A stretch of 64,000 bases of DNA from Chitinivibrionales bacterium (GTDB lineage: Bacteria; Fibrobacterota; Chitinivibrionia; Chitinivibrionales; WJKA01). Made by a program: the position numbers and the translations under genes. Shown piece by piece: positions 1 through 64,000 of this stretch; the stretch's first letter is position 1; the number at the start of each line of letters is the position of its first letter. The notes under the pieces are model-generated. The model was not told the origin of the DNA. It worked only from the letters and a program-made list of their open reading frames with translations, and searched no databases. The DNA lies in contig JBBRUX010000003.1 of assembly GCA_038247415.1 (NCBI GenBank), positions 32,001-96,000 on the forward strand. The letters are read 5' to 3'.

Positions 1-12
1 AATAGCTTATTC

Positions 13-810
13 ATGGCTACTAATGTTCAATTTGCTTTATCAGACTCATCGGGGTGCGAAGGCGTTACCGTTGTCACTATTTCTGGCGAGCTGACGTCCG
101 CTTCTATCGATGAAATCACCGCATTTTTTTCATCAATTGTCGAGGATCATCCTCCTTATATTATAGCAGAAATGTCTAACGTTTCGTCGTTTTCATCGTC
201 GGCGCTTGGCAGCTTTATGGGATCCCGGCAGCGTTTTGTCGAACGAGAAGGCGATCTGGTTTTTGCTGGGCTAACGCTCGATCTTAAATCAAAGCTTAGT
301 TTATTGGGTGCGCATAAGATTTTTCAGGTTTTTCCTGATGTGCGGAGTGCACTGGTAGCGTACACCTATGAGAAAAAAGGCCATAGTCAGATGGTGACGC
401 TTTCGTTTCCATCACAATTGCGCTATGTGCCCTCTATTCGCCAAATGATAAGTCGTATTGCTTTGCAAAAAGGATATAGTTCACGCGATGCTTTTCGCAT
501 AGAAACTATTGTCGACGAAGTGTGTAATAATGCGGTTGAACATGGTGCCCAATCAAGTGAGCATAACATCGACCTTTCTGTGGGCATCGATAGCAAAAAA
601 ATTGAAATTAAAGTCATTAATCTGAGTAACCCAGAAAAAATCGAGGCACTCAAAGAGCTCGCTTCGACGGTTTCTTCCGAAGCAGTTTCAGATATGGCTA
701 ATAAACGGGGCAGAGGCTTAGCGCTTATAAAAATGCTTTCAAATGATCTCACCATAGATATTTCTAATGGCGGAACAAGTGTGCATGTTGTTCGCCGCAA
801 AGGGGATTAA
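13..810 (+). CDS. STAS anti-sigma-antagonist domain fused to an RsbW/SpoIIAB-like HATPase (anti-sigma kinase)
   Basis: N-terminal STAS pattern (ISGELT...SFSSSALG); C-terminal DEVCNNAVEHG and RGRGLALI boxes. Confidence 0.85.
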   Translation: MATNVQFALSDSSGCEGVTVVTISGELTSASIDEITAFFSSIVEDHPPYIIAEMSNVSSFSSSALGSFMGSRQRFVEREGDLVFAGLTLDLKSKLSLLGAHKIFQVFPDVRSALVAYTYEKKGHSQMVTLSFPSQLRYVPSIRQMISRIALQKGYSSRDAFRIETIVDEVCNNAVEHGAQSSEHNIDLSVGIDSKKIEIKVINLSNPEKIEALKELASTVSSEAVSDMANKRGRGLALIKMLSNDLTIDISNGGTSVHVVRRKGD

Positions 811-813
811 GGT

Positions 814-1173
814 ATGGAGTCTCAAATCGAACTGGAAATCGAAGAAATCAAAGGTTATTCCACTGCCCGCCTGGTTAAATTTGTGGGTGACCTCGATGCT
901 ACCAATGTTGAGTTCGTCCTTGAGAAGGTTGTAAACCTTCAAAATGAAGGGTTCGTCAACATTGTGGCAGATTTCAAAAAGCTTCGCTATGTTAATAGCA
1001 CAGGTCTTGGGGTGCTTTTGCATTTTAATAAGGCTGCCAAAGAAAAATCAGGGAGCTTTAAAATAGCAAATGTCAATGAAAATGTCTACGAAATCATAGA
1101 AATTATTGGAGCAACGTCCCTTTTGGAAATATATGACGATCTCACCGAAGCTATCGATTCCCTCGCAGTGTAA
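814..1173 (+). CDS. STAS-domain anti-sigma factor antagonist (RsbV/SpoIIAA-like)
   Basis: GDLDA...LRYVNSTGLGVL motif with the phosphorylatable Ser; 119 aa. Confidence 0.9.
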   Translation: MESQIELEIEEIKGYSTARLVKFVGDLDATNVEFVLEKVVNLQNEGFVNIVADFKKLRYVNSTGLGVLLHFNKAAKEKSGSFKIANVNENVYEIIEIIGATSLLEIYDDLTEAIDSLAV

Positions 1174-1271
1174 CAATGGGAAAATCTTCTTGGTGGCAGA
1201 GCGTAGTAATAAATATCCGTTAAAAGATCCGAAATTCCTGTTTAACCCTTTATTGTGTGGGAGTGGCTGGT

Positions 1272-2978
1272 ATGATGAATAGAGTTACCTGTTTTAGTGC
1301 AGTTTCTATCCTGATGCTTGGGTGTTTCTGCCAGAAAAAAGCTGAAGATCAGAAAACTGTTGCAGTTATTGGCGGCAAAGCTGTGGTAGAATCGCAGCTC
1401 GAATCGTTCAGCAAAATGAAGCGGATGTATCCAACACGTATCGATCCAATCTTTACGGGAAACAAATCGGATATTACTCTTCTTATAGAGACAGAAGTTC
1501 TTTCTGAGCTTGGAACCGATGCCGTGTTGTCGGGTAACGATTGGAAATGGAAAAAGGTTTTTTATCCAGCACAAATGTTTCTTACGGATATCCTCGATAA
1601 AAATATGGGATATACCGACGCCGAGATAGAAGCGTATTATAAATTGCACCTTAAAGATTTTACTTCAACCGTAAAAGTTGGCGCGCCTAAAGTTGATGCA
1701 GCACCTGGGGCAAAACTTAATGGAATGAAAGATTCTATTGTTGCAGGCCGAGACACTACCATTGTCAAGACGCTTGCTGAAATTCGTCAACAGCTTCTAG
1801 AAAAAATGTTTTGCGAAAAGAATCCCCCCGATGCAGCTTTTCTTGCAAAGCGTGCAACAACGGTTACCGATTCTGCTGCTAAAAAAGATACCGTTGCTCT
1901 TAAGCGAGAATGGTTCGCATCTGTGCGTAATGCTTTACCTGCATTTTTCATGAAGAAATATTATGTTGCTAAATTTAAAAAACCAATGCCCGATTCTATA
2001 TCGGTATGGTGTGGTGATGGTAAATTTATTACAAAAGCAGACATCGAAACTATCCTTGGATGGATTCCAGAGCAACAACGCAATTTTTACAAAAATGATC
2101 CACAACGCTATCGTGAATTAGCCGAATGGCTTTTGAAGTGGAAGCTTTTTTCTGAAGTTGCAGAACAGACAAAGTATACAACCACGGCCGATATTGCTTC
2201 TATCATCGAATGGGCTCGCAAGCTCGATCGCGCCGCAGATTATGTCCAAAAAGATCTTATTCCTAAAGCAAAGAAGGCTGCATTTGTTGATCCAACAATG
2301 GCCTGGTATGCTTATTGGGACGAAGCTAATCGAAAAACAGCATTGTCGGATACTGCAGGCTATAATGCAACATACCGCCGCTTAATGGAAAAAGCAGTCG
2401 GCTATGAGCTCGATAAAGTGATTTATGATGTGCGCAAAAAGAAAAACGTCTCTTTCCCTCAAGCAGATTATGCAGATGACAAAGGAAAGAATCCTGCTCA
2501 GATTGCGCTTCAAGCTGATACTGCTCGCGATTCTGGCGATAGCAGAAAAGCAGAATCACTCTATAGTATTTTGGTTACGTCTTTCCCCTTTACAGAACAA
2601 GGTGCCCGCGCCTTTGGTGAGCTTGCAAAAATCCAGACCGAAACCGAACAGTATCGTACTGCTGTCGATAATTATCGATGGGCACTCGTCTCATCAAAAG
2701 ATGCTTCTAAACGTTGCAACATGTTTTTTATGATAGGTTTTATTTATGATGAATACATGAATAATCCAGATCTTGCAGAAGTAAACTACAAGTGGGTGCT
2801 TAAAAATTCGCCCGATTGTGAACTTGCTGATGATGCAGAATTCATGGCGTTACACTTAGATGAACCTATGAATAGCGTCGAAGAACTTCGTGGTGAAGCG
2901 ATTCGTCAAGGTCGTAAAATCGATCCATCCGATACTGTTGCAGTAGAAGATGCCCCCGATACAACTAAGAAAAAGTAA
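1272..2978 (+). CDS. Exported (lipo)protein with C-terminal TPR repeats
   Basis: Signal peptide with Cys (LMLGCFC); helical TPR-like repeats near the C-terminus (FMIGFIYDEY...AEVNYKWVLKNSP). Confidence 0.7.
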   Translation: MMNRVTCFSAVSILMLGCFCQKKAEDQKTVAVIGGKAVVESQLESFSKMKRMYPTRIDPIFTGNKSDITLLIETEVLSELGTDAVLSGNDWKWKKVFYPAQMFLTDILDKNMGYTDAEIEAYYKLHLKDFTSTVKVGAPKVDAAPGAKLNGMKDSIVAGRDTTIVKTLAEIRQQLLEKMFCEKNPPDAAFLAKRATTVTDSAAKKDTVALKREWFASVRNALPAFFMKKYYVAKFKKPMPDSISVWCGDGKFITKADIETILGWIPEQQRNFYKNDPQRYRELAEWLLKWKLFSEVAEQTKYTTTADIASIIEWARKLDRAADYVQKDLIPKAKKAAFVDPTMAWYAYWDEANRKTALSDTAGYNATYRRLMEKAVGYELDKVIYDVRKKKNVSFPQADYADDKGKNPAQIALQADTARDSGDSRKAESLYSILVTSFPFTEQGARAFGELAKIQTETEQYRTAVDNYRWALVSSKDASKRCNMFFMIGFIYDEYMNNPDLAEVNYKWVLKNSPDCELADDAEFMALHLDEPMNSVEELRGEAIRQGRKIDPSDTVAVEDAPDTTKKK

Positions 2979-3019
2979 TGTTGTGAGCGCTTTGGCGCTA
3001 TGACTTGTAAATGTTGTTC

Positions 3020-3053
3020 AAAGGCCTCCAGTGTATCTGGAGGCCTTTTTTTT
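3020..3053 (+). terminator. Rho-independent terminator
   Basis: AAGGCCTCCAG-tgtat-CTGGAGGCCTT followed by a T run. Confidence 0.85.
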
Positions 3054-3095
3054 GCTGAGTGCGCCCGTGGGGCGTACCTAAAAAGGAATAATCAC

Positions 3096-3797
3096 ATGCA
3101 AATTGAAAATGGTACAGTTCGTAAATGTATACTCTTTGATATCGACAAAACACTTGTTTCATCTTCCACGGCTCATCACGATGCCTTTCAAAGCGCAATA
3201 CGAACAGTGTTTAAGGTCGAGCCACGGGGTACAAAAGTCAGTTTTCACGGCATGAGCGACCAATGGATTGCCCGGGAAGTTGCTCGAGCGCGGGGGCTAT
3301 CCGAAGCCGACATTAAGGAATTTATGGATGCATGCCTTGCAGCCATTATAACGGGCTACGAAGAAAGAGTCGCGCAAGATACCGCAGAACTTCTCCCCGG
3401 AGTTACCGCGTTGCTTGACAGACTTAAAAATGATAATCACATACTTGGACTCATAACAGGCAATTTGCAGCCAATTGCATATGCGAAACTTGGCAAACTG
3501 GGTGTTGCACAGTATTTCCCGTTTGGGGGATTTGGTTCGGACGCTTTTATGCGCAGCGATATGCTCGCATTCGCAATTTCTCGAGCAAAAAGCGAGGGTT
3601 TTAGTGGAACCAACAATGATATTTGGGTGCTGGGAGATACGCCCAACGATATCGTTGCAGCGCATGCAAATAATGTAAGGTGTCTTGCAGTTGCAACAGG
3701 CTTTTTTTCCAGCGAAATGCTTTCTGAGGCCAATGCAGATTGCATAGTTCAAGATTTAAGTGATTTACAGAAGGTTGTAAAAATTTTGTATACTTGA
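3096..3797 (+). CDS. HAD-superfamily hydrolase (phosphoglycolate phosphatase-like)
   Basis: LFDIDKTL motif I, ITGN motif II, LGDTPNDI motif IV; AAGGA ribosome-binding site before ATG 3096. Confidence 0.9.
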   Translation: MQIENGTVRKCILFDIDKTLVSSSTAHHDAFQSAIRTVFKVEPRGTKVSFHGMSDQWIAREVARARGLSEADIKEFMDACLAAIITGYEERVAQDTAELLPGVTALLDRLKNDNHILGLITGNLQPIAYAKLGKLGVAQYFPFGGFGSDAFMRSDMLAFAISRAKSEGFSGTNNDIWVLGDTPNDIVAAHANNVRCLAVATGFFSSEMLSEANADCIVQDLSDLQKVVKILYT

Positions 3798-3835
3798 TTT
3801 CTCGACAGATATTTAGATTTGGCAATAGAGCACCG

Positions 3836-4080
3836 ACTAAGAATAATGAATGCATAAGATTTTGGGCGTTCCAGCTTCGCTGTCGGGCCTTCTCCATCAG
3901 TTCTTCTGCAAGGCAGCTCCCTTGACTTTGTGCGTCAGGCAGGACTGAAGTGTGATGGATGAACAGCGTGAGTCCATCAGTCTGCAAAGACCCAGGTGCA
4001 AAGCACCGCAGGGATTGACAGCCCGGATTGCGAAGCAAGAGCACGTAAGAAGGGCCGGTACCGCAGGTAGGCGCCCAGAT
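3836..4080. repeat. Intergenic structured repeat element, locus 1 (terminal module on - strand at 3863-3890, core on + strand at about 3923-4080)
   Basis: 28-nt near-identity to 46491-46518; ordered motif and hairpin homology to 46526-46700(-) and 46800-46894(+). Confidence 0.75.
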
Positions 4081-4133
4081 GCTGACCTGCTTACGTCCTA
4101 AGTTTGGCGCCCATATTCAAAATTTTAAAAACC

Positions 4134-4673
4134 TTAGCCTTTATCCTGTTTTTTCCCAGGACTCGAAATTAAAAAGCTCTGAACTATACCAAATGCGAGA
4201 ATGAGGCCTAAAATACCAAAGAGCTTGAAGTTGACCCAGGTTGCAGTAGAAAAGGTATATGCTACTACGAGATTTACAACACCAATACTATAAAAAAAAG
4301 CAATCCAGCTCGTATTCATTGTCTTCCACTGCTGTGGATTAAGAGAGATTTGTTTGCTCATTAAGAGTTGGATAATATTCTTTTTATACCACAGGGCACT
4401 CACGAGAAGAATTGTGGCAAAGAGCCAATACAGAACGGTTGGTTTCCATTTAATAAACATTTCATTTTTAAAGAGCAGTGTTGCCCCGCCAAAAATTACA
4501 ATGATGCAGAGGCTAATCCACATCATGGGTTCAATTTTCTTTTTTGTAAGGAATAAATATCCTACTTGACTAACGCTTGCAATAAGCGCTACGAGGGTGG
4601 CGATAAAAATGCCTTTGATCTTGAAGGCAATAAAAAAGAGCACTATGGGAAAGAATTCGATAAGAAGTTTCAT
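4134..4673 (-). CDS. yciB: Inner-membrane septation protein A (IspZ/YciB)
   Basis: MKLLIEFFPIVLFF, FIKWKPTVLYW and WVNFKLFG signatures. Confidence 0.92.
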   Translation of the reverse strand: MKLLIEFFPIVLFFIAFKIKGIFIATLVALIASVSQVGYLFLTKKKIEPMMWISLCIIVIFGGATLLFKNEMFIKWKPTVLYWLFATILLVSALWYKKNIIQLLMSKQISLNPQQWKTMNTSWIAFFYSIGVVNLVVAYTFSTATWVNFKLFGILGLILAFGIVQSFLISSPGKKQDKG

Positions 4674-4721
4674 ACAAGCCTCTGTGGGGTGGGGGATACT
4701 TAAGAACCTACTGTCGGTCGT

Positions 4722-5147
4722 TTATATAAGAGAATCCTGAACCGATTTAAAAAACTCTTTGTCTTTGGGATGTGATAGGAGATCTGCAACATCGTGAAGG
4801 GGAACCCAACGGGCAACCGGATTATGAGGATCCTTGGGGGAGAGGATGATCTGATTCGACCGATAAAGATACAGAACAATTGTTTTTAGTTCCGAAATGT
4901 CGTCTGTATTTTCTTGCGTTAATTTATAGCGGTCGTAGGATCCAAGGTCTCGAATATAGACAAGATCGGAAACGCCAGATTCTTCGTATATTTCCCGTGC
5001 AGCAGCATCTCTATCCGATTCGCCCGCTTCTACATGGCCTTTGGGTAAAGACCATGATTGTCCTCGTTGGTTTACCACAAGGATTGCATTGCGAGGGCCA
5101 ATAACTACTCCCCCGGCGCTGATAGTGTGCTTTATGGGCGCTGGCAT
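4722..5147 (-). CDS. NUDIX hydrolase
   Basis: Nudix box PKGHVEAGESDRDAAAREIYEESG. Confidence 0.92.
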   Translation of the reverse strand: MPAPIKHTISAGGVVIGPRNAILVVNQRGQSWSLPKGHVEAGESDRDAAAREIYEESGVSDLVYIRDLGSYDRYKLTQENTDDISELKTIVLYLYRSNQIILSPKDPHNPVARWVPLHDVADLLSHPKDKEFFKSVQDSLI

Positions 5148-5827
5148 TAGGCTTGCTTTTGGGCGTTTTCGAGTTTTGAGATAGTATCGCGAAGGCGCGC
5201 TGCAGATTCGTAGTTTTCTTCTTTAATGGCTGTTGATAATTGAATTTTGAGACTTACTACATCGGATTGTGTGCCATCGGCAATAGTTGGTGCTAAAAGA
5301 TCCGTAGCGACACTCTCGATGTTTTGGGCCACCTCAATGTGTGGTATTTCTTCTGGTGTACTTTCGAGAAAGTTTTGCGGCACAGGGATAATGTTGCCAT
5401 TCTCTTCGGTAAACAGTTTTCCTTCTTGATTCATGAGCTGGTCGTCGACGTATATGGGAACACCGCCACGCAGTGCAATACCTACCGCATCGCTAGGGCG
5501 AGCATCAATCTCGATACGGGCAGCTTGAGTGCCATCTTCAATTACTTGGTGCTGACTCAAAATGAGTTTAGCATAAAAAGTTTCGTTTTCGACTTTCCAG
5601 ATTTCTGCGCAAATCAAATCTGCATGCAAATTATTGATAAGTGATAGCGAAAGGTCGTGAGTGAGCGGCCTCGACGGAACTTCACCCTTAAGATGAGAAT
5701 CTATTGCAGTAGCCTCCAGAGGCCCTATAAATATCGGTAGAACCCGGGTACCATGCTCTTCCTTTAACAGAAGTGCTATTCCATAATCGGCAAGTACTGC
5801 CACGGCAGTAACGGAAACGGCAATCAT
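5147..5827 (-). CDS. Bifunctional nuclease (DUF151) family protein with C-terminal UVR domain
   Basis: LPIFIGPLEA, RPLTHDL, IDARPSDAVGIALR; C-terminal AIKEENYESAARLRD. Confidence 0.9.
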   Translation of the reverse strand: MIAVSVTAVAVLADYGIALLLKEEHGTRVLPIFIGPLEATAIDSHLKGEVPSRPLTHDLSLSLINNLHADLICAEIWKVENETFYAKLILSQHQVIEDGTQAARIEIDARPSDAVGIALRGGVPIYVDDQLMNQEGKLFTEENGNIIPVPQNFLESTPEEIPHIEVAQNIESVATDLLAPTIADGTQSDVVSLKIQLSTAIKEENYESAARLRDTISKLENAQKQA

Positions 5828-5844
5828 AAGTATCTTTCTTCTGC

Positions 5845-7134
5845 TTAAAATCCATCGACTTCGATGGTCTGCAAGCGTTGTGGACCGGTAGAGACAATGA
5901 GAATTTTTGTACTATAGCACAGAGCTTTAAGTCGTTCGATATAATTACGCGCTTGTATCGGAAATTCGTCAATTGAGCTGCACGTAGCTGTTGGCTTGTT
6001 CCATCCTGGCAACGTTTCGTATACGGGGATAACATGCGCAAGCAGCGAAGGATCCGAAGGAAAAATATCGGTTTTTATCCCATTAATCATGTAATGCGTA
6101 CAGATTTTGACTTCTGGCAAGCCATCAAGTACATCGAGTTTTGTGAGTGCAAGACGTGTAATTCCATTAAGCTCAATAGCTTTGCGAAGCATTACAGAGT
6201 CGAACCATCCACAGCGACGAGGGCGTCCTGTTGTAGCACCAAATTCACCACCGATAGTTCGAATTTTTTCGCCGAGATCATCGAGAAGCTCTGTTGGAAA
6301 TGGACCATTGCCCACGCGGGTTGTATATGTTTTAACAATCCCCACGACTTCGTCGATTGCTGTAGGTCCCACGCCGCTTCCTGTGCAAGCAGACCCGGCT
6401 ATAGTATTGGATGATGTTACAAAAGGATAGGTGCCATGGTCGATATCTAAAAAGGTTCCTTGAGCGCCTTCGAACAAGAGCTTCTTACCTTCTTTGGTTG
6501 CTTTGAAAATTCTTGTGCTCGTATCATCGATATAGGGAAGCATTCTAGACCTAATAACTGAAAATTCTTCGAGCAGTGTGTCTAGCTTGAGGTCGAATGG
6601 AATGCAATACACTTTTTCCACAAATTCTTTTTTATCGTCAAACGCGTGCTCTACCAGTTGAACGAAATGTTCCCAATTGCGAAGGTCTCCAACACGAATG
6701 CCAGTACGGTATGCTTTGTCTGCATACGCGGGGCCTATGCCGCGACCCGTTGTCCCAATTTTGCCTGCTGCCATTTTAGCCTCGGAGGCTTTGTCTTGAA
6801 TTTTATGGTACGGCAGCACTAAATGAGCTTGATCCGAAACAAACAGCCGATTATCGAGCTTAACGCCTTTGGCAGCCAATTCATCGGTTTCGAGAAGGAA
6901 TTGAGCAGGGTCGAAAACCACGCCGTTGCCAACAATACAGATTTTATTGGGGTATAAAATGCCCGATGGCACCATATGAAAGACAAATTTGGCATCGTTA
7001 TGAATTACGGTATGGCCAGCGTTAGCTCCTCCCTGAAATCGGATGATGACATCAGATTTTTCGGTAAGGAAGTCTACTACTTTTGCTTTTCCTTCATCAC
7101 CCCATTGAGCGCCGACGATTATTACATTGGGCAC
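5845..7134 (-). CDS. purA: Adenylosuccinate synthetase
   Basis: GAQWGDEGK, GGANAGHT, GATTGRPRRCGW; likely GTG start at 7134 after AGGAGAGG. Confidence 0.97.
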   Translation of the reverse strand: MPNVIIVGAQWGDEGKAKVVDFLTEKSDVIIRFQGGANAGHTVIHNDAKFVFHMVPSGILYPNKICIVGNGVVFDPAQFLLETDELAAKGVKLDNRLFVSDQAHLVLPYHKIQDKASEAKMAAGKIGTTGRGIGPAYADKAYRTGIRVGDLRNWEHFVQLVEHAFDDKKEFVEKVYCIPFDLKLDTLLEEFSVIRSRMLPYIDDTSTRIFKATKEGKKLLFEGAQGTFLDIDHGTYPFVTSSNTIAGSACTGSGVGPTAIDEVVGIVKTYTTRVGNGPFPTELLDDLGEKIRTIGGEFGATTGRPRRCGWFDSVMLRKAIELNGITRLALTKLDVLDGLPEVKICTHYMINGIKTDIFPSDPSLLAHVIPVYETLPGWNKPTATCSSIDEFPIQARNYIERLKALCYSTKILIVSTGPQRLQTIEVDGF

Positions 7135-7426
7135 GGTACGTTCCTCTCCTCTGAATTCCAAACGTAGATTATGATAATTACGCGGGATTCACATTCATCG
7201 TGGTTTAATTCGGTAGCCATGAAAATATTATGAAGAATAATAACGATGGCAAACCTTTTAAAAATACTTCGCGAGAGGGGGGGAGTCAAAAAAAGGATTG
7301 TGTCGATATTTTTATAGCGAGCGGATTATGCAAAAAAAACTTGGCATTCTGCGCAATTTGGGGTATAGTTAAAATGTTCTGTCAAGATTTGATTGGTGCT
7401 CTTCCATGTTTCCTATGAGGTAATGT

Positions 7427-7780
7427 ATGAAAATACTTGTGATCGAAGACGATCCGTCAATACGGCTGCTTACTCAAGAAATTCTTTCCGAAGCTGGATA
7501 TGCCATTTACACGGTGTCTACGGGAGAGGATGGCTTGCGATTTCTCCAAACAACACCAGTTGACCTTATTGTAACCGATCTCATGATGGAAGGGCTTTCG
7601 GGCGTGGAGCTCTTGTATGCGTTGCGAAAGCTCAAAATACCTGTGATTACCATTTCTGGTTTAAGCCGCGAAGTGATTATCGATGAACTGCTTTCGGAGA
7701 TGCATGTGCGCGGTGTTTTGCAAAAGCCTTTTAAAGAGGCCGACTTACTCGATAAAGTTTCACACGCTCTGCATCGTTAA
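7427..7780 (+). CDS. Single-domain response regulator (CheY-like receiver)
   Basis: ILVIEDD, DLIVTDLMM, QKPF. Confidence 0.92.
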   Translation: MKILVIEDDPSIRLLTQEILSEAGYAIYTVSTGEDGLRFLQTTPVDLIVTDLMMEGLSGVELLYALRKLKIPVITISGLSREVIIDELLSEMHVRGVLQKPFKEADLLDKVSHALHR

Positions 7781-9192
7781 GCAATGTTTGGGGTTTCTGA
7801 TGGGGTCACAATTTTTGGTTGTCGCTTTTTGCGGCGTCGATCACCCACTTGTCCGCGTCTGAGCAATTCTACCGACGTTAAGCACGTGCTAAGCCACACA
7901 ATTCCGCCTGCCAATCCGCACAAAACATCGCTGAGATAATTTTCTCCCAGGTACAGCCTGCTAAAACTGATGGTCAGAACAAGAAAAAGAGTAGTGAGAA
8001 TTACCGCAGTTTTTGTGTTCCATCGTGTGATGTCCAAAAGCAAAAAGTAGGCTAATGCGCCATAAACAATAAACGATTCCATAGCATGAGCACTTGGAAA
8101 GCTAAATCCAAAACCAGAAATGGCATAGATATTTGTGGGGTCGGGGCTCGAACGTCCATACGAAATTTTGAGCACATACACAAGTATTTGGCCGCCAAGT
8201 ACCGTTATCGCCAGAGCCCAGGCTTTGAGCCATTTTTTTCGAATTAGAAATAAGAGAAAAAATCCAAGCGAGCATGCCACAACCCCGTAGGAACCAAGAC
8301 TTGTAACAATGGTAAAGATCTTTGATGCAAAAGGGGTTGCTGCTTCTTGCAGAAAAACCAGCGTCGTCTGATCCCAGAGGGCCAATGTTGCGTTTGTAAA
8401 TGAGCTATGGGCAAGTCGGACAAAGGTGATAAGTCCCGCTATTGCAATAAAAAGGCCTGTTGTTATATGGAGAATGGTGTATTGCCCGGCAGTCCAATGG
8501 CGCAGCACCCAATGTATTTGAAATGAATATTTTGTTGTGACACGCGTTAGAAGCGAGGTTGATAACCACGTTTTAAAACCTGTGATAACCTTGTTTTGAT
8601 TGCGAGACAGCCACCGCCAGAGAATGGTGAAGGCGATAATGAGAACCACAGGTATCGAAAGTGCCCATCCTACTTTACGGGCAATAGATTCAAGCAACGC
8701 TAGATTTTGTCCAAAAAGATATCCGAGCATTCCAAAGCAGAGAGCCCAAACAATTCCGCCCATGGCATTATAAAGGAGGAATTTTTTATATGACATATGC
8801 CAAATGCCAGCAAAGAGCGCTGCATAGGTGCGTAAAAGAGAAAAAAATCTGCCAAAAAAAACAGTCATTGCTCCATGTCGATGAAAAAGGGTTTCTAGCT
8901 TTTTCATTCGTGCGGGTGTGAGATGAAGCCATTTCCCATATTTTTCTACAAAGGGTCTACCAAATCTGCGACCAATCCAATATCCTCCGGCATCGCCAAT
9001 TATTGCTCCCGCAGCAGCACAAATAATTACAAGAGCAATATTTAATCGTCCTGCGCCTGCATATGCCGCAGCGATAACCAATGCGGTTTCACCTGGCATG
9101 GGTACTCCCATGCTTTCAATCATTATGGCTAAACCAACAATGATGTACCCGTATTTTTCGATGAGTTCGCTAAGAAACGAAAGAATTTCCAT
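7777..9192 (-). CDS. DedA/PAP2 phosphatase fusion membrane protein
   Basis: DedA motifs ESMGVPMPGE and FFGRFFSLLR; PAP2 motifs SFPSAHA and SRLYLGENYLSDV. Confidence 0.9.
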   Translation of the reverse strand: MEILSFLSELIEKYGYIIVGLAIMIESMGVPMPGETALVIAAAYAGAGRLNIALVIICAAAGAIIGDAGGYWIGRRFGRPFVEKYGKWLHLTPARMKKLETLFHRHGAMTVFFGRFFSLLRTYAALFAGIWHMSYKKFLLYNAMGGIVWALCFGMLGYLFGQNLALLESIARKVGWALSIPVVLIIAFTILWRWLSRNQNKVITGFKTWLSTSLLTRVTTKYSFQIHWVLRHWTAGQYTILHITTGLFIAIAGLITFVRLAHSSFTNATLALWDQTTLVFLQEAATPFASKIFTIVTSLGSYGVVACSLGFFLLFLIRKKWLKAWALAITVLGGQILVYVLKISYGRSSPDPTNIYAISGFGFSFPSAHAMESFIVYGALAYFLLLDITRWNTKTAVILTTLFLVLTISFSRLYLGENYLSDVLCGLAGGIVWLSTCLTSVELLRRGQVGDRRRKKRQPKIVTPSETPNIA

Positions 9193-9410
9193 AGGCCTGT
9201 TCCAATTACATATATAAAGCGTGAAATGTCTGCGGGTGCTTATGAACTGGCCTCCAGGGGGCCTTGTATTTGGATTATATCGTTATCGTCCTGCGGGGGC
9301 AATAGCATAGTAATGGTTTATTCATTAGAATTTTTAGCAGCATCGTATTTTACTCAATGCATCGGGAAGAAGCATAATAATGAGACTCCTAGAAGGGTTA
9401 AGGAACGTTT

Positions 9411-10781
9411 ATGAGTGCAAAAGCTCGATCCGATATCATGAATGGGCCTGTGGGGCCTACCCTTATTTCGCTTTCTTTACCCATGCTTTTTGGTATTTTG
9501 TCAATGATGATTTTTAATAGCATTGATGCATGGTTTGTTGCGAAGCTTGGGACGGTGCCTCTGGCTGCAATCTCACTTACTTTTCCCGTTGTTGGAGTGG
9601 TGGCAACATTTGCAATTGGGCTTGGGGTTGGGGCAATGTCTCTTATTTCGCAAAGCATTGGCAAAGGTGATACCGAGGGGTTTAAACGTCTTACCACCGA
9701 CGTGCTCTCGCTTTCGATCGTATGCGTTGCGCTTATGACCATTGTTGGCCTCTGTACCATACAGCCACTCTTTACCCTGTTGGGAGCAACTCCTGCAATG
9801 ATGCCTTTTGTAAATAGTTATATGGTGATATGGTACTGCGGTATTCTTTTTTATGTGGTTCCGCTCATTGCCTCAAATGTTTTGCGAGCAACCGGGGATA
9901 CAAAAACCCCAAGCTTAGTTATGATTGGTGGTATGGTGCTCAATGGTTTTTTAGATCCACTGTTCATTTTTGGTATTGGTTCTTGGCATGGTTATGGTAT
10001 GGCAGGTGCAGCAATTGCCTGCACAGTTTCCAGGGGTATTATGTTTGTCTTGATAATGTACCTTTTAGTGTACAAGCTTAATTTACTCGGTTCTTTTTTT
10101 GCCGGATGGAATGTTGTGCTTGCTTCTTGGAAAAAAATTCTTGGGCTGGGGTTGCCGGTTGCTTTTTCAAATGCGGTTATGCCCGTTGCTCTTGGGCTCA
10201 TTACCGGTATCGTTTCCCGATTTGGTACGGAGTCATTGGCAGGGTTTGGCGTTGCAACGAGGCTAGAAGCAATGGGATTTGCATGTATTATAGCTTTGTC
10301 AACGGGGATAAGCCCATTTACAGGGCAAAACTTTGGTGCGGGTAATGTCGCCAGAATTCGTCTTGGAGTTTCTTTTTCGTTGCGCGCTGCAATGATCATA
10401 GGTATTGTCCTGTGCGGAATATTTATAGTATTTGGGCGCGACCTTGCCGGTCTTTTTGATAAAAACCCTCTGGTGATTGCTTCGGCACATGCCTATCTCA
10501 TTTGGATTGCAGCAAGTATAGGGCTTCGGGGAATTCATCAAATTATTTGGACGGTTCTTAATGTCCTTTCAAGGCCTTTTGCAGCGATGACGCTAGAAAT
10601 TCTTCTTGCTTTTGTGCTCTGGATTGGGCTTGGGGCGTTGGGGGCATACTTCTATAAACTGAATGGTCTCTATTGTGGAATGGCCATTGCAAATTGCATT
10701 GGTGGGGCAATAGCATGGGTTTGGATCCGAAAACTTTTGGCGAAGCTACCCTTAAAAGTGGCAAGCACTGTAGCTCTGTAA
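9411..10781 (+). CDS. MATE family efflux transporter
   Basis: About 12 hydrophobic segments; LRATGDTKTP, LDPLFIFG, GQNFGAG. Confidence 0.93.
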   Translation: MSAKARSDIMNGPVGPTLISLSLPMLFGILSMMIFNSIDAWFVAKLGTVPLAAISLTFPVVGVVATFAIGLGVGAMSLISQSIGKGDTEGFKRLTTDVLSLSIVCVALMTIVGLCTIQPLFTLLGATPAMMPFVNSYMVIWYCGILFYVVPLIASNVLRATGDTKTPSLVMIGGMVLNGFLDPLFIFGIGSWHGYGMAGAAIACTVSRGIMFVLIMYLLVYKLNLLGSFFAGWNVVLASWKKILGLGLPVAFSNAVMPVALGLITGIVSRFGTESLAGFGVATRLEAMGFACIIALSTGISPFTGQNFGAGNVARIRLGVSFSLRAAMIIGIVLCGIFIVFGRDLAGLFDKNPLVIASAHAYLIWIAASIGLRGIHQIIWTVLNVLSRPFAAMTLEILLAFVLWIGLGALGAYFYKLNGLYCGMAIANCIGGAIAWVWIRKLLAKLPLKVASTVAL

Positions 10782-10947
10782 AGAACGTTTGTAATGCTCG
10801 CATTTTCCCTGGGGATATGCACTAATTTTTTTAAGCGTTTTTTATTGGTTTATTACTAAGTGGACTAATAACTTGCGTATGTGCTTACCCCCATACTATC
10901 TTGAATAATAGATTTAACCTTAAATTGTTAAAGGGATTCCCTCCTTC

Positions 10948-11142
10948 ATGCAAATTGTAGCATTAATCTGGGTGATCAATCTTTTCTTCTTTGCATTGAT
11001 TTTGTTTTTCGTTTGGAGCAAAATCGCCATCATTTCGCGAAAAATTGCTTCGGTACATCCGACAATATCGTCAATCGATGACCTTTTGCTTGAACCTCCG
11101 GCGCAACCAGCTGCCACGCAATCTCCTGCAGAGAAAACATAG
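10948..11142 (+). CDS. Small single-pass membrane protein, hypothetical
   Basis: 64-aa ORF with an N-terminal hydrophobic helix and an AGGGA upstream. Confidence 0.5.
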   Translation: MQIVALIWVINLFFFALILFFVWSKIAIISRKIASVHPTISSIDDLLLEPPAQPAATQSPAEKT

Positions 11143-11437
11143 AATCCTTGACATTGGCTTAAATACTTTTCACGTTCATTGACATTTTGATTACTACCTG
11201 CACATTGTATTGCTCTTTACATAATTATTCTTTACAGAGCGTACGTTTCTTTCCTGCTGCATTCTCATTTCCAGAGTATACTAGAACATCTTTGCGAAAT
11301 ATGCAGAGCGCGCTGTTAGGCAACCAAGATCGACACCAGTGTAACACGCGCATCCAATACAGTAGAGGTCTTTACCCGTTCTGTAGTGTGTCGGGATGTT
11401 TATTGTTTTTTTACCCTTTTATGACGGAGTAGACATT

Positions 11438-12217
11438 ATGGATTCTGCAACACTTGCTTTTGTTGCACTTGGATTTTTGATTCAAATTATTATTCTCCTT
11501 GTTGTACTTACAACAAGAAATTCTCTCGCGAAAATCGAGAAAAAGCTTAGCCAGCCTGAACGTCCAGCAGAAGGACGTCCTGAACGGCCAGATTTTCGTA
11601 GTCGTCGTAGAGAAGAACCTTCTCCTCGGCCAGATCGCCCTCGACCTGTTGAACGGGCTGTTCCCGCACCAGTGGCTTCGGTTGATAAATCCCTTCGAGA
11701 TATCAATCTAAGACTTAAGTCTGCTGAGCGAGATCAGGATCAGGCTCGAAAAGATGTTAAGGCAGTTGCCCCAGAGAGTGGCGCTCCTCGTCGTTATGAA
11801 CGAGATAGTCGAGATAATCGTGGGGGTCAACGCAGTGGGCCTGGGCCGCGTCGTGATGATCGTCCTCCTCGTGAATACAATCGTCGACCAGAAGGCGAAG
11901 CTAGACCTCCGGCTCCTATTGCACCGCGTCCTCAACTGGCACCTGTGGTGGAAGCTAAAGAACCAGTCTCTTCTCTACTTGCTCCTGTAATTGAGCAAGC
12001 TGCGCCAATTGTTACTCAACCGATTGCAATTGAGCCAGAATCGAACTCTTTAGATTTTCAGCATGGTCGAAAGGTGACCGTGAAACGAAGAACTCTAACT
12101 AACGAAGAACCTTCTGACACTCAAGCGCCTCCTGTAGCGCCACCAGTTGCAGAATCTTCTCCTGCAGTCGAAGAACCTTCAGTTTCATCAGATCCTCAAA
12201 CCTTCGGACGCAGATAA
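11438..12217 (+). CDS. Membrane-anchored Arg/Pro-rich low-complexity hypothetical protein
   Basis: GGAG ribosome-binding site, N-terminal TM helix, disordered R/P/E-rich body, followed by a terminator. Confidence 0.75.
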   Translation: MDSATLAFVALGFLIQIIILLVVLTTRNSLAKIEKKLSQPERPAEGRPERPDFRSRRREEPSPRPDRPRPVERAVPAPVASVDKSLRDINLRLKSAERDQDQARKDVKAVAPESGAPRRYERDSRDNRGGQRSGPGPRRDDRPPREYNRRPEGEARPPAPIAPRPQLAPVVEAKEPVSSLLAPVIEQAAPIVTQPIAIEPESNSLDFQHGRKVTVKRRTLTNEEPSDTQAPPVAPPVAESSPAVEEPSVSSDPQTFGRR

Positions 12218-12243
12218 GATCTGTCAGAAGTTTTGTAATGATT

Positions 12244-12283
12244 AAAAAAGGCCGGATATGAATGCATATCCGGCCTTTTTTTT
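12244..12283. terminator. Bidirectional Rho-independent terminator
   Basis: AAAAAAGGCCGGATATG-aatg-CATATCCGGCCTTTTTTTT. Confidence 0.9.
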
Positions 12284-12294
12284 ATGTTGTTTTC

Positions 12295-12885
12295 TTATTT
12301 TTCTTTTCTGTTCCTATGCATCAATAAGCTTTTTTCGTCACGAGGTGCAAAACCGGCCCTCTTTTTCCCAGCCGGCGAATACGCACTTTTAACAACCACC
12401 TGCGAAGGCTGCATCAAGCTCTTGAGCGCCGAAAACGCCACCTGTATTTGCTGATCATGAGAATCCGTTCGTTTTTCAAGTAGCCGGATTGCCTTCCAGA
12501 CCTCTTTATCGTGGGTAACAAGTTCGCGAAGTCGAACAAAAGCCCGCATGATTTGAATATTGACTGTGATGGCTGTTTCCGAATTTAAGACACTTGAGAG
12601 CATTGCAATCCCGTTTCCCGTGTAAACACAGGGCAACGGAGCAGAGTGCTTAAGATTTGTCAACCGGTCACAATGTGTGACCAGTTCCATTTTTTCAGAT
12701 TCGGTTAATTGGAACATGAAGTCCTGTGGAAAGCGCCCGCTGTTACGTTTTACAGCCTAGTTGATTGCTTTTGTAGGGGTGTGATAAAGATCCGCAAGGT
12801 CACGATCCTGCAAGACGCATCCAAGAAAAATCCAGCGTTCCGCATGCTGCAAAACGTAACGTTCGCCCCGCAACCATAGAACAAG
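12295..12885 (-). pseudogene. ORF6N-domain (phage antirepressor-type DNA-binding) protein with an in-frame amber stop
   Basis: Frame upstream of ATG 12717 reads [37 protein letters not shown]; TAG at 12757-12759 where the family typically has Q; 5' boundary approximate. Confidence 0.82.
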
Positions 12886-12936
12886 CCCTCGGCCGCGCTG
12901 CTCCCAATTTTTGCATCGTCACGGGTCAAAACGAAT

Positions 12937-12995
12937 AAAAAAACCCCTCGAAAAAAGCCGTTTCCTTGCGAAAAAGATCGTTTCTGAGGGGTTTT
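12937..12995 (-). terminator. Terminator downstream of the tRNA-Gln/tRNA-Glu pair
   Basis: AAAACCCCTC...GAGGGGTTTT inverted repeat with an A run on the + strand. Confidence 0.65.
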
Positions 12996-12999
12996 GTTG

Positions 13000-13075
13000 T
13001 GGTAGCCCTACGGGGAATCGAACCCCGGTTTAATGGATGAGAACCATTTGTCCTAGGCCACTAGACGATAGGGCC
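13000..13075 (-). tRNA. tRNA-Glu(CTC)
   Basis: Reverse complement GGCCCTATCGTCTAGTGG...AATGG-TTCTCAT-CCATT...GGTTCGATTCCCCGTAGGGCTACCA. Confidence 0.96.
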
Positions 13076-13110
13076 ATTACTTGAAAAGTAATAGCTGATA
13101 ATTTCAAAAA

Positions 13111-13184
13111 TGGCTGGGGTGCAAGGATTCGAACCTCGATAGTTGGAACCAGAATCCAAAGTCCTACCATTGGACGACACCCCA
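13111..13184 (-). tRNA. tRNA-Gln(CTG)
   Basis: Reverse complement TGGGGTGTCGTCCAATGGTAGGAC...TTGGA-TTCTGGT-TCCAA...GGTTCGAATCCTTGCACCCCAGCCA. Confidence 0.96.
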
Positions 13185-13423
13185 GTAAAAAAGCAGAGAT
13201 AAAATAATACGCGAGGAATAAAAAATCAATGAAGCGTGTTACTTTGCCCTTTAATTTCAGGAAGTATTCTTTTTTTGCGGGATCGTGTATTTTAAAACCC
13301 GTTAGCTTTGTTAGAAATTTGTAGCGTTCACCAATACGGCGTCCCTGAAAATCGTAACACTTCTTAAGAAGTAAGTTTATAAGACGTGGGTAGATCTTTG
13401 TTTATGCAAGAAAAAGGAAGCAT

Positions 13424-14824
13424 ATGAGTAACAATCTTTTTGACCGGGTATGGGATCTGCACAAAGTGGGCGTTCTTCACAATGGGCAAGACCAATTGTT
13501 TATTGGGCTACATCTGATTCACGAAGTTACTTCTCCTCAAGCGTTTCAGATGCTGCGCGAGCGAAACTTAAAAGTATTGTTTCCCCATAGAACGTTTGCC
13601 ACAGTAGACCATATTGTTCCTACGCTTAGTCAACAGAGGCCATTTGCAGACACGCTTGCCGAAGAAATGATGCAGGCTATCGAGCGAAATACAAACGAGG
13701 CGGGAATACAGTTTTTTGGATTGTCTACCGACAAGCAAGGCATAGTTCATATTATTGGTCCTGAATTAGGGCTTACCCAGCCAGGAATGACGATTGCCTG
13801 CGGAGACTCCCATACGTCTACCCATGGAGCTTTTGGTTCGATTGCGTTTGGAGTTGGGACTTCTCAAATTAGAGATATCCTCGCTTCTCAAACGATGGCA
13901 TTGTCCCGACCCAACGTTCGCAAAATTGATATTAGAGGAATGCTTCGCAAGGGGATAGGCGCAAAGGATTTGGCTTTAAAAATCATTGCTCAATGCGGCG
14001 TAAATGGTGGCATTGGCTATGCCTACGAATTTGTGGGCGAGGCTATTACGAGTCTTTCTATGGAAGCCCGCATGACATTGTGTAATATGAGTATCGAAGG
14101 TGGTGCGCGCGCAGGATACATTTCTCCCGATGAAACAACATGTGCGTATCTAAAAGGCAGGCAATTTGCTCCTCCTGATTCGGAGTTTGAGCAGGCAAAA
14201 AACTACTGGAAATCCATTGCGTCAACGCCAACCTCTTCCTACGATGACGAAGTGGTTGTTGAGGTAGCTTCTCTTGCACCTATGATAACGTGGGGCATTA
14301 ATCCGGGTCAAGCAATTCAAGTGACGGATGCGATTCCAAAACTTTCAGATTTTGATAGTGCCGAACGCGAAAGTGCCCAGAGGGCATACGATCACATGGG
14401 CTTTGAACCGGGTAGTCCCATTCGAGGTAAAAAAATCGACAAGGCATTTATTGGGTCGTGTACCAATGGACGCATTTCCGACTTGCGCGATGCGGCTGCA
14501 TTGCTTAAGGGTAAAAAAGTATCGGCACATGTAGATGTTCTGGTGGTTCCAGGTTCCATGCAGGTAAAAAAACAGGCCGAAGCCGAAGGTCTCGACCAAA
14601 TTTTTAAAGATTCTGGGTGTTCGTGGAGAGAGGCTGGATGTTCGATGTGTCTTGCCATGAATCCCGATAAATTAGTAGAACGTCAATTATGCGCAAGCTC
14701 ATCAAATAGAAATTTTATTGGCCGGCAGGGGGCAGTTCATGGGAGAACGCTCCTCATGAGTCCAATAATGGTAGCTGCAGCAGCGGTGGCGGGTGAGGTT
14801 GTTGACGTTCGCGAAATGATGTAA
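13424..14824 (+). CDS. leuC: 3-isopropylmalate dehydratase large subunit
   Basis: [40 protein letters not shown]. Confidence 0.97.
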
Positions 14825-14845
14825 AATAAAGAAAAGGGCATTGCA

Positions 14846-15472
14846 ATGGAAACTTCTCTACGAAAAAAAACATGTGGGAAAATGATTCCCCTACAGGGTA
14901 ACGATATCGATACCGATCGGATTATTCCTGCGCGCTACATGACGGGTATTACGTTTGATGGCCTTGGTGAACATGCTTTTCATGATGAACGTTTTGATAG
15001 ATTTGGGAAAGAAAAACAACATCCCTACAATGATCCTCGGTTTAAAGGGCATTCGATTCTTGTAGTGGGGAAAAATTTTGGTTGTGGGTCATCGCGGGAG
15101 CACGCTCCGCAGGCGCTTATGCGGTCGGGGATCACAGCGCTTGTCGGGGAGTCGTTTGCCGATATTTTTGCAGGTAATTGCACCTCTCTTGGGATCCCGT
15201 TTGCGGTCCTTAAGCAGACAGATATAGAAGAACTTGCCGCAGCATGCATCAAGAATCCCGATTGTGAAGCATGTATAGATGTTGAAGCACAAGAGGTCGT
15301 TTGTGGTTCTCGCAGGTTTTCTGCAACGCTGCCGGAGTCGTCGCGGAGTGCTTTTATTTCTGGTTTGTGGGATATGACTGGCGTCTTGCTTGCTAATAAA
15401 GAATCAGTTCTTACGAAAGCCGCAGAACTGCCCTATTTCAATCATTTTTCGAAGTTTGCAAAGGTTGTATAA
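14846..15472 (+). CDS. leuD: 3-isopropylmalate dehydratase small subunit
   Basis: DIDTDRIIPAR, NFGCGSSREHAPQAL. Confidence 0.97.
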   Translation: METSLRKKTCGKMIPLQGNDIDTDRIIPARYMTGITFDGLGEHAFHDERFDRFGKEKQHPYNDPRFKGHSILVVGKNFGCGSSREHAPQALMRSGITALVGESFADIFAGNCTSLGIPFAVLKQTDIEELAAACIKNPDCEACIDVEAQEVVCGSRRFSATLPESSRSAFISGLWDMTGVLLANKESVLTKAAELPYFNHFSKFAKVV

Positions 15473-15478
15473 AGCTTT

Positions 15479-17194
15479 ATGAAAGCATCTAAAATAAGCG
15501 GCGCACATGCCATTATCGCATCGTGTGAACATCATGGTGTAACGCATATCTTTGGTTATCCCGGGGGCGCAAATATACCAATCCTGGATGCGCTTTACGA
15601 ATCAAAGGTAAAATTTGTTCTTACCCGTCATGAGCAGGGTGCTGCACATATGGCCGATGGCTACGCCCGTGCATCCGGCAAGGTAGGCGTTGTACTTGTC
15701 ACTTCGGGGCCAGGTGCCCTCAATACCATTTCGGGTATCCTAACATCGCAAATGGATTCTATTCCACTTGTTATAATTTGTGGGCAAACCATTACAGCAA
15801 ATCTTGGACTCGATGCATTTCAGGAAGCGGACGTAAGCGGCGTGACTTATCCTATTGTAAAACACTCTTATCTGGTAAAAAACGTCGCCGATATTCCGCG
15901 CATCATGAAAGAGGCTTTCTACCTTGCGGGTAGCGGTCGACCGGGTGTTGTTCTCATTGATGTGCCCAAAGATATCTCTTCTACACTTTTTGAGCCAAAT
16001 TATTTGGTTGAGCCTTCGCTTCCGGGGTATGTTTTACCGTCTGCGCCTTCTGCCGCAGAGCTTGCGGAATGCGCAGCAATTCTCGCTTCATCCGAAAAAC
16101 CGGTACTTCTCGTTGGTCATGGGGCGCTTATTGGCAATGCATCCGAGTATGTTACAAAAATTGCTCGCGACTTTGAAATTCCTGTTGTCAATACGCTTCT
16201 TGGGAAGGGCGGATTCGATGAGAATGAAGCTCTTTCGCTTGGTATGCTTGGAATGCATGGCACAGCATATGCAAATATGGCGGTGCTAAATTGCGATTGC
16301 ATTGTTTCTATAGGCTCGCGGTTCGATGATCGTATTGTGGGTACTCCTAAAAAGTTTTGCCCTTCGGCAAAAAAAATCCATATCGATATCGACGAGTCGG
16401 AAAAAAACAAAATGGTTAAGCCCGACCTTTTCATCTTGGGAGATGCTAGCCAGGTACTCAAAGAATTAATTCCTTATTTGAAGCATAAAAAACGAGACGC
16501 ATGGCTTTCGCACATTGCTGCATGGAAAAAAGATTATCCCCTTACGTTCGATAGCAGCGGGCCACTTACTTCTCAGGCAGTGTTAGAAGCACTCAACAGA
16601 CTTGCACCCAAAAATATTGTTTACACTACCGATGTGGGTCAGCATCAAATGTGGGCTGCTCAGTTTTGTAAAGTTCATGCACCACATTCGTGGCTTACCT
16701 CGGGTGGTGCGGGAACAATGGGGTATGGTTTTCCTGCAGCTATTGGAGCGCAGATTGCCCGGCCGCAATCAACGGTTGTTGCGATTGTCGGGGATGGCGG
16801 ATTTCAAATGACACAAGCAGAACTTTCTACGGCCATGCTTCAAAAATTACCGCTCAAGATTTTAATTCTGGATAATAAATATCTTGGCATGGTACGACAA
16901 TGGCAAGACCTGTTTTATGATAATCGTCTAATGGGCGTCGATCTGGAAGGCAACCCAGATTTTGTCATGCTCGCAAAAGCATATGGAGTAGCGGGGTTTC
17001 ATTGCAATTCACATGAAAATCTCGATGCGGTTCTCAAAGAAGCATTATCCTATAATCAAGGGCCGTGTCTTATTCATGCTGAAGTGGAAAAAGAAGGCAA
17101 TGTATATCCGATGATTCCAGCCGGAGCAGGCTATGAGGCCATGCTTCTTGCTGCACCTACTCAAAAACTCGAAAAACCTAAAGGGAGCACCTAA
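15479..17194 (+). CDS. ilvB: Acetolactate synthase large subunit
   Basis: FGYPGG, RHEQGAAHMADGYAR, DVGQHQMW, GDGGFQM. Confidence 0.96.
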   Translation: MKASKISGAHAIIASCEHHGVTHIFGYPGGANIPILDALYESKVKFVLTRHEQGAAHMADGYARASGKVGVVLVTSGPGALNTISGILTSQMDSIPLVIICGQTITANLGLDAFQEADVSGVTYPIVKHSYLVKNVADIPRIMKEAFYLAGSGRPGVVLIDVPKDISSTLFEPNYLVEPSLPGYVLPSAPSAAELAECAAILASSEKPVLLVGHGALIGNASEYVTKIARDFEIPVVNTLLGKGGFDENEALSLGMLGMHGTAYANMAVLNCDCIVSIGSRFDDRIVGTPKKFCPSAKKIHIDIDESEKNKMVKPDLFILGDASQVLKELIPYLKHKKRDAWLSHIAAWKKDYPLTFDSSGPLTSQAVLEALNRLAPKNIVYTTDVGQHQMWAAQFCKVHAPHSWLTSGGAGTMGYGFPAAIGAQIARPQSTVVAIVGDGGFQMTQAELSTAMLQKLPLKILILDNKYLGMVRQWQDLFYDNRLMGVDLEGNPDFVMLAKAYGVAGFHCNSHENLDAVLKEALSYNQGPCLIHAEVEKEGNVYPMIPAGAGYEAMLLAAPTQKLEKPKGST

Positions 17195-17197
17195 TCG

Positions 17198-17701
17198 ATG
17201 GGCGAAATGCAAACAGAGAATTACGCAATTAGTTTACTGGTTAATAATAAACCAGGCGTTTTGATACGAATCGCACTCGTTTTTTCGCGACGAGGCTTTA
17301 ACTTAGAGAGCGTGGTCGTGAGCCCCTCGCACGATTTGGCATTTTCGTGGATGAATCTTGTTGCTCGTGGCGAGCCAGCATCGCTGGATCAGATCCTTAA
17401 GCAACTTAATAAGCTTGTCGATGTTATTCATGCGCGCAATCATACAACCGATGATGCAATCCAAAGAGAGTTTGGTCTTGTTAAGGTTTCGTGTCCGTCC
17501 CAGCATAGAGGTGAAATTCTTGAAATCGCTCAACATTTCAAGGCCGAATCAGTCGATTTGACAAGTACAACAATTACCTTTCAGATAGCAGGTAATACCG
17601 GAAAGCTCGATGCATTCCTTACTTTGCTGCAAAAATTTGGTATTTTGGAATCGGTTCGTTCTGGAAAGCTTATAATGGCTCGAGGGGTGGAATCGACGTA
17701 A
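17198..17701 (+). CDS. ilvN: Acetolactate synthase small (regulatory) subunit
   Basis: ACT domain NKPGVLIRIALVFSRRGFNLES; KQLNKLVDV. Confidence 0.95.
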   Translation: MGEMQTENYAISLLVNNKPGVLIRIALVFSRRGFNLESVVVSPSHDLAFSWMNLVARGEPASLDQILKQLNKLVDVIHARNHTTDDAIQREFGLVKVSCPSQHRGEILEIAQHFKAESVDLTSTTITFQIAGNTGKLDAFLTLLQKFGILESVRSGKLIMARGVEST

Positions 17702-17812
17702 TCATCTCATTTTTGAGACTTGTTGTCGCACCTTATAGATGCTTCGCAAAACACCTAAGAGAGGAAATTCAAAAATGCTCAATTAAATAAGCATTTAAAA
17801 AATTCATGGTAC

Positions 17813-17828
17813 TGGCATGATTGTTGCT
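17813..17828 (+). promoter_or_regulatory. Sigma-54 (-24/-12) promoter
   Basis: TGGCATGATTGTTGCT matches GG-N10-GC, ending 38 nt before ATG 17866. Confidence 0.75.
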
Positions 17829-17865
17829 TTATTATTGGGCAACAATTTATTTAAAGGAAAGTACC

Positions 17866-19350
17866 ATGAAAACAACAACCCTTAAAATCAGTATTTTTAT
17901 TTGCTTCTGGGCAAATGTTGTTTTTGCGCAACCTTCAATTTCTCCCGCTATTTTTGATCCCGATACTCTGAGACTACAAATAAATAACTCTTCCGTTTCT
18001 ATGGGTGCTACTAGATGTCCAATCTTCTTAGTGAATCAATCACACCTACTCGTAGATTCTGTTGCATTTACTATCACCATTACTTCTGGATTGGACATCT
18101 ATTCGGCGATTACTTTTGATCTTGGGGATGCCATACCCAGCTGGTCTAAAAATATTGTCGAGGTGTCGCAAGGTGTTTATTCTGTCAATTTGAAGAAAAA
18201 CAGCGATGGTTTAGGCTTAGGGTCAAAGAATATCTTGTGGCTCACTCTCAATGTAGCGCCTTCGGCTCAAATTGGCCAAACAAGCACACTGGCGCTTAGT
18301 TCCATAAACCTCTTTGGATCCGATCGGATTGGTTATCAACCAGTTTCTTCGCCTACTGCCATTTTTACGGTCGCTATCAAATCAAAGGTTATTGTGGGAG
18401 ATGTGGATGGTGATGGGGATGTACTCATCAAAGATGCACAAGCATTGCAAACTGCAATTATTAATTCTCCAGAAGATCAGGTTTCCGATCGCGGTCAACT
18501 TATTCGTCTGTCTGTTGCAGATGTAAATAAGGACGGGCATATAAATAGTTATGACGTAGGGCTCATTACAAAGTTTGCAAGTGGCTATATAAATAAGTTA
18601 CCCTTCGTGGATGATTCAATCGAGGCCGACGACACAGCCAAATCGATAATTTGGCAAATGCCAGGCAAGTCGAAATCTGTAAACACTATTAGGTATGAAA
18701 TCAAGGGTATATCGTTAAAGGGTCTTATTGCCGCAGATTTGTATTTTAAACTTGATACAAGTTTGATTAATATGGCAACCTTTGCAATTGCAGCAACCTC
18801 AGTAATAAAAGCCAGTGGGTGGCATCTTGAGCCTTCGGTATTAACGCTTCCTGTGAAAGACAAAATAGGAATAATGCATATAAGCGTTGTGTGGCCTACC
18901 GAAATTGAATATCACGGGGCTCTTGTGTTGGCTACTCTGGATATTACGTGTAAACCAGGACAATCTCCAGATGCGTTGAAACGGGTACTAACGCTTAATA
19001 AATTAATAGCGAATCAGCATTATTCTGCTATGAGAGGCGATTCTGCACTGTTTCCAGTTGTTGATCCTGGACTCAATGCTCCTAGTTCGGTGATTACAAA
19101 AAGTACACGTACCCTTTCATCTGATTTTGCAAAAATTTTCGGTTCCCGTCTCTGTTTTTCGGGTTCGCTAGATAAGGCTTCAAACATTTCAATTATATCG
19201 ACTAATGGTCGAGCGGTATCTGCTATCTCTTTTCCTAAGTCTTCTCAAATGTACTCGTATGCGCTTCCTTCGCTGGGCTGTGGAGCCTATTTCGTGAAAA
19301 TCTCCCAAGGCAATCGCACTCAAAATCTTACTTTCTCGGTGTATCATTAA
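17866..19350 (+). CDS. Secreted protein with cohesin-like, dockerin and T9SS-like C-terminal domains
   Basis: Signal peptide; paired dockerin loops GDVDGDGDVLIKDA and ADVNKDGHINSYD; C-terminal IISTNGRAV...GAYFVKI. Confidence 0.75.
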   Translation: MKTTTLKISIFICFWANVVFAQPSISPAIFDPDTLRLQINNSSVSMGATRCPIFLVNQSHLLVDSVAFTITITSGLDIYSAITFDLGDAIPSWSKNIVEVSQGVYSVNLKKNSDGLGLGSKNILWLTLNVAPSAQIGQTSTLALSSINLFGSDRIGYQPVSSPTAIFTVAIKSKVIVGDVDGDGDVLIKDAQALQTAIINSPEDQVSDRGQLIRLSVADVNKDGHINSYDVGLITKFASGYINKLPFVDDSIEADDTAKSIIWQMPGKSKSVNTIRYEIKGISLKGLIAADLYFKLDTSLINMATFAIAATSVIKASGWHLEPSVLTLPVKDKIGIMHISVVWPTEIEYHGALVLATLDITCKPGQSPDALKRVLTLNKLIANQHYSAMRGDSALFPVVDPGLNAPSSVITKSTRTLSSDFAKIFGSRLCFSGSLDKASNISIISTNGRAVSAISFPKSSQMYSYALPSLGCGAYFVKISQGNRTQNLTFSVYH

Positions 19351-19562
19351 AAATCGCATTTCTCAAATGCGGCTTTCTTAATATTTAAAGAGAGCCTTTT
19401 CGGGCTGTATATTCCGAGAAGTTCTTTTCGTTGATATCCTACTGATTTTTATTGCTGCTTGTGCAATCTTGTGGTATAATCCAGTAAGCTCGCTCTACCT
19501 ATTTATTTACATCTTGGCGATGCGTAGCACAAAGCTTTTCGAACTATCATCAAAGGTCTGAA

Positions 19563-20693
19563 ATGTCAGTTGAAACGTTGCCCTCGAGTGTGCAAGATTC
19601 TTTAGAAGCGCAGAGCATTCTTTCTGCGGGCTTGAGTAGCCAGAAGGACGAAGAGATTGCACGTCTTAAAGAAGCTTTGCTCGTAAAAAATCAATTTCTC
19701 AATGATATTCTTAATACTTCTTCTACTATCTCGATTATTTCTACCGACTTGGAACAAAATATTATCCATTGGAATTCTGGTGCACAGCACCTTCTAGGAT
19801 TTACAGAGGAAGAAATGGTAAGGAAACAGAAAATTGCGTTGATTTATGGGGGCGATACTACTTCAATTTCCACAATGCGTAAAGCGCGTGATTTCATTAT
19901 GGAACATCGAACAGGAATAACCTGTGATGTCGCGGAAGTGACTCGAGATGGAAAAAAAGTATGGATGAAGGTTAATTTAACCCCCCGATTTGACGAAACG
20001 GGAAAAATTATTGGTATGCTTGGAGTAGGGCAAGATATTACTGAACATAAGCAAACCGAAAAAATGCTGCACCACAGTTTGCAAAAAGTCCGCAGAGCCA
20101 TGAGCGGAACAATCCACGCAATGGCAATGACTGTTGAAATACGCGATCCTTATACGGCTGGCCATCAGCGACGGGCAACCGATCTTGCTCGGGCAATAGG
20201 TGAGCAGATGAAGCTTCCTAAAGACCAGGTTGATGGTTTACGAATGGCTGGTGTAATTCACGATCTGGGGAAAGTTTCAATACCTGCAGAGATCCTCAAT
20301 AAGCCAGGTAAGCTCACCAAAAACGAATTTGCATTAATAAAGTGCCATCCGGAAACTGGTTTTGATATTATTAAATACATAGAATTTCCGTGGCCTATCG
20401 CTCAAATTGTTTTGCAGCATCACGAACGCTATAATGGCGAGGGTTATCCTCGTGGTCTAAAAGGCAACAAAATTTGCATAGAGGCGCGCATTATAGCGGT
20501 AGCAGATGTTGTGGAGAGCATGTCATCACACAGGCCGTATCGCCCGGCGCTTGGCCTTGATGAAGCATTAGGAGAAATAGTAAAAGGTAGGGGGACCTTT
20601 TATGACCCAGATGTTGTAGATGCTTGTCTGTGCCTTTTTAATGAAAAAGGGTATGTCCTTATTTCAGGGCATGGCCCAGAAGCGTTTGGATAA
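19563..20693 (+). CDS. PAS plus HD-GYP c-di-GMP phosphodiesterase
   Basis: PAS (HWNSGAQHLLGF); RDPYTAGH, HDLGK, HHERYNGEGYP. Confidence 0.93.
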   Translation: MSVETLPSSVQDSLEAQSILSAGLSSQKDEEIARLKEALLVKNQFLNDILNTSSTISIISTDLEQNIIHWNSGAQHLLGFTEEEMVRKQKIALIYGGDTTSISTMRKARDFIMEHRTGITCDVAEVTRDGKKVWMKVNLTPRFDETGKIIGMLGVGQDITEHKQTEKMLHHSLQKVRRAMSGTIHAMAMTVEIRDPYTAGHQRRATDLARAIGEQMKLPKDQVDGLRMAGVIHDLGKVSIPAEILNKPGKLTKNEFALIKCHPETGFDIIKYIEFPWPIAQIVLQHHERYNGEGYPRGLKGNKICIEARIIAVADVVESMSSHRPYRPALGLDEALGEIVKGRGTFYDPDVVDACLCLFNEKGYVLISGHGPEAFG

Positions 20694-20771
20694 TGTATCT
20701 TTAAGTAGTACTGGATAGGTTAATGCCAGTCTTAAGGTTTTTTGCAGTATCACTACTTAAAAGGATCCATA

Positions 20772-21017
20772 ATGATAAAGCTTTACTGTTTAAAGAGCGA
20801 AAAGAAAATTGCAGGCATTTGTGCAGGTATAGGCGATATCTTTTCCTTTGATGCCAACCTTGTGCGTATTGTGTTTGTTTTTGTGTGCGTTGCAACTGCA
20901 CTGTGGCCTATGGTGGTCGCCTATCTGGTCGGCTGGTTATTGCTCCCCGATAAGCCCATTGACAAAGAGATTCCTTCCCATCGAGACAATAAAGATGCTC
21001 CAACTTCGCCTGCATGA
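20772..21017 (+). CDS. PspC domain protein
   Basis: KKIAGICAGIG...DANLVRIVFV...YLVGWLLLP. Confidence 0.88.
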   Translation: MIKLYCLKSEKKIAGICAGIGDIFSFDANLVRIVFVFVCVATALWPMVVAYLVGWLLLPDKPIDKEIPSHRDNKDAPTSPA

Positions 21018-21282
21018 TGCTGCAAATTGGCATGTATCTCAGGTTTTTTGGTTGCTTTTTAAAAAAAACGGTGTACATTCACGTTTGCAATAGATAGTAA
21101 GAATGCTGTGTGGCGTGAGAATGTTTCGAAGGGTGATTGAAAACAATTCCAGCGATACTACAAAATATTTTTTTTTATTTGCTTCTTATATGATAGATGA
21201 TTTATAATTTGTATGTTTCTGTTTCCTACTGCGCCCTGTTTTGGCCTTTAGGGTTTCTTTCATTATGTTTGAGGAGGTTTCT

Positions 21283-21603
21283 GTGTCTAAGAAGTTGTAC
21301 GTTGGGAATCTTCCCTTCAGTGCGCGTGAAGAAGAGGTTCGTGATCTGTTTGCAGTTCATGGCGAAGTAACGTCAGTATCTCTTATTACCGATCGCGAAA
21401 CAGGTCGTCCACGTGGTTTTGGCTTTGTCGAAATGGAAAATGCCGAAGCTGCAATTGCAGAACTCAATGGTAAAGATTACGGCGGTCGCCCTCTTACCGT
21501 TAATGAAGCTCGTGAACGCGAACAGCGGCCACGCGGTGGTTTCGGTGGTGGTGAAGGCGGCGGTGGCGGCGGTGGTGGTGGTTATCAGAAACGTCGTTAT
21601 TAA
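21283..21603 (+). CDS. RRM-domain RNA-binding protein with Gly-rich tail
   Basis: KKLYVGNL (RNP2), RGFGFVEM (RNP1); GAGGAGG before GTG 21283. Confidence 0.95.
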   Translation: MSKKLYVGNLPFSAREEEVRDLFAVHGEVTSVSLITDRETGRPRGFGFVEMENAEAAIAELNGKDYGGRPLTVNEAREREQRPRGGFGGGEGGGGGGGGGYQKRRY

Positions 21604-21630
21604 TCGTATACGATAGTCTTTGATTCTAAT

Positions 21631-21658
21631 GCCGGGGTTTTGCCCCGGCTTTTTTTTT
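21631..21658 (+). terminator. Rho-independent terminator
   Basis: GCCGGGG-ttttg-CCCCGGC followed by T9. Confidence 0.88.
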
Positions 21659-21702
21659 GTTTTTTTTAATTTAACAGTTCTCTTTTTATCCTGGCATAGT
21701 TC

Positions 21703-22950
21703 ATGGTACACATTCCTCGATTCAAGCCTCAAGTAGTTTCTCAATTTCGGCAGGAACCAAAAGATCCGTTTGTGCATCTTGTGTGCGAAATTGCAGGAAA
21801 ATCTAATGCCTTTGAAACCATAGAACCCTTATCCGATTTAGGCTACGATCAAGAACTGGCAATAAAACAAAAGGCTTTCACGTGCTTTTTAGCGCAAAAC
21901 CGGATAACAACAAAGCCGCTGGAAATTATACCTTCGCCGCTTTTTCGACACTATCGCACTACTTCAAAACGGCGGATTGTGTTTGCACATAAAAAATGGG
22001 TGTTTGCTTTTGCAGAAGGAAATACCCCGCCCCAAAACGAGTCTGTAGCAGTATCGTTGCTTGAACCTAAGGAGCATGCACTCATATATCAGCAGCTTCA
22101 CGAAATGCTTATTACTCCGCCTTATAGAGGTTTTTTAGAGGTTTTAAATTTTATCATTATACGGGGCACCTATACGGAGCGCTGCGTGATTTTTAATGTC
22201 CGACGTTTAGATGCAGGAATTGTACGGGCTTTAAAAAAATGTGCACAGACATTGGCTACGATGAGCGTTGCATCCTGTTTTGCATTTGTTGACGAAAGAG
22301 GATCTGCTTATTATTTAGATGAGAGCGTAGGATCCGATAAAATGGTAGTTAAAAAACTCTTTGGTTATGACTCGCTTCGTCTGGTTCTTAACGGGGTAAT
22401 GCTACACTACTCACCCTTTGCGTTTTGCCAAATAAACCATGCAATTTTGCCGGAGTTTATTAATCAGATCCAAGGATGTCTAAGCGATGCAAAACGGGAA
22501 TTCATGTTAGACCTCTATTGCGGATTTGGACTTTTTTCATTTACTGTTGGAAAGAGTTTTAGTTCCGTTGTTGCGATAGATGCAAATGCACGAGCACTGT
22601 CTACCTGTACTGCAAATGCGGTGCGTCTTGGACGCGAGAAAGCAGTGAAATGTGTGGAAGGTTTTATTGCACCTCAAGTACTTTCTGGTATTGCGTCCCG
22701 ATTTCCTGTTAGAACCTCAGAAGTTCTTTTGCTCGATCCTCCTCGCAGTGGCGTGCATCGAGGGGTTATTGAATCGTGCGCTGGGCGTAAACCAACACAT
22801 GTCGTACATATATTTTGTGGTACACCAACCATTACCGATGCCTGCACATCGTGGAACAAACAGGGGTATGAGCTCACTAAAATAGTGCCCTGCGACCTTT
22901 TCCCAGGTACTGCGCACATAGAGACTATTGGCCTCTTTCAGCGCGTTTAG
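21703..22950 (+). CDS. TrmA/RlmD-family RNA (uracil-5) methyltransferase
   Basis: FCQIN, LDLYCGFG, LLDPPRSG, DLFPGTAHIE. Confidence 0.88.
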   Translation: MVHIPRFKPQVVSQFRQEPKDPFVHLVCEIAGKSNAFETIEPLSDLGYDQELAIKQKAFTCFLAQNRITTKPLEIIPSPLFRHYRTTSKRRIVFAHKKWVFAFAEGNTPPQNESVAVSLLEPKEHALIYQQLHEMLITPPYRGFLEVLNFIIIRGTYTERCVIFNVRRLDAGIVRALKKCAQTLATMSVASCFAFVDERGSAYYLDESVGSDKMVVKKLFGYDSLRLVLNGVMLHYSPFAFCQINHAILPEFINQIQGCLSDAKREFMLDLYCGFGLFSFTVGKSFSSVVAIDANARALSTCTANAVRLGREKAVKCVEGFIAPQVLSGIASRFPVRTSEVLLLDPPRSGVHRGVIESCAGRKPTHVVHIFCGTPTITDACTSWNKQGYELTKIVPCDLFPGTAHIETIGLFQRV

Positions 22951-24659
22951 CGCACATCAATCAAAGCCCGAACCTTTTTGAGGAGTGTCTCAGAAGAAAA
23001 GGGCTTTTGGATGAACACACCAGCTTCAATTGATGTTTGAGTATTAACTAAAGATTCAGGATACCCTGACATGAATAAAATTTTTATATCGGGACGATGA
23101 AGAAGAATTTGTGTTTTTAATTGTTCTCCGCTCATGTGTGGCATGACAACATCGGAAATCATGATCTGGATGATCCCATTATGAGCAGAACTTTTTTCAA
23201 TAGCTTCATGTCCATCAGCAGCAGGAATTACACGATAGCCATTTTTTTGAAGTATTTTCTGCGTGAGCGAACGAACCATGACATTGTCTTCTACCAGGAG
23301 TACAGTTTCAAATCCACGCAAAAGCTCTTTACGCGATGATTCATCATCGGGCACGGAACTAACCCTGCTTCGAGGGATATAGACCGAAAACTCGCTGCCT
23401 CTGCCAAGCTCGCTATCTACCCATATAGCACCATTGCTCTGTTTAACGATGCCATAGACGGTTGCGAGTCCAAGACCTGTTCCCTTGCCTTCGACTTTTG
23501 TCGTAAAAAACGGTTCGAAAATATGAATCTTGACATCGTCGGACATCCCGCTGCCATTGTCGGCTACCGATACCATTGCATAAACACCTTGCTGGATGAT
23601 TCCACGGTCTAGGGCTGTAGTTTCGTCAAAGGTAACGGTTCGGGTTGTTATGGAAAGTTTCCCGCCTCGTGGCATTGCATCACGGGCATTAATCGCAAGA
23701 TTTAGAATCACTTGCTCGATTTGACTTTGGTCGGCGTATACAAGTTCTAAATCGGGGTCGAAATTGGTTACGAGTTCGATATCTTCGCCAATGATTCGAT
23801 GCAGCATTTTTTCCATTTCTGAAACGACATCATTGAGATCGATGACTTGTGGAGAGAGCGCCTGTTTGCGCGAGAATGCAAGCAATTGTCGCGTTAATGA
23901 GGATGCATGATCCCCTGCTTTTTTGATTTCCTCAAGTCCTTCACGCAGGGGATCGCCTTTAAAAACTTGCTTTAAGAGGAGTTCGGCATTGCCATTGATG
24001 GCCGTGAGTAAGTTGTTGAAATCGTGCGCTACACCACCAGCAAGCCGACCTATCGCTTCCATTTTTTGAGACTGCTGAAGCTGCTCTTCGAGTTTGAGTT
24101 TTTCTGAAACGTCTTCGAGGTGAACCATGATAATATCGTTTGGAACATATACATAGGTTGTAAAGAGATGCATAATACCATGACGAAACATATTGGTATA
24201 ATTTAGACTTCTGCGAATAATTGTTTTGTGCTTATAGCAATCTAGTATGTCAATAAGTATCTGCGGGTTTGCCTGATTAAAAAACGTATCGGCCCTTTTT
24301 CCGATCATGTGAGCAGCACTATCGTCGGTGAGTCTGCATGCTTCATCATTAAAATTGGTAAAGAAAAAAGCATTGTCATGATAGTGCAAAGTAATAGTTG
24401 GTATAGGAATGCTTTTTAGCTGGGCTGCAAGTTTTTGTTCAGAATCCAGCAGGGCTTGTTCAGCTTTAATTCTTCGAGACATATTGAGTAAAAGAAGAAT
24501 GACAATTGCAATGAGAATGGCGCATACGCTCGAAATAATCCAAATTGAAGGCCTGTATATGTTTAATGCATTGGTGGCAGGATAGTTTGGTTGCGTTGCG
24601 GCAAAAACGCAATGCATGAGTGCTACAAAAAAAATAGTTTGTTTAGCTAAAATCTGCAT
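22947..24659 (-). CDS. Hybrid histidine kinase (TM-PAS-HisKA-HATPase-REC)
   Basis: QKMEAIGRLAGGVAHDFNN, NLAINARDAM, GTGLGLA, C-terminal receiver. Confidence 0.95.
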   Translation of the reverse strand: MQILAKQTIFFVALMHCVFAATQPNYPATNALNIYRPSIWIISSVCAILIAIVILLLLNMSRRIKAEQALLDSEQKLAAQLKSIPIPTITLHYHDNAFFFTNFNDEACRLTDDSAAHMIGKRADTFFNQANPQILIDILDCYKHKTIIRRSLNYTNMFRHGIMHLFTTYVYVPNDIIMVHLEDVSEKLKLEEQLQQSQKMEAIGRLAGGVAHDFNNLLTAINGNAELLLKQVFKGDPLREGLEEIKKAGDHASSLTRQLLAFSRKQALSPQVIDLNDVVSEMEKMLHRIIGEDIELVTNFDPDLELVYADQSQIEQVILNLAINARDAMPRGGKLSITTRTVTFDETTALDRGIIQQGVYAMVSVADNGSGMSDDVKIHIFEPFFTTKVEGKGTGLGLATVYGIVKQSNGAIWVDSELGRGSEFSVYIPRSRVSSVPDDESSRKELLRGFETVLLVEDNVMVRSLTQKILQKNGYRVIPAADGHEAIEKSSAHNGIIQIMISDVVMPHMSGEQLKTQILLHRPDIKILFMSGYPESLVNTQTSIEAGVFIQKPFSSETLLKKVRALIDVR

Positions 24660-24719
24660 AGTTTTCTTGGGCCCTTCTTGAGGGGTGTTTAAAAAATACC
24701 GGGCAAAAACAGATATTTT

Positions 24720-25685
24720 TCAGCAATAGGAAGCAAGATTTTTTGCAATTCTCTCTTTGACTGGCACGGTTGTGTCGCAAGTAAATTCGGTGCCGGTTAT
24801 CATTTCAAATAATTGCATGTATCTGCGCGATAATTCCATAACAAGATCATCGGGTGCTTTGGGCAAAACAGAATCGTTATAAGGGTCGCAGTGTTCTTTA
24901 AACCAGAGGCGCAAGAATTCTTTGTCGATATTTTCTGGTTCTTTGCGAGATGCAAACCGTTCTTCGTACGATGAAGCAATCCAGAAACGAGAGGAATCGG
25001 GCGTGTGTATCTCGTCAATAAGGGTAATGGTGCCATTTTCGTCGAGTCCGAGCTCGTATTTTGTATCGACAAGGATAAGTCCATTTTGTGCCGCAATGGT
25101 TGTTCCGCGTTCAAAAAGTGCAAAGGCAATATCCTGAAGCTTTTTCCATGTTGGCGCATCGATAATATTGTGGGAAACAATTTCTTCTGCTGAAATTGAT
25201 TCATCGTGGGCATCTGATTTTGTTGTGGGGGTAAGAATGGGTGCGGTGAATTTCTGGTTTTTTACCATGCCCTCGGGGAGCTTGTTGCCACAAATAGTGC
25301 GTTTTCCTTGAGAGTAGAGAGTCCAGGCCGAGGTGTCTGTTGATCCGGTTAAAAAACCTCGAACAACAAATTCTATTGGAAAAACGGTGCATTTCTTTGC
25401 AATGGTGACATTCGGATCGGGGATTGAAATGACCTGATTTTGAACAATGTCTTTTGTATGTTCGAACCAGAATGCGCTTACGGTATTGAGAACTTGGCCT
25501 TTGTAGGGAATACTAGCGAGTACGCGATCAAAGGCACTTTGGCGGTCGGTGGTAATAAGAATGAGGTTGTCGCCGCAATCGTAAGTGTCGCGCACTTTTC
25601 CTTGACGACGGTTTGCAAGAGGTAAGAATGCTGTAGAGTCAAGACAATTGTCAAGGTTTTTTCTAATTACATCTGGGCTGATCAT
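24720..25685 (-). CDS. purC: SAICAR synthetase
   Basis: GKVRD, TDRQSAFD, DTKYELG, DEIHTPDSSRFW, DKEFLRLW. Confidence 0.96.
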   Translation of the reverse strand: MISPDVIRKNLDNCLDSTAFLPLANRRQGKVRDTYDCGDNLILITTDRQSAFDRVLASIPYKGQVLNTVSAFWFEHTKDIVQNQVISIPDPNVTIAKKCTVFPIEFVVRGFLTGSTDTSAWTLYSQGKRTICGNKLPEGMVKNQKFTAPILTPTTKSDAHDESISAEEIVSHNIIDAPTWKKLQDIAFALFERGTTIAAQNGLILVDTKYELGLDENGTITLIDEIHTPDSSRFWIASSYEERFASRKEPENIDKEFLRLWFKEHCDPYNDSVLPKAPDDLVMELSRRYMQLFEMITGTEFTCDTTVPVKERIAKNLASYC

Positions 25686-25713
25686 GCCAATCCTTTTTTA
25701 ATGCGTTAAAAAA

Positions 25714-26721
25714 CTAAAACCATTGAATTTTTGGTCGAATGCCTTTGCTTGTTTTAATGCTGCCAGCGCTGTCAACAACAATGCATTCGAGATTGTTTCT
25801 CGCTTGGATAAAAGCGACGATTGAATCCGCAGGTAAACAAAAAAGACCTGTGCTATAATTTTTTGCGAGGGTTAAATCCATGGCCCAAATAGTAACACTC
25901 TGATTGTTGGTGCAACTATAGCCTGTTGACGGATTAAAAATATGGTGTACTCGGCGAGTTCCATTCATCCAGAATCGTTCGTAATCGCCGCTCGTGAAAA
26001 TAACGCCACTATCTAGTGAAAGAGCCGCCAAAAGCCCTTCCTTCCGAGGGTGCTGGATTCCAATTCGCCAGGCTCCATGGTCGGATCGAGCGCCGGCACC
26101 AATAATATCCCCGCCACCATTGATGAGATAGTTTTTAAAACCTTGCAGAGCCAAATACGTGCTTATTTCGCGAAGCGCAAATGCTTTTGCGACACCGCCA
26201 AGATCGATTCGAATAAGAGAATCGCGAAACGCAAGCATATTGGTTGAGGTGTCTACCTGGATTTGCTTGTAATTGACATGGGCAATAATATTGTGCAGCG
26301 TGTGCGCTGAAGGCTCTTGCTTAACGGTATCGGTTTCGCCAAGCCCCCAGATATTTTTCAAAGGCAGAACGGTCATATCAAAAAGTCCGTGGGTACTATC
26401 GCTAAATTGTAGCCCATGCGCAATAAGAACTGCTAAAGGTTGGCTTATTTCCATGCGCTGCGAGTTTCTTCTGTTAACCATTAATACTTCAGATCGGGGG
26501 CCGTAATCCGAAAACCGTTGTTCCCAGTCACGCAGGAGAGAGTCGATAGTATTCCAAAGTTGCGTTGGATTTTTAATTTCATCGGCAATAGTTATAGTAA
26601 CTGCCGTGTCCATGCGAAAAAAGGTGTGCACACTATGCTTGCGGGATGCACAAGAGATACTTAAAAGTGCGATAAGGGAACACGATAGGGCAAATATGCC
26701 CAAAAAGCGTTTTTGTATCAT
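25714..26721 (-). CDS. apbE: FAD:protein FMN transferase (ApbE family lipoprotein)
   Basis: Lipobox LSISC, DLGGVAK, WRIGIQHP, TSGDYER, HHIFNP. Confidence 0.92.
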   Translation of the reverse strand: MIQKRFLGIFALSCSLIALLSISCASRKHSVHTFFRMDTAVTITIADEIKNPTQLWNTIDSLLRDWEQRFSDYGPRSEVLMVNRRNSQRMEISQPLAVLIAHGLQFSDSTHGLFDMTVLPLKNIWGLGETDTVKQEPSAHTLHNIIAHVNYKQIQVDTSTNMLAFRDSLIRIDLGGVAKAFALREISTYLALQGFKNYLINGGGDIIGAGARSDHGAWRIGIQHPRKEGLLAALSLDSGVIFTSGDYERFWMNGTRRVHHIFNPSTGYSCTNNQSVTIWAMDLTLAKNYSTGLFCLPADSIVAFIQARNNLECIVVDSAGSIKTSKGIRPKIQWF

Positions 26722-26946
26722 GCTTTTAAAATAGGTATCTGTTAGAATCGCTGCAATGATTTTTAAATTCGCGCTACCGTGTACGTGAGGAAAATGCCTA
26801 AAGAAATCAAAAATAAAGGGGATCAGTTTACCGATGAGCATGAAAATGCTAAATTATATATATAGTATAGGATCAATCATGTATCTTAAATAAAGCGATG
26901 CACAATAAAAAGTTTGAAAAGTATCGGATCCTTTTAAGGAGTTTGT

Positions 26947-29298
26947 ATGAAAATTAAGGCCGTATTATGTGTCGGATTTTTAATTCAAGCGCTTTTTGCC
27001 GTTGAACTTGCTACCCCACTGTATGTCTATCATGATGGTGATGCAACTACCTCTGGGTATTCTGGCTCCGAAAAAGATCTTTACATCGATGGTGGGTCGT
27101 TACCTTCAATTGCTTGGATGACCTTTCAATCACAAGGGTTATCACTTCTCGATATCGATTCTGCTCGAATTATCCTTTCGGTGAGGTCTGTGGGATCGGC
27201 CGGCACGCTCTCGGTGCATGCTTTGACAAACGACATAACGGCTCCCGAAAACAACGTAAAATTAGACATGATTTCGTATGCTCCAGAGGCAATTGCACAC
27301 GCATACGTGGGAAGTATGTCTGCCGAAAAATGTATTACATTTGATATTACGCTCCTTGCTAAATCAGGAACGTTTAAAGGGCTGGTATTGCTTTCCGATG
27401 ATGGGCTTGTCGCCACTTTTGATGCAAAGGAGGGCGTGCTCCCACCTCGCATAAGCTTGTTGTACTCATCTGTTTCTGGGGGCAATGGCTCACAGTGGCT
27501 TGCTGGATCGGAATTACCAGACTCGTTATTGGGAACTAAGGGAGATTTTTATCTTCAGTCAACTACAGGCGCTATTTTTTCTAAGGGAACAGGTTCATGG
27601 GTTGTTACTGCAAATATCATGGGCCCAGCGGGCAGCTTGGGGCCTCAAGGAATATCTGGCGCACCCGGAATCCCTGGTGAAAAAGGTGAGGCGGGTATTC
27701 AAGGCCAAAAGGGTGATGCGGGTATTCAAGGTAAAAAAGGCAATACTGGCCCGCAAGGGGCAAAAGGTGATACCGGCTTGCAAGGTTCAAGGGGTGATGC
27801 CGGGAGATCGCTTATATGGCGGGGAACGTGGAGCGCAGATTCTGGATATGCTCCCTATGATCTTGTTCATCATGATGGCAGCGCGTATATCGGCGTTGCC
27901 TCCTCACAGGGAAAGTCTCCCTCAGATTCTCTAGCGTATTGGAATGTTTTTGTGCGCAAAGGAGATATGGGTTTGTCCGGACCCCAGGGTAGTAGTGGCC
28001 CATCTGGTACTGCGGGAATGCCTGGGCCTGTGGGTCCGCAAGGGCCAAAAGGCGATAGTGCCAATCCTCTGGTGCCACTACCTGCCCCTAGCACATACCA
28101 CGTGGTCTCGGCAGCAACAGGGATGATTCCGAACAATTCGTATATTGCAAATTCAGCAAGTCAGGTTTCGGTTGGGTTACCGGATTCTGCGGCTGTCGGA
28201 GATTTTGTAAAGATACGGGCTCAGGGCACGGGTGGTTTTAGTGTTACGCAAAATGCTACTCAATACATTAATGCTTCCATTCTCAATAAGCCGGTTTCGT
28301 TTCAATCTCAAACAACACTTGTAAATCCATGGGATATTGATGGCTCCAGCGATGGAAAATATCTCACAGCAATAGAGTGGTTTGGAGATGTTTATACGAG
28401 TACTGATACGGGAAATACGTGGACCCATGGCAATCCTGCGACCACTTCAACTACTTGGGGCGGGGTTGCAACATCTGCAGATGGTAAAGAGGTTTTTGTG
28501 TGTGAAATGGGTGGTCTCATTTGGCGTAGCACTGATTTCGGTCAATCCTGGAAAAGCTACGGTACTCCTCAAAGCTGGGTCAATATTCAAGTTTCAGATG
28601 ATGGTGAAACCGTTGTGGCGATAACTGACGGTGATTTTTTGGCAACAATTCCAGGCAACGAAATTTGGGTAAGCACCGATTCTGGCATAACTTTTAATTC
28701 TGTGAAAACTGTACCTGATTTGCAAAAAATAGCAATTTCAGGGGATGGTGCAAGAATAGCTGCCGTATCTCAGGCAGGAAAAATAGCAATAAGCTCTAAT
28801 CGTGGCGCGACTTGGATTGAGTCGGATTCTGCTAGAGGTTGGGTATCGATAGCACTATCGCACGATGGCAAGTACGTTTACGCTGGAACGAATGGCGGAT
28901 TCTTGTATGTAAGTTCCGATTCAGGTGTAACTTTTTCTAGTAAAGCTGAAGCGGGGATTTGGCGTGATATCGCTTGTTCAAGCGATGGAAAAACAGTGTA
29001 TGCAATAGAGGTTGAACAAACGCACGTGTATTATAGTTTGGATTTTGGGCAAACATTTGCGCAACGTGTATTTGAAAATAATGATCAATGGTGGGCGCTA
29101 ACACTTTCCTCGGATGGCTCAAAAATTGCAGCCGTAAATATAAATGCTGGAAATGTTTTTACAAGTACCTTTAAAACAACATTGGGACCTACAGGAGCTT
29201 TGTATTCCACGCAACCGGGGTCAACTGTTGAGCTTGTAAAATTGGATGATCAGCAGTATCTATTGACAAATGTTACTGGCGTTGTTGACGGTAAATAA
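26947..29298 (+). CDS. Secreted collagen-repeat plus beta-propeller (BNR/WD40-like) surface protein
   Basis: Signal peptide, two Gly-X-Y tracts, repeated S-x-D-x-G-x-T/S-W/F Asp-box and SSDGK blades. Confidence 0.82.
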   Translation: MKIKAVLCVGFLIQALFAVELATPLYVYHDGDATTSGYSGSEKDLYIDGGSLPSIAWMTFQSQGLSLLDIDSARIILSVRSVGSAGTLSVHALTNDITAPENNVKLDMISYAPEAIAHAYVGSMSAEKCITFDITLLAKSGTFKGLVLLSDDGLVATFDAKEGVLPPRISLLYSSVSGGNGSQWLAGSELPDSLLGTKGDFYLQSTTGAIFSKGTGSWVVTANIMGPAGSLGPQGISGAPGIPGEKGEAGIQGQKGDAGIQGKKGNTGPQGAKGDTGLQGSRGDAGRSLIWRGTWSADSGYAPYDLVHHDGSAYIGVASSQGKSPSDSLAYWNVFVRKGDMGLSGPQGSSGPSGTAGMPGPVGPQGPKGDSANPLVPLPAPSTYHVVSAATGMIPNNSYIANSASQVSVGLPDSAAVGDFVKIRAQGTGGFSVTQNATQYINASILNKPVSFQSQTTLVNPWDIDGSSDGKYLTAIEWFGDVYTSTDTGNTWTHGNPATTSTTWGGVATSADGKEVFVCEMGGLIWRSTDFGQSWKSYGTPQSWVNIQVSDDGETVVAITDGDFLATIPGNEIWVSTDSGITFNSVKTVPDLQKIAISGDGARIAAVSQAGKIAISSNRGATWIESDSARGWVSIALSHDGKYVYAGTNGGFLYVSSDSGVTFSSKAEAGIWRDIACSSDGKTVYAIEVEQTHVYYSLDFGQTFAQRVFENNDQWWALTLSSDGSKIAAVNINAGNVFTSTFKTTLGPTGALYSTQPGSTVELVKLDDQQYLLTNVTGVVDGK

Positions 29299-29321
29299 GA
29301 GCTTCAATCGATGGGTTGAGA

Positions 29322-31034
29322 GTGAGCGCTAAGCGGATTCTTCTCGTATATAGTGGCTATGAGCAGGGGTCGTGGGGGACCATTGCTTTTTCTAAGCCAG
29401 CACATTATTATGTAATGCCAGGCATTGTGTGTTGCGCAACTGCTTTGCAGCAGGATGCATGGTTTAGGGCAAATACCCAAATTTCCTATCTCTATTGCAA
29501 TGCTTCGGTTCAAACTCATCACGATATCTTTGCCGATATTACTACACCTATTATTGCCTCTACAGCGCTTCTTCCCTTAAGTGCAGAATGTGGGTTTGCC
29601 TACGTACTAGAAACAACCAGTGGCTGTCCCTATCGATGCATTTATTGTCAATTTGGCCATGCCAGTAATCGCATTCGTCAGTATCCCCGCGAAAAAACAA
29701 ATGCCGAAATAGCAACATTACTAGCGCAGGGAGCCGATTGCATTCACTTCGCCGATTCGGTTTTTGATGCAGATTTAAACCGGGCCAAGGACTTGTTAGA
29801 GCTTTATTGTAAGAACAATATCAGAACATCACTGTTTCTCTATTGTTCTTTTGTAAGGATCGACGAGGAAATTGCGCATCTTTATCAAAAATCTCAGGCG
29901 CAAATTTGTGTGGGTGTTCAAACAACCAATCCAACTGCACTGCAGACGATTAGGAGAAATCACGTGACTCGTTTATTTGCAGAAAGTGGGACCCTGCTGC
30001 GAACGATGAATGTTAATTTTTACACCGATCTTATTTTTGGATTGCCCCGTGATACCATGCACGATTTTAAGAAAACTTTCAATGATGTTCTTGGAATTAA
30101 GCCTGCTTTCCTTATGCCATTTCCGCTCGCCATTATTGCGGGGACTCCCTTGGCAGATATGGCAGATGATTTACAGGTGAAGCCAATTCCGGCAGAAGAT
30201 ATTGCATCGCTTCAACTTATGTGCGATATACGCTACGATAATATTGCGCTGAGTAAAGATTTTACACTCGAGCAGCTCGAGTCGTTTGACGACTCAACGC
30301 TTGCAGTTTTCTTTTTTTATAATCGATTTCGGTTGAGCCTTGATTATTTGGAATCACGGTGCGGGATAGATGGGTTTTCGCTGTACCGGGAAATTGGAAG
30401 GAAAACAAAAAAGTTTCTTGTGCATAAAGGGATTGTAGCAACAAATATGGTGTCAATTGATGGATTTCATAGTGAAATTTTTCAAATTTTTGTGCAGCAG
30501 CTGGCTCATCTCAATTGTTCACACAACGAACGCGATGCATTTGAAGAGCTTTTTAAAATTGATATTTTTCGAATTCTCATGCTCACCTCACCAGAGCGCA
30601 TAAAAAACTTTAAGGAACGCCAATTGCTTTTTGGAGAATTACAATCGGAGATTGCATGTACCGAGGAATTGGAAAAATTACACGTTTTTAAAAATACTTT
30701 TGGCAAAGTTATCCAAATTGGTTTTTCCTGGGACGATTTGCAGCGCCTTTCCAGTTTACAAGGTTCTATTATTCCTTGTAAAAGTAGTGTGTTTGTGCAT
30801 GCTCCTTACGAACAGTGGTCTGCACAGGTTGTTCCACTACGTAACCACCACGAAGATGCGATCGAGATTCTTGGTTCGACGAGGCCTCTTAAAATGTCTT
30901 CTTTTGTAAGGCAACTTTCACGGTCTATTAAAAATAGCTCTGGAGGATCCGAGGGATCAGCGCAATCATCGCTACGGTATCTATTCCAAAAAAAAATAGT
31001 TGGTGTTCGTAAACAAACCTCTGCGCTTGCGTAA
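29322..31034 (+). CDS. Radical SAM protein of the B12-binding class, with an apparently truncated cobalamin domain
   Basis: ETTSGCPYRCIYC (CxxxCxxC), FADSVF, VGVQT, DLIFGLP. Confidence 0.8.
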   Translation: MSAKRILLVYSGYEQGSWGTIAFSKPAHYYVMPGIVCCATALQQDAWFRANTQISYLYCNASVQTHHDIFADITTPIIASTALLPLSAECGFAYVLETTSGCPYRCIYCQFGHASNRIRQYPREKTNAEIATLLAQGADCIHFADSVFDADLNRAKDLLELYCKNNIRTSLFLYCSFVRIDEEIAHLYQKSQAQICVGVQTTNPTALQTIRRNHVTRLFAESGTLLRTMNVNFYTDLIFGLPRDTMHDFKKTFNDVLGIKPAFLMPFPLAIIAGTPLADMADDLQVKPIPAEDIASLQLMCDIRYDNIALSKDFTLEQLESFDDSTLAVFFFYNRFRLSLDYLESRCGIDGFSLYREIGRKTKKFLVHKGIVATNMVSIDGFHSEIFQIFVQQLAHLNCSHNERDAFEELFKIDIFRILMLTSPERIKNFKERQLLFGELQSEIACTEELEKLHVFKNTFGKVIQIGFSWDDLQRLSSLQGSIIPCKSSVFVHAPYEQWSAQVVPLRNHHEDAIEILGSTRPLKMSSFVRQLSRSIKNSSGGSEGSAQSSLRYLFQKKIVGVRKQTSALA

Positions 31035-31053
31035 AAATGGCTAAACACTCTCT

Positions 31054-34000
31054 ATGATTTACCAGCAAAACCTTCCCTATCTGCAGCAGCTTCCCGTGTA
31101 TAAGCACAAAGATGAAATTGTTGCAGCAATCCGGACTCATCAGGTAACCATTATCAGTGGGTCAACAGGAAGTGGAAAAACTACCCAGCTTCCGCTCATG
31201 TGTTTAGAAGCGCGGGGTGGATCTGATACTAGAATTGTTGTTACGCAGCCACGGCGGATTGCTGCAACGGCAATTGCAGAACGACTTGCATCACAACTTG
31301 GTGTGAACCTTGGTTCGTTTGTGGGGTATAGAACTCGATTTGATTTTAGGGAATCTAAAGAAACGTGTATCCGCTGTGTTACCGACGGAATTCTGCTCTC
31401 CGAAATCCATAAAGATCCCCTTTTTTGTAACTATGATTTCATAATGATCGATGAGGTTCATGAACGGAGCCTCAACATAGATTTCCTGCTTGGGTATCTC
31501 AGAAAAATTTTGCCGCAACGTCCTTCGTTAAAACTTATCATTTCTTCTGCTACTGCAGATACCCGTTTGTTTTCTTCGATTTTTGAGAATGCCCCTATCT
31601 ATGAGATTGCAGGGAATGTTTTCCCTATTTCGGTTTGGTACACCCCTCCCTCCGACGAATCAGATTATTTAACCGCTGTGCGCAGTGCAATTTATGACAT
31701 GGTCGATCTCATTGACAACGGTGACATTCTTGTGTTTTTGCCAACCGAGCGAGATATCATGGCTGTCATGAAACTTTTGCAAGGCGATCTACCTCGAAAT
31801 GCGGTTGTTCTCCCACTGTTTGCTCGCCTTCCGCGGCAGCAGCAACAGCTAGTTTTTGCTTCTCAATCGTTTCGCAAAATCATCCTTGCCACAAATGTTG
31901 CAGAAACATCGCTTACCATTCCGGGAATCGTTGGTGTAATCGACAGCGGAAGAGCCCGTGTCAAACATTATGCTCCTCATGCGCGCATTACACGATTACC
32001 CGTTGAGTTTGTTTCAAAAGCCAGTGCAGATCAGCGGAAGGGGAGATGTGGAAGAGTTTGCGAGGGGGTCTGTATTAGGCTTTATTCCGAATACGATTAT
32101 AGTGCTATGGATGCATTTACACCACCAGAAATATTCAGGAGTAATCTTTCCGATGTTATTTTGTCGATGACATCATTGCATCTTGGCAGAATAGATGCGT
32201 TTCCATTTCCCGAAATGCCACCTAAAAATGCTATTAGCGATGGCTATAAGCATCTGCGCGATTTAGGAGCTTTAACTAAACAGGATACGCTTACCGCATT
32301 AGGCACCGCTATGGCCCGTTTTCCGATAGATGCGTATATAAGCCGGATGATTGTTGCAGCGCAAGAGCTTGGGGTTGTGCGGGAAATACTCGTTATTACT
32401 TCGGCACTCTCGATTATTGATCCTCGGGTACGACCTTTGGGTAAGGAGTCTTTTGCGGATGCTGCACATAAAAAATGGATTGAGCCAGAGTCCGATTTTG
32501 TTTCGTTTTTACGCATGTGGGAAGATTATCATGCAGACGATGTTGGATCATCAACCTCACGCTTAAAAAAATATTGTGTCGAGAATTACCTTGCTTTTAT
32601 GCGAATGCGTGAGTGGGAGGATATTCACGAACAACTTTCCCGATGTGCGGGAATCAAAACCTTGGATAAAAGTATCCCGCTGCAAATAAAAAATACAGCA
32701 GATTTACATAAGGCACTTCTGTGCGGGTTAGTGAGTGGTATTGCTCAAAAGCAGGAGAATGGGCAGTATCGCCTTGTGAGGGGTGGCACAATGCAACTAT
32801 TTCCTGGATCGGCTCTGCATCGAAAAAAACCCGATTGGATAATGGTGAGTGAAATCGTTGAAACATCCAATGTATATGGGAGAATTGCTGCAAAAATCGA
32901 TCCTGTCTGGATTGAGGAAATGCTTCCTTATTTATGCAAAAAACATTATGGTGAACCGCGTTTTGATGTAACAACCCAGAGTGTAAAAGCTTTAGAGTAT
33001 ATAACGTTTTATGGATTGCCACTGAGTGCTGGCAAAAATGTGGAGTATGGTCCAATCGATTCAAATCGGGCTACCGATATATTTATTTCTGATGGCATTG
33101 TAGCTGCCGCCTTGACAACCCGATTTGCTTTTCTTGAAAATCTGTTGGCATTGCGCAAAAAAATATGCCGGTGTGAGGCCAAAATAAGGCAACCCGATCT
33201 TTTAATTGGCGAGATGCAGCAGTGTTCGTGGTTTGCAGAACGGCTTACCAATGTTTATTCTGTAAAAACCCTGCAAGCGGCACTTAAAGAAAAAGGGAGT
33301 GACCTTTTTTTAACAATGAGAGAATCTGAATTATTAGTACGAGAAATTCCGGCAAGCGTTGAGGGATTTCCAGATACTGTTACGATCGGGTGTGTTGCAT
33401 TTGCGGTCGATTATGTTTTTGCACCAGGGGAGACACTCGATGGTATTTATGTTAGAATTCCTCTTTCTGTCAACAAGTATATTCCCACCTTTATTTTTGA
33501 TTGGTGTATCCCAGGTATAAGGCGGGAACAAGTTTTTGAGGTTTTAACTTGCTTGCCCAAAGAAATCAGGAAATCTTTTTTTCCGCTTGAGCAGAGTGCC
33601 GATCGGATAGCAGCGGATCTGATTTTTTCACCAAAACCTATTATTGATGCTATTCTTCAACAGGTTATGAAAGAGGTTACCGAGAAAAATCCCCTTTCTT
33701 TAGATAGTATACTTTCACAGCATTTGAAGCCGGGAAGTTCGCTTGCTGCTGCAACACAACCATTTTTTTCCGAAGGATTTGAGAAGTATGCCTTGGGGTG
33801 TTTTGAAAATGCATATGGACAATTTAGGAAAAAGAACCTTTCGGAATGGAGTATTGAAGATTTACCAGAGTGTAGAGTATTGTTGGAATCGACACAGGGT
33901 TTTTCTTTATATGGATATCCAGCGCTACAAAGGCGGGATGGTGTGGTTGATTGTTGCCTTTTTTCGAACAAACGCGAATCTCTTGTGGAACATGAAAAAG

Positions 34001-34746
34001 GAGTTGCTGCATTGCTTCATCTCAATCTTGCAGCAGAACTCTCATGGTTCGAAAAGGAGCTTTCCGGTTCACAAGACTTAAAGATACTCGCTAAGCCCCA
34101 CGGGGGATTCGATCTTCTGCGCAGCAATCTTATCGCTATGATACATGCCCATTCAGAATGTGTGGATCGGCATATTCGTACCCAAAAAGATTTTTTGATC
34201 CTTTTAAGTCAACGCAAAAAGGAACTTGCTCTAGGGGGGAGAAAGGCAACAGACATTGCAGCGGAAATCCTTTCTACTGTAGGAAATCTTAAAAAAACTA
34301 TTCGTATTAAGCAATCTTTGGTTACAACCGCGCAACAAAAGAAGAGTGCTGCAGATTTGATGGAAAAGTGCGATTGGTATGGCACATGGCTTTTTGATCC
34401 TGGTCTTTCGATGCATTTTTTCATGCATATCCCTCGGTATATCCAGGCATTTTCTTTTAGAGTGGCCAAAGCTTTTGTAGATCCACTAAAATATGAGAAG
34501 AGGCTTATGGTTCTCATTCCCCTGTATGCACGGTTAGAATCATTCCGTGCGCGAAGCGCCCGCTATCCCCGAAATGGCGCATTTGTCCAGTATCTTATTG
34601 GATGCGAAGAGATGAATATCTCTCTTTTTGCACAACAAGAGGTGAAAACTGCGGCCACCATTTCCGAAAAAATCCTCGCAGATTTAGCTCAACGGGTTGA
34701 AGAAATGTTGCTTGAGTTGCGCAATCGGACTTCAAAGACTAATTAG
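31054..34746 (+). CDS. hrpA: ATP-dependent RNA helicase HrpA
   Basis: GSGKTTQLP, DEVHERS, SAT, TNVAETS, QRKGRCGR; 1230 aa. Confidence 0.95.
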   Translation: MIYQQNLPYLQQLPVYKHKDEIVAAIRTHQVTIISGSTGSGKTTQLPLMCLEARGGSDTRIVVTQPRRIAATAIAERLASQLGVNLGSFVGYRTRFDFRESKETCIRCVTDGILLSEIHKDPLFCNYDFIMIDEVHERSLNIDFLLGYLRKILPQRPSLKLIISSATADTRLFSSIFENAPIYEIAGNVFPISVWYTPPSDESDYLTAVRSAIYDMVDLIDNGDILVFLPTERDIMAVMKLLQGDLPRNAVVLPLFARLPRQQQQLVFASQSFRKIILATNVAETSLTIPGIVGVIDSGRARVKHYAPHARITRLPVEFVSKASADQRKGRCGRVCEGVCIRLYSEYDYSAMDAFTPPEIFRSNLSDVILSMTSLHLGRIDAFPFPEMPPKNAISDGYKHLRDLGALTKQDTLTALGTAMARFPIDAYISRMIVAAQELGVVREILVITSALSIIDPRVRPLGKESFADAAHKKWIEPESDFVSFLRMWEDYHADDVGSSTSRLKKYCVENYLAFMRMREWEDIHEQLSRCAGIKTLDKSIPLQIKNTADLHKALLCGLVSGIAQKQENGQYRLVRGGTMQLFPGSALHRKKPDWIMVSEIVETSNVYGRIAAKIDPVWIEEMLPYLCKKHYGEPRFDVTTQSVKALEYITFYGLPLSAGKNVEYGPIDSNRATDIFISDGIVAAALTTRFAFLENLLALRKKICRCEAKIRQPDLLIGEMQQCSWFAERLTNVYSVKTLQAALKEKGSDLFLTMRESELLVREIPASVEGFPDTVTIGCVAFAVDYVFAPGETLDGIYVRIPLSVNKYIPTFIFDWCIPGIRREQVFEVLTCLPKEIRKSFFPLEQSADRIAADLIFSPKPIIDAILQQVMKEVTEKNPLSLDSILSQHLKPGSSLAAATQPFFSEGFEKYALGCFENAYGQFRKKNLSEWSIEDLPECRVLLESTQGFSLYGYPALQRRDGVVDCCLFSNKRESLVEHEKGVAALLHLNLAAELSWFEKELSGSQDLKILAKPHGGFDLLRSNLIAMIHAHSECVDRHIRTQKDFLILLSQRKKELALGGRKATDIAAEILSTVGNLKKTIRIKQSLVTTAQQKKSAADLMEKCDWYGTWLFDPGLSMHFFMHIPRYIQAFSFRVAKAFVDPLKYEKRLMVLIPLYARLESFRARSARYPRNGAFVQYLIGCEEMNISLFAQQEVKTAATISEKILADLAQRVEEMLLELRNRTSKTN

Positions 34747-34934
34747 GCCGTCGCCTAACTCTTTGATTTGCAATCTGTTGCTCCTTAAGAACGTATCGCA
34801 ATTCATTTGGCCCTTTATTTACAAGGTAATTCTTGATTATTAGAATGTTGAGTGCTACACTTATGATTGTTCGCTAAAACACTCACAAGAGAATCATAAC
34901 GTTTTTTTATATACCTATTTTTAAGGAGGCTTGT

Positions 34935-36827
34935 ATGCGTAAACGGATTGCAGGGCTCATTGTTGCTAGTTTGTGTTTGCCGGCTCTGGCGTTTCATAAT
35001 TTCTCGATGACGCCGGATACCGTTGGAATCGGCGATTCAGTTACCATTTCAGGTGATTACGAGGCTATTGGAGATACCGCCGACATTTTTATGTTTATTG
35101 ATAGAAATAATAATGGAGTATTTGACAGTACCATAGACTTGAATCCTATGGAGGATAACGGAATGGCCGTTATAGATGGTGACACGTTGTCTACCGAATC
35201 AATTGATTCGTTGCGAGATGGTAAGTTTTATGCAAAGTTTGCTGCTACCAGTTTTCCGTTTAATATGCCCGGGAAATTAGTGATGATATTTACCGATAAG
35301 GCTATCGCAGATACTGCCTCTGTTTTTATTATAGAGAAGCCTACTAAGACTTTTGTAATGGGTAAAGTGACAGGTCCATCGGGTGGTTTGGCAGATTTGA
35401 TCATTTCTGCGTCATTTCAGTCTCAAAAGGGGTCCGCTAATATGACCTATTCGGAATGTATGACGAAAGCAGATGGATCGTATGTTCTGTATTTGGACAC
35501 GGGTAGTCGCGGGTCGAAAGCATATATTCGGGTTCGAGATGATCTCAACGTATTGCCCGATTCCTTATATGTTCCTTCTGGAATTGATACCATGCTCGTT
35601 GATTCTCTCAAAGAAATTAATTTTTCCTGCAAAGTAGTGCACGCCTACGCAAAAGGCTTGGTAGTGGATGAAAAAGGAATCCCCGTCGGTGGGGTAGAGC
35701 TACGCTTAAATGACCAAAATGAGGGTGATGGAATTGCTATGGTAACTGATTCGTTCGGGGTTTTTGTGACGGGGATTTATCCTGGATATTGGAATGTAAA
35801 TCTTGACAATAAAAATACTACGGGATTTCTTATTAAATCGAGAACTGGTTCTTTTATGGTTTCCGATACTACCGATACTGCGTATGTAAAGGTTTCTCTG
35901 TATAGGGCAACATCTTCTATACGGGGAAAAATTGTAGATCCTGATACTATTTTCGATCCAATCCAAGGATCTTTTCGTTTGTCTATTAATGCGTTTACCC
36001 GCACTACTTCAGATACAAATACCTATTTTGCATCGTCGCTCATTAATCAGGATAAATCTTTTTCAATTCCCTCTGCTGTTTCTCAGGATAGTGGGTATTC
36101 AATTTCATGTGGAACCTGGGGTAATTTCCCTAGCAATTACTACATTTTCCCGCCTAACCCTGTTTCCGATATGCGCTTAAAGCAAAGCCCTATTGGCAAA
36201 TATCTGGCAGGGTATGAAAATGTTCGAGCTGGCGCCGATTCAATCAATTTTTACCTTCGCAAAGGCGATGCTACAATCAGGGTTGCCTTGATTGATACTG
36301 TGGGAGATATCAAAGGCGCGACGGTTTTCTTTGTAGACACAGCAAACCACTTTTATATGATTCAATCTGATAACAATAATAAGGGAATGATAAGTCAAGC
36401 ACTGCCGGCAGGAAATTATGTGGTCGTGGCTATGGGATGGTCACAAACCGGTCAGCAGCAGGCAATGTTTGGGCCAATTGCCCTTGTTGATCAGGATACT
36501 ACCATTGAACTTACTCTTTCACCCGCAATGATGAGTTCGCATAAAGTAATTAATGCTAAAGGGCATGGCTTTGCTTTAGGTGTAACGACGCGTGGGGGTT
36601 TACGGTTTACAGTTGCAACTCCCATATCGGGACATGCTGTTTTGCGCATTTATTCAATGTCTGGGCGTTTAGTGCAAACGATGTTGGATAAAGATATCGG
36701 CGTTGGATCGAAGATGATTCCGGGGAGCGGTTTGCAGCTCAAAGCAGGAAATATGTATGTTGCTAAGCTGACTCTATCAGGACCACTTGATTATCAGAAA
36801 ACGCAGATGTTTACACTCGTCCCATAA
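34935..36827 (+). CDS. Secreted beta-rich protein with carboxypeptidase-regulatory-like repeats and a T9SS/FlgD-like C-terminal domain
   Basis: AAGGAGG ribosome-binding site, signal peptide, GKVTG/GLVVDEKGIPV repeats, C-terminal LRIYSMSGRLVQT...YVAKL. Confidence 0.7.
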   Translation: MRKRIAGLIVASLCLPALAFHNFSMTPDTVGIGDSVTISGDYEAIGDTADIFMFIDRNNNGVFDSTIDLNPMEDNGMAVIDGDTLSTESIDSLRDGKFYAKFAATSFPFNMPGKLVMIFTDKAIADTASVFIIEKPTKTFVMGKVTGPSGGLADLIISASFQSQKGSANMTYSECMTKADGSYVLYLDTGSRGSKAYIRVRDDLNVLPDSLYVPSGIDTMLVDSLKEINFSCKVVHAYAKGLVVDEKGIPVGGVELRLNDQNEGDGIAMVTDSFGVFVTGIYPGYWNVNLDNKNTTGFLIKSRTGSFMVSDTTDTAYVKVSLYRATSSIRGKIVDPDTIFDPIQGSFRLSINAFTRTTSDTNTYFASSLINQDKSFSIPSAVSQDSGYSISCGTWGNFPSNYYIFPPNPVSDMRLKQSPIGKYLAGYENVRAGADSINFYLRKGDATIRVALIDTVGDIKGATVFFVDTANHFYMIQSDNNNKGMISQALPAGNYVVVAMGWSQTGQQQAMFGPIALVDQDTTIELTLSPAMMSSHKVINAKGHGFALGVTTRGGLRFTVATPISGHAVLRIYSMSGRLVQTMLDKDIGVGSKMIPGSGLQLKAGNMYVAKLTLSGPLDYQKTQMFTLVP

Positions 36828-36855
36828 TTTTTTTTTCCTTTAGTTTCTTTTGTGG

Positions 36856-36889
36856 CGCGAATAGATACATTCTATTCGCGTTTTTTTTT
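36856..36889 (+). terminator. Rho-independent terminator
   Basis: CGCGAATAGA-tacat-TCTATTCGCG followed by T9. Confidence 0.85.
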
Positions 36890-36987
36890 CATAAAAAGAT
36901 ATCTTTTATTCTCATTGAGGGTGGTCGTGTCGTATTTTATAAGCGCACAACAGGATCTATCCTCATTTTAAAAAGGGGCTTAAAGGT

Positions 36988-37797
36988 ATGTCCACCGATT
37001 TTTTAACGATTGTTAAAGAGTTTACAAATGCACAGTTGCTTCACGAATTTTATACCAACAAAGATCAATATACCCCTGAATCTATTGGGGTCATGGAAAA
37101 AGAAATTGGGCTTCGTAGAATTAGTGATGAAGAAAAAAACACTTTCTTGGGTGCGCCCGAAGAAAACGAAAAGGAATATCTCAAAGATGATTTTGTAGCC
37201 TTCGACTACAGGTTTTCCAATACCGATATCGTGCTTGCGGGCGCAATTTGCAAAGATTGCGGAATTGTTTGTTATGTCAATAAGGCTGCCACCGATGTAT
37301 TAAACGTGGAGCCCACCGCCGATGTCGTATACACCCTCTATGTTCACAAAGAATTTATCGATAAAGCCCATGAAGCTCTTGATGAGCACTTCGAGAAAGA
37401 TGGTGGTTTGTATCGGTTACGAGAGCTACCGGTTGCCGATAAATTAAGGCTTATTAATTTTAATGAAATTTCGCTCTCCGCAGAGATTGAGCAGCACGAG
37501 TGTGAAGTATCATTTTCCTTAGAGGAGCAAGGCATTATTGCACGCTATGTGCGCAAGCTTATCGATGAGGTTGACACAGTAGAGCAATCTACCGGACGGC
37601 CTGTATTTTTTTATGATAATCTCGAAGATATCGAGAAGAAACTTTCTAAAAAGCCGCTTCAAAAACTATGCGTTGGAGACATACTCGCAATCATGGAAGT
37701 AATCCAAGTGTATTGCACCAAGCCAGATTTCCCCTCTGAAATGAACGAAACTATTACGGGATTGCTTGGGTTCTTGTCGATGATTGCAAAAGGGTAA
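36988..37797 (+). CDS. Hypothetical acidic protein
   Basis: 269-aa ORF with an AGGGG upstream; no motif recognised. Confidence 0.7.
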   Translation: MSTDFLTIVKEFTNAQLLHEFYTNKDQYTPESIGVMEKEIGLRRISDEEKNTFLGAPEENEKEYLKDDFVAFDYRFSNTDIVLAGAICKDCGIVCYVNKAATDVLNVEPTADVVYTLYVHKEFIDKAHEALDEHFEKDGGLYRLRELPVADKLRLINFNEISLSAEIEQHECEVSFSLEEQGIIARYVRKLIDEVDTVEQSTGRPVFFYDNLEDIEKKLSKKPLQKLCVGDILAIMEVIQVYCTKPDFPSEMNETITGLLGFLSMIAKG

Positions 37798-38920
37798 AGT
37801 GGGCACCTGTTGTGAAATCGTTATAGGTATGGGGGATAAGGGACGTAGGGATAAAAACAATATATCCCGCGCCATCGGGCGTGCGTGCGTATAAAGAAAT
37901 GGCAGCACAGTTGCAGGTGGCTTTCAATCCCGTAACAATGGTGTATGCTTCGCGCTGGAGTTTGTCGGATGTCTGCTTGTGGGTATCGTAGAATATGTCA
38001 AGTGTCCCGTTTTCTTTTTGTTGAATGGTTCGAACAGTACCAAACTTTTTAAGAAATATCCCTGCTGATACGGCACTTTTTCCCAGAAGTTTTTCCATGG
38101 CAATGCGTGTTTCGTGAGCCTTCTCCGGTTCTTGAGCGTCTTCATAGGCATTGATAAGACCCTGCCACGCTTCGATGTTGTTTTTGTTGAATGAAAGAGC
38201 GAGCTTGAAAAAACGGATCGCTTGCACTGTCTCGTTGCACGTTGTGGCCGAGTCGGAATATGAATCGGATTGGGAAGCCCGTGCTGGGTCGGGGCGTTGT
38301 TCCACGGGCTGTGAAAGAGGCTCCGCGCCTTTTGTAGGTTGAATTGATGGTTGCACAACAGAATGTAATGTTTTTTGTGTCGATTGAATTTCCAATGCCA
38401 AATCTGTTGGCGCTGTGGAATTGGGTTTAAGATTAAAAAGGGACGCGAAAAAAGCACACAGAGCTATCACCAATAATCCGCCCACCCAATAATACCACCT
38501 AAACTTCATCAATTGTTGAAATGGAGTAAAACGGATATCGGTGGGGGATTCTGAGAATGAAAGAGTTGGTTGAATCGAAGGTGTAGCGAGTTTAACGACG
38601 ACGGGGGCTTCTGGCATTGCGGGGACTTGTTCTGGTTGAGGAGTATCTGGTCTTTGTGGAGCAAGCGCATTGCCCTGAATTTTGTGGCTTTCTGGAAGGG
38701 ATGATTGGGCTATAGACGCAACAACCCCAAGTTTTTCTAATTGCCGCAGAGCAAAGCGGGCTTCATCGCCAGAAATACGGCGCATATAAATGATAGGGAG
38801 ATTTGTCAGCATCGATTGAGCTTTGGCCAATGGGATATTGGGATCGTGGGCAAGATGCCGGGCTAAAACAGGAAATGCTCGATTGTTATTGATTGCTGTA
38901 ATAATGACATCACATTGCAT
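37754..38920 (-). CDS. Hypothetical membrane protein (L7/L12-C-like N-terminus, Pro-rich linker, TM helix, TPR)
   Basis: IPLAKAQSMLTNLP...EARFALRQLEKLG; TM WYYWVGGLLVIAL; TPR AIRFFKLALSFNKNNIEAWQGL. Confidence 0.65.
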   Translation of the reverse strand: MQCDVIITAINNNRAFPVLARHLAHDPNIPLAKAQSMLTNLPIIYMRRISGDEARFALRQLEKLGVVASIAQSSLPESHKIQGNALAPQRPDTPQPEQVPAMPEAPVVVKLATPSIQPTLSFSESPTDIRFTPFQQLMKFRWYYWVGGLLVIALCAFFASLFNLKPNSTAPTDLALEIQSTQKTLHSVVQPSIQPTKGAEPLSQPVEQRPDPARASQSDSYSDSATTCNETVQAIRFFKLALSFNKNNIEAWQGLINAYEDAQEPEKAHETRIAMEKLLGKSAVSAGIFLKKFGTVRTIQQKENGTLDIFYDTHKQTSDKLQREAYTIVTGLKATCNCAAISLYARTPDGAGYIVFIPTSLIPHTYNDFTTGAHFTLLQSSTRTQAIP

Positions 38921-39111
38921 GAAAGGTCTCTTTGTGCGCTTTGATTGGCTGGGGTGGCATTTGGACGATGAACGAAGCTCCTCCTAAGTGTATAATAATT
39001 GCTCTAAATGAGGGAAACTATTCTCTGTATTGACAGCTTGTAGGGCACGATGCATTTTTAAAGACTTGTTTTGAAGATAGCTTTGGTATTTATCTGAAAG
39101 GACCTAGATGC

Positions 39112-39201
39112 ATGTCGAGCGTTAAGAAAAAAAGAAAAGCGAAAATTAATAGGCATAAACGCAAAAAACAACGTCGATTGAACCGTCACAAGAAATCGTA
39201 G
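39112..39201 (+). CDS. 30S ribosomal protein bS22 (AURKAIP1/COX24-domain small basic protein)
   Basis: MSSVKKKRKAKINRHKRKKQRRLNRHKKS, with AAGGA upstream and a terminator downstream; absent from the ORF track. Confidence 0.85.
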   Translation: MSSVKKKRKAKINRHKRKKQRRLNRHKKS

Positions 39202-39260
39202 TGCCGGCCAGATCAGCCTAGGTTGCCCAGGGCACATAGGTTTTATGGTTTTGATAGGCA

Positions 39261-39289
39261 AGGCGGATGGGAGTTTCCCGTCCGCTTTT
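39261..39289 (+). terminator. Rho-independent terminator after bS22
   Basis: AGGCGGATGGGA-gtt-TCCCGTCCGCTTTT. Confidence 0.75.
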
Positions 39290-39333
39290 AATTTGTAACA
39301 TCACGTTCGTTACGCTCCCTATGGGATTTTCTC

Positions 39334-41496
39334 ATGGAACAGGTACGCGTTACCGTTCGCGATACCACCTTCCGCAATAGCGATACCGGATTCTCGGTTG
39401 TTCGTACTGTGTATGAGTCCTCGCTTAATGCACTATCCCTTGTTGGCGTGCTCCCGGAAGTACACGCGGGCGAAGTTTTAATTGCCTCTGGTGAATTTGT
39501 AAACCATCCTCGTTTTGGTTCACAATTTTCTGTTTCTTCACTCCACATCGAACCGCCGTCTTCCAAAGAGGCCGTGTATACGTTGTTGGCTTCTGGATTT
39601 GTTCCGCACATTGGCCCTTCGCGTGCGCGCAAGATTGTAGATCTCTTTGGCGATCAAACCCTCGAAGTGCTCGATACCCAACCGCAACGCTTACGTGAAG
39701 TAAAGGGAATTGCAAAAAAACATATCGATCGCATTATTACAAAATGGGTTGAAAAAAAAGCAATTCGGGCGCTGATGCTGTTTTTGGCACACTACGATAT
39801 TTCACCAACGTTTGCAGGACGAATTTATGCCGCGTATAAAGATGCGTCAATTAAAACCATTCAGGAAAATCCGTATTGTCTAATAAGCGATATTTGGGGC
39901 ATTGGTTTTAAAAAGGCCGACGCAATTGCACAAAAAATTGGTTTTCCTCATGATTCTTTCCGTAGAATACGTGCTGGAATTGTGCACGTGTGCCTCGAAG
40001 CTCAAGGCGAAGGGCATTTGTTTGTAGACTATAGCGAGCTTGTGAACCAAGCTTCAGAGTTGCTTGCCGTTCCAAGCGATGCCGTGATCTTTTCGCTTGA
40101 TGACCTCCTTGCTACCCGGGAGCTTGTGCGAGAAGATACGAGAGTGTACCTCAAACAATCGTGGTATGCGGAAGCCGCTGTTGCTAATCTTATTAGTCAA
40201 AGAATTGCCGTGTCGGGCTTAGGGGTACAAACTAGTGCGCTCGATTCCTTTCTAGGCAATTATTCTCACCTGAGTGGCTGGGTGGGAGATCCCTTGCAGG
40301 TGACTGCTATTAAGGAAGCTATTCAGAACACTTTGTTTTTATTAACAGGTGGACCAGGGACCGGTAAAACAACAACGCTTAAGGTCATTGTCGCGTATTT
40401 TTTGCAGCAAAACTGTCGCATAGCCTTGGCTGCCCCAACCGGACGTGCTGCCCAGCGCATGGGGGGAATATCATCGGTAAAGGCGCAAACCATTCATCGA
40501 CTTTTAGAATTTAAACCCAACGGTGAATCGTTTGCTTTTGCGCGTAATGAAAATAATCAGCTTGAAGCTGATGTTATAATTGTTGACGAAGTGTCTATGA
40601 TTGACATTTTTCTCATGCGTTCGCTCTTATGTGCATTGTCCCCTTCAGCACGATTGGTGTTGGTTGGAGATCCCGATCAGTTGCCGTCGGTGGGGCCTGG
40701 AGCTGTTTTAGCTGATATTTTGGGCACCAGATCTCTTGCCCATGTTCATTTACAGAAAATCTTCCGTCAAGAGCATGGGTCAACCATCGTTGGTGCTGCC
40801 CATGCTGTGAGTGCGGGCACTGTTCCAATCTTTAGTAACGCCAAAAGCGATAATTGCTTTTTTCTGTCACGCGAAACACCCGAAGAGTGTCTTTCGTGCA
40901 TTATAGATCTTGTCAAAACACGATTGCCCTCAAACTATGGTCTTAATCCAATTGCAGATATTCAGGTTTTATCCCCAATGCACAGGGGGGTGGTGGGAAC
41001 GGTAAATCTGAATATAATGTTACAAAAGGAGCTTAATACATCTGTGCAAACCATAGCACGCGGGGAAGTCGTATTTGCCTGCGGCGATAAAGTTATGCAA
41101 GTTCGAAATAACTATGAGAAAAATGTTTTTAATGGCGATATTGGCTTTATAGAATCAATACAGGCCGATACGTCTCTTATGGTACGCTTCGATGAGGTTT
41201 GTGTTGAGTATGATTATGGCAAGCTCGATCAATTGATTCATGCGTATTGCATTAGTATCCATAAAAGCCAGGGATGCGAATTTAAAGCCGTAATTATTCC
41301 GGTAACAACACAGCACTATGTGATGCTCAAGCGAAATCTTATGTATACTGCAATGACGCGTGCGCGCACGGTGTGCATTTTTGTAGGCAGCAAAAAAGCC
41401 CTTGGCATTGCAGTAGCGGCTCAGGATGCGTCTGCACGCAACACGTACCTTGGTCAACGTATTCTCGAAGAATTGTCGAAACAGTCAAGAAACTAA
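39334..41496 (+). CDS. recD2: RecD2-family SF1 DNA helicase
   Basis: N-terminal HhH region, GGPGTGKTT, DEVSM, GDPDQLPSVG, SIHKSQG. Confidence 0.93.
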   Translation: MEQVRVTVRDTTFRNSDTGFSVVRTVYESSLNALSLVGVLPEVHAGEVLIASGEFVNHPRFGSQFSVSSLHIEPPSSKEAVYTLLASGFVPHIGPSRARKIVDLFGDQTLEVLDTQPQRLREVKGIAKKHIDRIITKWVEKKAIRALMLFLAHYDISPTFAGRIYAAYKDASIKTIQENPYCLISDIWGIGFKKADAIAQKIGFPHDSFRRIRAGIVHVCLEAQGEGHLFVDYSELVNQASELLAVPSDAVIFSLDDLLATRELVREDTRVYLKQSWYAEAAVANLISQRIAVSGLGVQTSALDSFLGNYSHLSGWVGDPLQVTAIKEAIQNTLFLLTGGPGTGKTTTLKVIVAYFLQQNCRIALAAPTGRAAQRMGGISSVKAQTIHRLLEFKPNGESFAFARNENNQLEADVIIVDEVSMIDIFLMRSLLCALSPSARLVLVGDPDQLPSVGPGAVLADILGTRSLAHVHLQKIFRQEHGSTIVGAAHAVSAGTVPIFSNAKSDNCFFLSRETPEECLSCIIDLVKTRLPSNYGLNPIADIQVLSPMHRGVVGTVNLNIMLQKELNTSVQTIARGEVVFACGDKVMQVRNNYEKNVFNGDIGFIESIQADTSLMVRFDEVCVEYDYGKLDQLIHAYCISIHKSQGCEFKAVIIPVTTQHYVMLKRNLMYTAMTRARTVCIFVGSKKALGIAVAAQDASARNTYLGQRILEELSKQSRN

Positions 41497-41546
41497 AAAA
41501 AATGGCATCCTATTTTTAAAGACTTTTGCAAAGAGGGTGGAGAATA

Positions 41547-42500
41547 ATGAATACGATACGATTAGGGGTAATTGGAGCAGGCGTTTTAGGGTCATATCAT
41601 CTGGAGAAGTGTTGTAAGCATTCTCATGCAGTGTGTAGTGGTATTTACGATCAGATACATTCTTTGGCGATAGAGAAGGCATCGCGTCATAACTGTACTG
41701 CCTTTGCATCGGTTGCAGAGCTCCTTGCCAATTCCGATGCAATTATAGTGGCAACACCGGCGCGAACGCATCATGAGGTCGCCATGGAGTGCCTTCGAGC
41801 TGGAAAACATGTTTTAATCGAAAAGCCCTTAGCCGCGAGTGTCGCAGAGGGCGAAGAAATTGTTGAAACTGCGCGTAAAATGGGGTGCGTGGTACATGTT
41901 GGTCATTCGGAAGCATTTAATCCTGCAATTATTAAACTGCATGAATTTGCTCCTGCACCGCAATTTATAGAGGTACATCGTCTTGCAGCATTTTCGCCAC
42001 GGGGGACAGATGTGTCGGTTGTACTTGACCTTATGGTACATGATATACATCTGGTATTACGATTTTGCAAGGAATTGCCCGACCCCGAAAAAAGCCTCGC
42101 TACGGGTGTGGCTATTGTTTCCAATGATATCGATATTGTGAATGCCCGTCTCATGTTTCCTTCAGGATGCGTTGCTAATATGACAGCGAGCAGAATATCC
42201 GCAAAAAAAATGAGGAAGTTTCGAATGTTTCAAAAGAGCGGTTATTTTTCTGCCGATCTAGACAAAAGAGAAGTGGTCAGGTGCTGGCTAACTCAACCTT
42301 CGCAGCAGGAATCCGGACCTATCGGGATGTCTACGAGCATCGCGGAACCATCCGATGCGCTGAGTGCCGAGCAAGAGGCTTTTCTGTCGGCGATTTCGGG
42401 TGTTCCATCGGTGCCCGGTTGTGGCGGAACAAGTGGTTCAGAAGCGCTCAATGTGCTGATTGTCTGCGAAATGATTTTAAATCAGATCCAAAAGCGGTAA
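41547..42500 (+). CDS. Gfo/Idh/MocA oxidoreductase (GnnA-like)
   Basis: GVIGAGVLG, HVLIEKP, DVSVVLDLMVHD, TASRIS. Confidence 0.88.
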   Translation: MNTIRLGVIGAGVLGSYHLEKCCKHSHAVCSGIYDQIHSLAIEKASRHNCTAFASVAELLANSDAIIVATPARTHHEVAMECLRAGKHVLIEKPLAASVAEGEEIVETARKMGCVVHVGHSEAFNPAIIKLHEFAPAPQFIEVHRLAAFSPRGTDVSVVLDLMVHDIHLVLRFCKELPDPEKSLATGVAIVSNDIDIVNARLMFPSGCVANMTASRISAKKMRKFRMFQKSGYFSADLDKREVVRCWLTQPSQQESGPIGMSTSIAEPSDALSAEQEAFLSAISGVPSVPGCGGTSGSEALNVLIVCEMILNQIQKR

Positions 42501-42600
42501 GAAAAGCAGCTTGCATATTTTTATTAAGTTAGCGAGCTCTAAAACATGCCTTTTATTTTGTATTTTGGCTTAACGTATAATATTTTTCTTTTTGAAACAA

Positions 42601-42674
42601 GCGCCAGTAGCTCAGTTGGATAGAGCGTCGGCCTCCGAAGCCGAAGGTCGAGGGTTCGACTCCCCCCTGGCGTA
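42601..42674 (+). tRNA. tRNA-Arg(CCG)
   Basis: GCGCCAGTAGCTCAGTTGGATAGAGC...TCGGC-CTCCGAA-GCCGA...GGTTCGACTCCCCCCTGGCGTA; CCA not encoded. Confidence 0.95.
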
Positions 42675-42734
42675 GATAATTCGCATTCTTTACTCATTGA
42701 AAACCATGGCAAGGCCTTCACAAAGGGGGGTATT

Positions 42735-44426
42735 ATCCGATTCGAAACTAAAACTTCAGGGCTTTACGACGTTCTCACTCCAATTCAGGAAGATGGGGAA
42801 GTCTTTGATGCCGCTCTTTTACGCGAGAATTTAAATGCTCTCTTGGCGCAAGGTCGACGCAATATTGCGATCGATTTATCACAACTTGAGTATATCTACT
42901 CCGACACGATGAATGCGCTCTTTGCACTTAATCGTCAAATCCTTGATGTGAACGGTCGACTGGCACTTCTTGGACCATCAAAAGATGTTGCTCAGATTTT
43001 GCAAAGTGCTGGTATCTATAACTTTCTTAAGGTATACGATACCGAAAGCGAATTGCTTAAGAGCTCCGATGATATCATTGTGCAAACCTCTAGCTACAAT
43101 CTGTCGTCTATTCGAACCATGCAAGCCGAATCGGTCGAACCTGCAGTGCGTGGTGATTCAGACTTCGAAGATTTCAGGTCGGGCATTGCCGATGCATTCG
43201 ATACCGCACCTGCTCAACCTTCGCGTCCTAAGCAACCACCATCGCCTGCGCCTGAGCCTCCTCGCATGAGGGCACCTCAGAAGCCTGCGGCTCCAGTTGC
43301 TGAACCAGTTTTTGATCTAGGTGACGAAAGTGAAGCTTTTGTTTCTCGACCACAAGCTCAAAAAGCGCCAACAAATAAGGCACCTCAAGGTATGCCTAAA
43401 GGTTCTCGCCCTGTAGAGCAACCATCGTTTGGGCAAGAATCTTTTGACGAACCCGCATTTAAGCCATCTAAAAAGCCAGAGCCCGCTGTTGCACCTAAAG
43501 CTTCCAAAAATGTCGACCGATGGGAAGAAGAAATTGCAGAAAGCAAGTCATCTAAAAAATCTGCAATGCCTGTTGTTATAGGTGTTGCGGTATTTGTGCT
43601 GCTTGCCGCTGCTGCAATTATCATTGTACCAGGCTATATGGAATCCAATAAAAATAAAGATGTTTCTGCTGCTCCCGAAGCTGCAAAAATTCCGCAAGTT
43701 GCATCGGTGCCGGCTGCTGAGCCAAGCCCAGCTGCTCCTGAAGCGGTTGCCCCTGCTACCCAGCCAGCTCAAGTTGCACAAAGGCAAGCAGAATCAGCTC
43801 CAGTTCCACGCGATGCTGCGCAAAAACCGGTTGCAGAAAAACCCAGAGCTACCTATGCTCCTGTCGCTTCTGCGCCGCCTCCAGCTGCACCATCTGCAGT
43901 TAACAAATTAGTAGTTCAATCAATTCCCTCTGGAGCTCGGGTAATTCTCAATAATAATCCTCGTGGAGAAACCCCTCTTGAGATCGATAATCCACCCAAG
44001 GCAAAATATCGTCTTATTGTAAGTAAAGATGGTTTTACTACTAAGGTCATGAGTATCGAGTTTAGGGGTGGCTACCAGGAAGAAAATGTTGAACTTGCAA
44101 TGGCAAATGAACCTGCTCCAGAACCTGCTGCAGCACCATATTCTCCACCACCTCCACCTCCGCCACCACCGGCTCCTGTTGCAGCACCTGCACCTGCGGC
44201 CTCATCCGCACCATCGGGAGATCCTGCTACTATATTTATTAGCTCGATTCCGCCTGTTGCAGATGTATATCTTGACGGAAGGCTCATTGGTAAAACTAAT
44301 ATAACAAAGCTTAATGTCTTTACAGGTACGCATACGATGCGCTTTTCAAAAAATGGCAAAGAAGTAACCAAAGATATGACATTTAGTGGTGGAGAGAACC
44401 CTTCTGTAATGGTTAAGATACAATAA
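42735..44426 (+). CDS. STAS domain - Pro-rich linker - TM - double PEGA domain protein (start codon uncertain)
   Basis: Frame open upstream of TTG 42843 (IRFETKTSGLYDVL...); STAS IAIDLSQLEYIYS; PEGA VQSIPSGARV...GETP and ISSIPPVADVYLDG. Confidence 0.8.
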   Translation: MRFETKTSGLYDVLTPIQEDGEVFDAALLRENLNALLAQGRRNIAIDLSQLEYIYSDTMNALFALNRQILDVNGRLALLGPSKDVAQILQSAGIYNFLKVYDTESELLKSSDDIIVQTSSYNLSSIRTMQAESVEPAVRGDSDFEDFRSGIADAFDTAPAQPSRPKQPPSPAPEPPRMRAPQKPAAPVAEPVFDLGDESEAFVSRPQAQKAPTNKAPQGMPKGSRPVEQPSFGQESFDEPAFKPSKKPEPAVAPKASKNVDRWEEEIAESKSSKKSAMPVVIGVAVFVLLAAAAIIIVPGYMESNKNKDVSAAPEAAKIPQVASVPAAEPSPAAPEAVAPATQPAQVAQRQAESAPVPRDAAQKPVAEKPRATYAPVASAPPPAAPSAVNKLVVQSIPSGARVILNNNPRGETPLEIDNPPKAKYRLIVSKDGFTTKVMSIEFRGGYQEENVELAMANEPAPEPAAAPYSPPPPPPPPPAPVAAPAPAASSAPSGDPATIFISSIPPVADVYLDGRLIGKTNITKLNVFTGTHTMRFSKNGKEVTKDMTFSGGENPSVMVKIQ

Positions 44427-44436
44427 TATTTTTATT

Positions 44437-45759
44437 GTGCAATCTATGAAAGATCGTTTTTTTGATGATGAAAAAGCCCCTTCAGAGAGGGGCTTTTTTC
44501 ATGTTCGGCCTTCACTCTGGCTGATAGGCTTTGTACTTGCGGGGCTTGGGCTCTGTATATGGCTGGGATCGAGAACAGTACACCATGCTGCTCCTGAGGT
44601 TGTGCAAACTCAGGTCGTAAGCTTTGTTCCAAAGCTTATTGGTCATGTTGTTAAGCCTGGCGATACGTTTGCGGGCATACTTGCGCTCTATGGAGTTCCT
44701 CCCGACAAGTCAAACAAACTTTATTCCTCGCTTATGTCAACTGGTTTTTCGTGTCTGTTTCCCGGCGATTCTCTTGTTCTTGCAATGACAGAAGAAGGCT
44801 CCTTGCTCGAATGCAACATTTTGTCGGGGCTATCGTATTGGTATCGGATGAAAATTGGCGGTCAGGGAATTAATGCCGAAAAAACAAAGCTTCCAATTAC
44901 TGTCCAGCAGTGTGTAATTTGGGGAGAGCTATCAAGCTCACTCTCGGAGGCGCTTAATGCGCTTGGTGTTGGCGATGCGGTTGTTTCACAATTTGCAGAT
45001 ATCTTTGCGTGGGATATCAATTTCTTTATGGATCCACAGCGGGGAGACCGGTTTCGTGTTGTGGTGGAGCGCCTCTATGCTGGCGATCGGTTTGTAGGGT
45101 ATGGGACAATTCTCGCTGCATCATATTGCAACCAGGGAAAAACGTTTACCGCTTTTGGTGTTACCGATACAACCGGCAAGATTCGCTATTACGATGAATC
45201 TGGAAAATCGCTCGAAAAGGAATTTCTAAAAGCACCCTTGCGGTACAATAGAATATCTTCGCTTTTCACCCTGCATAGAAAACACCCAGTTCTTGGAATT
45301 GTTCGACCCCATTTGGGTATCGATTATGCTGCACCAACCGGTACCCCTGTGTATGCAGCTGCAGACGGGTTGGTAGTTTTCTCTGGCGTAAAGGGTGGCT
45401 TTGGTCGGTATATTGTAATTCGGCATGGAGCTGCCTACGAAACAAGTTATGGTCATTTGAATAGTATCGCCAAAGGCGTTGGCGCTGGCAAGCGTGTTAT
45501 TCAGGGTAGTTGTATTGGCGCAGTGGGAAGTAGTGGGCTCTCGACGGGGCCGCATCTGGATTACCGTATGCAGAAAAATGGGCACTTTGTTAATCCACTT
45601 ACAATCAGTGCCCCGTCTAAAGAGGGTATTGATGTCGCGCATAGTGCGGTATTTTCGGTAACCCGAGATCAATGGCTCGATGTTTTTAATTTGCGATATG
45701 GGGCAGAACCTGGTTGTTATCTTTTTAATGTATATACGCAAGTTGCATCTTGTAAATAG
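44437..45759 (+). CDS. M23 family peptidoglycan DD-endopeptidase (MepM-like)
   Basis: TM anchor, LysM-like VKPGDT, HLGIDYAAPTGTP, YGHL, STGPHLDY. Confidence 0.93.
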   Translation: MQSMKDRFFDDEKAPSERGFFHVRPSLWLIGFVLAGLGLCIWLGSRTVHHAAPEVVQTQVVSFVPKLIGHVVKPGDTFAGILALYGVPPDKSNKLYSSLMSTGFSCLFPGDSLVLAMTEEGSLLECNILSGLSYWYRMKIGGQGINAEKTKLPITVQQCVIWGELSSSLSEALNALGVGDAVVSQFADIFAWDINFFMDPQRGDRFRVVVERLYAGDRFVGYGTILAASYCNQGKTFTAFGVTDTTGKIRYYDESGKSLEKEFLKAPLRYNRISSLFTLHRKHPVLGIVRPHLGIDYAAPTGTPVYAAADGLVVFSGVKGGFGRYIVIRHGAAYETSYGHLNSIAKGVGAGKRVIQGSCIGAVGSSGLSTGPHLDYRMQKNGHFVNPLTISAPSKEGIDVAHSAVFSVTRDQWLDVFNLRYGAEPGCYLFNVYTQVASCK

Positions 45760-45797
45760 TACCGATTCGATCGTTTCGAATGTAAGGTGGTTAAGGA

Positions 45798-46217
45798 ATG
45801 AATATGCAGCACGATATGATCTACGAAAAGGTTACGCGCGATCTGATTGAAAGTGGCAAAGAAGTTCGGTATAAAGCGCAGGCCTATGGTTTTGTCATGG
45901 GCGGGCTTGAGTTTCAAATTGGAAGAATTGGTATCAAGCGTCATTTGACAGGGCAGGAACTTTCGATTGGACTTGCAGATTATGCAGGGATTCAATTCGG
46001 ACCTTTGGCATGCTGCGTATTGTCTTTTTGGGGTATTCATGGAAGCCATGATTTCGGGCATATCGTCTATGCGATGATCGATATTGGCCTCATGAGTCGC
46101 AAAGAAGAAGATCAACTTCAAGACTTTTTTGATGCAATAGACCTAGGGGTATATTTAAATAACCAGAATTTCTATACTATCGATGCATCTGCTATAAAAA
46201 GAATACGCGGATCTTGA
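45798..46217 (+). CDS. Minf_1886-like conserved hypothetical protein
   Basis: RYKAQAYGFV, RHLTGQEL, FGPLA..VL..WGI, DFGHIVY..IDIG, EDQLQDF. Confidence 0.75.
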   Translation: MNMQHDMIYEKVTRDLIESGKEVRYKAQAYGFVMGGLEFQIGRIGIKRHLTGQELSIGLADYAGIQFGPLACCVLSFWGIHGSHDFGHIVYAMIDIGLMSRKEEDQLQDFFDAIDLGVYLNNQNFYTIDASAIKRIRGS

Positions 46218-46270
46218 AAATCGGGTGCCCCGCAATATATTTTTTAACGTCTTTTAAAAAGAATCTAAAT

Positions 46271-46343
46271 GCCGCTTTAGCTCAGTCGGTAGAGCAAGGG
46301 ACTGAAAATCCCTGTGTCCACAGTTCGATTCTGTGAGGCGGCA
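46271..46343 (+). tRNA. tRNA-Phe(GAA)
   Basis: GCCGCTTTAGCTCAGTCGGTAGAGC..GGGA-CTGAAAA-TCCC...AGTTCGATTCTGTGAGGCGGCA; CCA not encoded. Confidence 0.96.
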
Positions 46344-46352
46344 TTTTAATAC

Positions 46353-46392
46353 AAGGGCTTGTAGATAAAATTATCTGCAAGCCCTTTTTTTT
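46353..46392 (+). terminator. Terminator after tRNA-Phe
   Basis: AAGGGCTTGTAGATAA-aa-TTATCTGCAAGCCCTT followed by a T run. Confidence 0.85.
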
Positions 46393-46396
46393 ATGG

Positions 46397-46473
46397 ATAA
46401 ACTAAGAATAAACTAAGAATAAAATAAGAATAAAATAAGAATAAAATAAGAATAAAATAAGAATAAAATAAGA
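46397..46473 (+). repeat. 11-bp tandem repeat, 7 units
   Basis: 2 x ATAAACTAAGA then 5 x ATAAAATAAGA. Confidence 0.95.
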
Positions 46474-46480
46474 ATAGATA

Positions 46481-46894
46481 CATAAGATTGTGGGCATTCC
46501 AGCTTCGCTGTCGGGCCTCACCTCTTTAGGCGCCCAAAGGAAGTACCCTTGGAGTATTTTCCGATGCGGCTCCTCCTACGCTCTGGCTTAGCCAGCCGGT
46601 CTTTCATGCCATGCGGCACAAGGTGCCTGAGGCATTCAAGAATGAAAGATTCACTCCGTTTTGCTTTCATTCTCCAGTCCTGGCTAATGATCTTGACATG
46701 CGTGTGCTTTTGTGTTCACACCTTTCCGTCAACGGATAGGGGTACGGGGTGAGGCTCAAATGTAAATAAATCCCACAGTTATTTTTCGGAAAAAATCCGT
46801 TGACTTACGCGTTAAACAGGACTGGAAGGTGGCACCAAAGGCGAATGCCCGCGCTTGTAAGGAGAGCCGACGGTGGCAACCGTGGCGTCCAGAT
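46481..46894. repeat. Intergenic structured repeat element, locus 2 (terminal module and core on - strand; short core on + strand at 46800-46894)
   Basis: Homology to 3853-4080, with compensatory changes in stems. Confidence 0.75.
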
Positions 46895-47067
46895 TCTGGA
46901 TTTAGAAGATCTTTATTAGGGTTAAAGTGCAAAAAACTCTATAAATCAAGTATATTAATTACCTCTCTCCTCGATTAAAGCATTCTTGGAATACTAAGAG
47001 ACCACAATCGAGTAGACCATACTCAGACTTTAAATATTTAAAAATAGCGAAAGGATTCTTTTTATTT

Positions 47068-48123
47068 ATGGCACGATTAAAAACGATTTATTGGAATAAT
47101 AATACACTTCGCATGATTGATCAGACCTTGCTGCCAACAACGCTCGTATCTGTGGATATTACCGATGTTAAAGATGTGTACAACGCAATTAAAACACTCA
47201 TGGTTCGCGGAGCGCCGGCAATTGGAATCGCTGGTGCATATGGGACGTATCTGGGTGTTGCCCATTTGCCAGAGTCTATAGACAAGGATACTTTTTTTGA
47301 TGTTTTGACAAAAAATGCAGATTATTTAAATTCGTCTCGGCCTACTGCCGTGAACCTTTCGTGGGCCATTAACCGAATGGTGCGCTGTGCCAAAACATTG
47401 GTTGCCGAACCAGTACAGAAAATTAAAGATGCGCTCCTCGCAGAAGCCCATGCCATTTACGAACTCGATTTAAAAACGTGCCGCGCAATTGGTGAGTATG
47501 GCTACGAAGAGCTTAAAGGCTTTACTACCTTGTTGACACATTGTAATGCGGGCGGCTTGGCAACATCCGAGTACGGAACTGCGCTGGCACCCATTTACAT
47601 TGGGGCAGAAAAAGGAAAGAAATTTAGTGTTTTTTCCGATGAAACGCGGCCGCTTTTACAAGGATCTCGCATAACGGCATTTGAGCTTGCGCAAGCAGGC
47701 ATAGATGTAACGGTTATTTGCGATAATATGGCAGCCTATGCAATGTCGCTTGGAAAAATAGATGCCGTTATTGTTGGTGCCGATCGTATTACTCGCAATG
47801 GCGATGTAGCAAATAAGATTGGGACCTATAGTGTCGCCCTTGTTGCTAAAGCCCATACTATCCCTTTTTATGTAGCTGCGCCCTTGTCTACGTTTGATGC
47901 AGTCATGAAAACAGGCAAGGAAATTCCTATCGAAGAACGGGCTGCAGAAGAAATAACCCATGGGTTTGGCAAACGAACTGCTCCCGAAAATGTCAAGACT
48001 TTTAATCCTGCTTTTGATGTAACTCCGGGTACTCTGGTAACGGCTTTTATTACCGAAAAAGGTATTATTCGCCCTCCGTTTACCACGTCGCTGCCAGCAC
48101 TTCTCGATGCACCTCATGCCTAA
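47068..48123 (+). CDS. mtnA: S-methyl-5-thioribose-1-phosphate isomerase
   Basis: IDQTLLP, MVRGAPAIG, SRPTAVNL, THCNAG, ETRPLLQG, NKIGT. Confidence 0.96.
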   Translation: MARLKTIYWNNNTLRMIDQTLLPTTLVSVDITDVKDVYNAIKTLMVRGAPAIGIAGAYGTYLGVAHLPESIDKDTFFDVLTKNADYLNSSRPTAVNLSWAINRMVRCAKTLVAEPVQKIKDALLAEAHAIYELDLKTCRAIGEYGYEELKGFTTLLTHCNAGGLATSEYGTALAPIYIGAEKGKKFSVFSDETRPLLQGSRITAFELAQAGIDVTVICDNMAAYAMSLGKIDAVIVGADRITRNGDVANKIGTYSVALVAKAHTIPFYVAAPLSTFDAVMKTGKEIPIEERAAEEITHGFGKRTAPENVKTFNPAFDVTPGTLVTAFITEKGIIRPPFTTSLPALLDAPHA

Positions 48124-48128
48124 AAACA

Positions 48129-48170
48129 AAGCGGCCCGTGTACGCTACGGTACACGGGCCGCTTAAAAAA
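48129..48170. terminator. Hairpin terminator between convergent genes
   Basis: AAGCGGCCCGTGTAC-gctacg-GTACACGGGCCGCTT-AAAAAA. Confidence 0.85.
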
Positions 48171-48198
48171 TCCCCTCACGATATGCAGTAGTAAACTA

Positions 48199-49269
48199 TT
48201 AGTAAATAACAGGGACCGTGTTTAACCGTAAAGCCTTTTTGGCAACTGCAAGAATTTCTGCTTTTGTTCCTGCATAAGCATCGATGGTATGAGTTGCTTT
48301 ACTTATTGTTGTTTGGTCTTTTTCTATTCCTTTCACAAGCTGTAGTTCTATTTCTCCAAAAAGCAAATGTTCACCAGATGGTGCGGGGCCTGCATTATAA
48401 GATTGTATACCACCTTTTGGGCCATCGGGGTTACCCTTGGCTGGATCTACGCATTCTTCTTGCGACCGGGGCATGTCATTGGTGGATTTAATAACACAAA
48501 ACCAGGTGTCGGAATCTGGATAGGCAGACACATACACAGCTTTTACAGGATTGTCAAAACACATATCTTCTGGACGAATTGCAAGTTTGTAAATATCCTG
48601 AGCATCTATTTTATACCGCGCGTAGCCAGCTTCTACACTCACTCGATCTGCAGGGATTGGGGTAAAGTAGCTGAGCACCGATGCGTTTGGTTTAATAGGA
48701 AACAGTGCTGTTCCAGGGGATGATAGACCATTTGTAAAGACCATTGCGAGCGACCATGCGCACATATCGATGTGTGTAACTCCAATTACCATAGTGTCAG
48801 TAATGGTTGTACCGGCGTGTGCTAATCCTGTAGAAAAGGGATCGGTCTCATGAATTTTAAATATTCTTTCGGCACTGCACCCTTCGTACGATTCATTCAT
48901 GACACAGTCGAATGCTGCAAAGTTGCTCTGGTACTGTAAAGATCCTATGGTGGTATAATGTCCTGGATCCATTTCTGATGGTGTAAACCAACCTTCGAAG
49001 TCGCGAGGGTTATCGTAGTAGAATGTTCGCTCGGGAGAGAGCCAAAGCCGCTCTCCGCCGATAGCCCATAGTTTTGATGCCATTACTTCATCGAGATTAG
49101 CGGGATTCCATAAAACATTGGGGAGATCTCGTCGGGGAAAAAGGCCGAGAAGTCGCGCCCCATATTCTGTAAAAAGCAAAGCCCCTTGAGACGACTCAAC
49201 CATTGTGGTGGGTGAAAATTTTGTGGTAATTGCTTGAAGCTCTTTACAAAAAAACGATGGATTAGACAT
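48199..49269 (-). CDS. Conserved hypothetical beta-rich protein (possibly galactose-mutarotase-like fold)
   Basis: 356-aa ORF with AAGGAG ribosome-binding site; YGARLLG, GGERLWLSPE, FGEIE motifs. Confidence 0.65.
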   Translation of the reverse strand: MSNPSFFCKELQAITTKFSPTTMVESSQGALLFTEYGARLLGLFPRRDLPNVLWNPANLDEVMASKLWAIGGERLWLSPERTFYYDNPRDFEGWFTPSEMDPGHYTTIGSLQYQSNFAAFDCVMNESYEGCSAERIFKIHETDPFSTGLAHAGTTITDTMVIGVTHIDMCAWSLAMVFTNGLSSPGTALFPIKPNASVLSYFTPIPADRVSVEAGYARYKIDAQDIYKLAIRPEDMCFDNPVKAVYVSAYPDSDTWFCVIKSTNDMPRSQEECVDPAKGNPDGPKGGIQSYNAGPAPSGEHLLFGEIELQLVKGIEKDQTTISKATHTIDAYAGTKAEILAVAKKALRLNTVPVIY

Positions 49270-49408
49270 AGTGTATACTCCTTGAACGGTCTCGATAGGT
49301 TGTGGTGAAAAGAAAAGTGGGACCCTTTAAAATATAATGGTGCTCGAAAAAAAATGCATACATCATAATTTTAATCTGAGTGCAGAGATTCTTAGGTTTC
49401 TATAAAAT

Positions 49409-50773
49409 TTATGGGAAAGCGTCTTCATCGGATCCTTCTACCAGAATGCCGTGGGTATTCATACGAGAATAGAGCGCACGGCGAGAAATTCCCAATAACG
49501 AGGCCGCTTTTGTTTTATTTCCCGATGCCTTTTCTAACGCCTGCATAATTAAACTTTTTTCAACTTCGTCAAGAGATACACCATCATCGGGGAGCAGAAA
49601 AGATCCTGCAAACGCATTGGTTTTGGCAATAGTAATATGAGTTGGAAGATGCTGCGGCAAGATTTGTTCGTTATTTGAAACGATAACACTGCGTTCGATA
49701 CAATTTTCAAGTTCTCGAATATTACCTGGCCAGGTATACGCCAAGAGTATATCGAGAGTTTTTTTTGCAATGCCCCCAGTATGATGAAATTTGAGGAGAA
49801 ACGAGTCTGCCAGGAGCGGGATATCTTCTCTGCGTTGTGCGAGGGAGGGGATAAGAATGGGAAATATGTTGAGCCGATAGTACAAATCTTCGCGAAACGT
49901 ACCATCTTTAACTGCTGCTTCGAGATCTTTGTTGGTAGCTGCAATAACGCGCGCTGTGGTTTTGATACATTGGGTGGCCCCAACTCGCGTGAATTCCTTT
50001 TCTTGAAGAACACGCAAAAGCTTGACTTGGAGAGATTGTGAAATATCGCCAATTTCGTCGAGAAATACGGTGCCCGATCCTGCTTGTTCAAAAAGCCCAA
50101 GCCGTTTATCGATTGCACCCGTAAATGAACCTTTTTCGTGACCAAACAATTCCGATTCGAGCAAGTTTTCGGGCAAGGCCCCGCAGTTTATGGCAATAAA
50201 TCCCTTGCGCCCGCTTTCGGCATGGACGCCACGGGCAACAAGTTCTTTTCCGGTTCCGCTTCTTCCCCGTACAAGCACCGTCGTTTCACGGGATGCAACA
50301 CTTTTAATGGCTGCAATAACCTCGTGAATTGCTCGCGATTCACCAATAATGCCCTTAAGTGTTTGATAGGAGTCAACATCTTTTTGTAAACGCTCAAGCT
50401 CAAGAGACTTAGTGGTATCAGCCAGAGCGCGTTCAATGAGCATGAGCATTTCTTCCATCTCAAATGGCTTTGCAATATAGCGCAGAGCTCCCCGTTTCAT
50501 TGCCTCTATGCCTGTTTTGGCATCTGCAAAGGCAGTCATGACGATAACGGGAATGGCAGGATAGAGTTGCTTAATGTGCGTGAGAAGCTCAATGCCGGTC
50601 ATGCCATCCATGCGTATGTCCGAGAGCACGAGGTCGACAGGAGACGCTTTAAGAATGGTCAGTGCTTCTTCTCCCGAGCAGGCTTCGCTAATCTGGTAGT
50701 TCCCCGAAAAGAGGGCCATGGCAAGCAATGCCCGAATTTTTCCCTCGTCGTCAACAATCAGGATGTGTGCCAT
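49409..50773 (-). CDS. Sigma-54-dependent response regulator (NtrC/ZraR family)
   Basis: REC domain, [32 protein letters not shown], Fis-type HTH. Confidence 0.96.
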
Positions 50774-52038
50774 AAGTTCCTCGGGATAGAAATGGTGAAA
50801 GTAGTTGGACTGCCGGGTTTAAGGGCGAGCGTGTATCCGAGTCGTTCACAGACCGTTTTTGTAATTGCCAAGCCTAACCCTGTTCCATTGTTATGCGATG
50901 TTACAAACGGTTCAAAAAGAGTTTTTCGAATAGATTCTGGTACTCCTGGTCCGCTATCGGCAAGCGAAAGAACACCGAGTTGCTTTTCTAAAGAGAATTC
51001 GGCTTTAATACTTCCCGTTTCTTTCATGGCTTGTGCTGCATTACGAATTAGATTGTCGATTGCTTGACGTAGCGCATCGGGATCGGTTGTGATGCTATAA
51101 GAATTGTCGATTAAAAGAGAGAAAATAATAGTGGGATAGATAAGTTTGTATGGTTCGGTGATGGCTACAAAGAGTGGTGCAAGCTGTACCTTTTTTAATA
51201 CCAGCGGACGTTCACGAGAAAAGGCAAGCATGTCGTCGATAAGGCGGGAAAGTCGCATTACTTCTTCGCTTAAAAAAGTAAATGCTTTATGGTGATGTTG
51301 TGGATCAAATTGTTTTTGTAATACATCGGCACTCGCTTTAAGAATGGCAAGAGGGTTTTTAAGCTCGTGGGCCAGCTCGGCGCTCATTCTTCCCAAAAAA
51401 GCAAGCCTGTCGGTATGGGCAATCTTGTGTTGATTCTTACGGGCAACCTGAGTAAGCCAAATTATACCAGCACACATGACAATCGTAAGCAGGGCAAGTA
51501 CAAGGGTGATTGCGTAAAAATATCCTTCTACTTTTTGCGTAAGCGTCAAGTCGTCTTGGTTAGATTCCAGAACAATAAGGGCTGGGGTTAATCCGATTGT
51601 GCAAGGATAATAGAGCGAATTAAAGGATACCCCATCGAGTGTTTGAATGGGTGTCAGGGAAGGGATAGTACGGGAGGCTGCTGTTTTAAAGAGTTCTGGA
51701 AAAGCAAGAAATGGTAACAGATCATCGCCGCGCTGAATAATCTGCTGGCTGCTGTAAAGAACCATCCCCGTTGTAGAAGTAATAACAATACGCTCAAATC
51801 CACATCCCCGAGAAAATTGACCAAGCCACTGGGAAATCGCCTGCGGATCGGTATCGTTTCCCATTAACTTTTCCTGCGTGGTAGCAGCAGCGTAGGCCGC
51901 AAACGATGACATACGGGCGAGAGCTCGAGTGCGTTGTTGGCCTACCCCAGAAGAAAATATGAGCATGGTAATAACAAAAAAGATTGTTATCGAGCCAATG
52001 ATGATACAAAGAAGAGTAAATAAATAGCGGTTTTTCAT
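50758..52038 (-). CDS. Membrane sensor histidine kinase
   Basis: Two TM helices, AHELKNPL, NLIRNA, DSGPG, GTGLGL. Confidence 0.94.
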   Translation of the reverse strand: MKNRYLFTLLCIIIGSITIFFVITMLIFSSGVGQQRTRALARMSSFAAYAAATTQEKLMGNDTDPQAISQWLGQFSRGCGFERIVITSTTGMVLYSSQQIIQRGDDLLPFLAFPELFKTAASRTIPSLTPIQTLDGVSFNSLYYPCTIGLTPALIVLESNQDDLTLTQKVEGYFYAITLVLALLTIVMCAGIIWLTQVARKNQHKIAHTDRLAFLGRMSAELAHELKNPLAILKASADVLQKQFDPQHHHKAFTFLSEEVMRLSRLIDDMLAFSRERPLVLKKVQLAPLFVAITEPYKLIYPTIIFSLLIDNSYSITTDPDALRQAIDNLIRNAAQAMKETGSIKAEFSLEKQLGVLSLADSGPGVPESIRKTLFEPFVTSHNNGTGLGLAITKTVCERLGYTLALKPGSPTTFTISIPRNLWHTS

Positions 52039-53687
52039 GGTAATTTGACTGAAATGGATGCTGAAATCTCAAAAAAGGAGGTCTTGGTAGTTGTCGTAGT
52101 TCCTATTTCGGTAGAATAAGATCCCAAAAGATCTGCCCGTATATGCCTGTTAAGAGTATAGCCTAAAGCTCCTTGTATGCCAAGGGTATTTGAAAGGGAT
52201 AGCAGAGGAGAATCGCTTGACGCGGGCCGATCCATACGGTAACTTCCGTCGATGCTTATCTCAATTGTTGGAGCTGTAAAGGAGATTCCAGCCCGAGGAG
52301 AGATGGTATAGCCACTTTCCCAAATCATAGCAGAATCATATAAAGTATATCCATTATCACTTGTGGTAACCGCGGGATAATTCCCTATAAGAAATTCACA
52401 TCCAAATGTCAATAAAAGAGGATCGGATAGATCGAGAGAAAACTCCGGGTCACATCGAAATGCATGACCAACAAGAGTATATGAATCTTTGATAGTACGA
52501 AGCGTTTTAGTATAGAGCAATGAATCGGCCGGGTTGACTATATGTGATGAGTCGGTGCGAATGATGGTGTCTTGAGTTGAGATTATTGAATCGTTGTAAT
52601 AGCGAGAGGTATAGGTATACAATATGGCGCAGGATAGCGAAAGCAGTGTGCCAGTAGTAATAGATGCTGTAAGCGAGTTTTCGGATTCAAAACTTGTATG
52701 GAGAAAATCTCGACTTAGGCACGAAGTTGAAAGCGCCGTACTTGAGAAAAAAAGATTCGCGTTTGTGCCCCAATAGGACGCGTGAAGGGCTGGGCCAGCG
52801 CTTACATTATCTAATGAATCGTCGGGGCCTTGATAATTGGTATAGGCAGAAGATAGTATGAACTGGATAGTAGATTGCGGTGTAATTAAGTACGAAAGTG
52901 AAGGCGATATATGAATGTTTTGAAACGACGATGCCCCACTGCGGTCGAACATAGTTGATACCGCATTGGCTGCAATAGGCAAACTCAGCACGAGATGTTT
53001 TTTGCAAAGGGTATCAACACGAGTGACTTCCAGAGACCCTCGTATGTTGTCGGCAGAATCTTTCCAGGGCTGATTTACATTTTTAGTACCACCCAGAGTC
53101 CCCGTCGACACCACATGTCCTAAGGGCGATTGCAATTGCCAATTGATAGACGCCGATGCTCGGGCATTTGATACTTCTGTTTGTAAAGAAATGGATCGTA
53201 GGCTCGGGGTGATTTTTTCTAAAAGTACCGTGGCGCTCAATTCGCCGTTATAGACCTCCGTGTCAAGCGAATTGTAGCTCTTAGATGCCGAATCGATAAA
53301 TAAATAACTCGATGAATCGGAATTTTCTGAAAATCCGGCCTGTGCTTGAATAGTCCATGTTGGCTTTAAGGAATTAGATGCACGGGAGGGTTTTACGTTT
53401 TGTGTACTTTTATTTGAATCTGCTACCACAGGCGAATTACCCAAAGGAAGCAGCGCCAGCGCATCTAAAAAAAGCTTAGCACGTGCGAGCTCATCTGCAG
53501 CACGCAGGTAGGCACTATCTTCTTCGGTTGGTTTGTTTTTAGTCAAGGCCTCTCGCCCGAGTTCGAATAAGAGAGAATCCTGCGTAATGGGTTCGGATTG
53601 AGCTTTGGAAAGCGTGAATAGCCCAATGAATGCTGCGCAATAAGCTATGTAATGAATGCGCCAATGTAGGGGAAAAACATGCAGCAT
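52035..53687 (-). CDS. Exported Ser/Thr-rich hypothetical protein, probable outer-membrane beta-barrel
   Basis: Signal peptide; alternating amphipathic beta pattern; C-terminal FEISASISVKLP. Confidence 0.6.
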   Translation of the reverse strand: MLHVFPLHWRIHYIAYCAAFIGLFTLSKAQSEPITQDSLLFELGREALTKNKPTEEDSAYLRAADELARAKLFLDALALLPLGNSPVVADSNKSTQNVKPSRASNSLKPTWTIQAQAGFSENSDSSSYLFIDSASKSYNSLDTEVYNGELSATVLLEKITPSLRSISLQTEVSNARASASINWQLQSPLGHVVSTGTLGGTKNVNQPWKDSADNIRGSLEVTRVDTLCKKHLVLSLPIAANAVSTMFDRSGASSFQNIHISPSLSYLITPQSTIQFILSSAYTNYQGPDDSLDNVSAGPALHASYWGTNANLFFSSTALSTSCLSRDFLHTSFESENSLTASITTGTLLSLSCAILYTYTSRYYNDSIISTQDTIIRTDSSHIVNPADSLLYTKTLRTIKDSYTLVGHAFRCDPEFSLDLSDPLLLTFGCEFLIGNYPAVTTSDNGYTLYDSAMIWESGYTISPRAGISFTAPTIEISIDGSYRMDRPASSDSPLLSLSNTLGIQGALGYTLNRHIRADLLGSYSTEIGTTTTTKTSFFEISASISVKLP

Positions 53688-53771
53688 AGATATGTTGTAA
53701 ATAAAGGTCTTGGTTTCGTTGAGATGCTAGCATAAAATACATGGCGACCAGTCTGCCTATCTTCTTCTCGA

Positions 53772-55232
53772 TTATTCTGTAATGTCGCCAAGGGAAGTGG
53801 AATCGTCTTCGAAGGGCACTGCAATAGCGCTTGTGGGCGCAACCAAAGATGTTGAAGCATCTTTTTGTGATATGATCTCTAAAAGCAGTACTTGGGCCTT
53901 TGCTAAATCTGCACGATTGTCAGATGCGAGAGCTTCTGAAAGGATCTTTTTTGCTTGAGTGAGTTGTTGTTTTTCTTGCGGGGTCTGTGCTATTTCTTGC
54001 GCACGCTTAAGAAGCTCTGCAGAGGTAGATTGCGACGTAGTAGATGTTTGCAGGGCGGGGGGATTTTGGGTTGCAATATCAGCAGCTTTTGCAGCGAAGC
54101 GAAGCGCAATATCGAGCTCTGCTTTTGCAATCCTAAGATTGTTTCGGTTTTTTGCTGCTTCTGCTCGAAAACGATGTTCGATTGCTTTACTCATAATATC
54201 CCGAGCAAGCGCATTTCCCGATTTGGCAACGAGTTCCTTAGCATTTTCGATGCGCATAAGGGCACTTTCTAAACGGGCGACATCGGCGTTAAGGTTTTTA
54301 TTATTTTCTTGCATGATTGCGTCAACAAAGCCTCTTGCTTGACGTGCATGCAAAAACGCTTTTGAAATGTTTTTCGTGGAAAGTGCTGTTGCAGATCGGG
54401 CATTTTCATCTTTGGCGAGCGTTAAAAGTTGCAGTGCACGGTCTGAAGGCATTGTAGTAAGCGCTTCAATTTTTGTAATCATGTCAAGCGTCATTTCTGC
54501 ATATGCTGCAATACTAGCTGCTTTGATGTTTTCGGCGAGCGTATCAAGAGTCGTTGCTTTCAGCGATTGCGCCATGTCACGAGCTTTGAGTGTTAGCTTA
54601 AGCGAACGCTCGAGTGCTCTATTTGCAAACGCTTTTTTTGCAAGATCTTGCATACTGAGTGCGCTTTTTAGTTTGTCGGCATCTTGTTGAGAGGGAGATA
54701 GTAGCGAGCGTGCTGCAGTGGCGATAACCTGGTCGGTTTTTCGAATGATTTCGGGTGCCCGCCTGGCAATGGCTGCTCGTCCCCGCATGTGCTGGCCATA
54801 GGTGCGAAGCGATTGGAGGTATGCAGTAACATCAGATTCTAATGAGCTTATTTTTGATGACAGGGTAGATAAACGTGATTGACAGATAAGACATAACCGA
54901 TCGGAGGCAATATCGCGTGCAAGTGCATCGCGACTCATGCGAACATCAATCATACGAGAGGACAATGCCAAGCTTCGAGCTTGTTCTGTGGCTTTATTAA
55001 TAAACTGGGTTATAGCAGATTTGTCGGCATCATCAACGATTCTGCTAAGAGTAACCAGAGCAAACCATTTGTTTTCTAGATCTTTTAGTTTAACTACAAT
55101 TTTTTCGAGGCGAGTGTTTTCGCGCGTGAGATCTGTTGAGATGTCTGCCCAGGCATTTAAAGAAAATCCCATGAGCAACCACATGGGAAGGATTTTGGAG
55201 CACAGAGAAAATAGTAAACGATATGAATTCAT
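53772..55232 (-). CDS. Exported all-helical Ala/Leu-rich hypothetical protein
   Basis: Signal peptide ending NAWA; repeated helical hairpins; AGGAG ribosome-binding site. Confidence 0.65.
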   Translation of the reverse strand: MNSYRLLFSLCSKILPMWLLMGFSLNAWADISTDLTRENTRLEKIVVKLKDLENKWFALVTLSRIVDDADKSAITQFINKATEQARSLALSSRMIDVRMSRDALARDIASDRLCLICQSRLSTLSSKISSLESDVTAYLQSLRTYGQHMRGRAAIARRAPEIIRKTDQVIATAARSLLSPSQQDADKLKSALSMQDLAKKAFANRALERSLKLTLKARDMAQSLKATTLDTLAENIKAASIAAYAEMTLDMITKIEALTTMPSDRALQLLTLAKDENARSATALSTKNISKAFLHARQARGFVDAIMQENNKNLNADVARLESALMRIENAKELVAKSGNALARDIMSKAIEHRFRAEAAKNRNNLRIAKAELDIALRFAAKAADIATQNPPALQTSTTSQSTSAELLKRAQEIAQTPQEKQQLTQAKKILSEALASDNRADLAKAQVLLLEIISQKDASTSLVAPTSAIAVPFEDDSTSLGDITE

Positions 55233-55260
55233 AGGAAACTCCTTTTTGATCCATCTTTAC

Positions 55261-55276
55261 CGCAAAGCCTATGCCA
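55261..55276 (-). promoter_or_regulatory. Sigma-54 (-24/-12) promoter
   Basis: Reverse complement TGGCATAGGCTTTGCG matches GG-N10-GC, 29 nt before ATG 55232. Confidence 0.8.
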
Positions 55277-55369
55277 GTAACTAAAAAAACTCAGAAATTC
55301 AATTGTAATGTTGTACCAGGGAGAAAAAACCGTTACTCTGCTTATATAATGCTCATCTTAGTATAGCGG

Positions 55370-55389
55370 TGTGTACGAGATGGTACACA
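55370..55389. promoter_or_regulatory. Palindromic candidate enhancer (UAS) for a sigma-54 activator
   Basis: TGTGTAC-gagatg-GTACACA, about 100 bp upstream of the -24 box. Confidence 0.5.
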
Positions 55390-55926
55390 TTATAGGGTTA
55401 ATTTCAACTGAATGCCTGTGGATCGCCCTGAAGCTTTGGGCACAAGGGCAAAGCTCTTATGGCGTGGCGTGGTAAAATAAAGCGCCGGCAGAATGCCAAC
55501 TAAAGCACCAGCAATCACATCTTCGGGATAATGTTTATGAGCAGCAATTCGTGTTGCACCAGTAACAAGTGCAAGCCCAAGGGCAGGAATACCAATACGT
55601 GGCCCATATCTTTTGTAAAGAAATACTGCGGGAGCAAACGTCATTGAAGTATGGCCGGAAACAAATGAGTAGGGTTCTGTATCTGGCCTTGTTTTGGGTA
55701 TAGTAAGCTTTGTCCAGCCCGTGATAAGGGCGGCGGTTCCAAATGATTCTCCATACTGTAAAGTGCCTTCGTAATCATGTTCCAAAAGGGTGTAACCCCC
55801 CGCCGCAAGGGGTAGTGCAACTCGTAAAATGTCACCGCACAGCGCAAATGCTTTTTCTTGCGACGACTCGGATGCGTTACTCATACAGCATAAAAAAAAG
55901 AGACTTACAGCAACTTTGCTAAACAT
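55390..55926 (-). CDS. PAP2-family phosphatase
   Basis: K...PKTRPD, SFVSGHT, TRIAAHKHYPEDV. Confidence 0.9.
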   Translation of the reverse strand: MFSKVAVSLFFLCCMSNASESSQEKAFALCGDILRVALPLAAGGYTLLEHDYEGTLQYGESFGTAALITGWTKLTIPKTRPDTEPYSFVSGHTSMTFAPAVFLYKRYGPRIGIPALGLALVTGATRIAAHKHYPEDVIAGALVGILPALYFTTPRHKSFALVPKASGRSTGIQLKLTL

Positions 55927-55972
55927 TGGTAGTATCCTTGAGGGAGTGTTTACAGGATCATACTAATTTAAT

Positions 55973-57751
55973 TTAGGCCGGAGGCACAATATCTTGCCTT
56001 GTGCACAATGCCCGGTACTGTTCGCAGGTATAGTAGATTTCTGCGTGGCTTCCGGCTGCAATGCTTGTGCCTTTTTCTAGATATACTATGGTGTCGCATT
56101 CGAGTACCGTAGAAAGCCTGTGGGCAATGATAACTGCAGTTCGTCCTTGAAAAAGCTTTTTCATGGTTGTCTGAATCTTTTTTTCTGTAATGCTATCAAG
56201 GGCAGATGTTGCTTCGTCAAACAGTACGATGGGAGGATTTTTGAGAAAAACGCGAGCAATAGAAAGTCTTTGGCGCTGCCCACCCGAAAGTCTTACTCCT
56301 CGCTCTCCCAGTACCGTGTCAAGACCTTGAGCCATTTCATTAACAAAGGTGAGTGCCATGGCATTTTCGAGGGCTTGTGATATTTCTTCATCGGTCGCAT
56401 CCGATTTGGCAATGAGCATATTTTCGCGAACGCTTCCGCTGAGGATGGTTGTATCCTGCATCACAAAACCAACCTGTTCTCGGAGGCTCTGTTGGGCAAT
56501 ATCGAGAATATCAACCCCGTCAAGCAGCACCTGCCCCGATTGAGGCTTCATGAAGCGCAAGAGCATATGGGCAATGGTCGATTTGCCTGCACCACTTTCG
56601 CCAACGATTGCAACACTCGTGTGAGGCTTTATGGTTAGCGAAAAATTCGAGAGCACAATTTTAGTTGGGTCTGCGGGGTATGCAAAGAGCACATTTTTAA
56701 AGGATATCGATCCTGTTAAATCAAACGATTGTGCACGCGGCCTATCTTCGATAAGCGGGGTTTGTTTAAAAAATTCTATGATGCGATCGAAGCTTGCGAA
56801 GGAGGAAAAAACTTGTGCCAATTGACTCAGAACATTTGCTGCATGCCATGACGAAGATCTCCAGTAGGTAAAAAAGGCGACAAGCGTTGCAACAGTAAAT
56901 TTGGGCCCAATAAGCAATGCCCCCAGTGCGAGCATGAACAGGGGGCCAATTAAGGTAATAAAGGTATTGATGGTATCGCTATAATAGATGCCCACTCGTT
57001 TACTGCGCAGTGTTTTTTTTAGAAACGAGTCACACAGTTCTCGTATCGAGGCAGAGAAACGTTCTTCCTGTGCAAACGATTGAATAAGGGTCATCGATGA
57101 AATGTTTTCGGTCATACGCGCGTTTACTTTGCCAAGATCATCGCGAGCTTGTCGGTTAAGAGAACGCATAAAGGGAAATATGCGTAAAGAAATGAGGAGG
57201 AGTATAAGCAGCACCCCTCCATAGAGCGCAAGCATAGTAGTATTAAGAAATCCCATGATAATAACCGAGGTTGTAAGAAGGCTAAGAACCCAAAACATAT
57301 ACTGAAATTGACTATACAGTTCCATAACACCGGTCATAGTATCGTTTGTTAATCGTGAGGTAATTTCTCCCACATGGGTGCGTTGATAAAAATCGAGATC
57401 TAATCGCTGCAGATGTGCATACAGTTCGGTTTGGATAGATACCATGGTCTTGGCTCCAATAACCTGCCAGAGGGTATGCTGTGTTACGGCAATTGCATAA
57501 AAAACAATAACTACAGCCATGCCAACACACGAAAAGGGAAGAAGCTCCCGGTGTACAAAGGCCACAGGATCTTTAAGCAATCTGTCAACAACATAGCCAA
57601 GCATCCCTGGTACAATGCCTTGAATAATGCCATCGAGCGAAAGAAGAAAAACATGAAGAGGAATTAGTTTTCGGGTTGGTCCTGCATATTTCCAGAAAGT
57701 CGATACTATTTCGGCAATCTTGGCTTGACGCGGTAAGGTTTGTGTTTTCAT
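55973..57751 (-). CDS. ABC transporter, fused permease/ATPase (exporter type)
   Basis: TM domain plus GESGAGKST, LSGGQRQR, DEATSALD, IAHRLST. Confidence 0.95.
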   Translation of the reverse strand: MKTQTLPRQAKIAEIVSTFWKYAGPTRKLIPLHVFLLSLDGIIQGIVPGMLGYVVDRLLKDPVAFVHRELLPFSCVGMAVVIVFYAIAVTQHTLWQVIGAKTMVSIQTELYAHLQRLDLDFYQRTHVGEITSRLTNDTMTGVMELYSQFQYMFWVLSLLTTSVIIMGFLNTTMLALYGGVLLILLLISLRIFPFMRSLNRQARDDLGKVNARMTENISSMTLIQSFAQEERFSASIRELCDSFLKKTLRSKRVGIYYSDTINTFITLIGPLFMLALGALLIGPKFTVATLVAFFTYWRSSSWHAANVLSQLAQVFSSFASFDRIIEFFKQTPLIEDRPRAQSFDLTGSISFKNVLFAYPADPTKIVLSNFSLTIKPHTSVAIVGESGAGKSTIAHMLLRFMKPQSGQVLLDGVDILDIAQQSLREQVGFVMQDTTILSGSVRENMLIAKSDATDEEISQALENAMALTFVNEMAQGLDTVLGERGVRLSGGQRQRLSIARVFLKNPPIVLFDEATSALDSITEKKIQTTMKKLFQGRTAVIIAHRLSTVLECDTIVYLEKGTSIAAGSHAEIYYTCEQYRALCTRQDIVPPA

Positions 57752-57778
57752 AGGTTACACAGGTGTCCTTGAATTAAA

Positions 57779-57824
57779 CAAAAAAACCTTGAATGCGACT
57801 GAAATCAGGCAACATTCAAGGTTT
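57779..57824 (-). terminator. Terminator beyond the distal att copy (probable original tRNA-Pro terminator)
   Basis: AAACCTTGAATG...CATTCAAGGTTT with an A run on the + strand. Confidence 0.7.
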
Positions 57825-57834
57825 AGATAAATCG

Positions 57835-57888
57835 AAAGAATCGGGGTGACTGGATTTGAACCAGCGGCCACTTGAACCCCATTCAAGT
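57835..57888 (-). repeat. att-like direct repeat: 3' part of tRNA-Pro (54 bp)
   Basis: AAAGAATCGGGGTGACTGGATTTGAACCAGCGGCCACTTGAACCCCATTCAAGT, identical to 59766-59819. Confidence 0.95.
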
Positions 57889-57954
57889 CTCATAATTTAA
57901 AATAGTTGTTTTCTTTTGGGAATTGCAAGAAACAGAGATGGGCATTTTGTTAGC

Positions 57955-58517
57955 TTAATTCTGTCGCCCATCATCCCGTGCAAGATAGCGGACAATACAG
58001 GAGTTGAAAAGAAGCCAAGAAAGAGAGCCCATTCGTGCAGTAACTGTTACCTGCTGAGAATTAAATAGGCACGATTTGTGAATGGAACATTGATGGGTAA
58101 GATCAAGAATGAATCCTGATGTGAATGATCGCACCAAGGGGGTAAGTAGAATTTTTTGAAACTGTTGTAACGCCTCAAACCGTCGATAACAGAAGCAGGA
58201 ACGTCTTTGTCTAGCTCAATCAGAGGTGATACGTGGGAGTATTCCAAGTCATGTCTATCTCGATCCAGATCACAGGTATTTCCTATAATGATCCATTGAG
58301 CACATTCTCCGTCTATCGTAGAAATATCTCCTTCAGAATCAATCACAGGAAAAGGTGACCGAAATTGCACGACATCGCCTTGGCATAATGCAACATCTGG
58401 GAGTGTATCGTCAGAGTAGAAAATCCTAAATATACTTTGAGTCGATATGAGGTCTTTTATTTGGGTCGTCAATGTATCAAAATCGTACGTGGGAGGCCAC
58501 CCACGAGAAGTGGTCAT
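57955..58517 (-). pseudogene. Third gene of the TIGR04255 module, apparently frameshifted near 58115-58140
   Basis: N-part LCQGDVV...WIIIGNTCDL...FYLPPW; the -1 frame continues GFILDLTHQCSIHK...RYLARDDGRQN. Confidence 0.65.
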
Positions 58518-58936
58518 GACATTTTCTTATAGGGATTGATAAAGAGTTTCTTAGTTTTAACTTCTCTGCCCGCAAAGTGCGAATCAATGGCCTTATCAAC
58601 TTCGGCATCCACAGGAAGAAATGCCCTTCTCTGGATGAATTGAAGCCCTTGGAACAGCGGGGTAGAAAAGTCGTCGACAGAACAAACTTCGCTGAGATTC
58701 ATTGGAACGAGATTTGATTCCGCAGAGGAGAGTGTTAAACTTGAAGTGTTCTTGATGCCCATAAACCCTCCGCCACTTGAAAAATGTACAGCTGTCGAAT
58801 AGAGAGGTTCTGTTTCGGCAGCATAGGTTGTAGATGGTGACAATGCGATACCGCTTAATACTACCATGGCGGCAGCAAGAGGGAAGCGGTTTTGAAAAGG
58901 ACCTTTGTCAACTGATGAATACGTCGGGGATTCCAT
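58514..58936 (-). CDS. Hypothetical protein, middle gene of the TIGR04255 module
   Basis: 140 aa; starts 1 nt after the upstream stop and overlaps the next gene by ATGA. Confidence 0.75.
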   Translation of the reverse strand: MESPTYSSVDKGPFQNRFPLAAAMVVLSGIALSPSTTYAAETEPLYSTAVHFSSGGGFMGIKNTSSLTLSSAESNLVPMNLSEVCSVDDFSTPLFQGLQFIQRRAFLPVDAEVDKAIDSHFAGREVKTKKLFINPYKKMS

Positions 58937-58937
58937 C

Positions 58938-59666
58938 TTAATACTCCGGATTGAGCGTATCGATAAATTCCTGTTTTAATAATGAAAAGAATAATTCCTT
59001 CTCACGAGAATGGCATTCGTCAATCAATTCGAATAGACCAGAAAATGAAAACCCGGCGGTAGACTCGAAAAATGTATCTGAATCAAGCACTGACCCAGTT
59101 TTTTGAGCCCCTTGTATCGTAGCTTGGGAATTATTCGCAATCTGAATGTTAGTCAGGAATTTACCGTATTCGACTACCGACCGATAGATTCGTTGCTTAG
59201 AAGGAAGAGGTTTCTTGTCAACAATAATATCAGGCATGGTAAATGTGACGTTATCGAAAATGTCATTTTCGAAGAAATCAATGTATCGAATACCTATGCG
59301 AGTAAACTTGGAAACAATCTCGACTTTATTAAGTTTATCGAGGATGTCTTTGAGCTTAAGTAAAAATTTATCCCATCCGACATACTCGCCAACATTAGAG
59401 AGAGAAACCACTCGCGGCCCTATCCTTAAAACAAAGGATGATGACACGCCTTGATAATGTGGAGAAAATTTTAAGTTTGGGTCATGGTTGCGCAGTGGCT
59501 CAGGAACATCAGCAACAGGCAACCGTTGAAATTGCGGGTATTCGGTTTTGACTGCTGAGAAGATAATACCAAAAATGGCATCTGGCTGAATCGCGCTATC
59601 AAAGCGGAGTTCGACGACAGAGTCTATTATTGGGCAAAGAGCAATTCTTTTTGGTAAGCGCATCAT
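58938..59666 (-). CDS. TIGR04255 family protein
   Basis: PIIDSVVELRF, YVGWDKF, RIGIRYID, LDSD, KELFFSLL motifs; start could be 59684, 59666 or 59663. Confidence 0.85.
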   Translation of the reverse strand: MMRLPKRIALCPIIDSVVELRFDSAIQPDAIFGIIFSAVKTEYPQFQRLPVADVPEPLRNHDPNLKFSPHYQGVSSSFVLRIGPRVVSLSNVGEYVGWDKFLLKLKDILDKLNKVEIVSKFTRIGIRYIDFFENDIFDNVTFTMPDIIVDKKPLPSKQRIYRSVVEYGKFLTNIQIANNSQATIQGAQKTGSVLDSDTFFESTAGFSFSGLFELIDECHSREKELFFSLLKQEFIDTLNPEY

Positions 59667-59771
59667 ACTTTTAAAATATAGCATATGTTTCAGTTTAACA
59701 CTAAAACAATTTACTCGTTAAAAAAAGCCCTCAAAAATGCATTTTTTTACATTTCTGAAGGCAATAAAGAA

Positions 59772-59845
59772 TCGGGGTGACTGGATTTGAACCAGCGGCC
59801 ACTTGAACCCCATTCAAGTGCGCTACCAGACTGCGCTACACCCCG
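59772..59845 (-). tRNA. tRNA-Pro(GGG)
   Basis: Reverse complement CGGGGTGTAGCGCAGTCTGGTAGCGCA-CTTGA-ATGGGGT-TCAAG...GGTTCAAATCCAGTCACCCCGA. Confidence 0.96.
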
Positions 59846-59902
59846 AGGCTAATAAAATAATTAATTTTTTAAGCGAGCGCTATTGAATTTGAAATTATAG
59901 AG

Positions 59903-60472
59903 CTAGATTGATGATTGAATTATTGCGGCAGAATCTAGGTGCGCCATACTCATCTGGCATCCACAATAATTTTGCCGATATATGGCATATTCCTTGCAAA
60001 GCCCCAGACTTTCTAAAAAGCCATTCTTTTTTTTAAGATCAACATCGAGATACTGTATGGTATAGGCATAAGACGCTTTTGAGGCTGATGCACGAATCAT
60101 AGAAATGCTTTTATGGGGGCTTACCGATAGCACGGTTCCAAAGTGGGAAAAATTATTTTTTTTTGCATAGTCGGCAGCAGTTTCAAGGCGGAGGTCGATG
60201 CAGACCTCACAGCGTGCCCCTTTTTCTGGCTCATTTTCCAGTCCCTTAATTTTTTGAATGAAGAAGTCGGTGTTGTAATTTCCCTCTGTAAATGGTATTG
60301 AGAGCAGTTGCGCTATTCGCTGCGCTTCATCGCGCCTTTTAAGGTATTCGCTTGTGGGGAAAATGTTAGGATTGTAAAAGAAGATTGTTATATCCCAATC
60401 GCAGCGTAATCGCATGATGCCCACAATTTCGTCGGGCGCACAGCAGCTATGAAGAAGAAGTTTAGGAGACAT
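59903..60472 (-). CDS. queH: Epoxyqueuosine reductase QueH
   Basis: LLLHSCCAP, FYNPNI, EPEKGARC..C, SPHK, YRQNYCGC. Confidence 0.93.
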   Translation of the reverse strand: MSPKLLLHSCCAPDEIVGIMRLRCDWDITIFFYNPNIFPTSEYLKRRDEAQRIAQLLSIPFTEGNYNTDFFIQKIKGLENEPEKGARCEVCIDLRLETAADYAKKNNFSHFGTVLSVSPHKSISMIRASASKASYAYTIQYLDVDLKKKNGFLESLGLCKEYAIYRQNYCGCQMSMAHLDSAAIIQSSI

Positions 60473-60474
60473 GT

Positions 60475-62016
60475 TTATGCTCCAATTTTTTTGCGTTTGA
60501 TCCACAATCTAACCAGGATTGTTAGTACTGCTGCAATAATAAAGGATGTTCCTGCAAGAAGGCCTTTGAGTCCAAAAAAGAAAATACCTGCAAGCGTTCC
60601 CATAGTTGTGAGCGCAATGGCTCCGATAGCGCCAAAACGTTTAAGATAATACAAGTAGAGATAGTTGCCAAAAGCTGCCGGCCTCTCTCCAAAATAGCGC
60701 AACAGCCTAAGCCCTTCTTGGCTAAATTGACCCGAAAGCCGTTTGTGGCTTGCAAAAAGATTCATCGTATCATTCCAGCCATTTCTGGCAACATACCGTA
60801 CTAAAAGCGGGTTTGCAAAACTGGAATGCCGTTCATCGAGCATGATATCGATCATGGGGGGCAAAAGCTCGGTTTCTCCGGGCATGAGGCGATATGCTTG
60901 ATGTAAATAGGCAAATGCCCTGCTGTTGTCCCCGTGCTCCCGGTGGAAATCTGCGAGAAACCAATATTCTTCAGAACAATAAGGCTGTTCTGCTGCTATT
61001 ACTTCTTCAACAACTTTTTGCATGGAGGCGTGGTCGCCGCTGGTGCGGAGAAAATGGTAGTAGTCTCTTTTAATTTCGGCATTTTCGGGATCGAGACTTA
61101 TTGCTTTAGTAAAGAGTTCCCGGGCGGTGGTTACTTCGCCCTGTTCGGATGTTATGAGCGCCTTGACTCGATGCGCTTCTGCATCGATGGGCGAAATGTC
61201 GAGGGCTTTGTCGACGCTTGCACGTGCGTTGGGATAATCTTCTTTGTTAAGATAAATATAGGCAAGGTCTACGTGCCCCACGGGAGAATTGGGATAGCGG
61301 ATAATGGTTTGCCCGGCAAGCGCAATGGCTTCGTCGTTTTTTTCGTTTTGGCACAGGCAGTACACGAGGCGAGAAAGGCTTTTGATATCATTAGGTTTTT
61401 TAACCAGATACTCTTGATACAGAGAAACAGCAAGTTCCGGCTCTCCTGCCATAAGGTAAACATCTGCCAGATTGTCACGAGCTTCATCAAATGTTGGTCC
61501 AAGGGCAAGGGCTTTTAAAAAGCATGTTTTGGCATCTTCCAGATTGCCCAAACGAGTATACACCATCCCACCGTTGCGGTATGTTTCGGGGTTTTCGCTG
61601 CCCAGAGATACTGCTTTTTCATATGCCTCGAGGGCTTTGGGAAATTTACCGGTTTCTGCATAATACCAGATTAGGCTGGTATGCACAATTTCGTAGTTTG
61701 GATAGAGCCGCAAAGCACGAAAAAGATACCGGCCGCCTTTACGAATATTATGAAGTTGGGTATAGGAATAAAAAAGACCAAGCAAACAGTCAAGATTACC
61801 TTTGTCGAGGCTATAGCACTGCTTTAAATAATCAATTGCCGTTTCGTGTTTGTTTTCTTCTGAGGAAAGTCGTGCAAAAAGGAGATACATTTCCGATTCG
61901 TCTTTATAGGTATCTTCGTATTGAACCAGCAACTCCCGAGCTTTTTCAAAGAGACCGATATCGATAAGTTCGGTTACCGCATCTGCCAGATCAGGAAAAT
62001 CGAGCCACTCATCCAT
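60475..62016 (-). CDS. TPR-repeat protein with C-terminal TM helices
   Basis: Multiple 34-aa TPR units; hydrophobic C-terminus. Confidence 0.85.
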   Translation of the reverse strand: MDEWLDFPDLADAVTELIDIGLFEKARELLVQYEDTYKDESEMYLLFARLSSEENKHETAIDYLKQCYSLDKGNLDCLLGLFYSYTQLHNIRKGGRYLFRALRLYPNYEIVHTSLIWYYAETGKFPKALEAYEKAVSLGSENPETYRNGGMVYTRLGNLEDAKTCFLKALALGPTFDEARDNLADVYLMAGEPELAVSLYQEYLVKKPNDIKSLSRLVYCLCQNEKNDEAIALAGQTIIRYPNSPVGHVDLAYIYLNKEDYPNARASVDKALDISPIDAEAHRVKALITSEQGEVTTARELFTKAISLDPENAEIKRDYYHFLRTSGDHASMQKVVEEVIAAEQPYCSEEYWFLADFHREHGDNSRAFAYLHQAYRLMPGETELLPPMIDIMLDERHSSFANPLLVRYVARNGWNDTMNLFASHKRLSGQFSQEGLRLLRYFGERPAAFGNYLYLYYLKRFGAIGAIALTTMGTLAGIFFFGLKGLLAGTSFIIAAVLTILVRLWIKRKKIGA

Positions 62017-63172
62017 GGAATGGCTCCACTGTATTGCGCGTGCTCACAACGCAGCCTTGTACGAGGTAATATCGTGTTAGCAGTGCCGAAAGGTTGCAGA
62101 GAACCTCGTAACCAATGGTTTGGCATCTTTGGGCAAGATCATCTACACTAATAGTTTGGTTTCCATCGGTTCCAATAATCGTGGCGATATCGCCTCGTGC
62201 AATAGTTGTGTTGTCGCCAATATCAACCATAATGTAATCCATGGTTACCCGGCCAACGAGAGGGTAGCGCTTTCCCCCTATCAAAATTTCGCCATTATTG
62301 GTAAGCCGGCGCGAAAGTCCGTGTGCATAGCCCACACAAATGGTTGCGATCGTAGTGGCTTTGGGTGTTTGAAATGTTCCCCCATAGCTTATGCGCGAAC
62401 CTGCTTCTACACGGCGCACTTTAACAACAGGGGCACGCAGCGAAACAACGTGCTCAAAGGATGGAACCCATGTCTGCGCAGGATCTGGCTTGCATCCGTA
62501 AAGACCAATACCGCATCGATACGCCGTGGAAAAATGGGGGAGTGTTCGTAATGTTCCGGCAGTATTGGTGATATGTATAATCGGGGGAGTTATACCTTGT
62601 TGAGCAAATATGGCTATGGCATTTATAAAGGAACTTATTTGCTCCTTGGTTACAATTGCATCGGGTACATCTGCTGATGCGCAATGGGTATAGAGCCCCT
62701 CTAGGGTGACATGTTTCGCAGATTTACATAAAGAAGCAACGTGGGCCGATTCTGAAAATGAGATTCCAAGGCGGTTCATGCCGGTATCGATATGACAATG
62801 GGCGATGCAGGGAATCTTTTGAGATGCAAGTAATGTGATATCCGACAAGTCGTTGATGCTCAAACGGATTCCGTGTTGTGCACAAATTTCGATGTCGTCT
62901 GGATGAAATTCCCCTAGTAGGAGGATCGGTTCGGAGATGGTATAATTGCGCAGTTGAAGCGCTTCTTGTACCGTTGCTACGGCAAAAAAGCGAACTCCCT
63001 GCGCTGCAAGATGTCGCGCAACTGCGGGTGCCCCCAATCCGTAGGCGTCATCTTTTACAACTGCAATAAGGCTGTGCCCAACTCCTACGGCTGTATTCAA
63101 TAATGCGACATTTTGAGAAATTGCATCCAGAGAAATTTCGAGCCAGGGAGTAATCGAGTTGTGGTGTATCAT
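62009..63172 (-). CDS. alr: Alanine racemase
   Basis: [35 protein letters not shown]. Confidence 0.95.
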
Positions 63173-63531
63173 GTTGAAACTTTTTTTGTATGGGTAACGA
63201 TCCATTCGGTTTCGCTGCGTTGTCTAAAAAAGCACGAAAAATAGCCTTCGTGACACGCTGCGTCTTGTTGAGTTACTTTAAAGAGAATCGCATCCCCATC
63301 GCAGTCGATATGAACGCTCTTGACAGTTTGAAAATGCCCAGAAGTATCTCCTTTGCGCCATCTCGATTTACGACTGCGGCTGAAATAGACCATAGTGCCT
63401 GTTTCAAGCGTCTCAGCAAGCGTTTGTCGGTTCATATACGCAAGCATGAGCACTTCTCCGGTGAGCGCATCTTGGGCTATTGCGGATACAAGGCCGATGT
63501 CATCAAATTTTACGCTGTCAAGAATATCCAT
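63169..63531 (-). CDS. hisI: Phosphoribosyl-AMP cyclohydrolase
   Basis: [36 protein letters not shown]. Confidence 0.96.
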
Positions 63532-63554
63532 GACGTATCCTGAATAAAGAAGTG

Positions 63555-64000
63555 TTAGATTCTAATCTGCCCATTGCCTTTGACAATCCATTTATATGTC
63601 GTGAGTTCCGAAATTCCCATTGGACCCCTGGCGTGCAATTTGTCGGTTGATATTCCGATTTCGCAACCCATGCCGTATTCTCCACCATCTGCAAAGCGAG
63701 TGGATGCATTAATCATGACCGATGCACTATCAACAGTACTCAGAAAGGCCGTTTGTTCGGTTTTGTTTTCGGATACTATCGCATCGGTGTGATGTGAACC
63801 ATACGTATTGATATGATCGATGGCTTGTGCTATATCGTCAACAATACGAATCGCGCAGCGCAAGTCGAGATACTCGGCGTACCAGTCGGCCTTCGTTGCT
63901 TTCTTGATTGCTGGGCTCAATTGCTGGCACTGTGTATCTCCATACAAAATAACATTATTTTCGAGAAGCGCATCGATTATTGCTTTTTTGTTTGATCGAG
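63555..64000 (-). CDS. proA: Gamma-glutamyl phosphate reductase, 3' part (runs off the window)
   Basis: [45 protein letters not shown]. Confidence 0.95.

Follow-up and report, generated by a model that had tools for sequence, protein, structure and literature searches.

An intergenic segment near the start of the window and a second one on its opposite strand share a series of hairpins whose stems differ in sequence while the pairing is kept. The locus raises the question of whether the two segments belong to a family selected for its fold and, if so, whether that fold acts as RNA or as single-stranded DNA and how it is copied. The window is a stretch of 64,000 nucleotides, positions 32001-96000 of contig C3 of its own genome (G000; 3.84 Mb, 99 contigs, 43.7% GC), a Fibrobacterota MAG assembled from sediment metagenomes. 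A first-pass annotation had proposed a multi-copy fold under selection and had preferred a single-stranded DNA (ssDNA) substrate of the REP/HUH-endonuclease type; the present analysis bears out the former part of that interpretation and goes against the latter. The element is an uncatalogued, non-autonomous, interspersed repeat found in one Fibrobacterota order.

Copies of the element in the window

Copy A, a full element without the optional insert described below, occupies 3918..4086 on the + strand, as read from the sequence, the alignment columns and the pair counts. It begins with a TTGAC leader (3922-3926), and its two ends are joined by helix P1 (3932-3936 with 4070-4074), which is followed inward by P2 (3938-3940 with 4054-4056) and by the conserved AGGACTG (3941-3947). 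The interior contains P6 (3954-3959 with 3973-3978), P3 (3981-3985 with 4019-4023), P4 (3987-3991 with 4012-4016), which holds a tandem G-A/A-G, P5 with an AAA triloop (3995-3999 with 4003-4007), and P7 with a GAA triloop (4028-4031 with 4035-4038). Helix P9, with a GCA triloop (4059-4062 with 4066-4069), directly precedes the 3' strand of P1, after which come CCA (4075-4077) and a tail reaching 4086. The covariance model matches this copy at 3930-4044 on the + strand with 112.6 bits.

Copy B is a full element with the optional insert, identified from sequence and alignment at 46482..46703 on the - strand; the insert, 56 nt long and composed of three hairpins, lies in the P8 loop (46516-46571, - strand), and the covariance model matches at 46578-46692 on the - strand with 116.5 bits. 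All the paired motifs listed by the first-pass annotation occur in the order it gave, on the + strand of 3923-4080 and the - strand of 46526-46700. Its location of the two copies is thus correct, with a true extent somewhat wider at both (3918-4086 and 46482-46703). The view that these are not terminators also holds, as no terminator-like site was found at the 3' end of either copy.

Incomplete copies lie beside both. Head-to-head with copy B is a mini copy of 99 nt with an internal deletion, read from the sequence at 46799..46897 on the + strand, in which a TTGAC leader, the 5' strands of P1 and P2 and AGGACTGG run on into the P2 3' strand, P9, the P1 3' strand and the tail. It is probably the third core to which the annotation referred. 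A lone 3' module, consisting of the P9 hairpin, the P1 3' strand, CCCA and a tail, abuts the leader of copy A at 3854..3890 on the - strand (nhmmer 3'-part match, C3:35890-35854), and a second partial 3' terminus (TTTGGCGCCCATATTC) is found about 25 nt behind copy A at 4087..4116 on the + strand; partial second 3' termini also stand behind several other copies.

Several further features adjoin copy B. About six tandem 11-nt units (TCTATTCTTAT-like) start within its tail and fill 46400-46480; such tail-seeded tandem repeats occur behind 3 of 35 copies and upstream of none, and so are not a general feature of the element. The opposite strand carries a tRNA-Phe(GAA) gene followed by a strong 15-bp terminator hairpin (46271-46386), at a distance of about 100 nt from where copy B ends on its 3' side. 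A leader-type repeat of about 45 nt (GGTGAGGCT.AAATG.AAATAAATCCCACAG) adjoins several copies in either orientation, at 46745-46790 of the window and, elsewhere in G000, at C2:109600-109680 and C4:112330-112390.

Copy number and distribution

An nhmmer profile built from copies A and B returned 59 matches in G000, and the covariance model returned 57, so the multi-copy claim stands on similarity far beyond chance. Essentially full-length copies account for 39 of the 59 nhmmer matches, and 37 of these were aligned. As 16 contig ends of G000 fall inside copies, the true copy number may differ from the count. The unit measures 169-175 nt, or 222-230 nt where the 56-nt three-hairpin insert occupies one hairpin loop; the insert was found 16 times in G000, and by coordinates 15 of these lie inside copies or directly adjoin them. 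Some subfamilies are 96-100% identical.

A covariance-model search of the own genome and its relatives, which the first-pass annotation had suggested, found further copies in both. Among 61 relatives, G000 included, 11 carry the element, with none of the 6 genomes of its own family among them. In a sample drawn evenly from the phylum, 14 of 151 genomes are carriers, all from one order, and one family with 55 sampled genomes has no carrier at all. The 13 other carrier genomes hold from 1 to at least 24 copies each; the counts from the phylum sample are lower bounds, with at least 24 copies in each of G120, G136 and G146, and among the relatives G034 has 19 copies and G037 has 17. A pattern scan of a genome collection gave 12 matches; two Fibrobacterota MAGs are members, whereas the remaining 10 fall by chance within coding sequence. 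The same pattern matched none of the viral contigs, while seven of nine metagenome matches are members, all of them stand-alone.

Behaviour as a repeat

Copies occupy unrelated intergenic sites and show no bias in orientation with respect to neighbouring genes. Target-site duplications were not found, the longest string common to the two ends averaging 5.1 nt compared with 5.07 +/- 0.17 for mismatched pairs, and the ends of the element bear no terminal inverted repeats; a DDE-type MITE was ruled out on these two grounds. A short motif, TTGAC, ATGTC or CTC, precedes P1 and may be either target or part of the element. In many copies a TTGAC-like pentamer stands 4 nt before P1, and it appears again in the tail of copies from genus g22.

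Profiles of the three thirds of the element (5', middle and 3') gave 48, 58 and 58 matches in G000. There are 19 3' modules without the middle part, 4 5' parts without it, and 14 middle parts without a 5' part, three of the last being due to contig ends. Several of the lone 3' modules are in fact internal-deletion minis (G000 C39:37284, C24:668, C86:2207 and C25:15368), in which the 5' strands of P1 and P2 are joined directly to the 3' strand of P2, P9 and the 3' strand of P1; deletion derivatives thus keep both ends. At about five loci, copies stand head to head across a conserved spacer of about 105 nt, and these dimers have been copied as units. Comparison of orthologous sites in G146 and G120 showed one block of about 470 nt, a copy included, that only G146 has; its edges are unclean and involve other repeats. 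At another site the difference between these genomes is due to other repeats. No clean empty site was obtained from the G146/G120 loci compared, so that neither the exact ends nor the target sequence is fixed.

Other small repeats were observed in the same genomes. In G023, 45-nt units that consist of a GAA-triloop hairpin and a GCCCA tail are repeated in tandem directly behind a full copy, at approximately 1330-1480 of L041 (G023:C3). G000 has a further small family whose tandem units measure about 60 nt and contain a GGGCC-AGGT-GGCCC hairpin and a T-run (C54:16560-16700, C70:5410-5560 and C89:3975-4214); behind these units comes a conserved leader of about 90 nt, which precedes C-type copies and in one case has no copy after it (C54:23900-24060). 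Genus g22 possesses a second structured repeat family that ends in a hairpin and CCACCA and is again tRNA-like (L062:1665-1846 in G146; L078:2943-3210). It has 44 matches in G051, a genome without the element studied here, and only its 3' hairpin is left at the orthologous G120 site.

Conserved fold and covariation

The helices were derived by eye from the alignment and the pairs were then counted. In the resulting fold, the 5-bp P1 joins the 5' and 3' ends, and P2 (3 bp) continues it past a bulged A. The interior comprises three or four hairpin arms (P6, the three-part P3-P4-P5, P7 and P8), while the P9 hairpin sits between the 3' strands of P2 and P1. The element ends, after P1, in CCA and a short A/T-rich tail.

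In the 37 aligned copies from G000, a structure of 41 pairs leaves 82.9% of 1499 cells paired, compared with 71.2 +/- 0.6% in shuffles, and 213 cells are changed on both sides, compared with 75 +/- 9; none of 500 shuffles reached either the paired percentage or the number of changed cells. Structures slid by 1-3 columns gave at most 57 double-changed cells. Both-side changes occur in 23 of the 41 pairs. Pairing is lower in P6 (56%) and P8 (66%), because subfamilies are out of register in this alignment. A second alignment, of 34 copies from at least 17 genomes or contigs, has 91.5% of cells paired, 23 of 25 pairs changing on both sides and a covariation score of 0.659, compared with 0.147 in shuffles and at most 0.099 in slid structures, values that lean toward the structure since this alignment was fitted to the covariance model. 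That model comprises the first 115 positions, the 5' two-thirds of the element, so that P1, P2, P8 and P9 were assessed only by the pair counts in the G000 copies and by eye across genomes. The observation that stems vary while pairing is kept therefore holds formally, and covariation in both alignments supports the claim of a fold under selection.

Overall, seven to nine helices covary strongly, among them the long-range end-closing helix with CCA behind it. For P1, an automated partner search found a partner in 40 of 65 sequences against a control mean of 15.5 of 61, a noisy result. Across genomes P1 exists in at least eight compensating versions (GCGTT/AACGC, GCGGC/GCCGC, GCGCC/GGCGC, GCATG/CATGC, GCGAA/TTCGC, GCATT/AATGC, GCACG/CGTGC and GCGTA/TACGC), with CCA after each. 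RNAalifold on its own recovered only P3-P5 and P7. Certain unpaired bases are also kept across genera, namely AGGACKG after P2, ACCGG before P7, GAGC after P7 and a GGAGG-like run in P8, and they persist across genera ranging from 44 to 76% GC. Helices and unpaired junction bases kept across genera 30 GC points apart indicate that the fold does something. Triloops, to which the first-pass annotation had drawn attention, close P5, P7 and P9 in all lineages seen; they are often GAA or GCA and include GCGAAGC.

Comparison with Rfam, at gathering score for the window and with E up to 10 for both copies, returned tRNAs and chance matches only, in agreement with the earlier view that the element belongs to no named family. 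A description of such an element was not found in the literature searched.

Resemblance to tRNA ends

The tRNA-Val(UAC) of G000 ends in AACGCCCA, which is the commonest 3' strand of P1 followed by CCA. The commonest P1 with its tail (5' GCGTT.AGC..., 3' ...AACGCCCA) copies both ends of the tRNA-Val(UAC) of the order, and this tRNA is the top scorer for the shared 3' end among the 45 tRNAs of G000. One G000 copy has an exact run of 11 nt in common with the tRNA-Val 3' end and its trailer, and one G136 copy a run of 14 nt; in 2000 trials with random 20-mers, a length of at least 11 nt came up five times and one of at least 14 nt once. The AACGCCCA acceptor end is conserved in all five relatives examined. 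The likeness has bounds: identity to tRNA-Val is short (8-14 nt) and lacks the first two G of the acceptor stem, the resemblance of the 5' side GCGTT.AGC to tRNA positions 3-12 was judged by eye without a control, and several subfamilies carry other P1 sequences. No element stands behind tRNA-Val(UAC) in G000 or in the five relatives examined, and of the 59 copies only 3 have one of the 45 tRNAs within 600 nt.

Search for a partner protein or mobilising enzyme

The first-pass annotation had suggested looking for a co-located RAYT/TnpA(Y1), GIY-YIG or RT gene; in screens of neighbouring genes, no protein recurs beside copies, either within or between genomes. G000 encodes no multi-copy transposase, its largest protein families having three copies (flagellin, MCP and kinase). 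Its single Y1-type gene (C19:51846-52826) has no repeats around it and encodes a protein of 327 aa, in which a Y1 transposase domain at the N-terminus is extended by a long C-terminal part. The family of this protein is present in 33 of 61 relatives, with up to 16 matches per genome in some, and in none of the six genus g8 genomes, five of which carry the element. The Y1 profile PF01797 has no match in G034 (19 copies), G037 (17 copies) or G023 and only marginal ones in G120 and G146. The IS200-type loci of G008, G052, G136 and G016 contain no match to the element model with filters off, and orientation relative to local GC skew is unbiased (15 to 23). With Y1 not co-distributed, with these loci empty and with orientation unbiased, the preference for a REP/HUH-endonuclease substrate is not borne out. 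Membership in REP/REPIN-RAYT systems was rejected, since the only Y1 gene of G000 is not flanked by repeats, several carrier genomes have no Y1 match and the unit is a branched fold of 170-230 nt, not a palindrome of 20-40 nt.

Other machineries were considered in the same manner. The TnpB zinc ribbon PF07282 has no match in G000, which together with the empty IS200 loci of the four relatives speaks against an IS200/IS605 derivative (PATE) or a TnpB omega-RNA. IS110 recombinase was not detected in G120 or G037 and reaches only sub-threshold scores in G000, so an IS110 bridge RNA was set aside, the DEDD recombinase being neither adjacent nor co-distributed. RVT_1 is present in 32 of 61 genomes, in 4 of the 11 element carriers compared with 28 of the 50 non-carriers, and ordinary group II introns account for the RTs of G120, G146 and G000, the last a truncated remnant. 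A group II intron or retron RNA was discarded because the copies have no Rfam intron match and RVT_1 is not co-distributed. The intron remnant of G000 lies in C5:45818-49225 (L100), with domain V/VI at L100:1042-1116 (-) beside a truncated RT frame of 182 aa.

Comparison with known repeats and structured RNAs

The closest likeness is to the tRNA-linked repeats (TLRs) of Escherichia coli. According to PMC8144298, TLRs lie directly behind a tRNA or rRNA gene and repeat its last 18-19 nt, and those of E. coli include the 178-bp tyrT/RtT units (Egan & Landy 1978 and Rudd 1999, as cited there). Both these repeats and the element are non-coding units of about 100-180 nt with consecutive GNA-triloop hairpins, those of the E. 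coli tyrT unit being CGTTGCC-GCA-GGCAACG, CCC-GAA-GGG and GCGC-GCA-GCGC, and the 3' end of a tRNA is copied at the end of both. They also share a short motif, CCCGAAGGG(G)TGAGG, which is common to the tyrT unit and the optional insert of the element. Unlike TLRs, however, the element is dispersed, with the 3 of 59 copies near any tRNA given above and none behind tRNA-Val; it carries 8-14 nt of tRNA-Val, of which AACGCCCA makes up 8 nt and the longer runs, trailer included, occur in single copies; and it has an inverted partner that closes the fold and reaches 57 copies. The 178-bp units correspond to Rfam RF00391. The E. coli units gave no blastn match, the element model no match on the tyrT locus, and RF00391 no match with E up to 10. 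Without linkage to tRNA operons, and with a shared end of 8-14 nt instead of 18-19 nt, the element is not a TLR by the definition in PMC8144298.

REPs are single palindromes of 20-40 nt, and the RAYT gene is flanked by them. REP/REPIN sequences and the element are both abundant, intergenic and structured, lack target duplications and occur as lone units and inverted doublets, but the element is a multi-helix fold of 170 nt and Y1 is not co-distributed with it. The ends of tmRNA and of the bacterial Y RNAs (YrlA) pair into an acceptor-like stem with a hairpin before its 3' strand, and a further helix connects this stem to a large structured body; these are single-copy genes with the known partners SmpB and Ro. 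Their tRNA-like domains share with the element the acceptor-like stem, the hairpin just before the 3' strand and the helix leading to a structured body, whereas the element is multi-copy, has a 5-bp stem with CCA attached and has a 3' hairpin loop of 3-5 nt in place of a T-loop. Rfam models of tmRNA and Y RNAs found no match in it. ERIC/IRU, BOX, RUP and Correia elements are mostly MITEs bounded by terminal inverted repeats with target duplications, or single long hairpins. They resemble the element in being non-autonomous, intergenic, modular and foldable, but the element is without such repeats or duplications and displays a branched fold with covariation across genera.

RNA or DNA, and the rival explanations

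The type of mismatch tolerated in the helices bears on the acting strand. In P3, P4, P5 and P7, G-T pairs outnumber A-C pairs by 30 to 5, while P1, P2 and P9 show no G-T excess (10 compared with 14). For copy A, the folding z-score is -2.35 as sense RNA, and it is weaker for both antisense RNA (-1.12) and sense DNA (-1.03). A sigma-70 scan found no promoter before copy B and a single chance-level site before copy A, with a model that may not fit the promoters of this phylum; a TTTACA-17-TATGAT-like motif was seen by eye before some C-type copies. The universal triloops, including the classic GCGAAGC DNA mini-hairpin, fit ssDNA at least as well as RNA. Taken with the tRNA-acceptor-like ends, the G-T excess of the inner helices makes a non-coding RNA, which the first-pass annotation had kept as its fallback, look likelier than ssDNA. 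The explanation to which we give about an even chance is a non-autonomous structured repeat that mimics tRNA ends and most likely acts as RNA.

The main rival, in our judgement unlikely, is an ssDNA substrate of a HUH or other ssDNA enzyme, comparable to REP/RAYT, an IS200/IS605 PATE or an oriT/Rep nick site. On this view the single-stranded DNA itself would adopt the hairpins, to be cut beside the 3' hairpin and pasted as copies by an enzyme whose gene lies elsewhere. The triloops on P5, P7 and P9 in all lineages (GCGAAGC among them), the lack of target-site duplications and inverted termini, the TTGAC-like pentamer 4 nt before P1 in many copies and again in g22 tails, a hairpin with conserved tail that resembles a nick site, and head-to-head doublets that recall REPINs all suit it. 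It is opposed by the missing TnpB zinc ribbon in G000, by a distribution of Y1, the HUH family covered by the search, that leaves out G034, G037 and G023 and is marginal for G120 and G146, by the absence of the G000 Y1-type protein from all six g8 genomes, five of them carriers, by IS200 loci of four relatives (G008, G052, G136 and G016) without a model match, by the unbiased 15:23 orientation to GC skew, and by a unit 5-8 times the length of a REP and closed by a long-range helix. An orphan guide-RNA scaffold (TnpB/IscB omega-RNA or IS110 bridge RNA), left as the solo end of an insertion sequence, has a similar size and multi-stem architecture, and the conserved block does stop sharply on the 3' side with variable flanks; we regard it as very improbable, given the PF07282 count of zero in G000 and the IS110 distribution above (absent from G120 and G037, sub-threshold in G000), the lack of any full-length insertion sequence carrying the element, the failure of the Rfam HEARO and IS605-orfB models to match, and the absence of a hypervariable guide segment inside it.

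A family of small RNAs serving the host, such as the CsrA/Hfq sponge proposed for three E. coli TLRs, with copies arising by gene duplication and not transposition, is doubtful and placed after the ssDNA substrate. It would account for the unpaired AGGACKG, ACCGG, GAGC and GGAGG kept across genera of 44-76% GC, and the element has several single-stranded GGA motifs; RrA, RrB and RrF bind Hfq and CsrA in vitro (Stenum et al. 2021, PMC8144298), which lends this explanation some support. Yet close relatives differ in copy number between 0 and at least 57, with none in the six genomes of the own family, the sites are unrelated and intergenic, truncated or deleted copies are common, and subfamilies have expanded in recent bursts. 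Patchy copy number, scattered sites, truncations and bursts form the pattern of a selfish repeat, not of a stably selected regulator.

Proposed mechanism and significance

In the favoured explanation, a tRNA-end-mimicking repeat acting as RNA, the element would be transcribed, and the three-way junction resembling an acceptor stem and T-arm may recruit tRNA processing, with RNase P at the 5' end and trimming at the 3' end. Such processing could free a stable structured RNA from any host transcript. Both termini would be the parts needed in cis for copying to new sites, a role suggested by the internal-deletion derivatives and lone 3' modules that keep them, while the conserved interior may serve the RNA's own activity or its partner. 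The copying enzyme is not encoded beside the element. The element would work like the RtT-type tRNA-linked repeats of E. coli, yet dispersed and not tied to tRNA operons.

A bolder extension, which we consider a long shot, is a protein-less, RNA-borne mobile element that is tRNA-derived and SINE-like or self-processing; the enzymes of tRNA processing would excise it, and its tRNA-like 3' end would be the starting point for copying it back into DNA. It would belong to a wider, undescribed superfamily that also gave rise to E. coli RtT/TLR. If true, this would explain the RtT/TLR puzzle that has stood since 1978.

At 170-230 nt, the element is a large branched fold that covaries strongly, belongs to no Rfam family and has no partner gene, and several uncultured Fibrobacterota carry dozens of copies of it. 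Should it act as RNA, it would represent a new class of structured non-coding RNAs that mimic a tRNA acceptor, and if it is mobile, its route is explained by none of the usual bacterial machineries tested. Many diverged copies of an RtT-like architecture open the nature of tRNA-linked repeats to comparative and biochemical tests.
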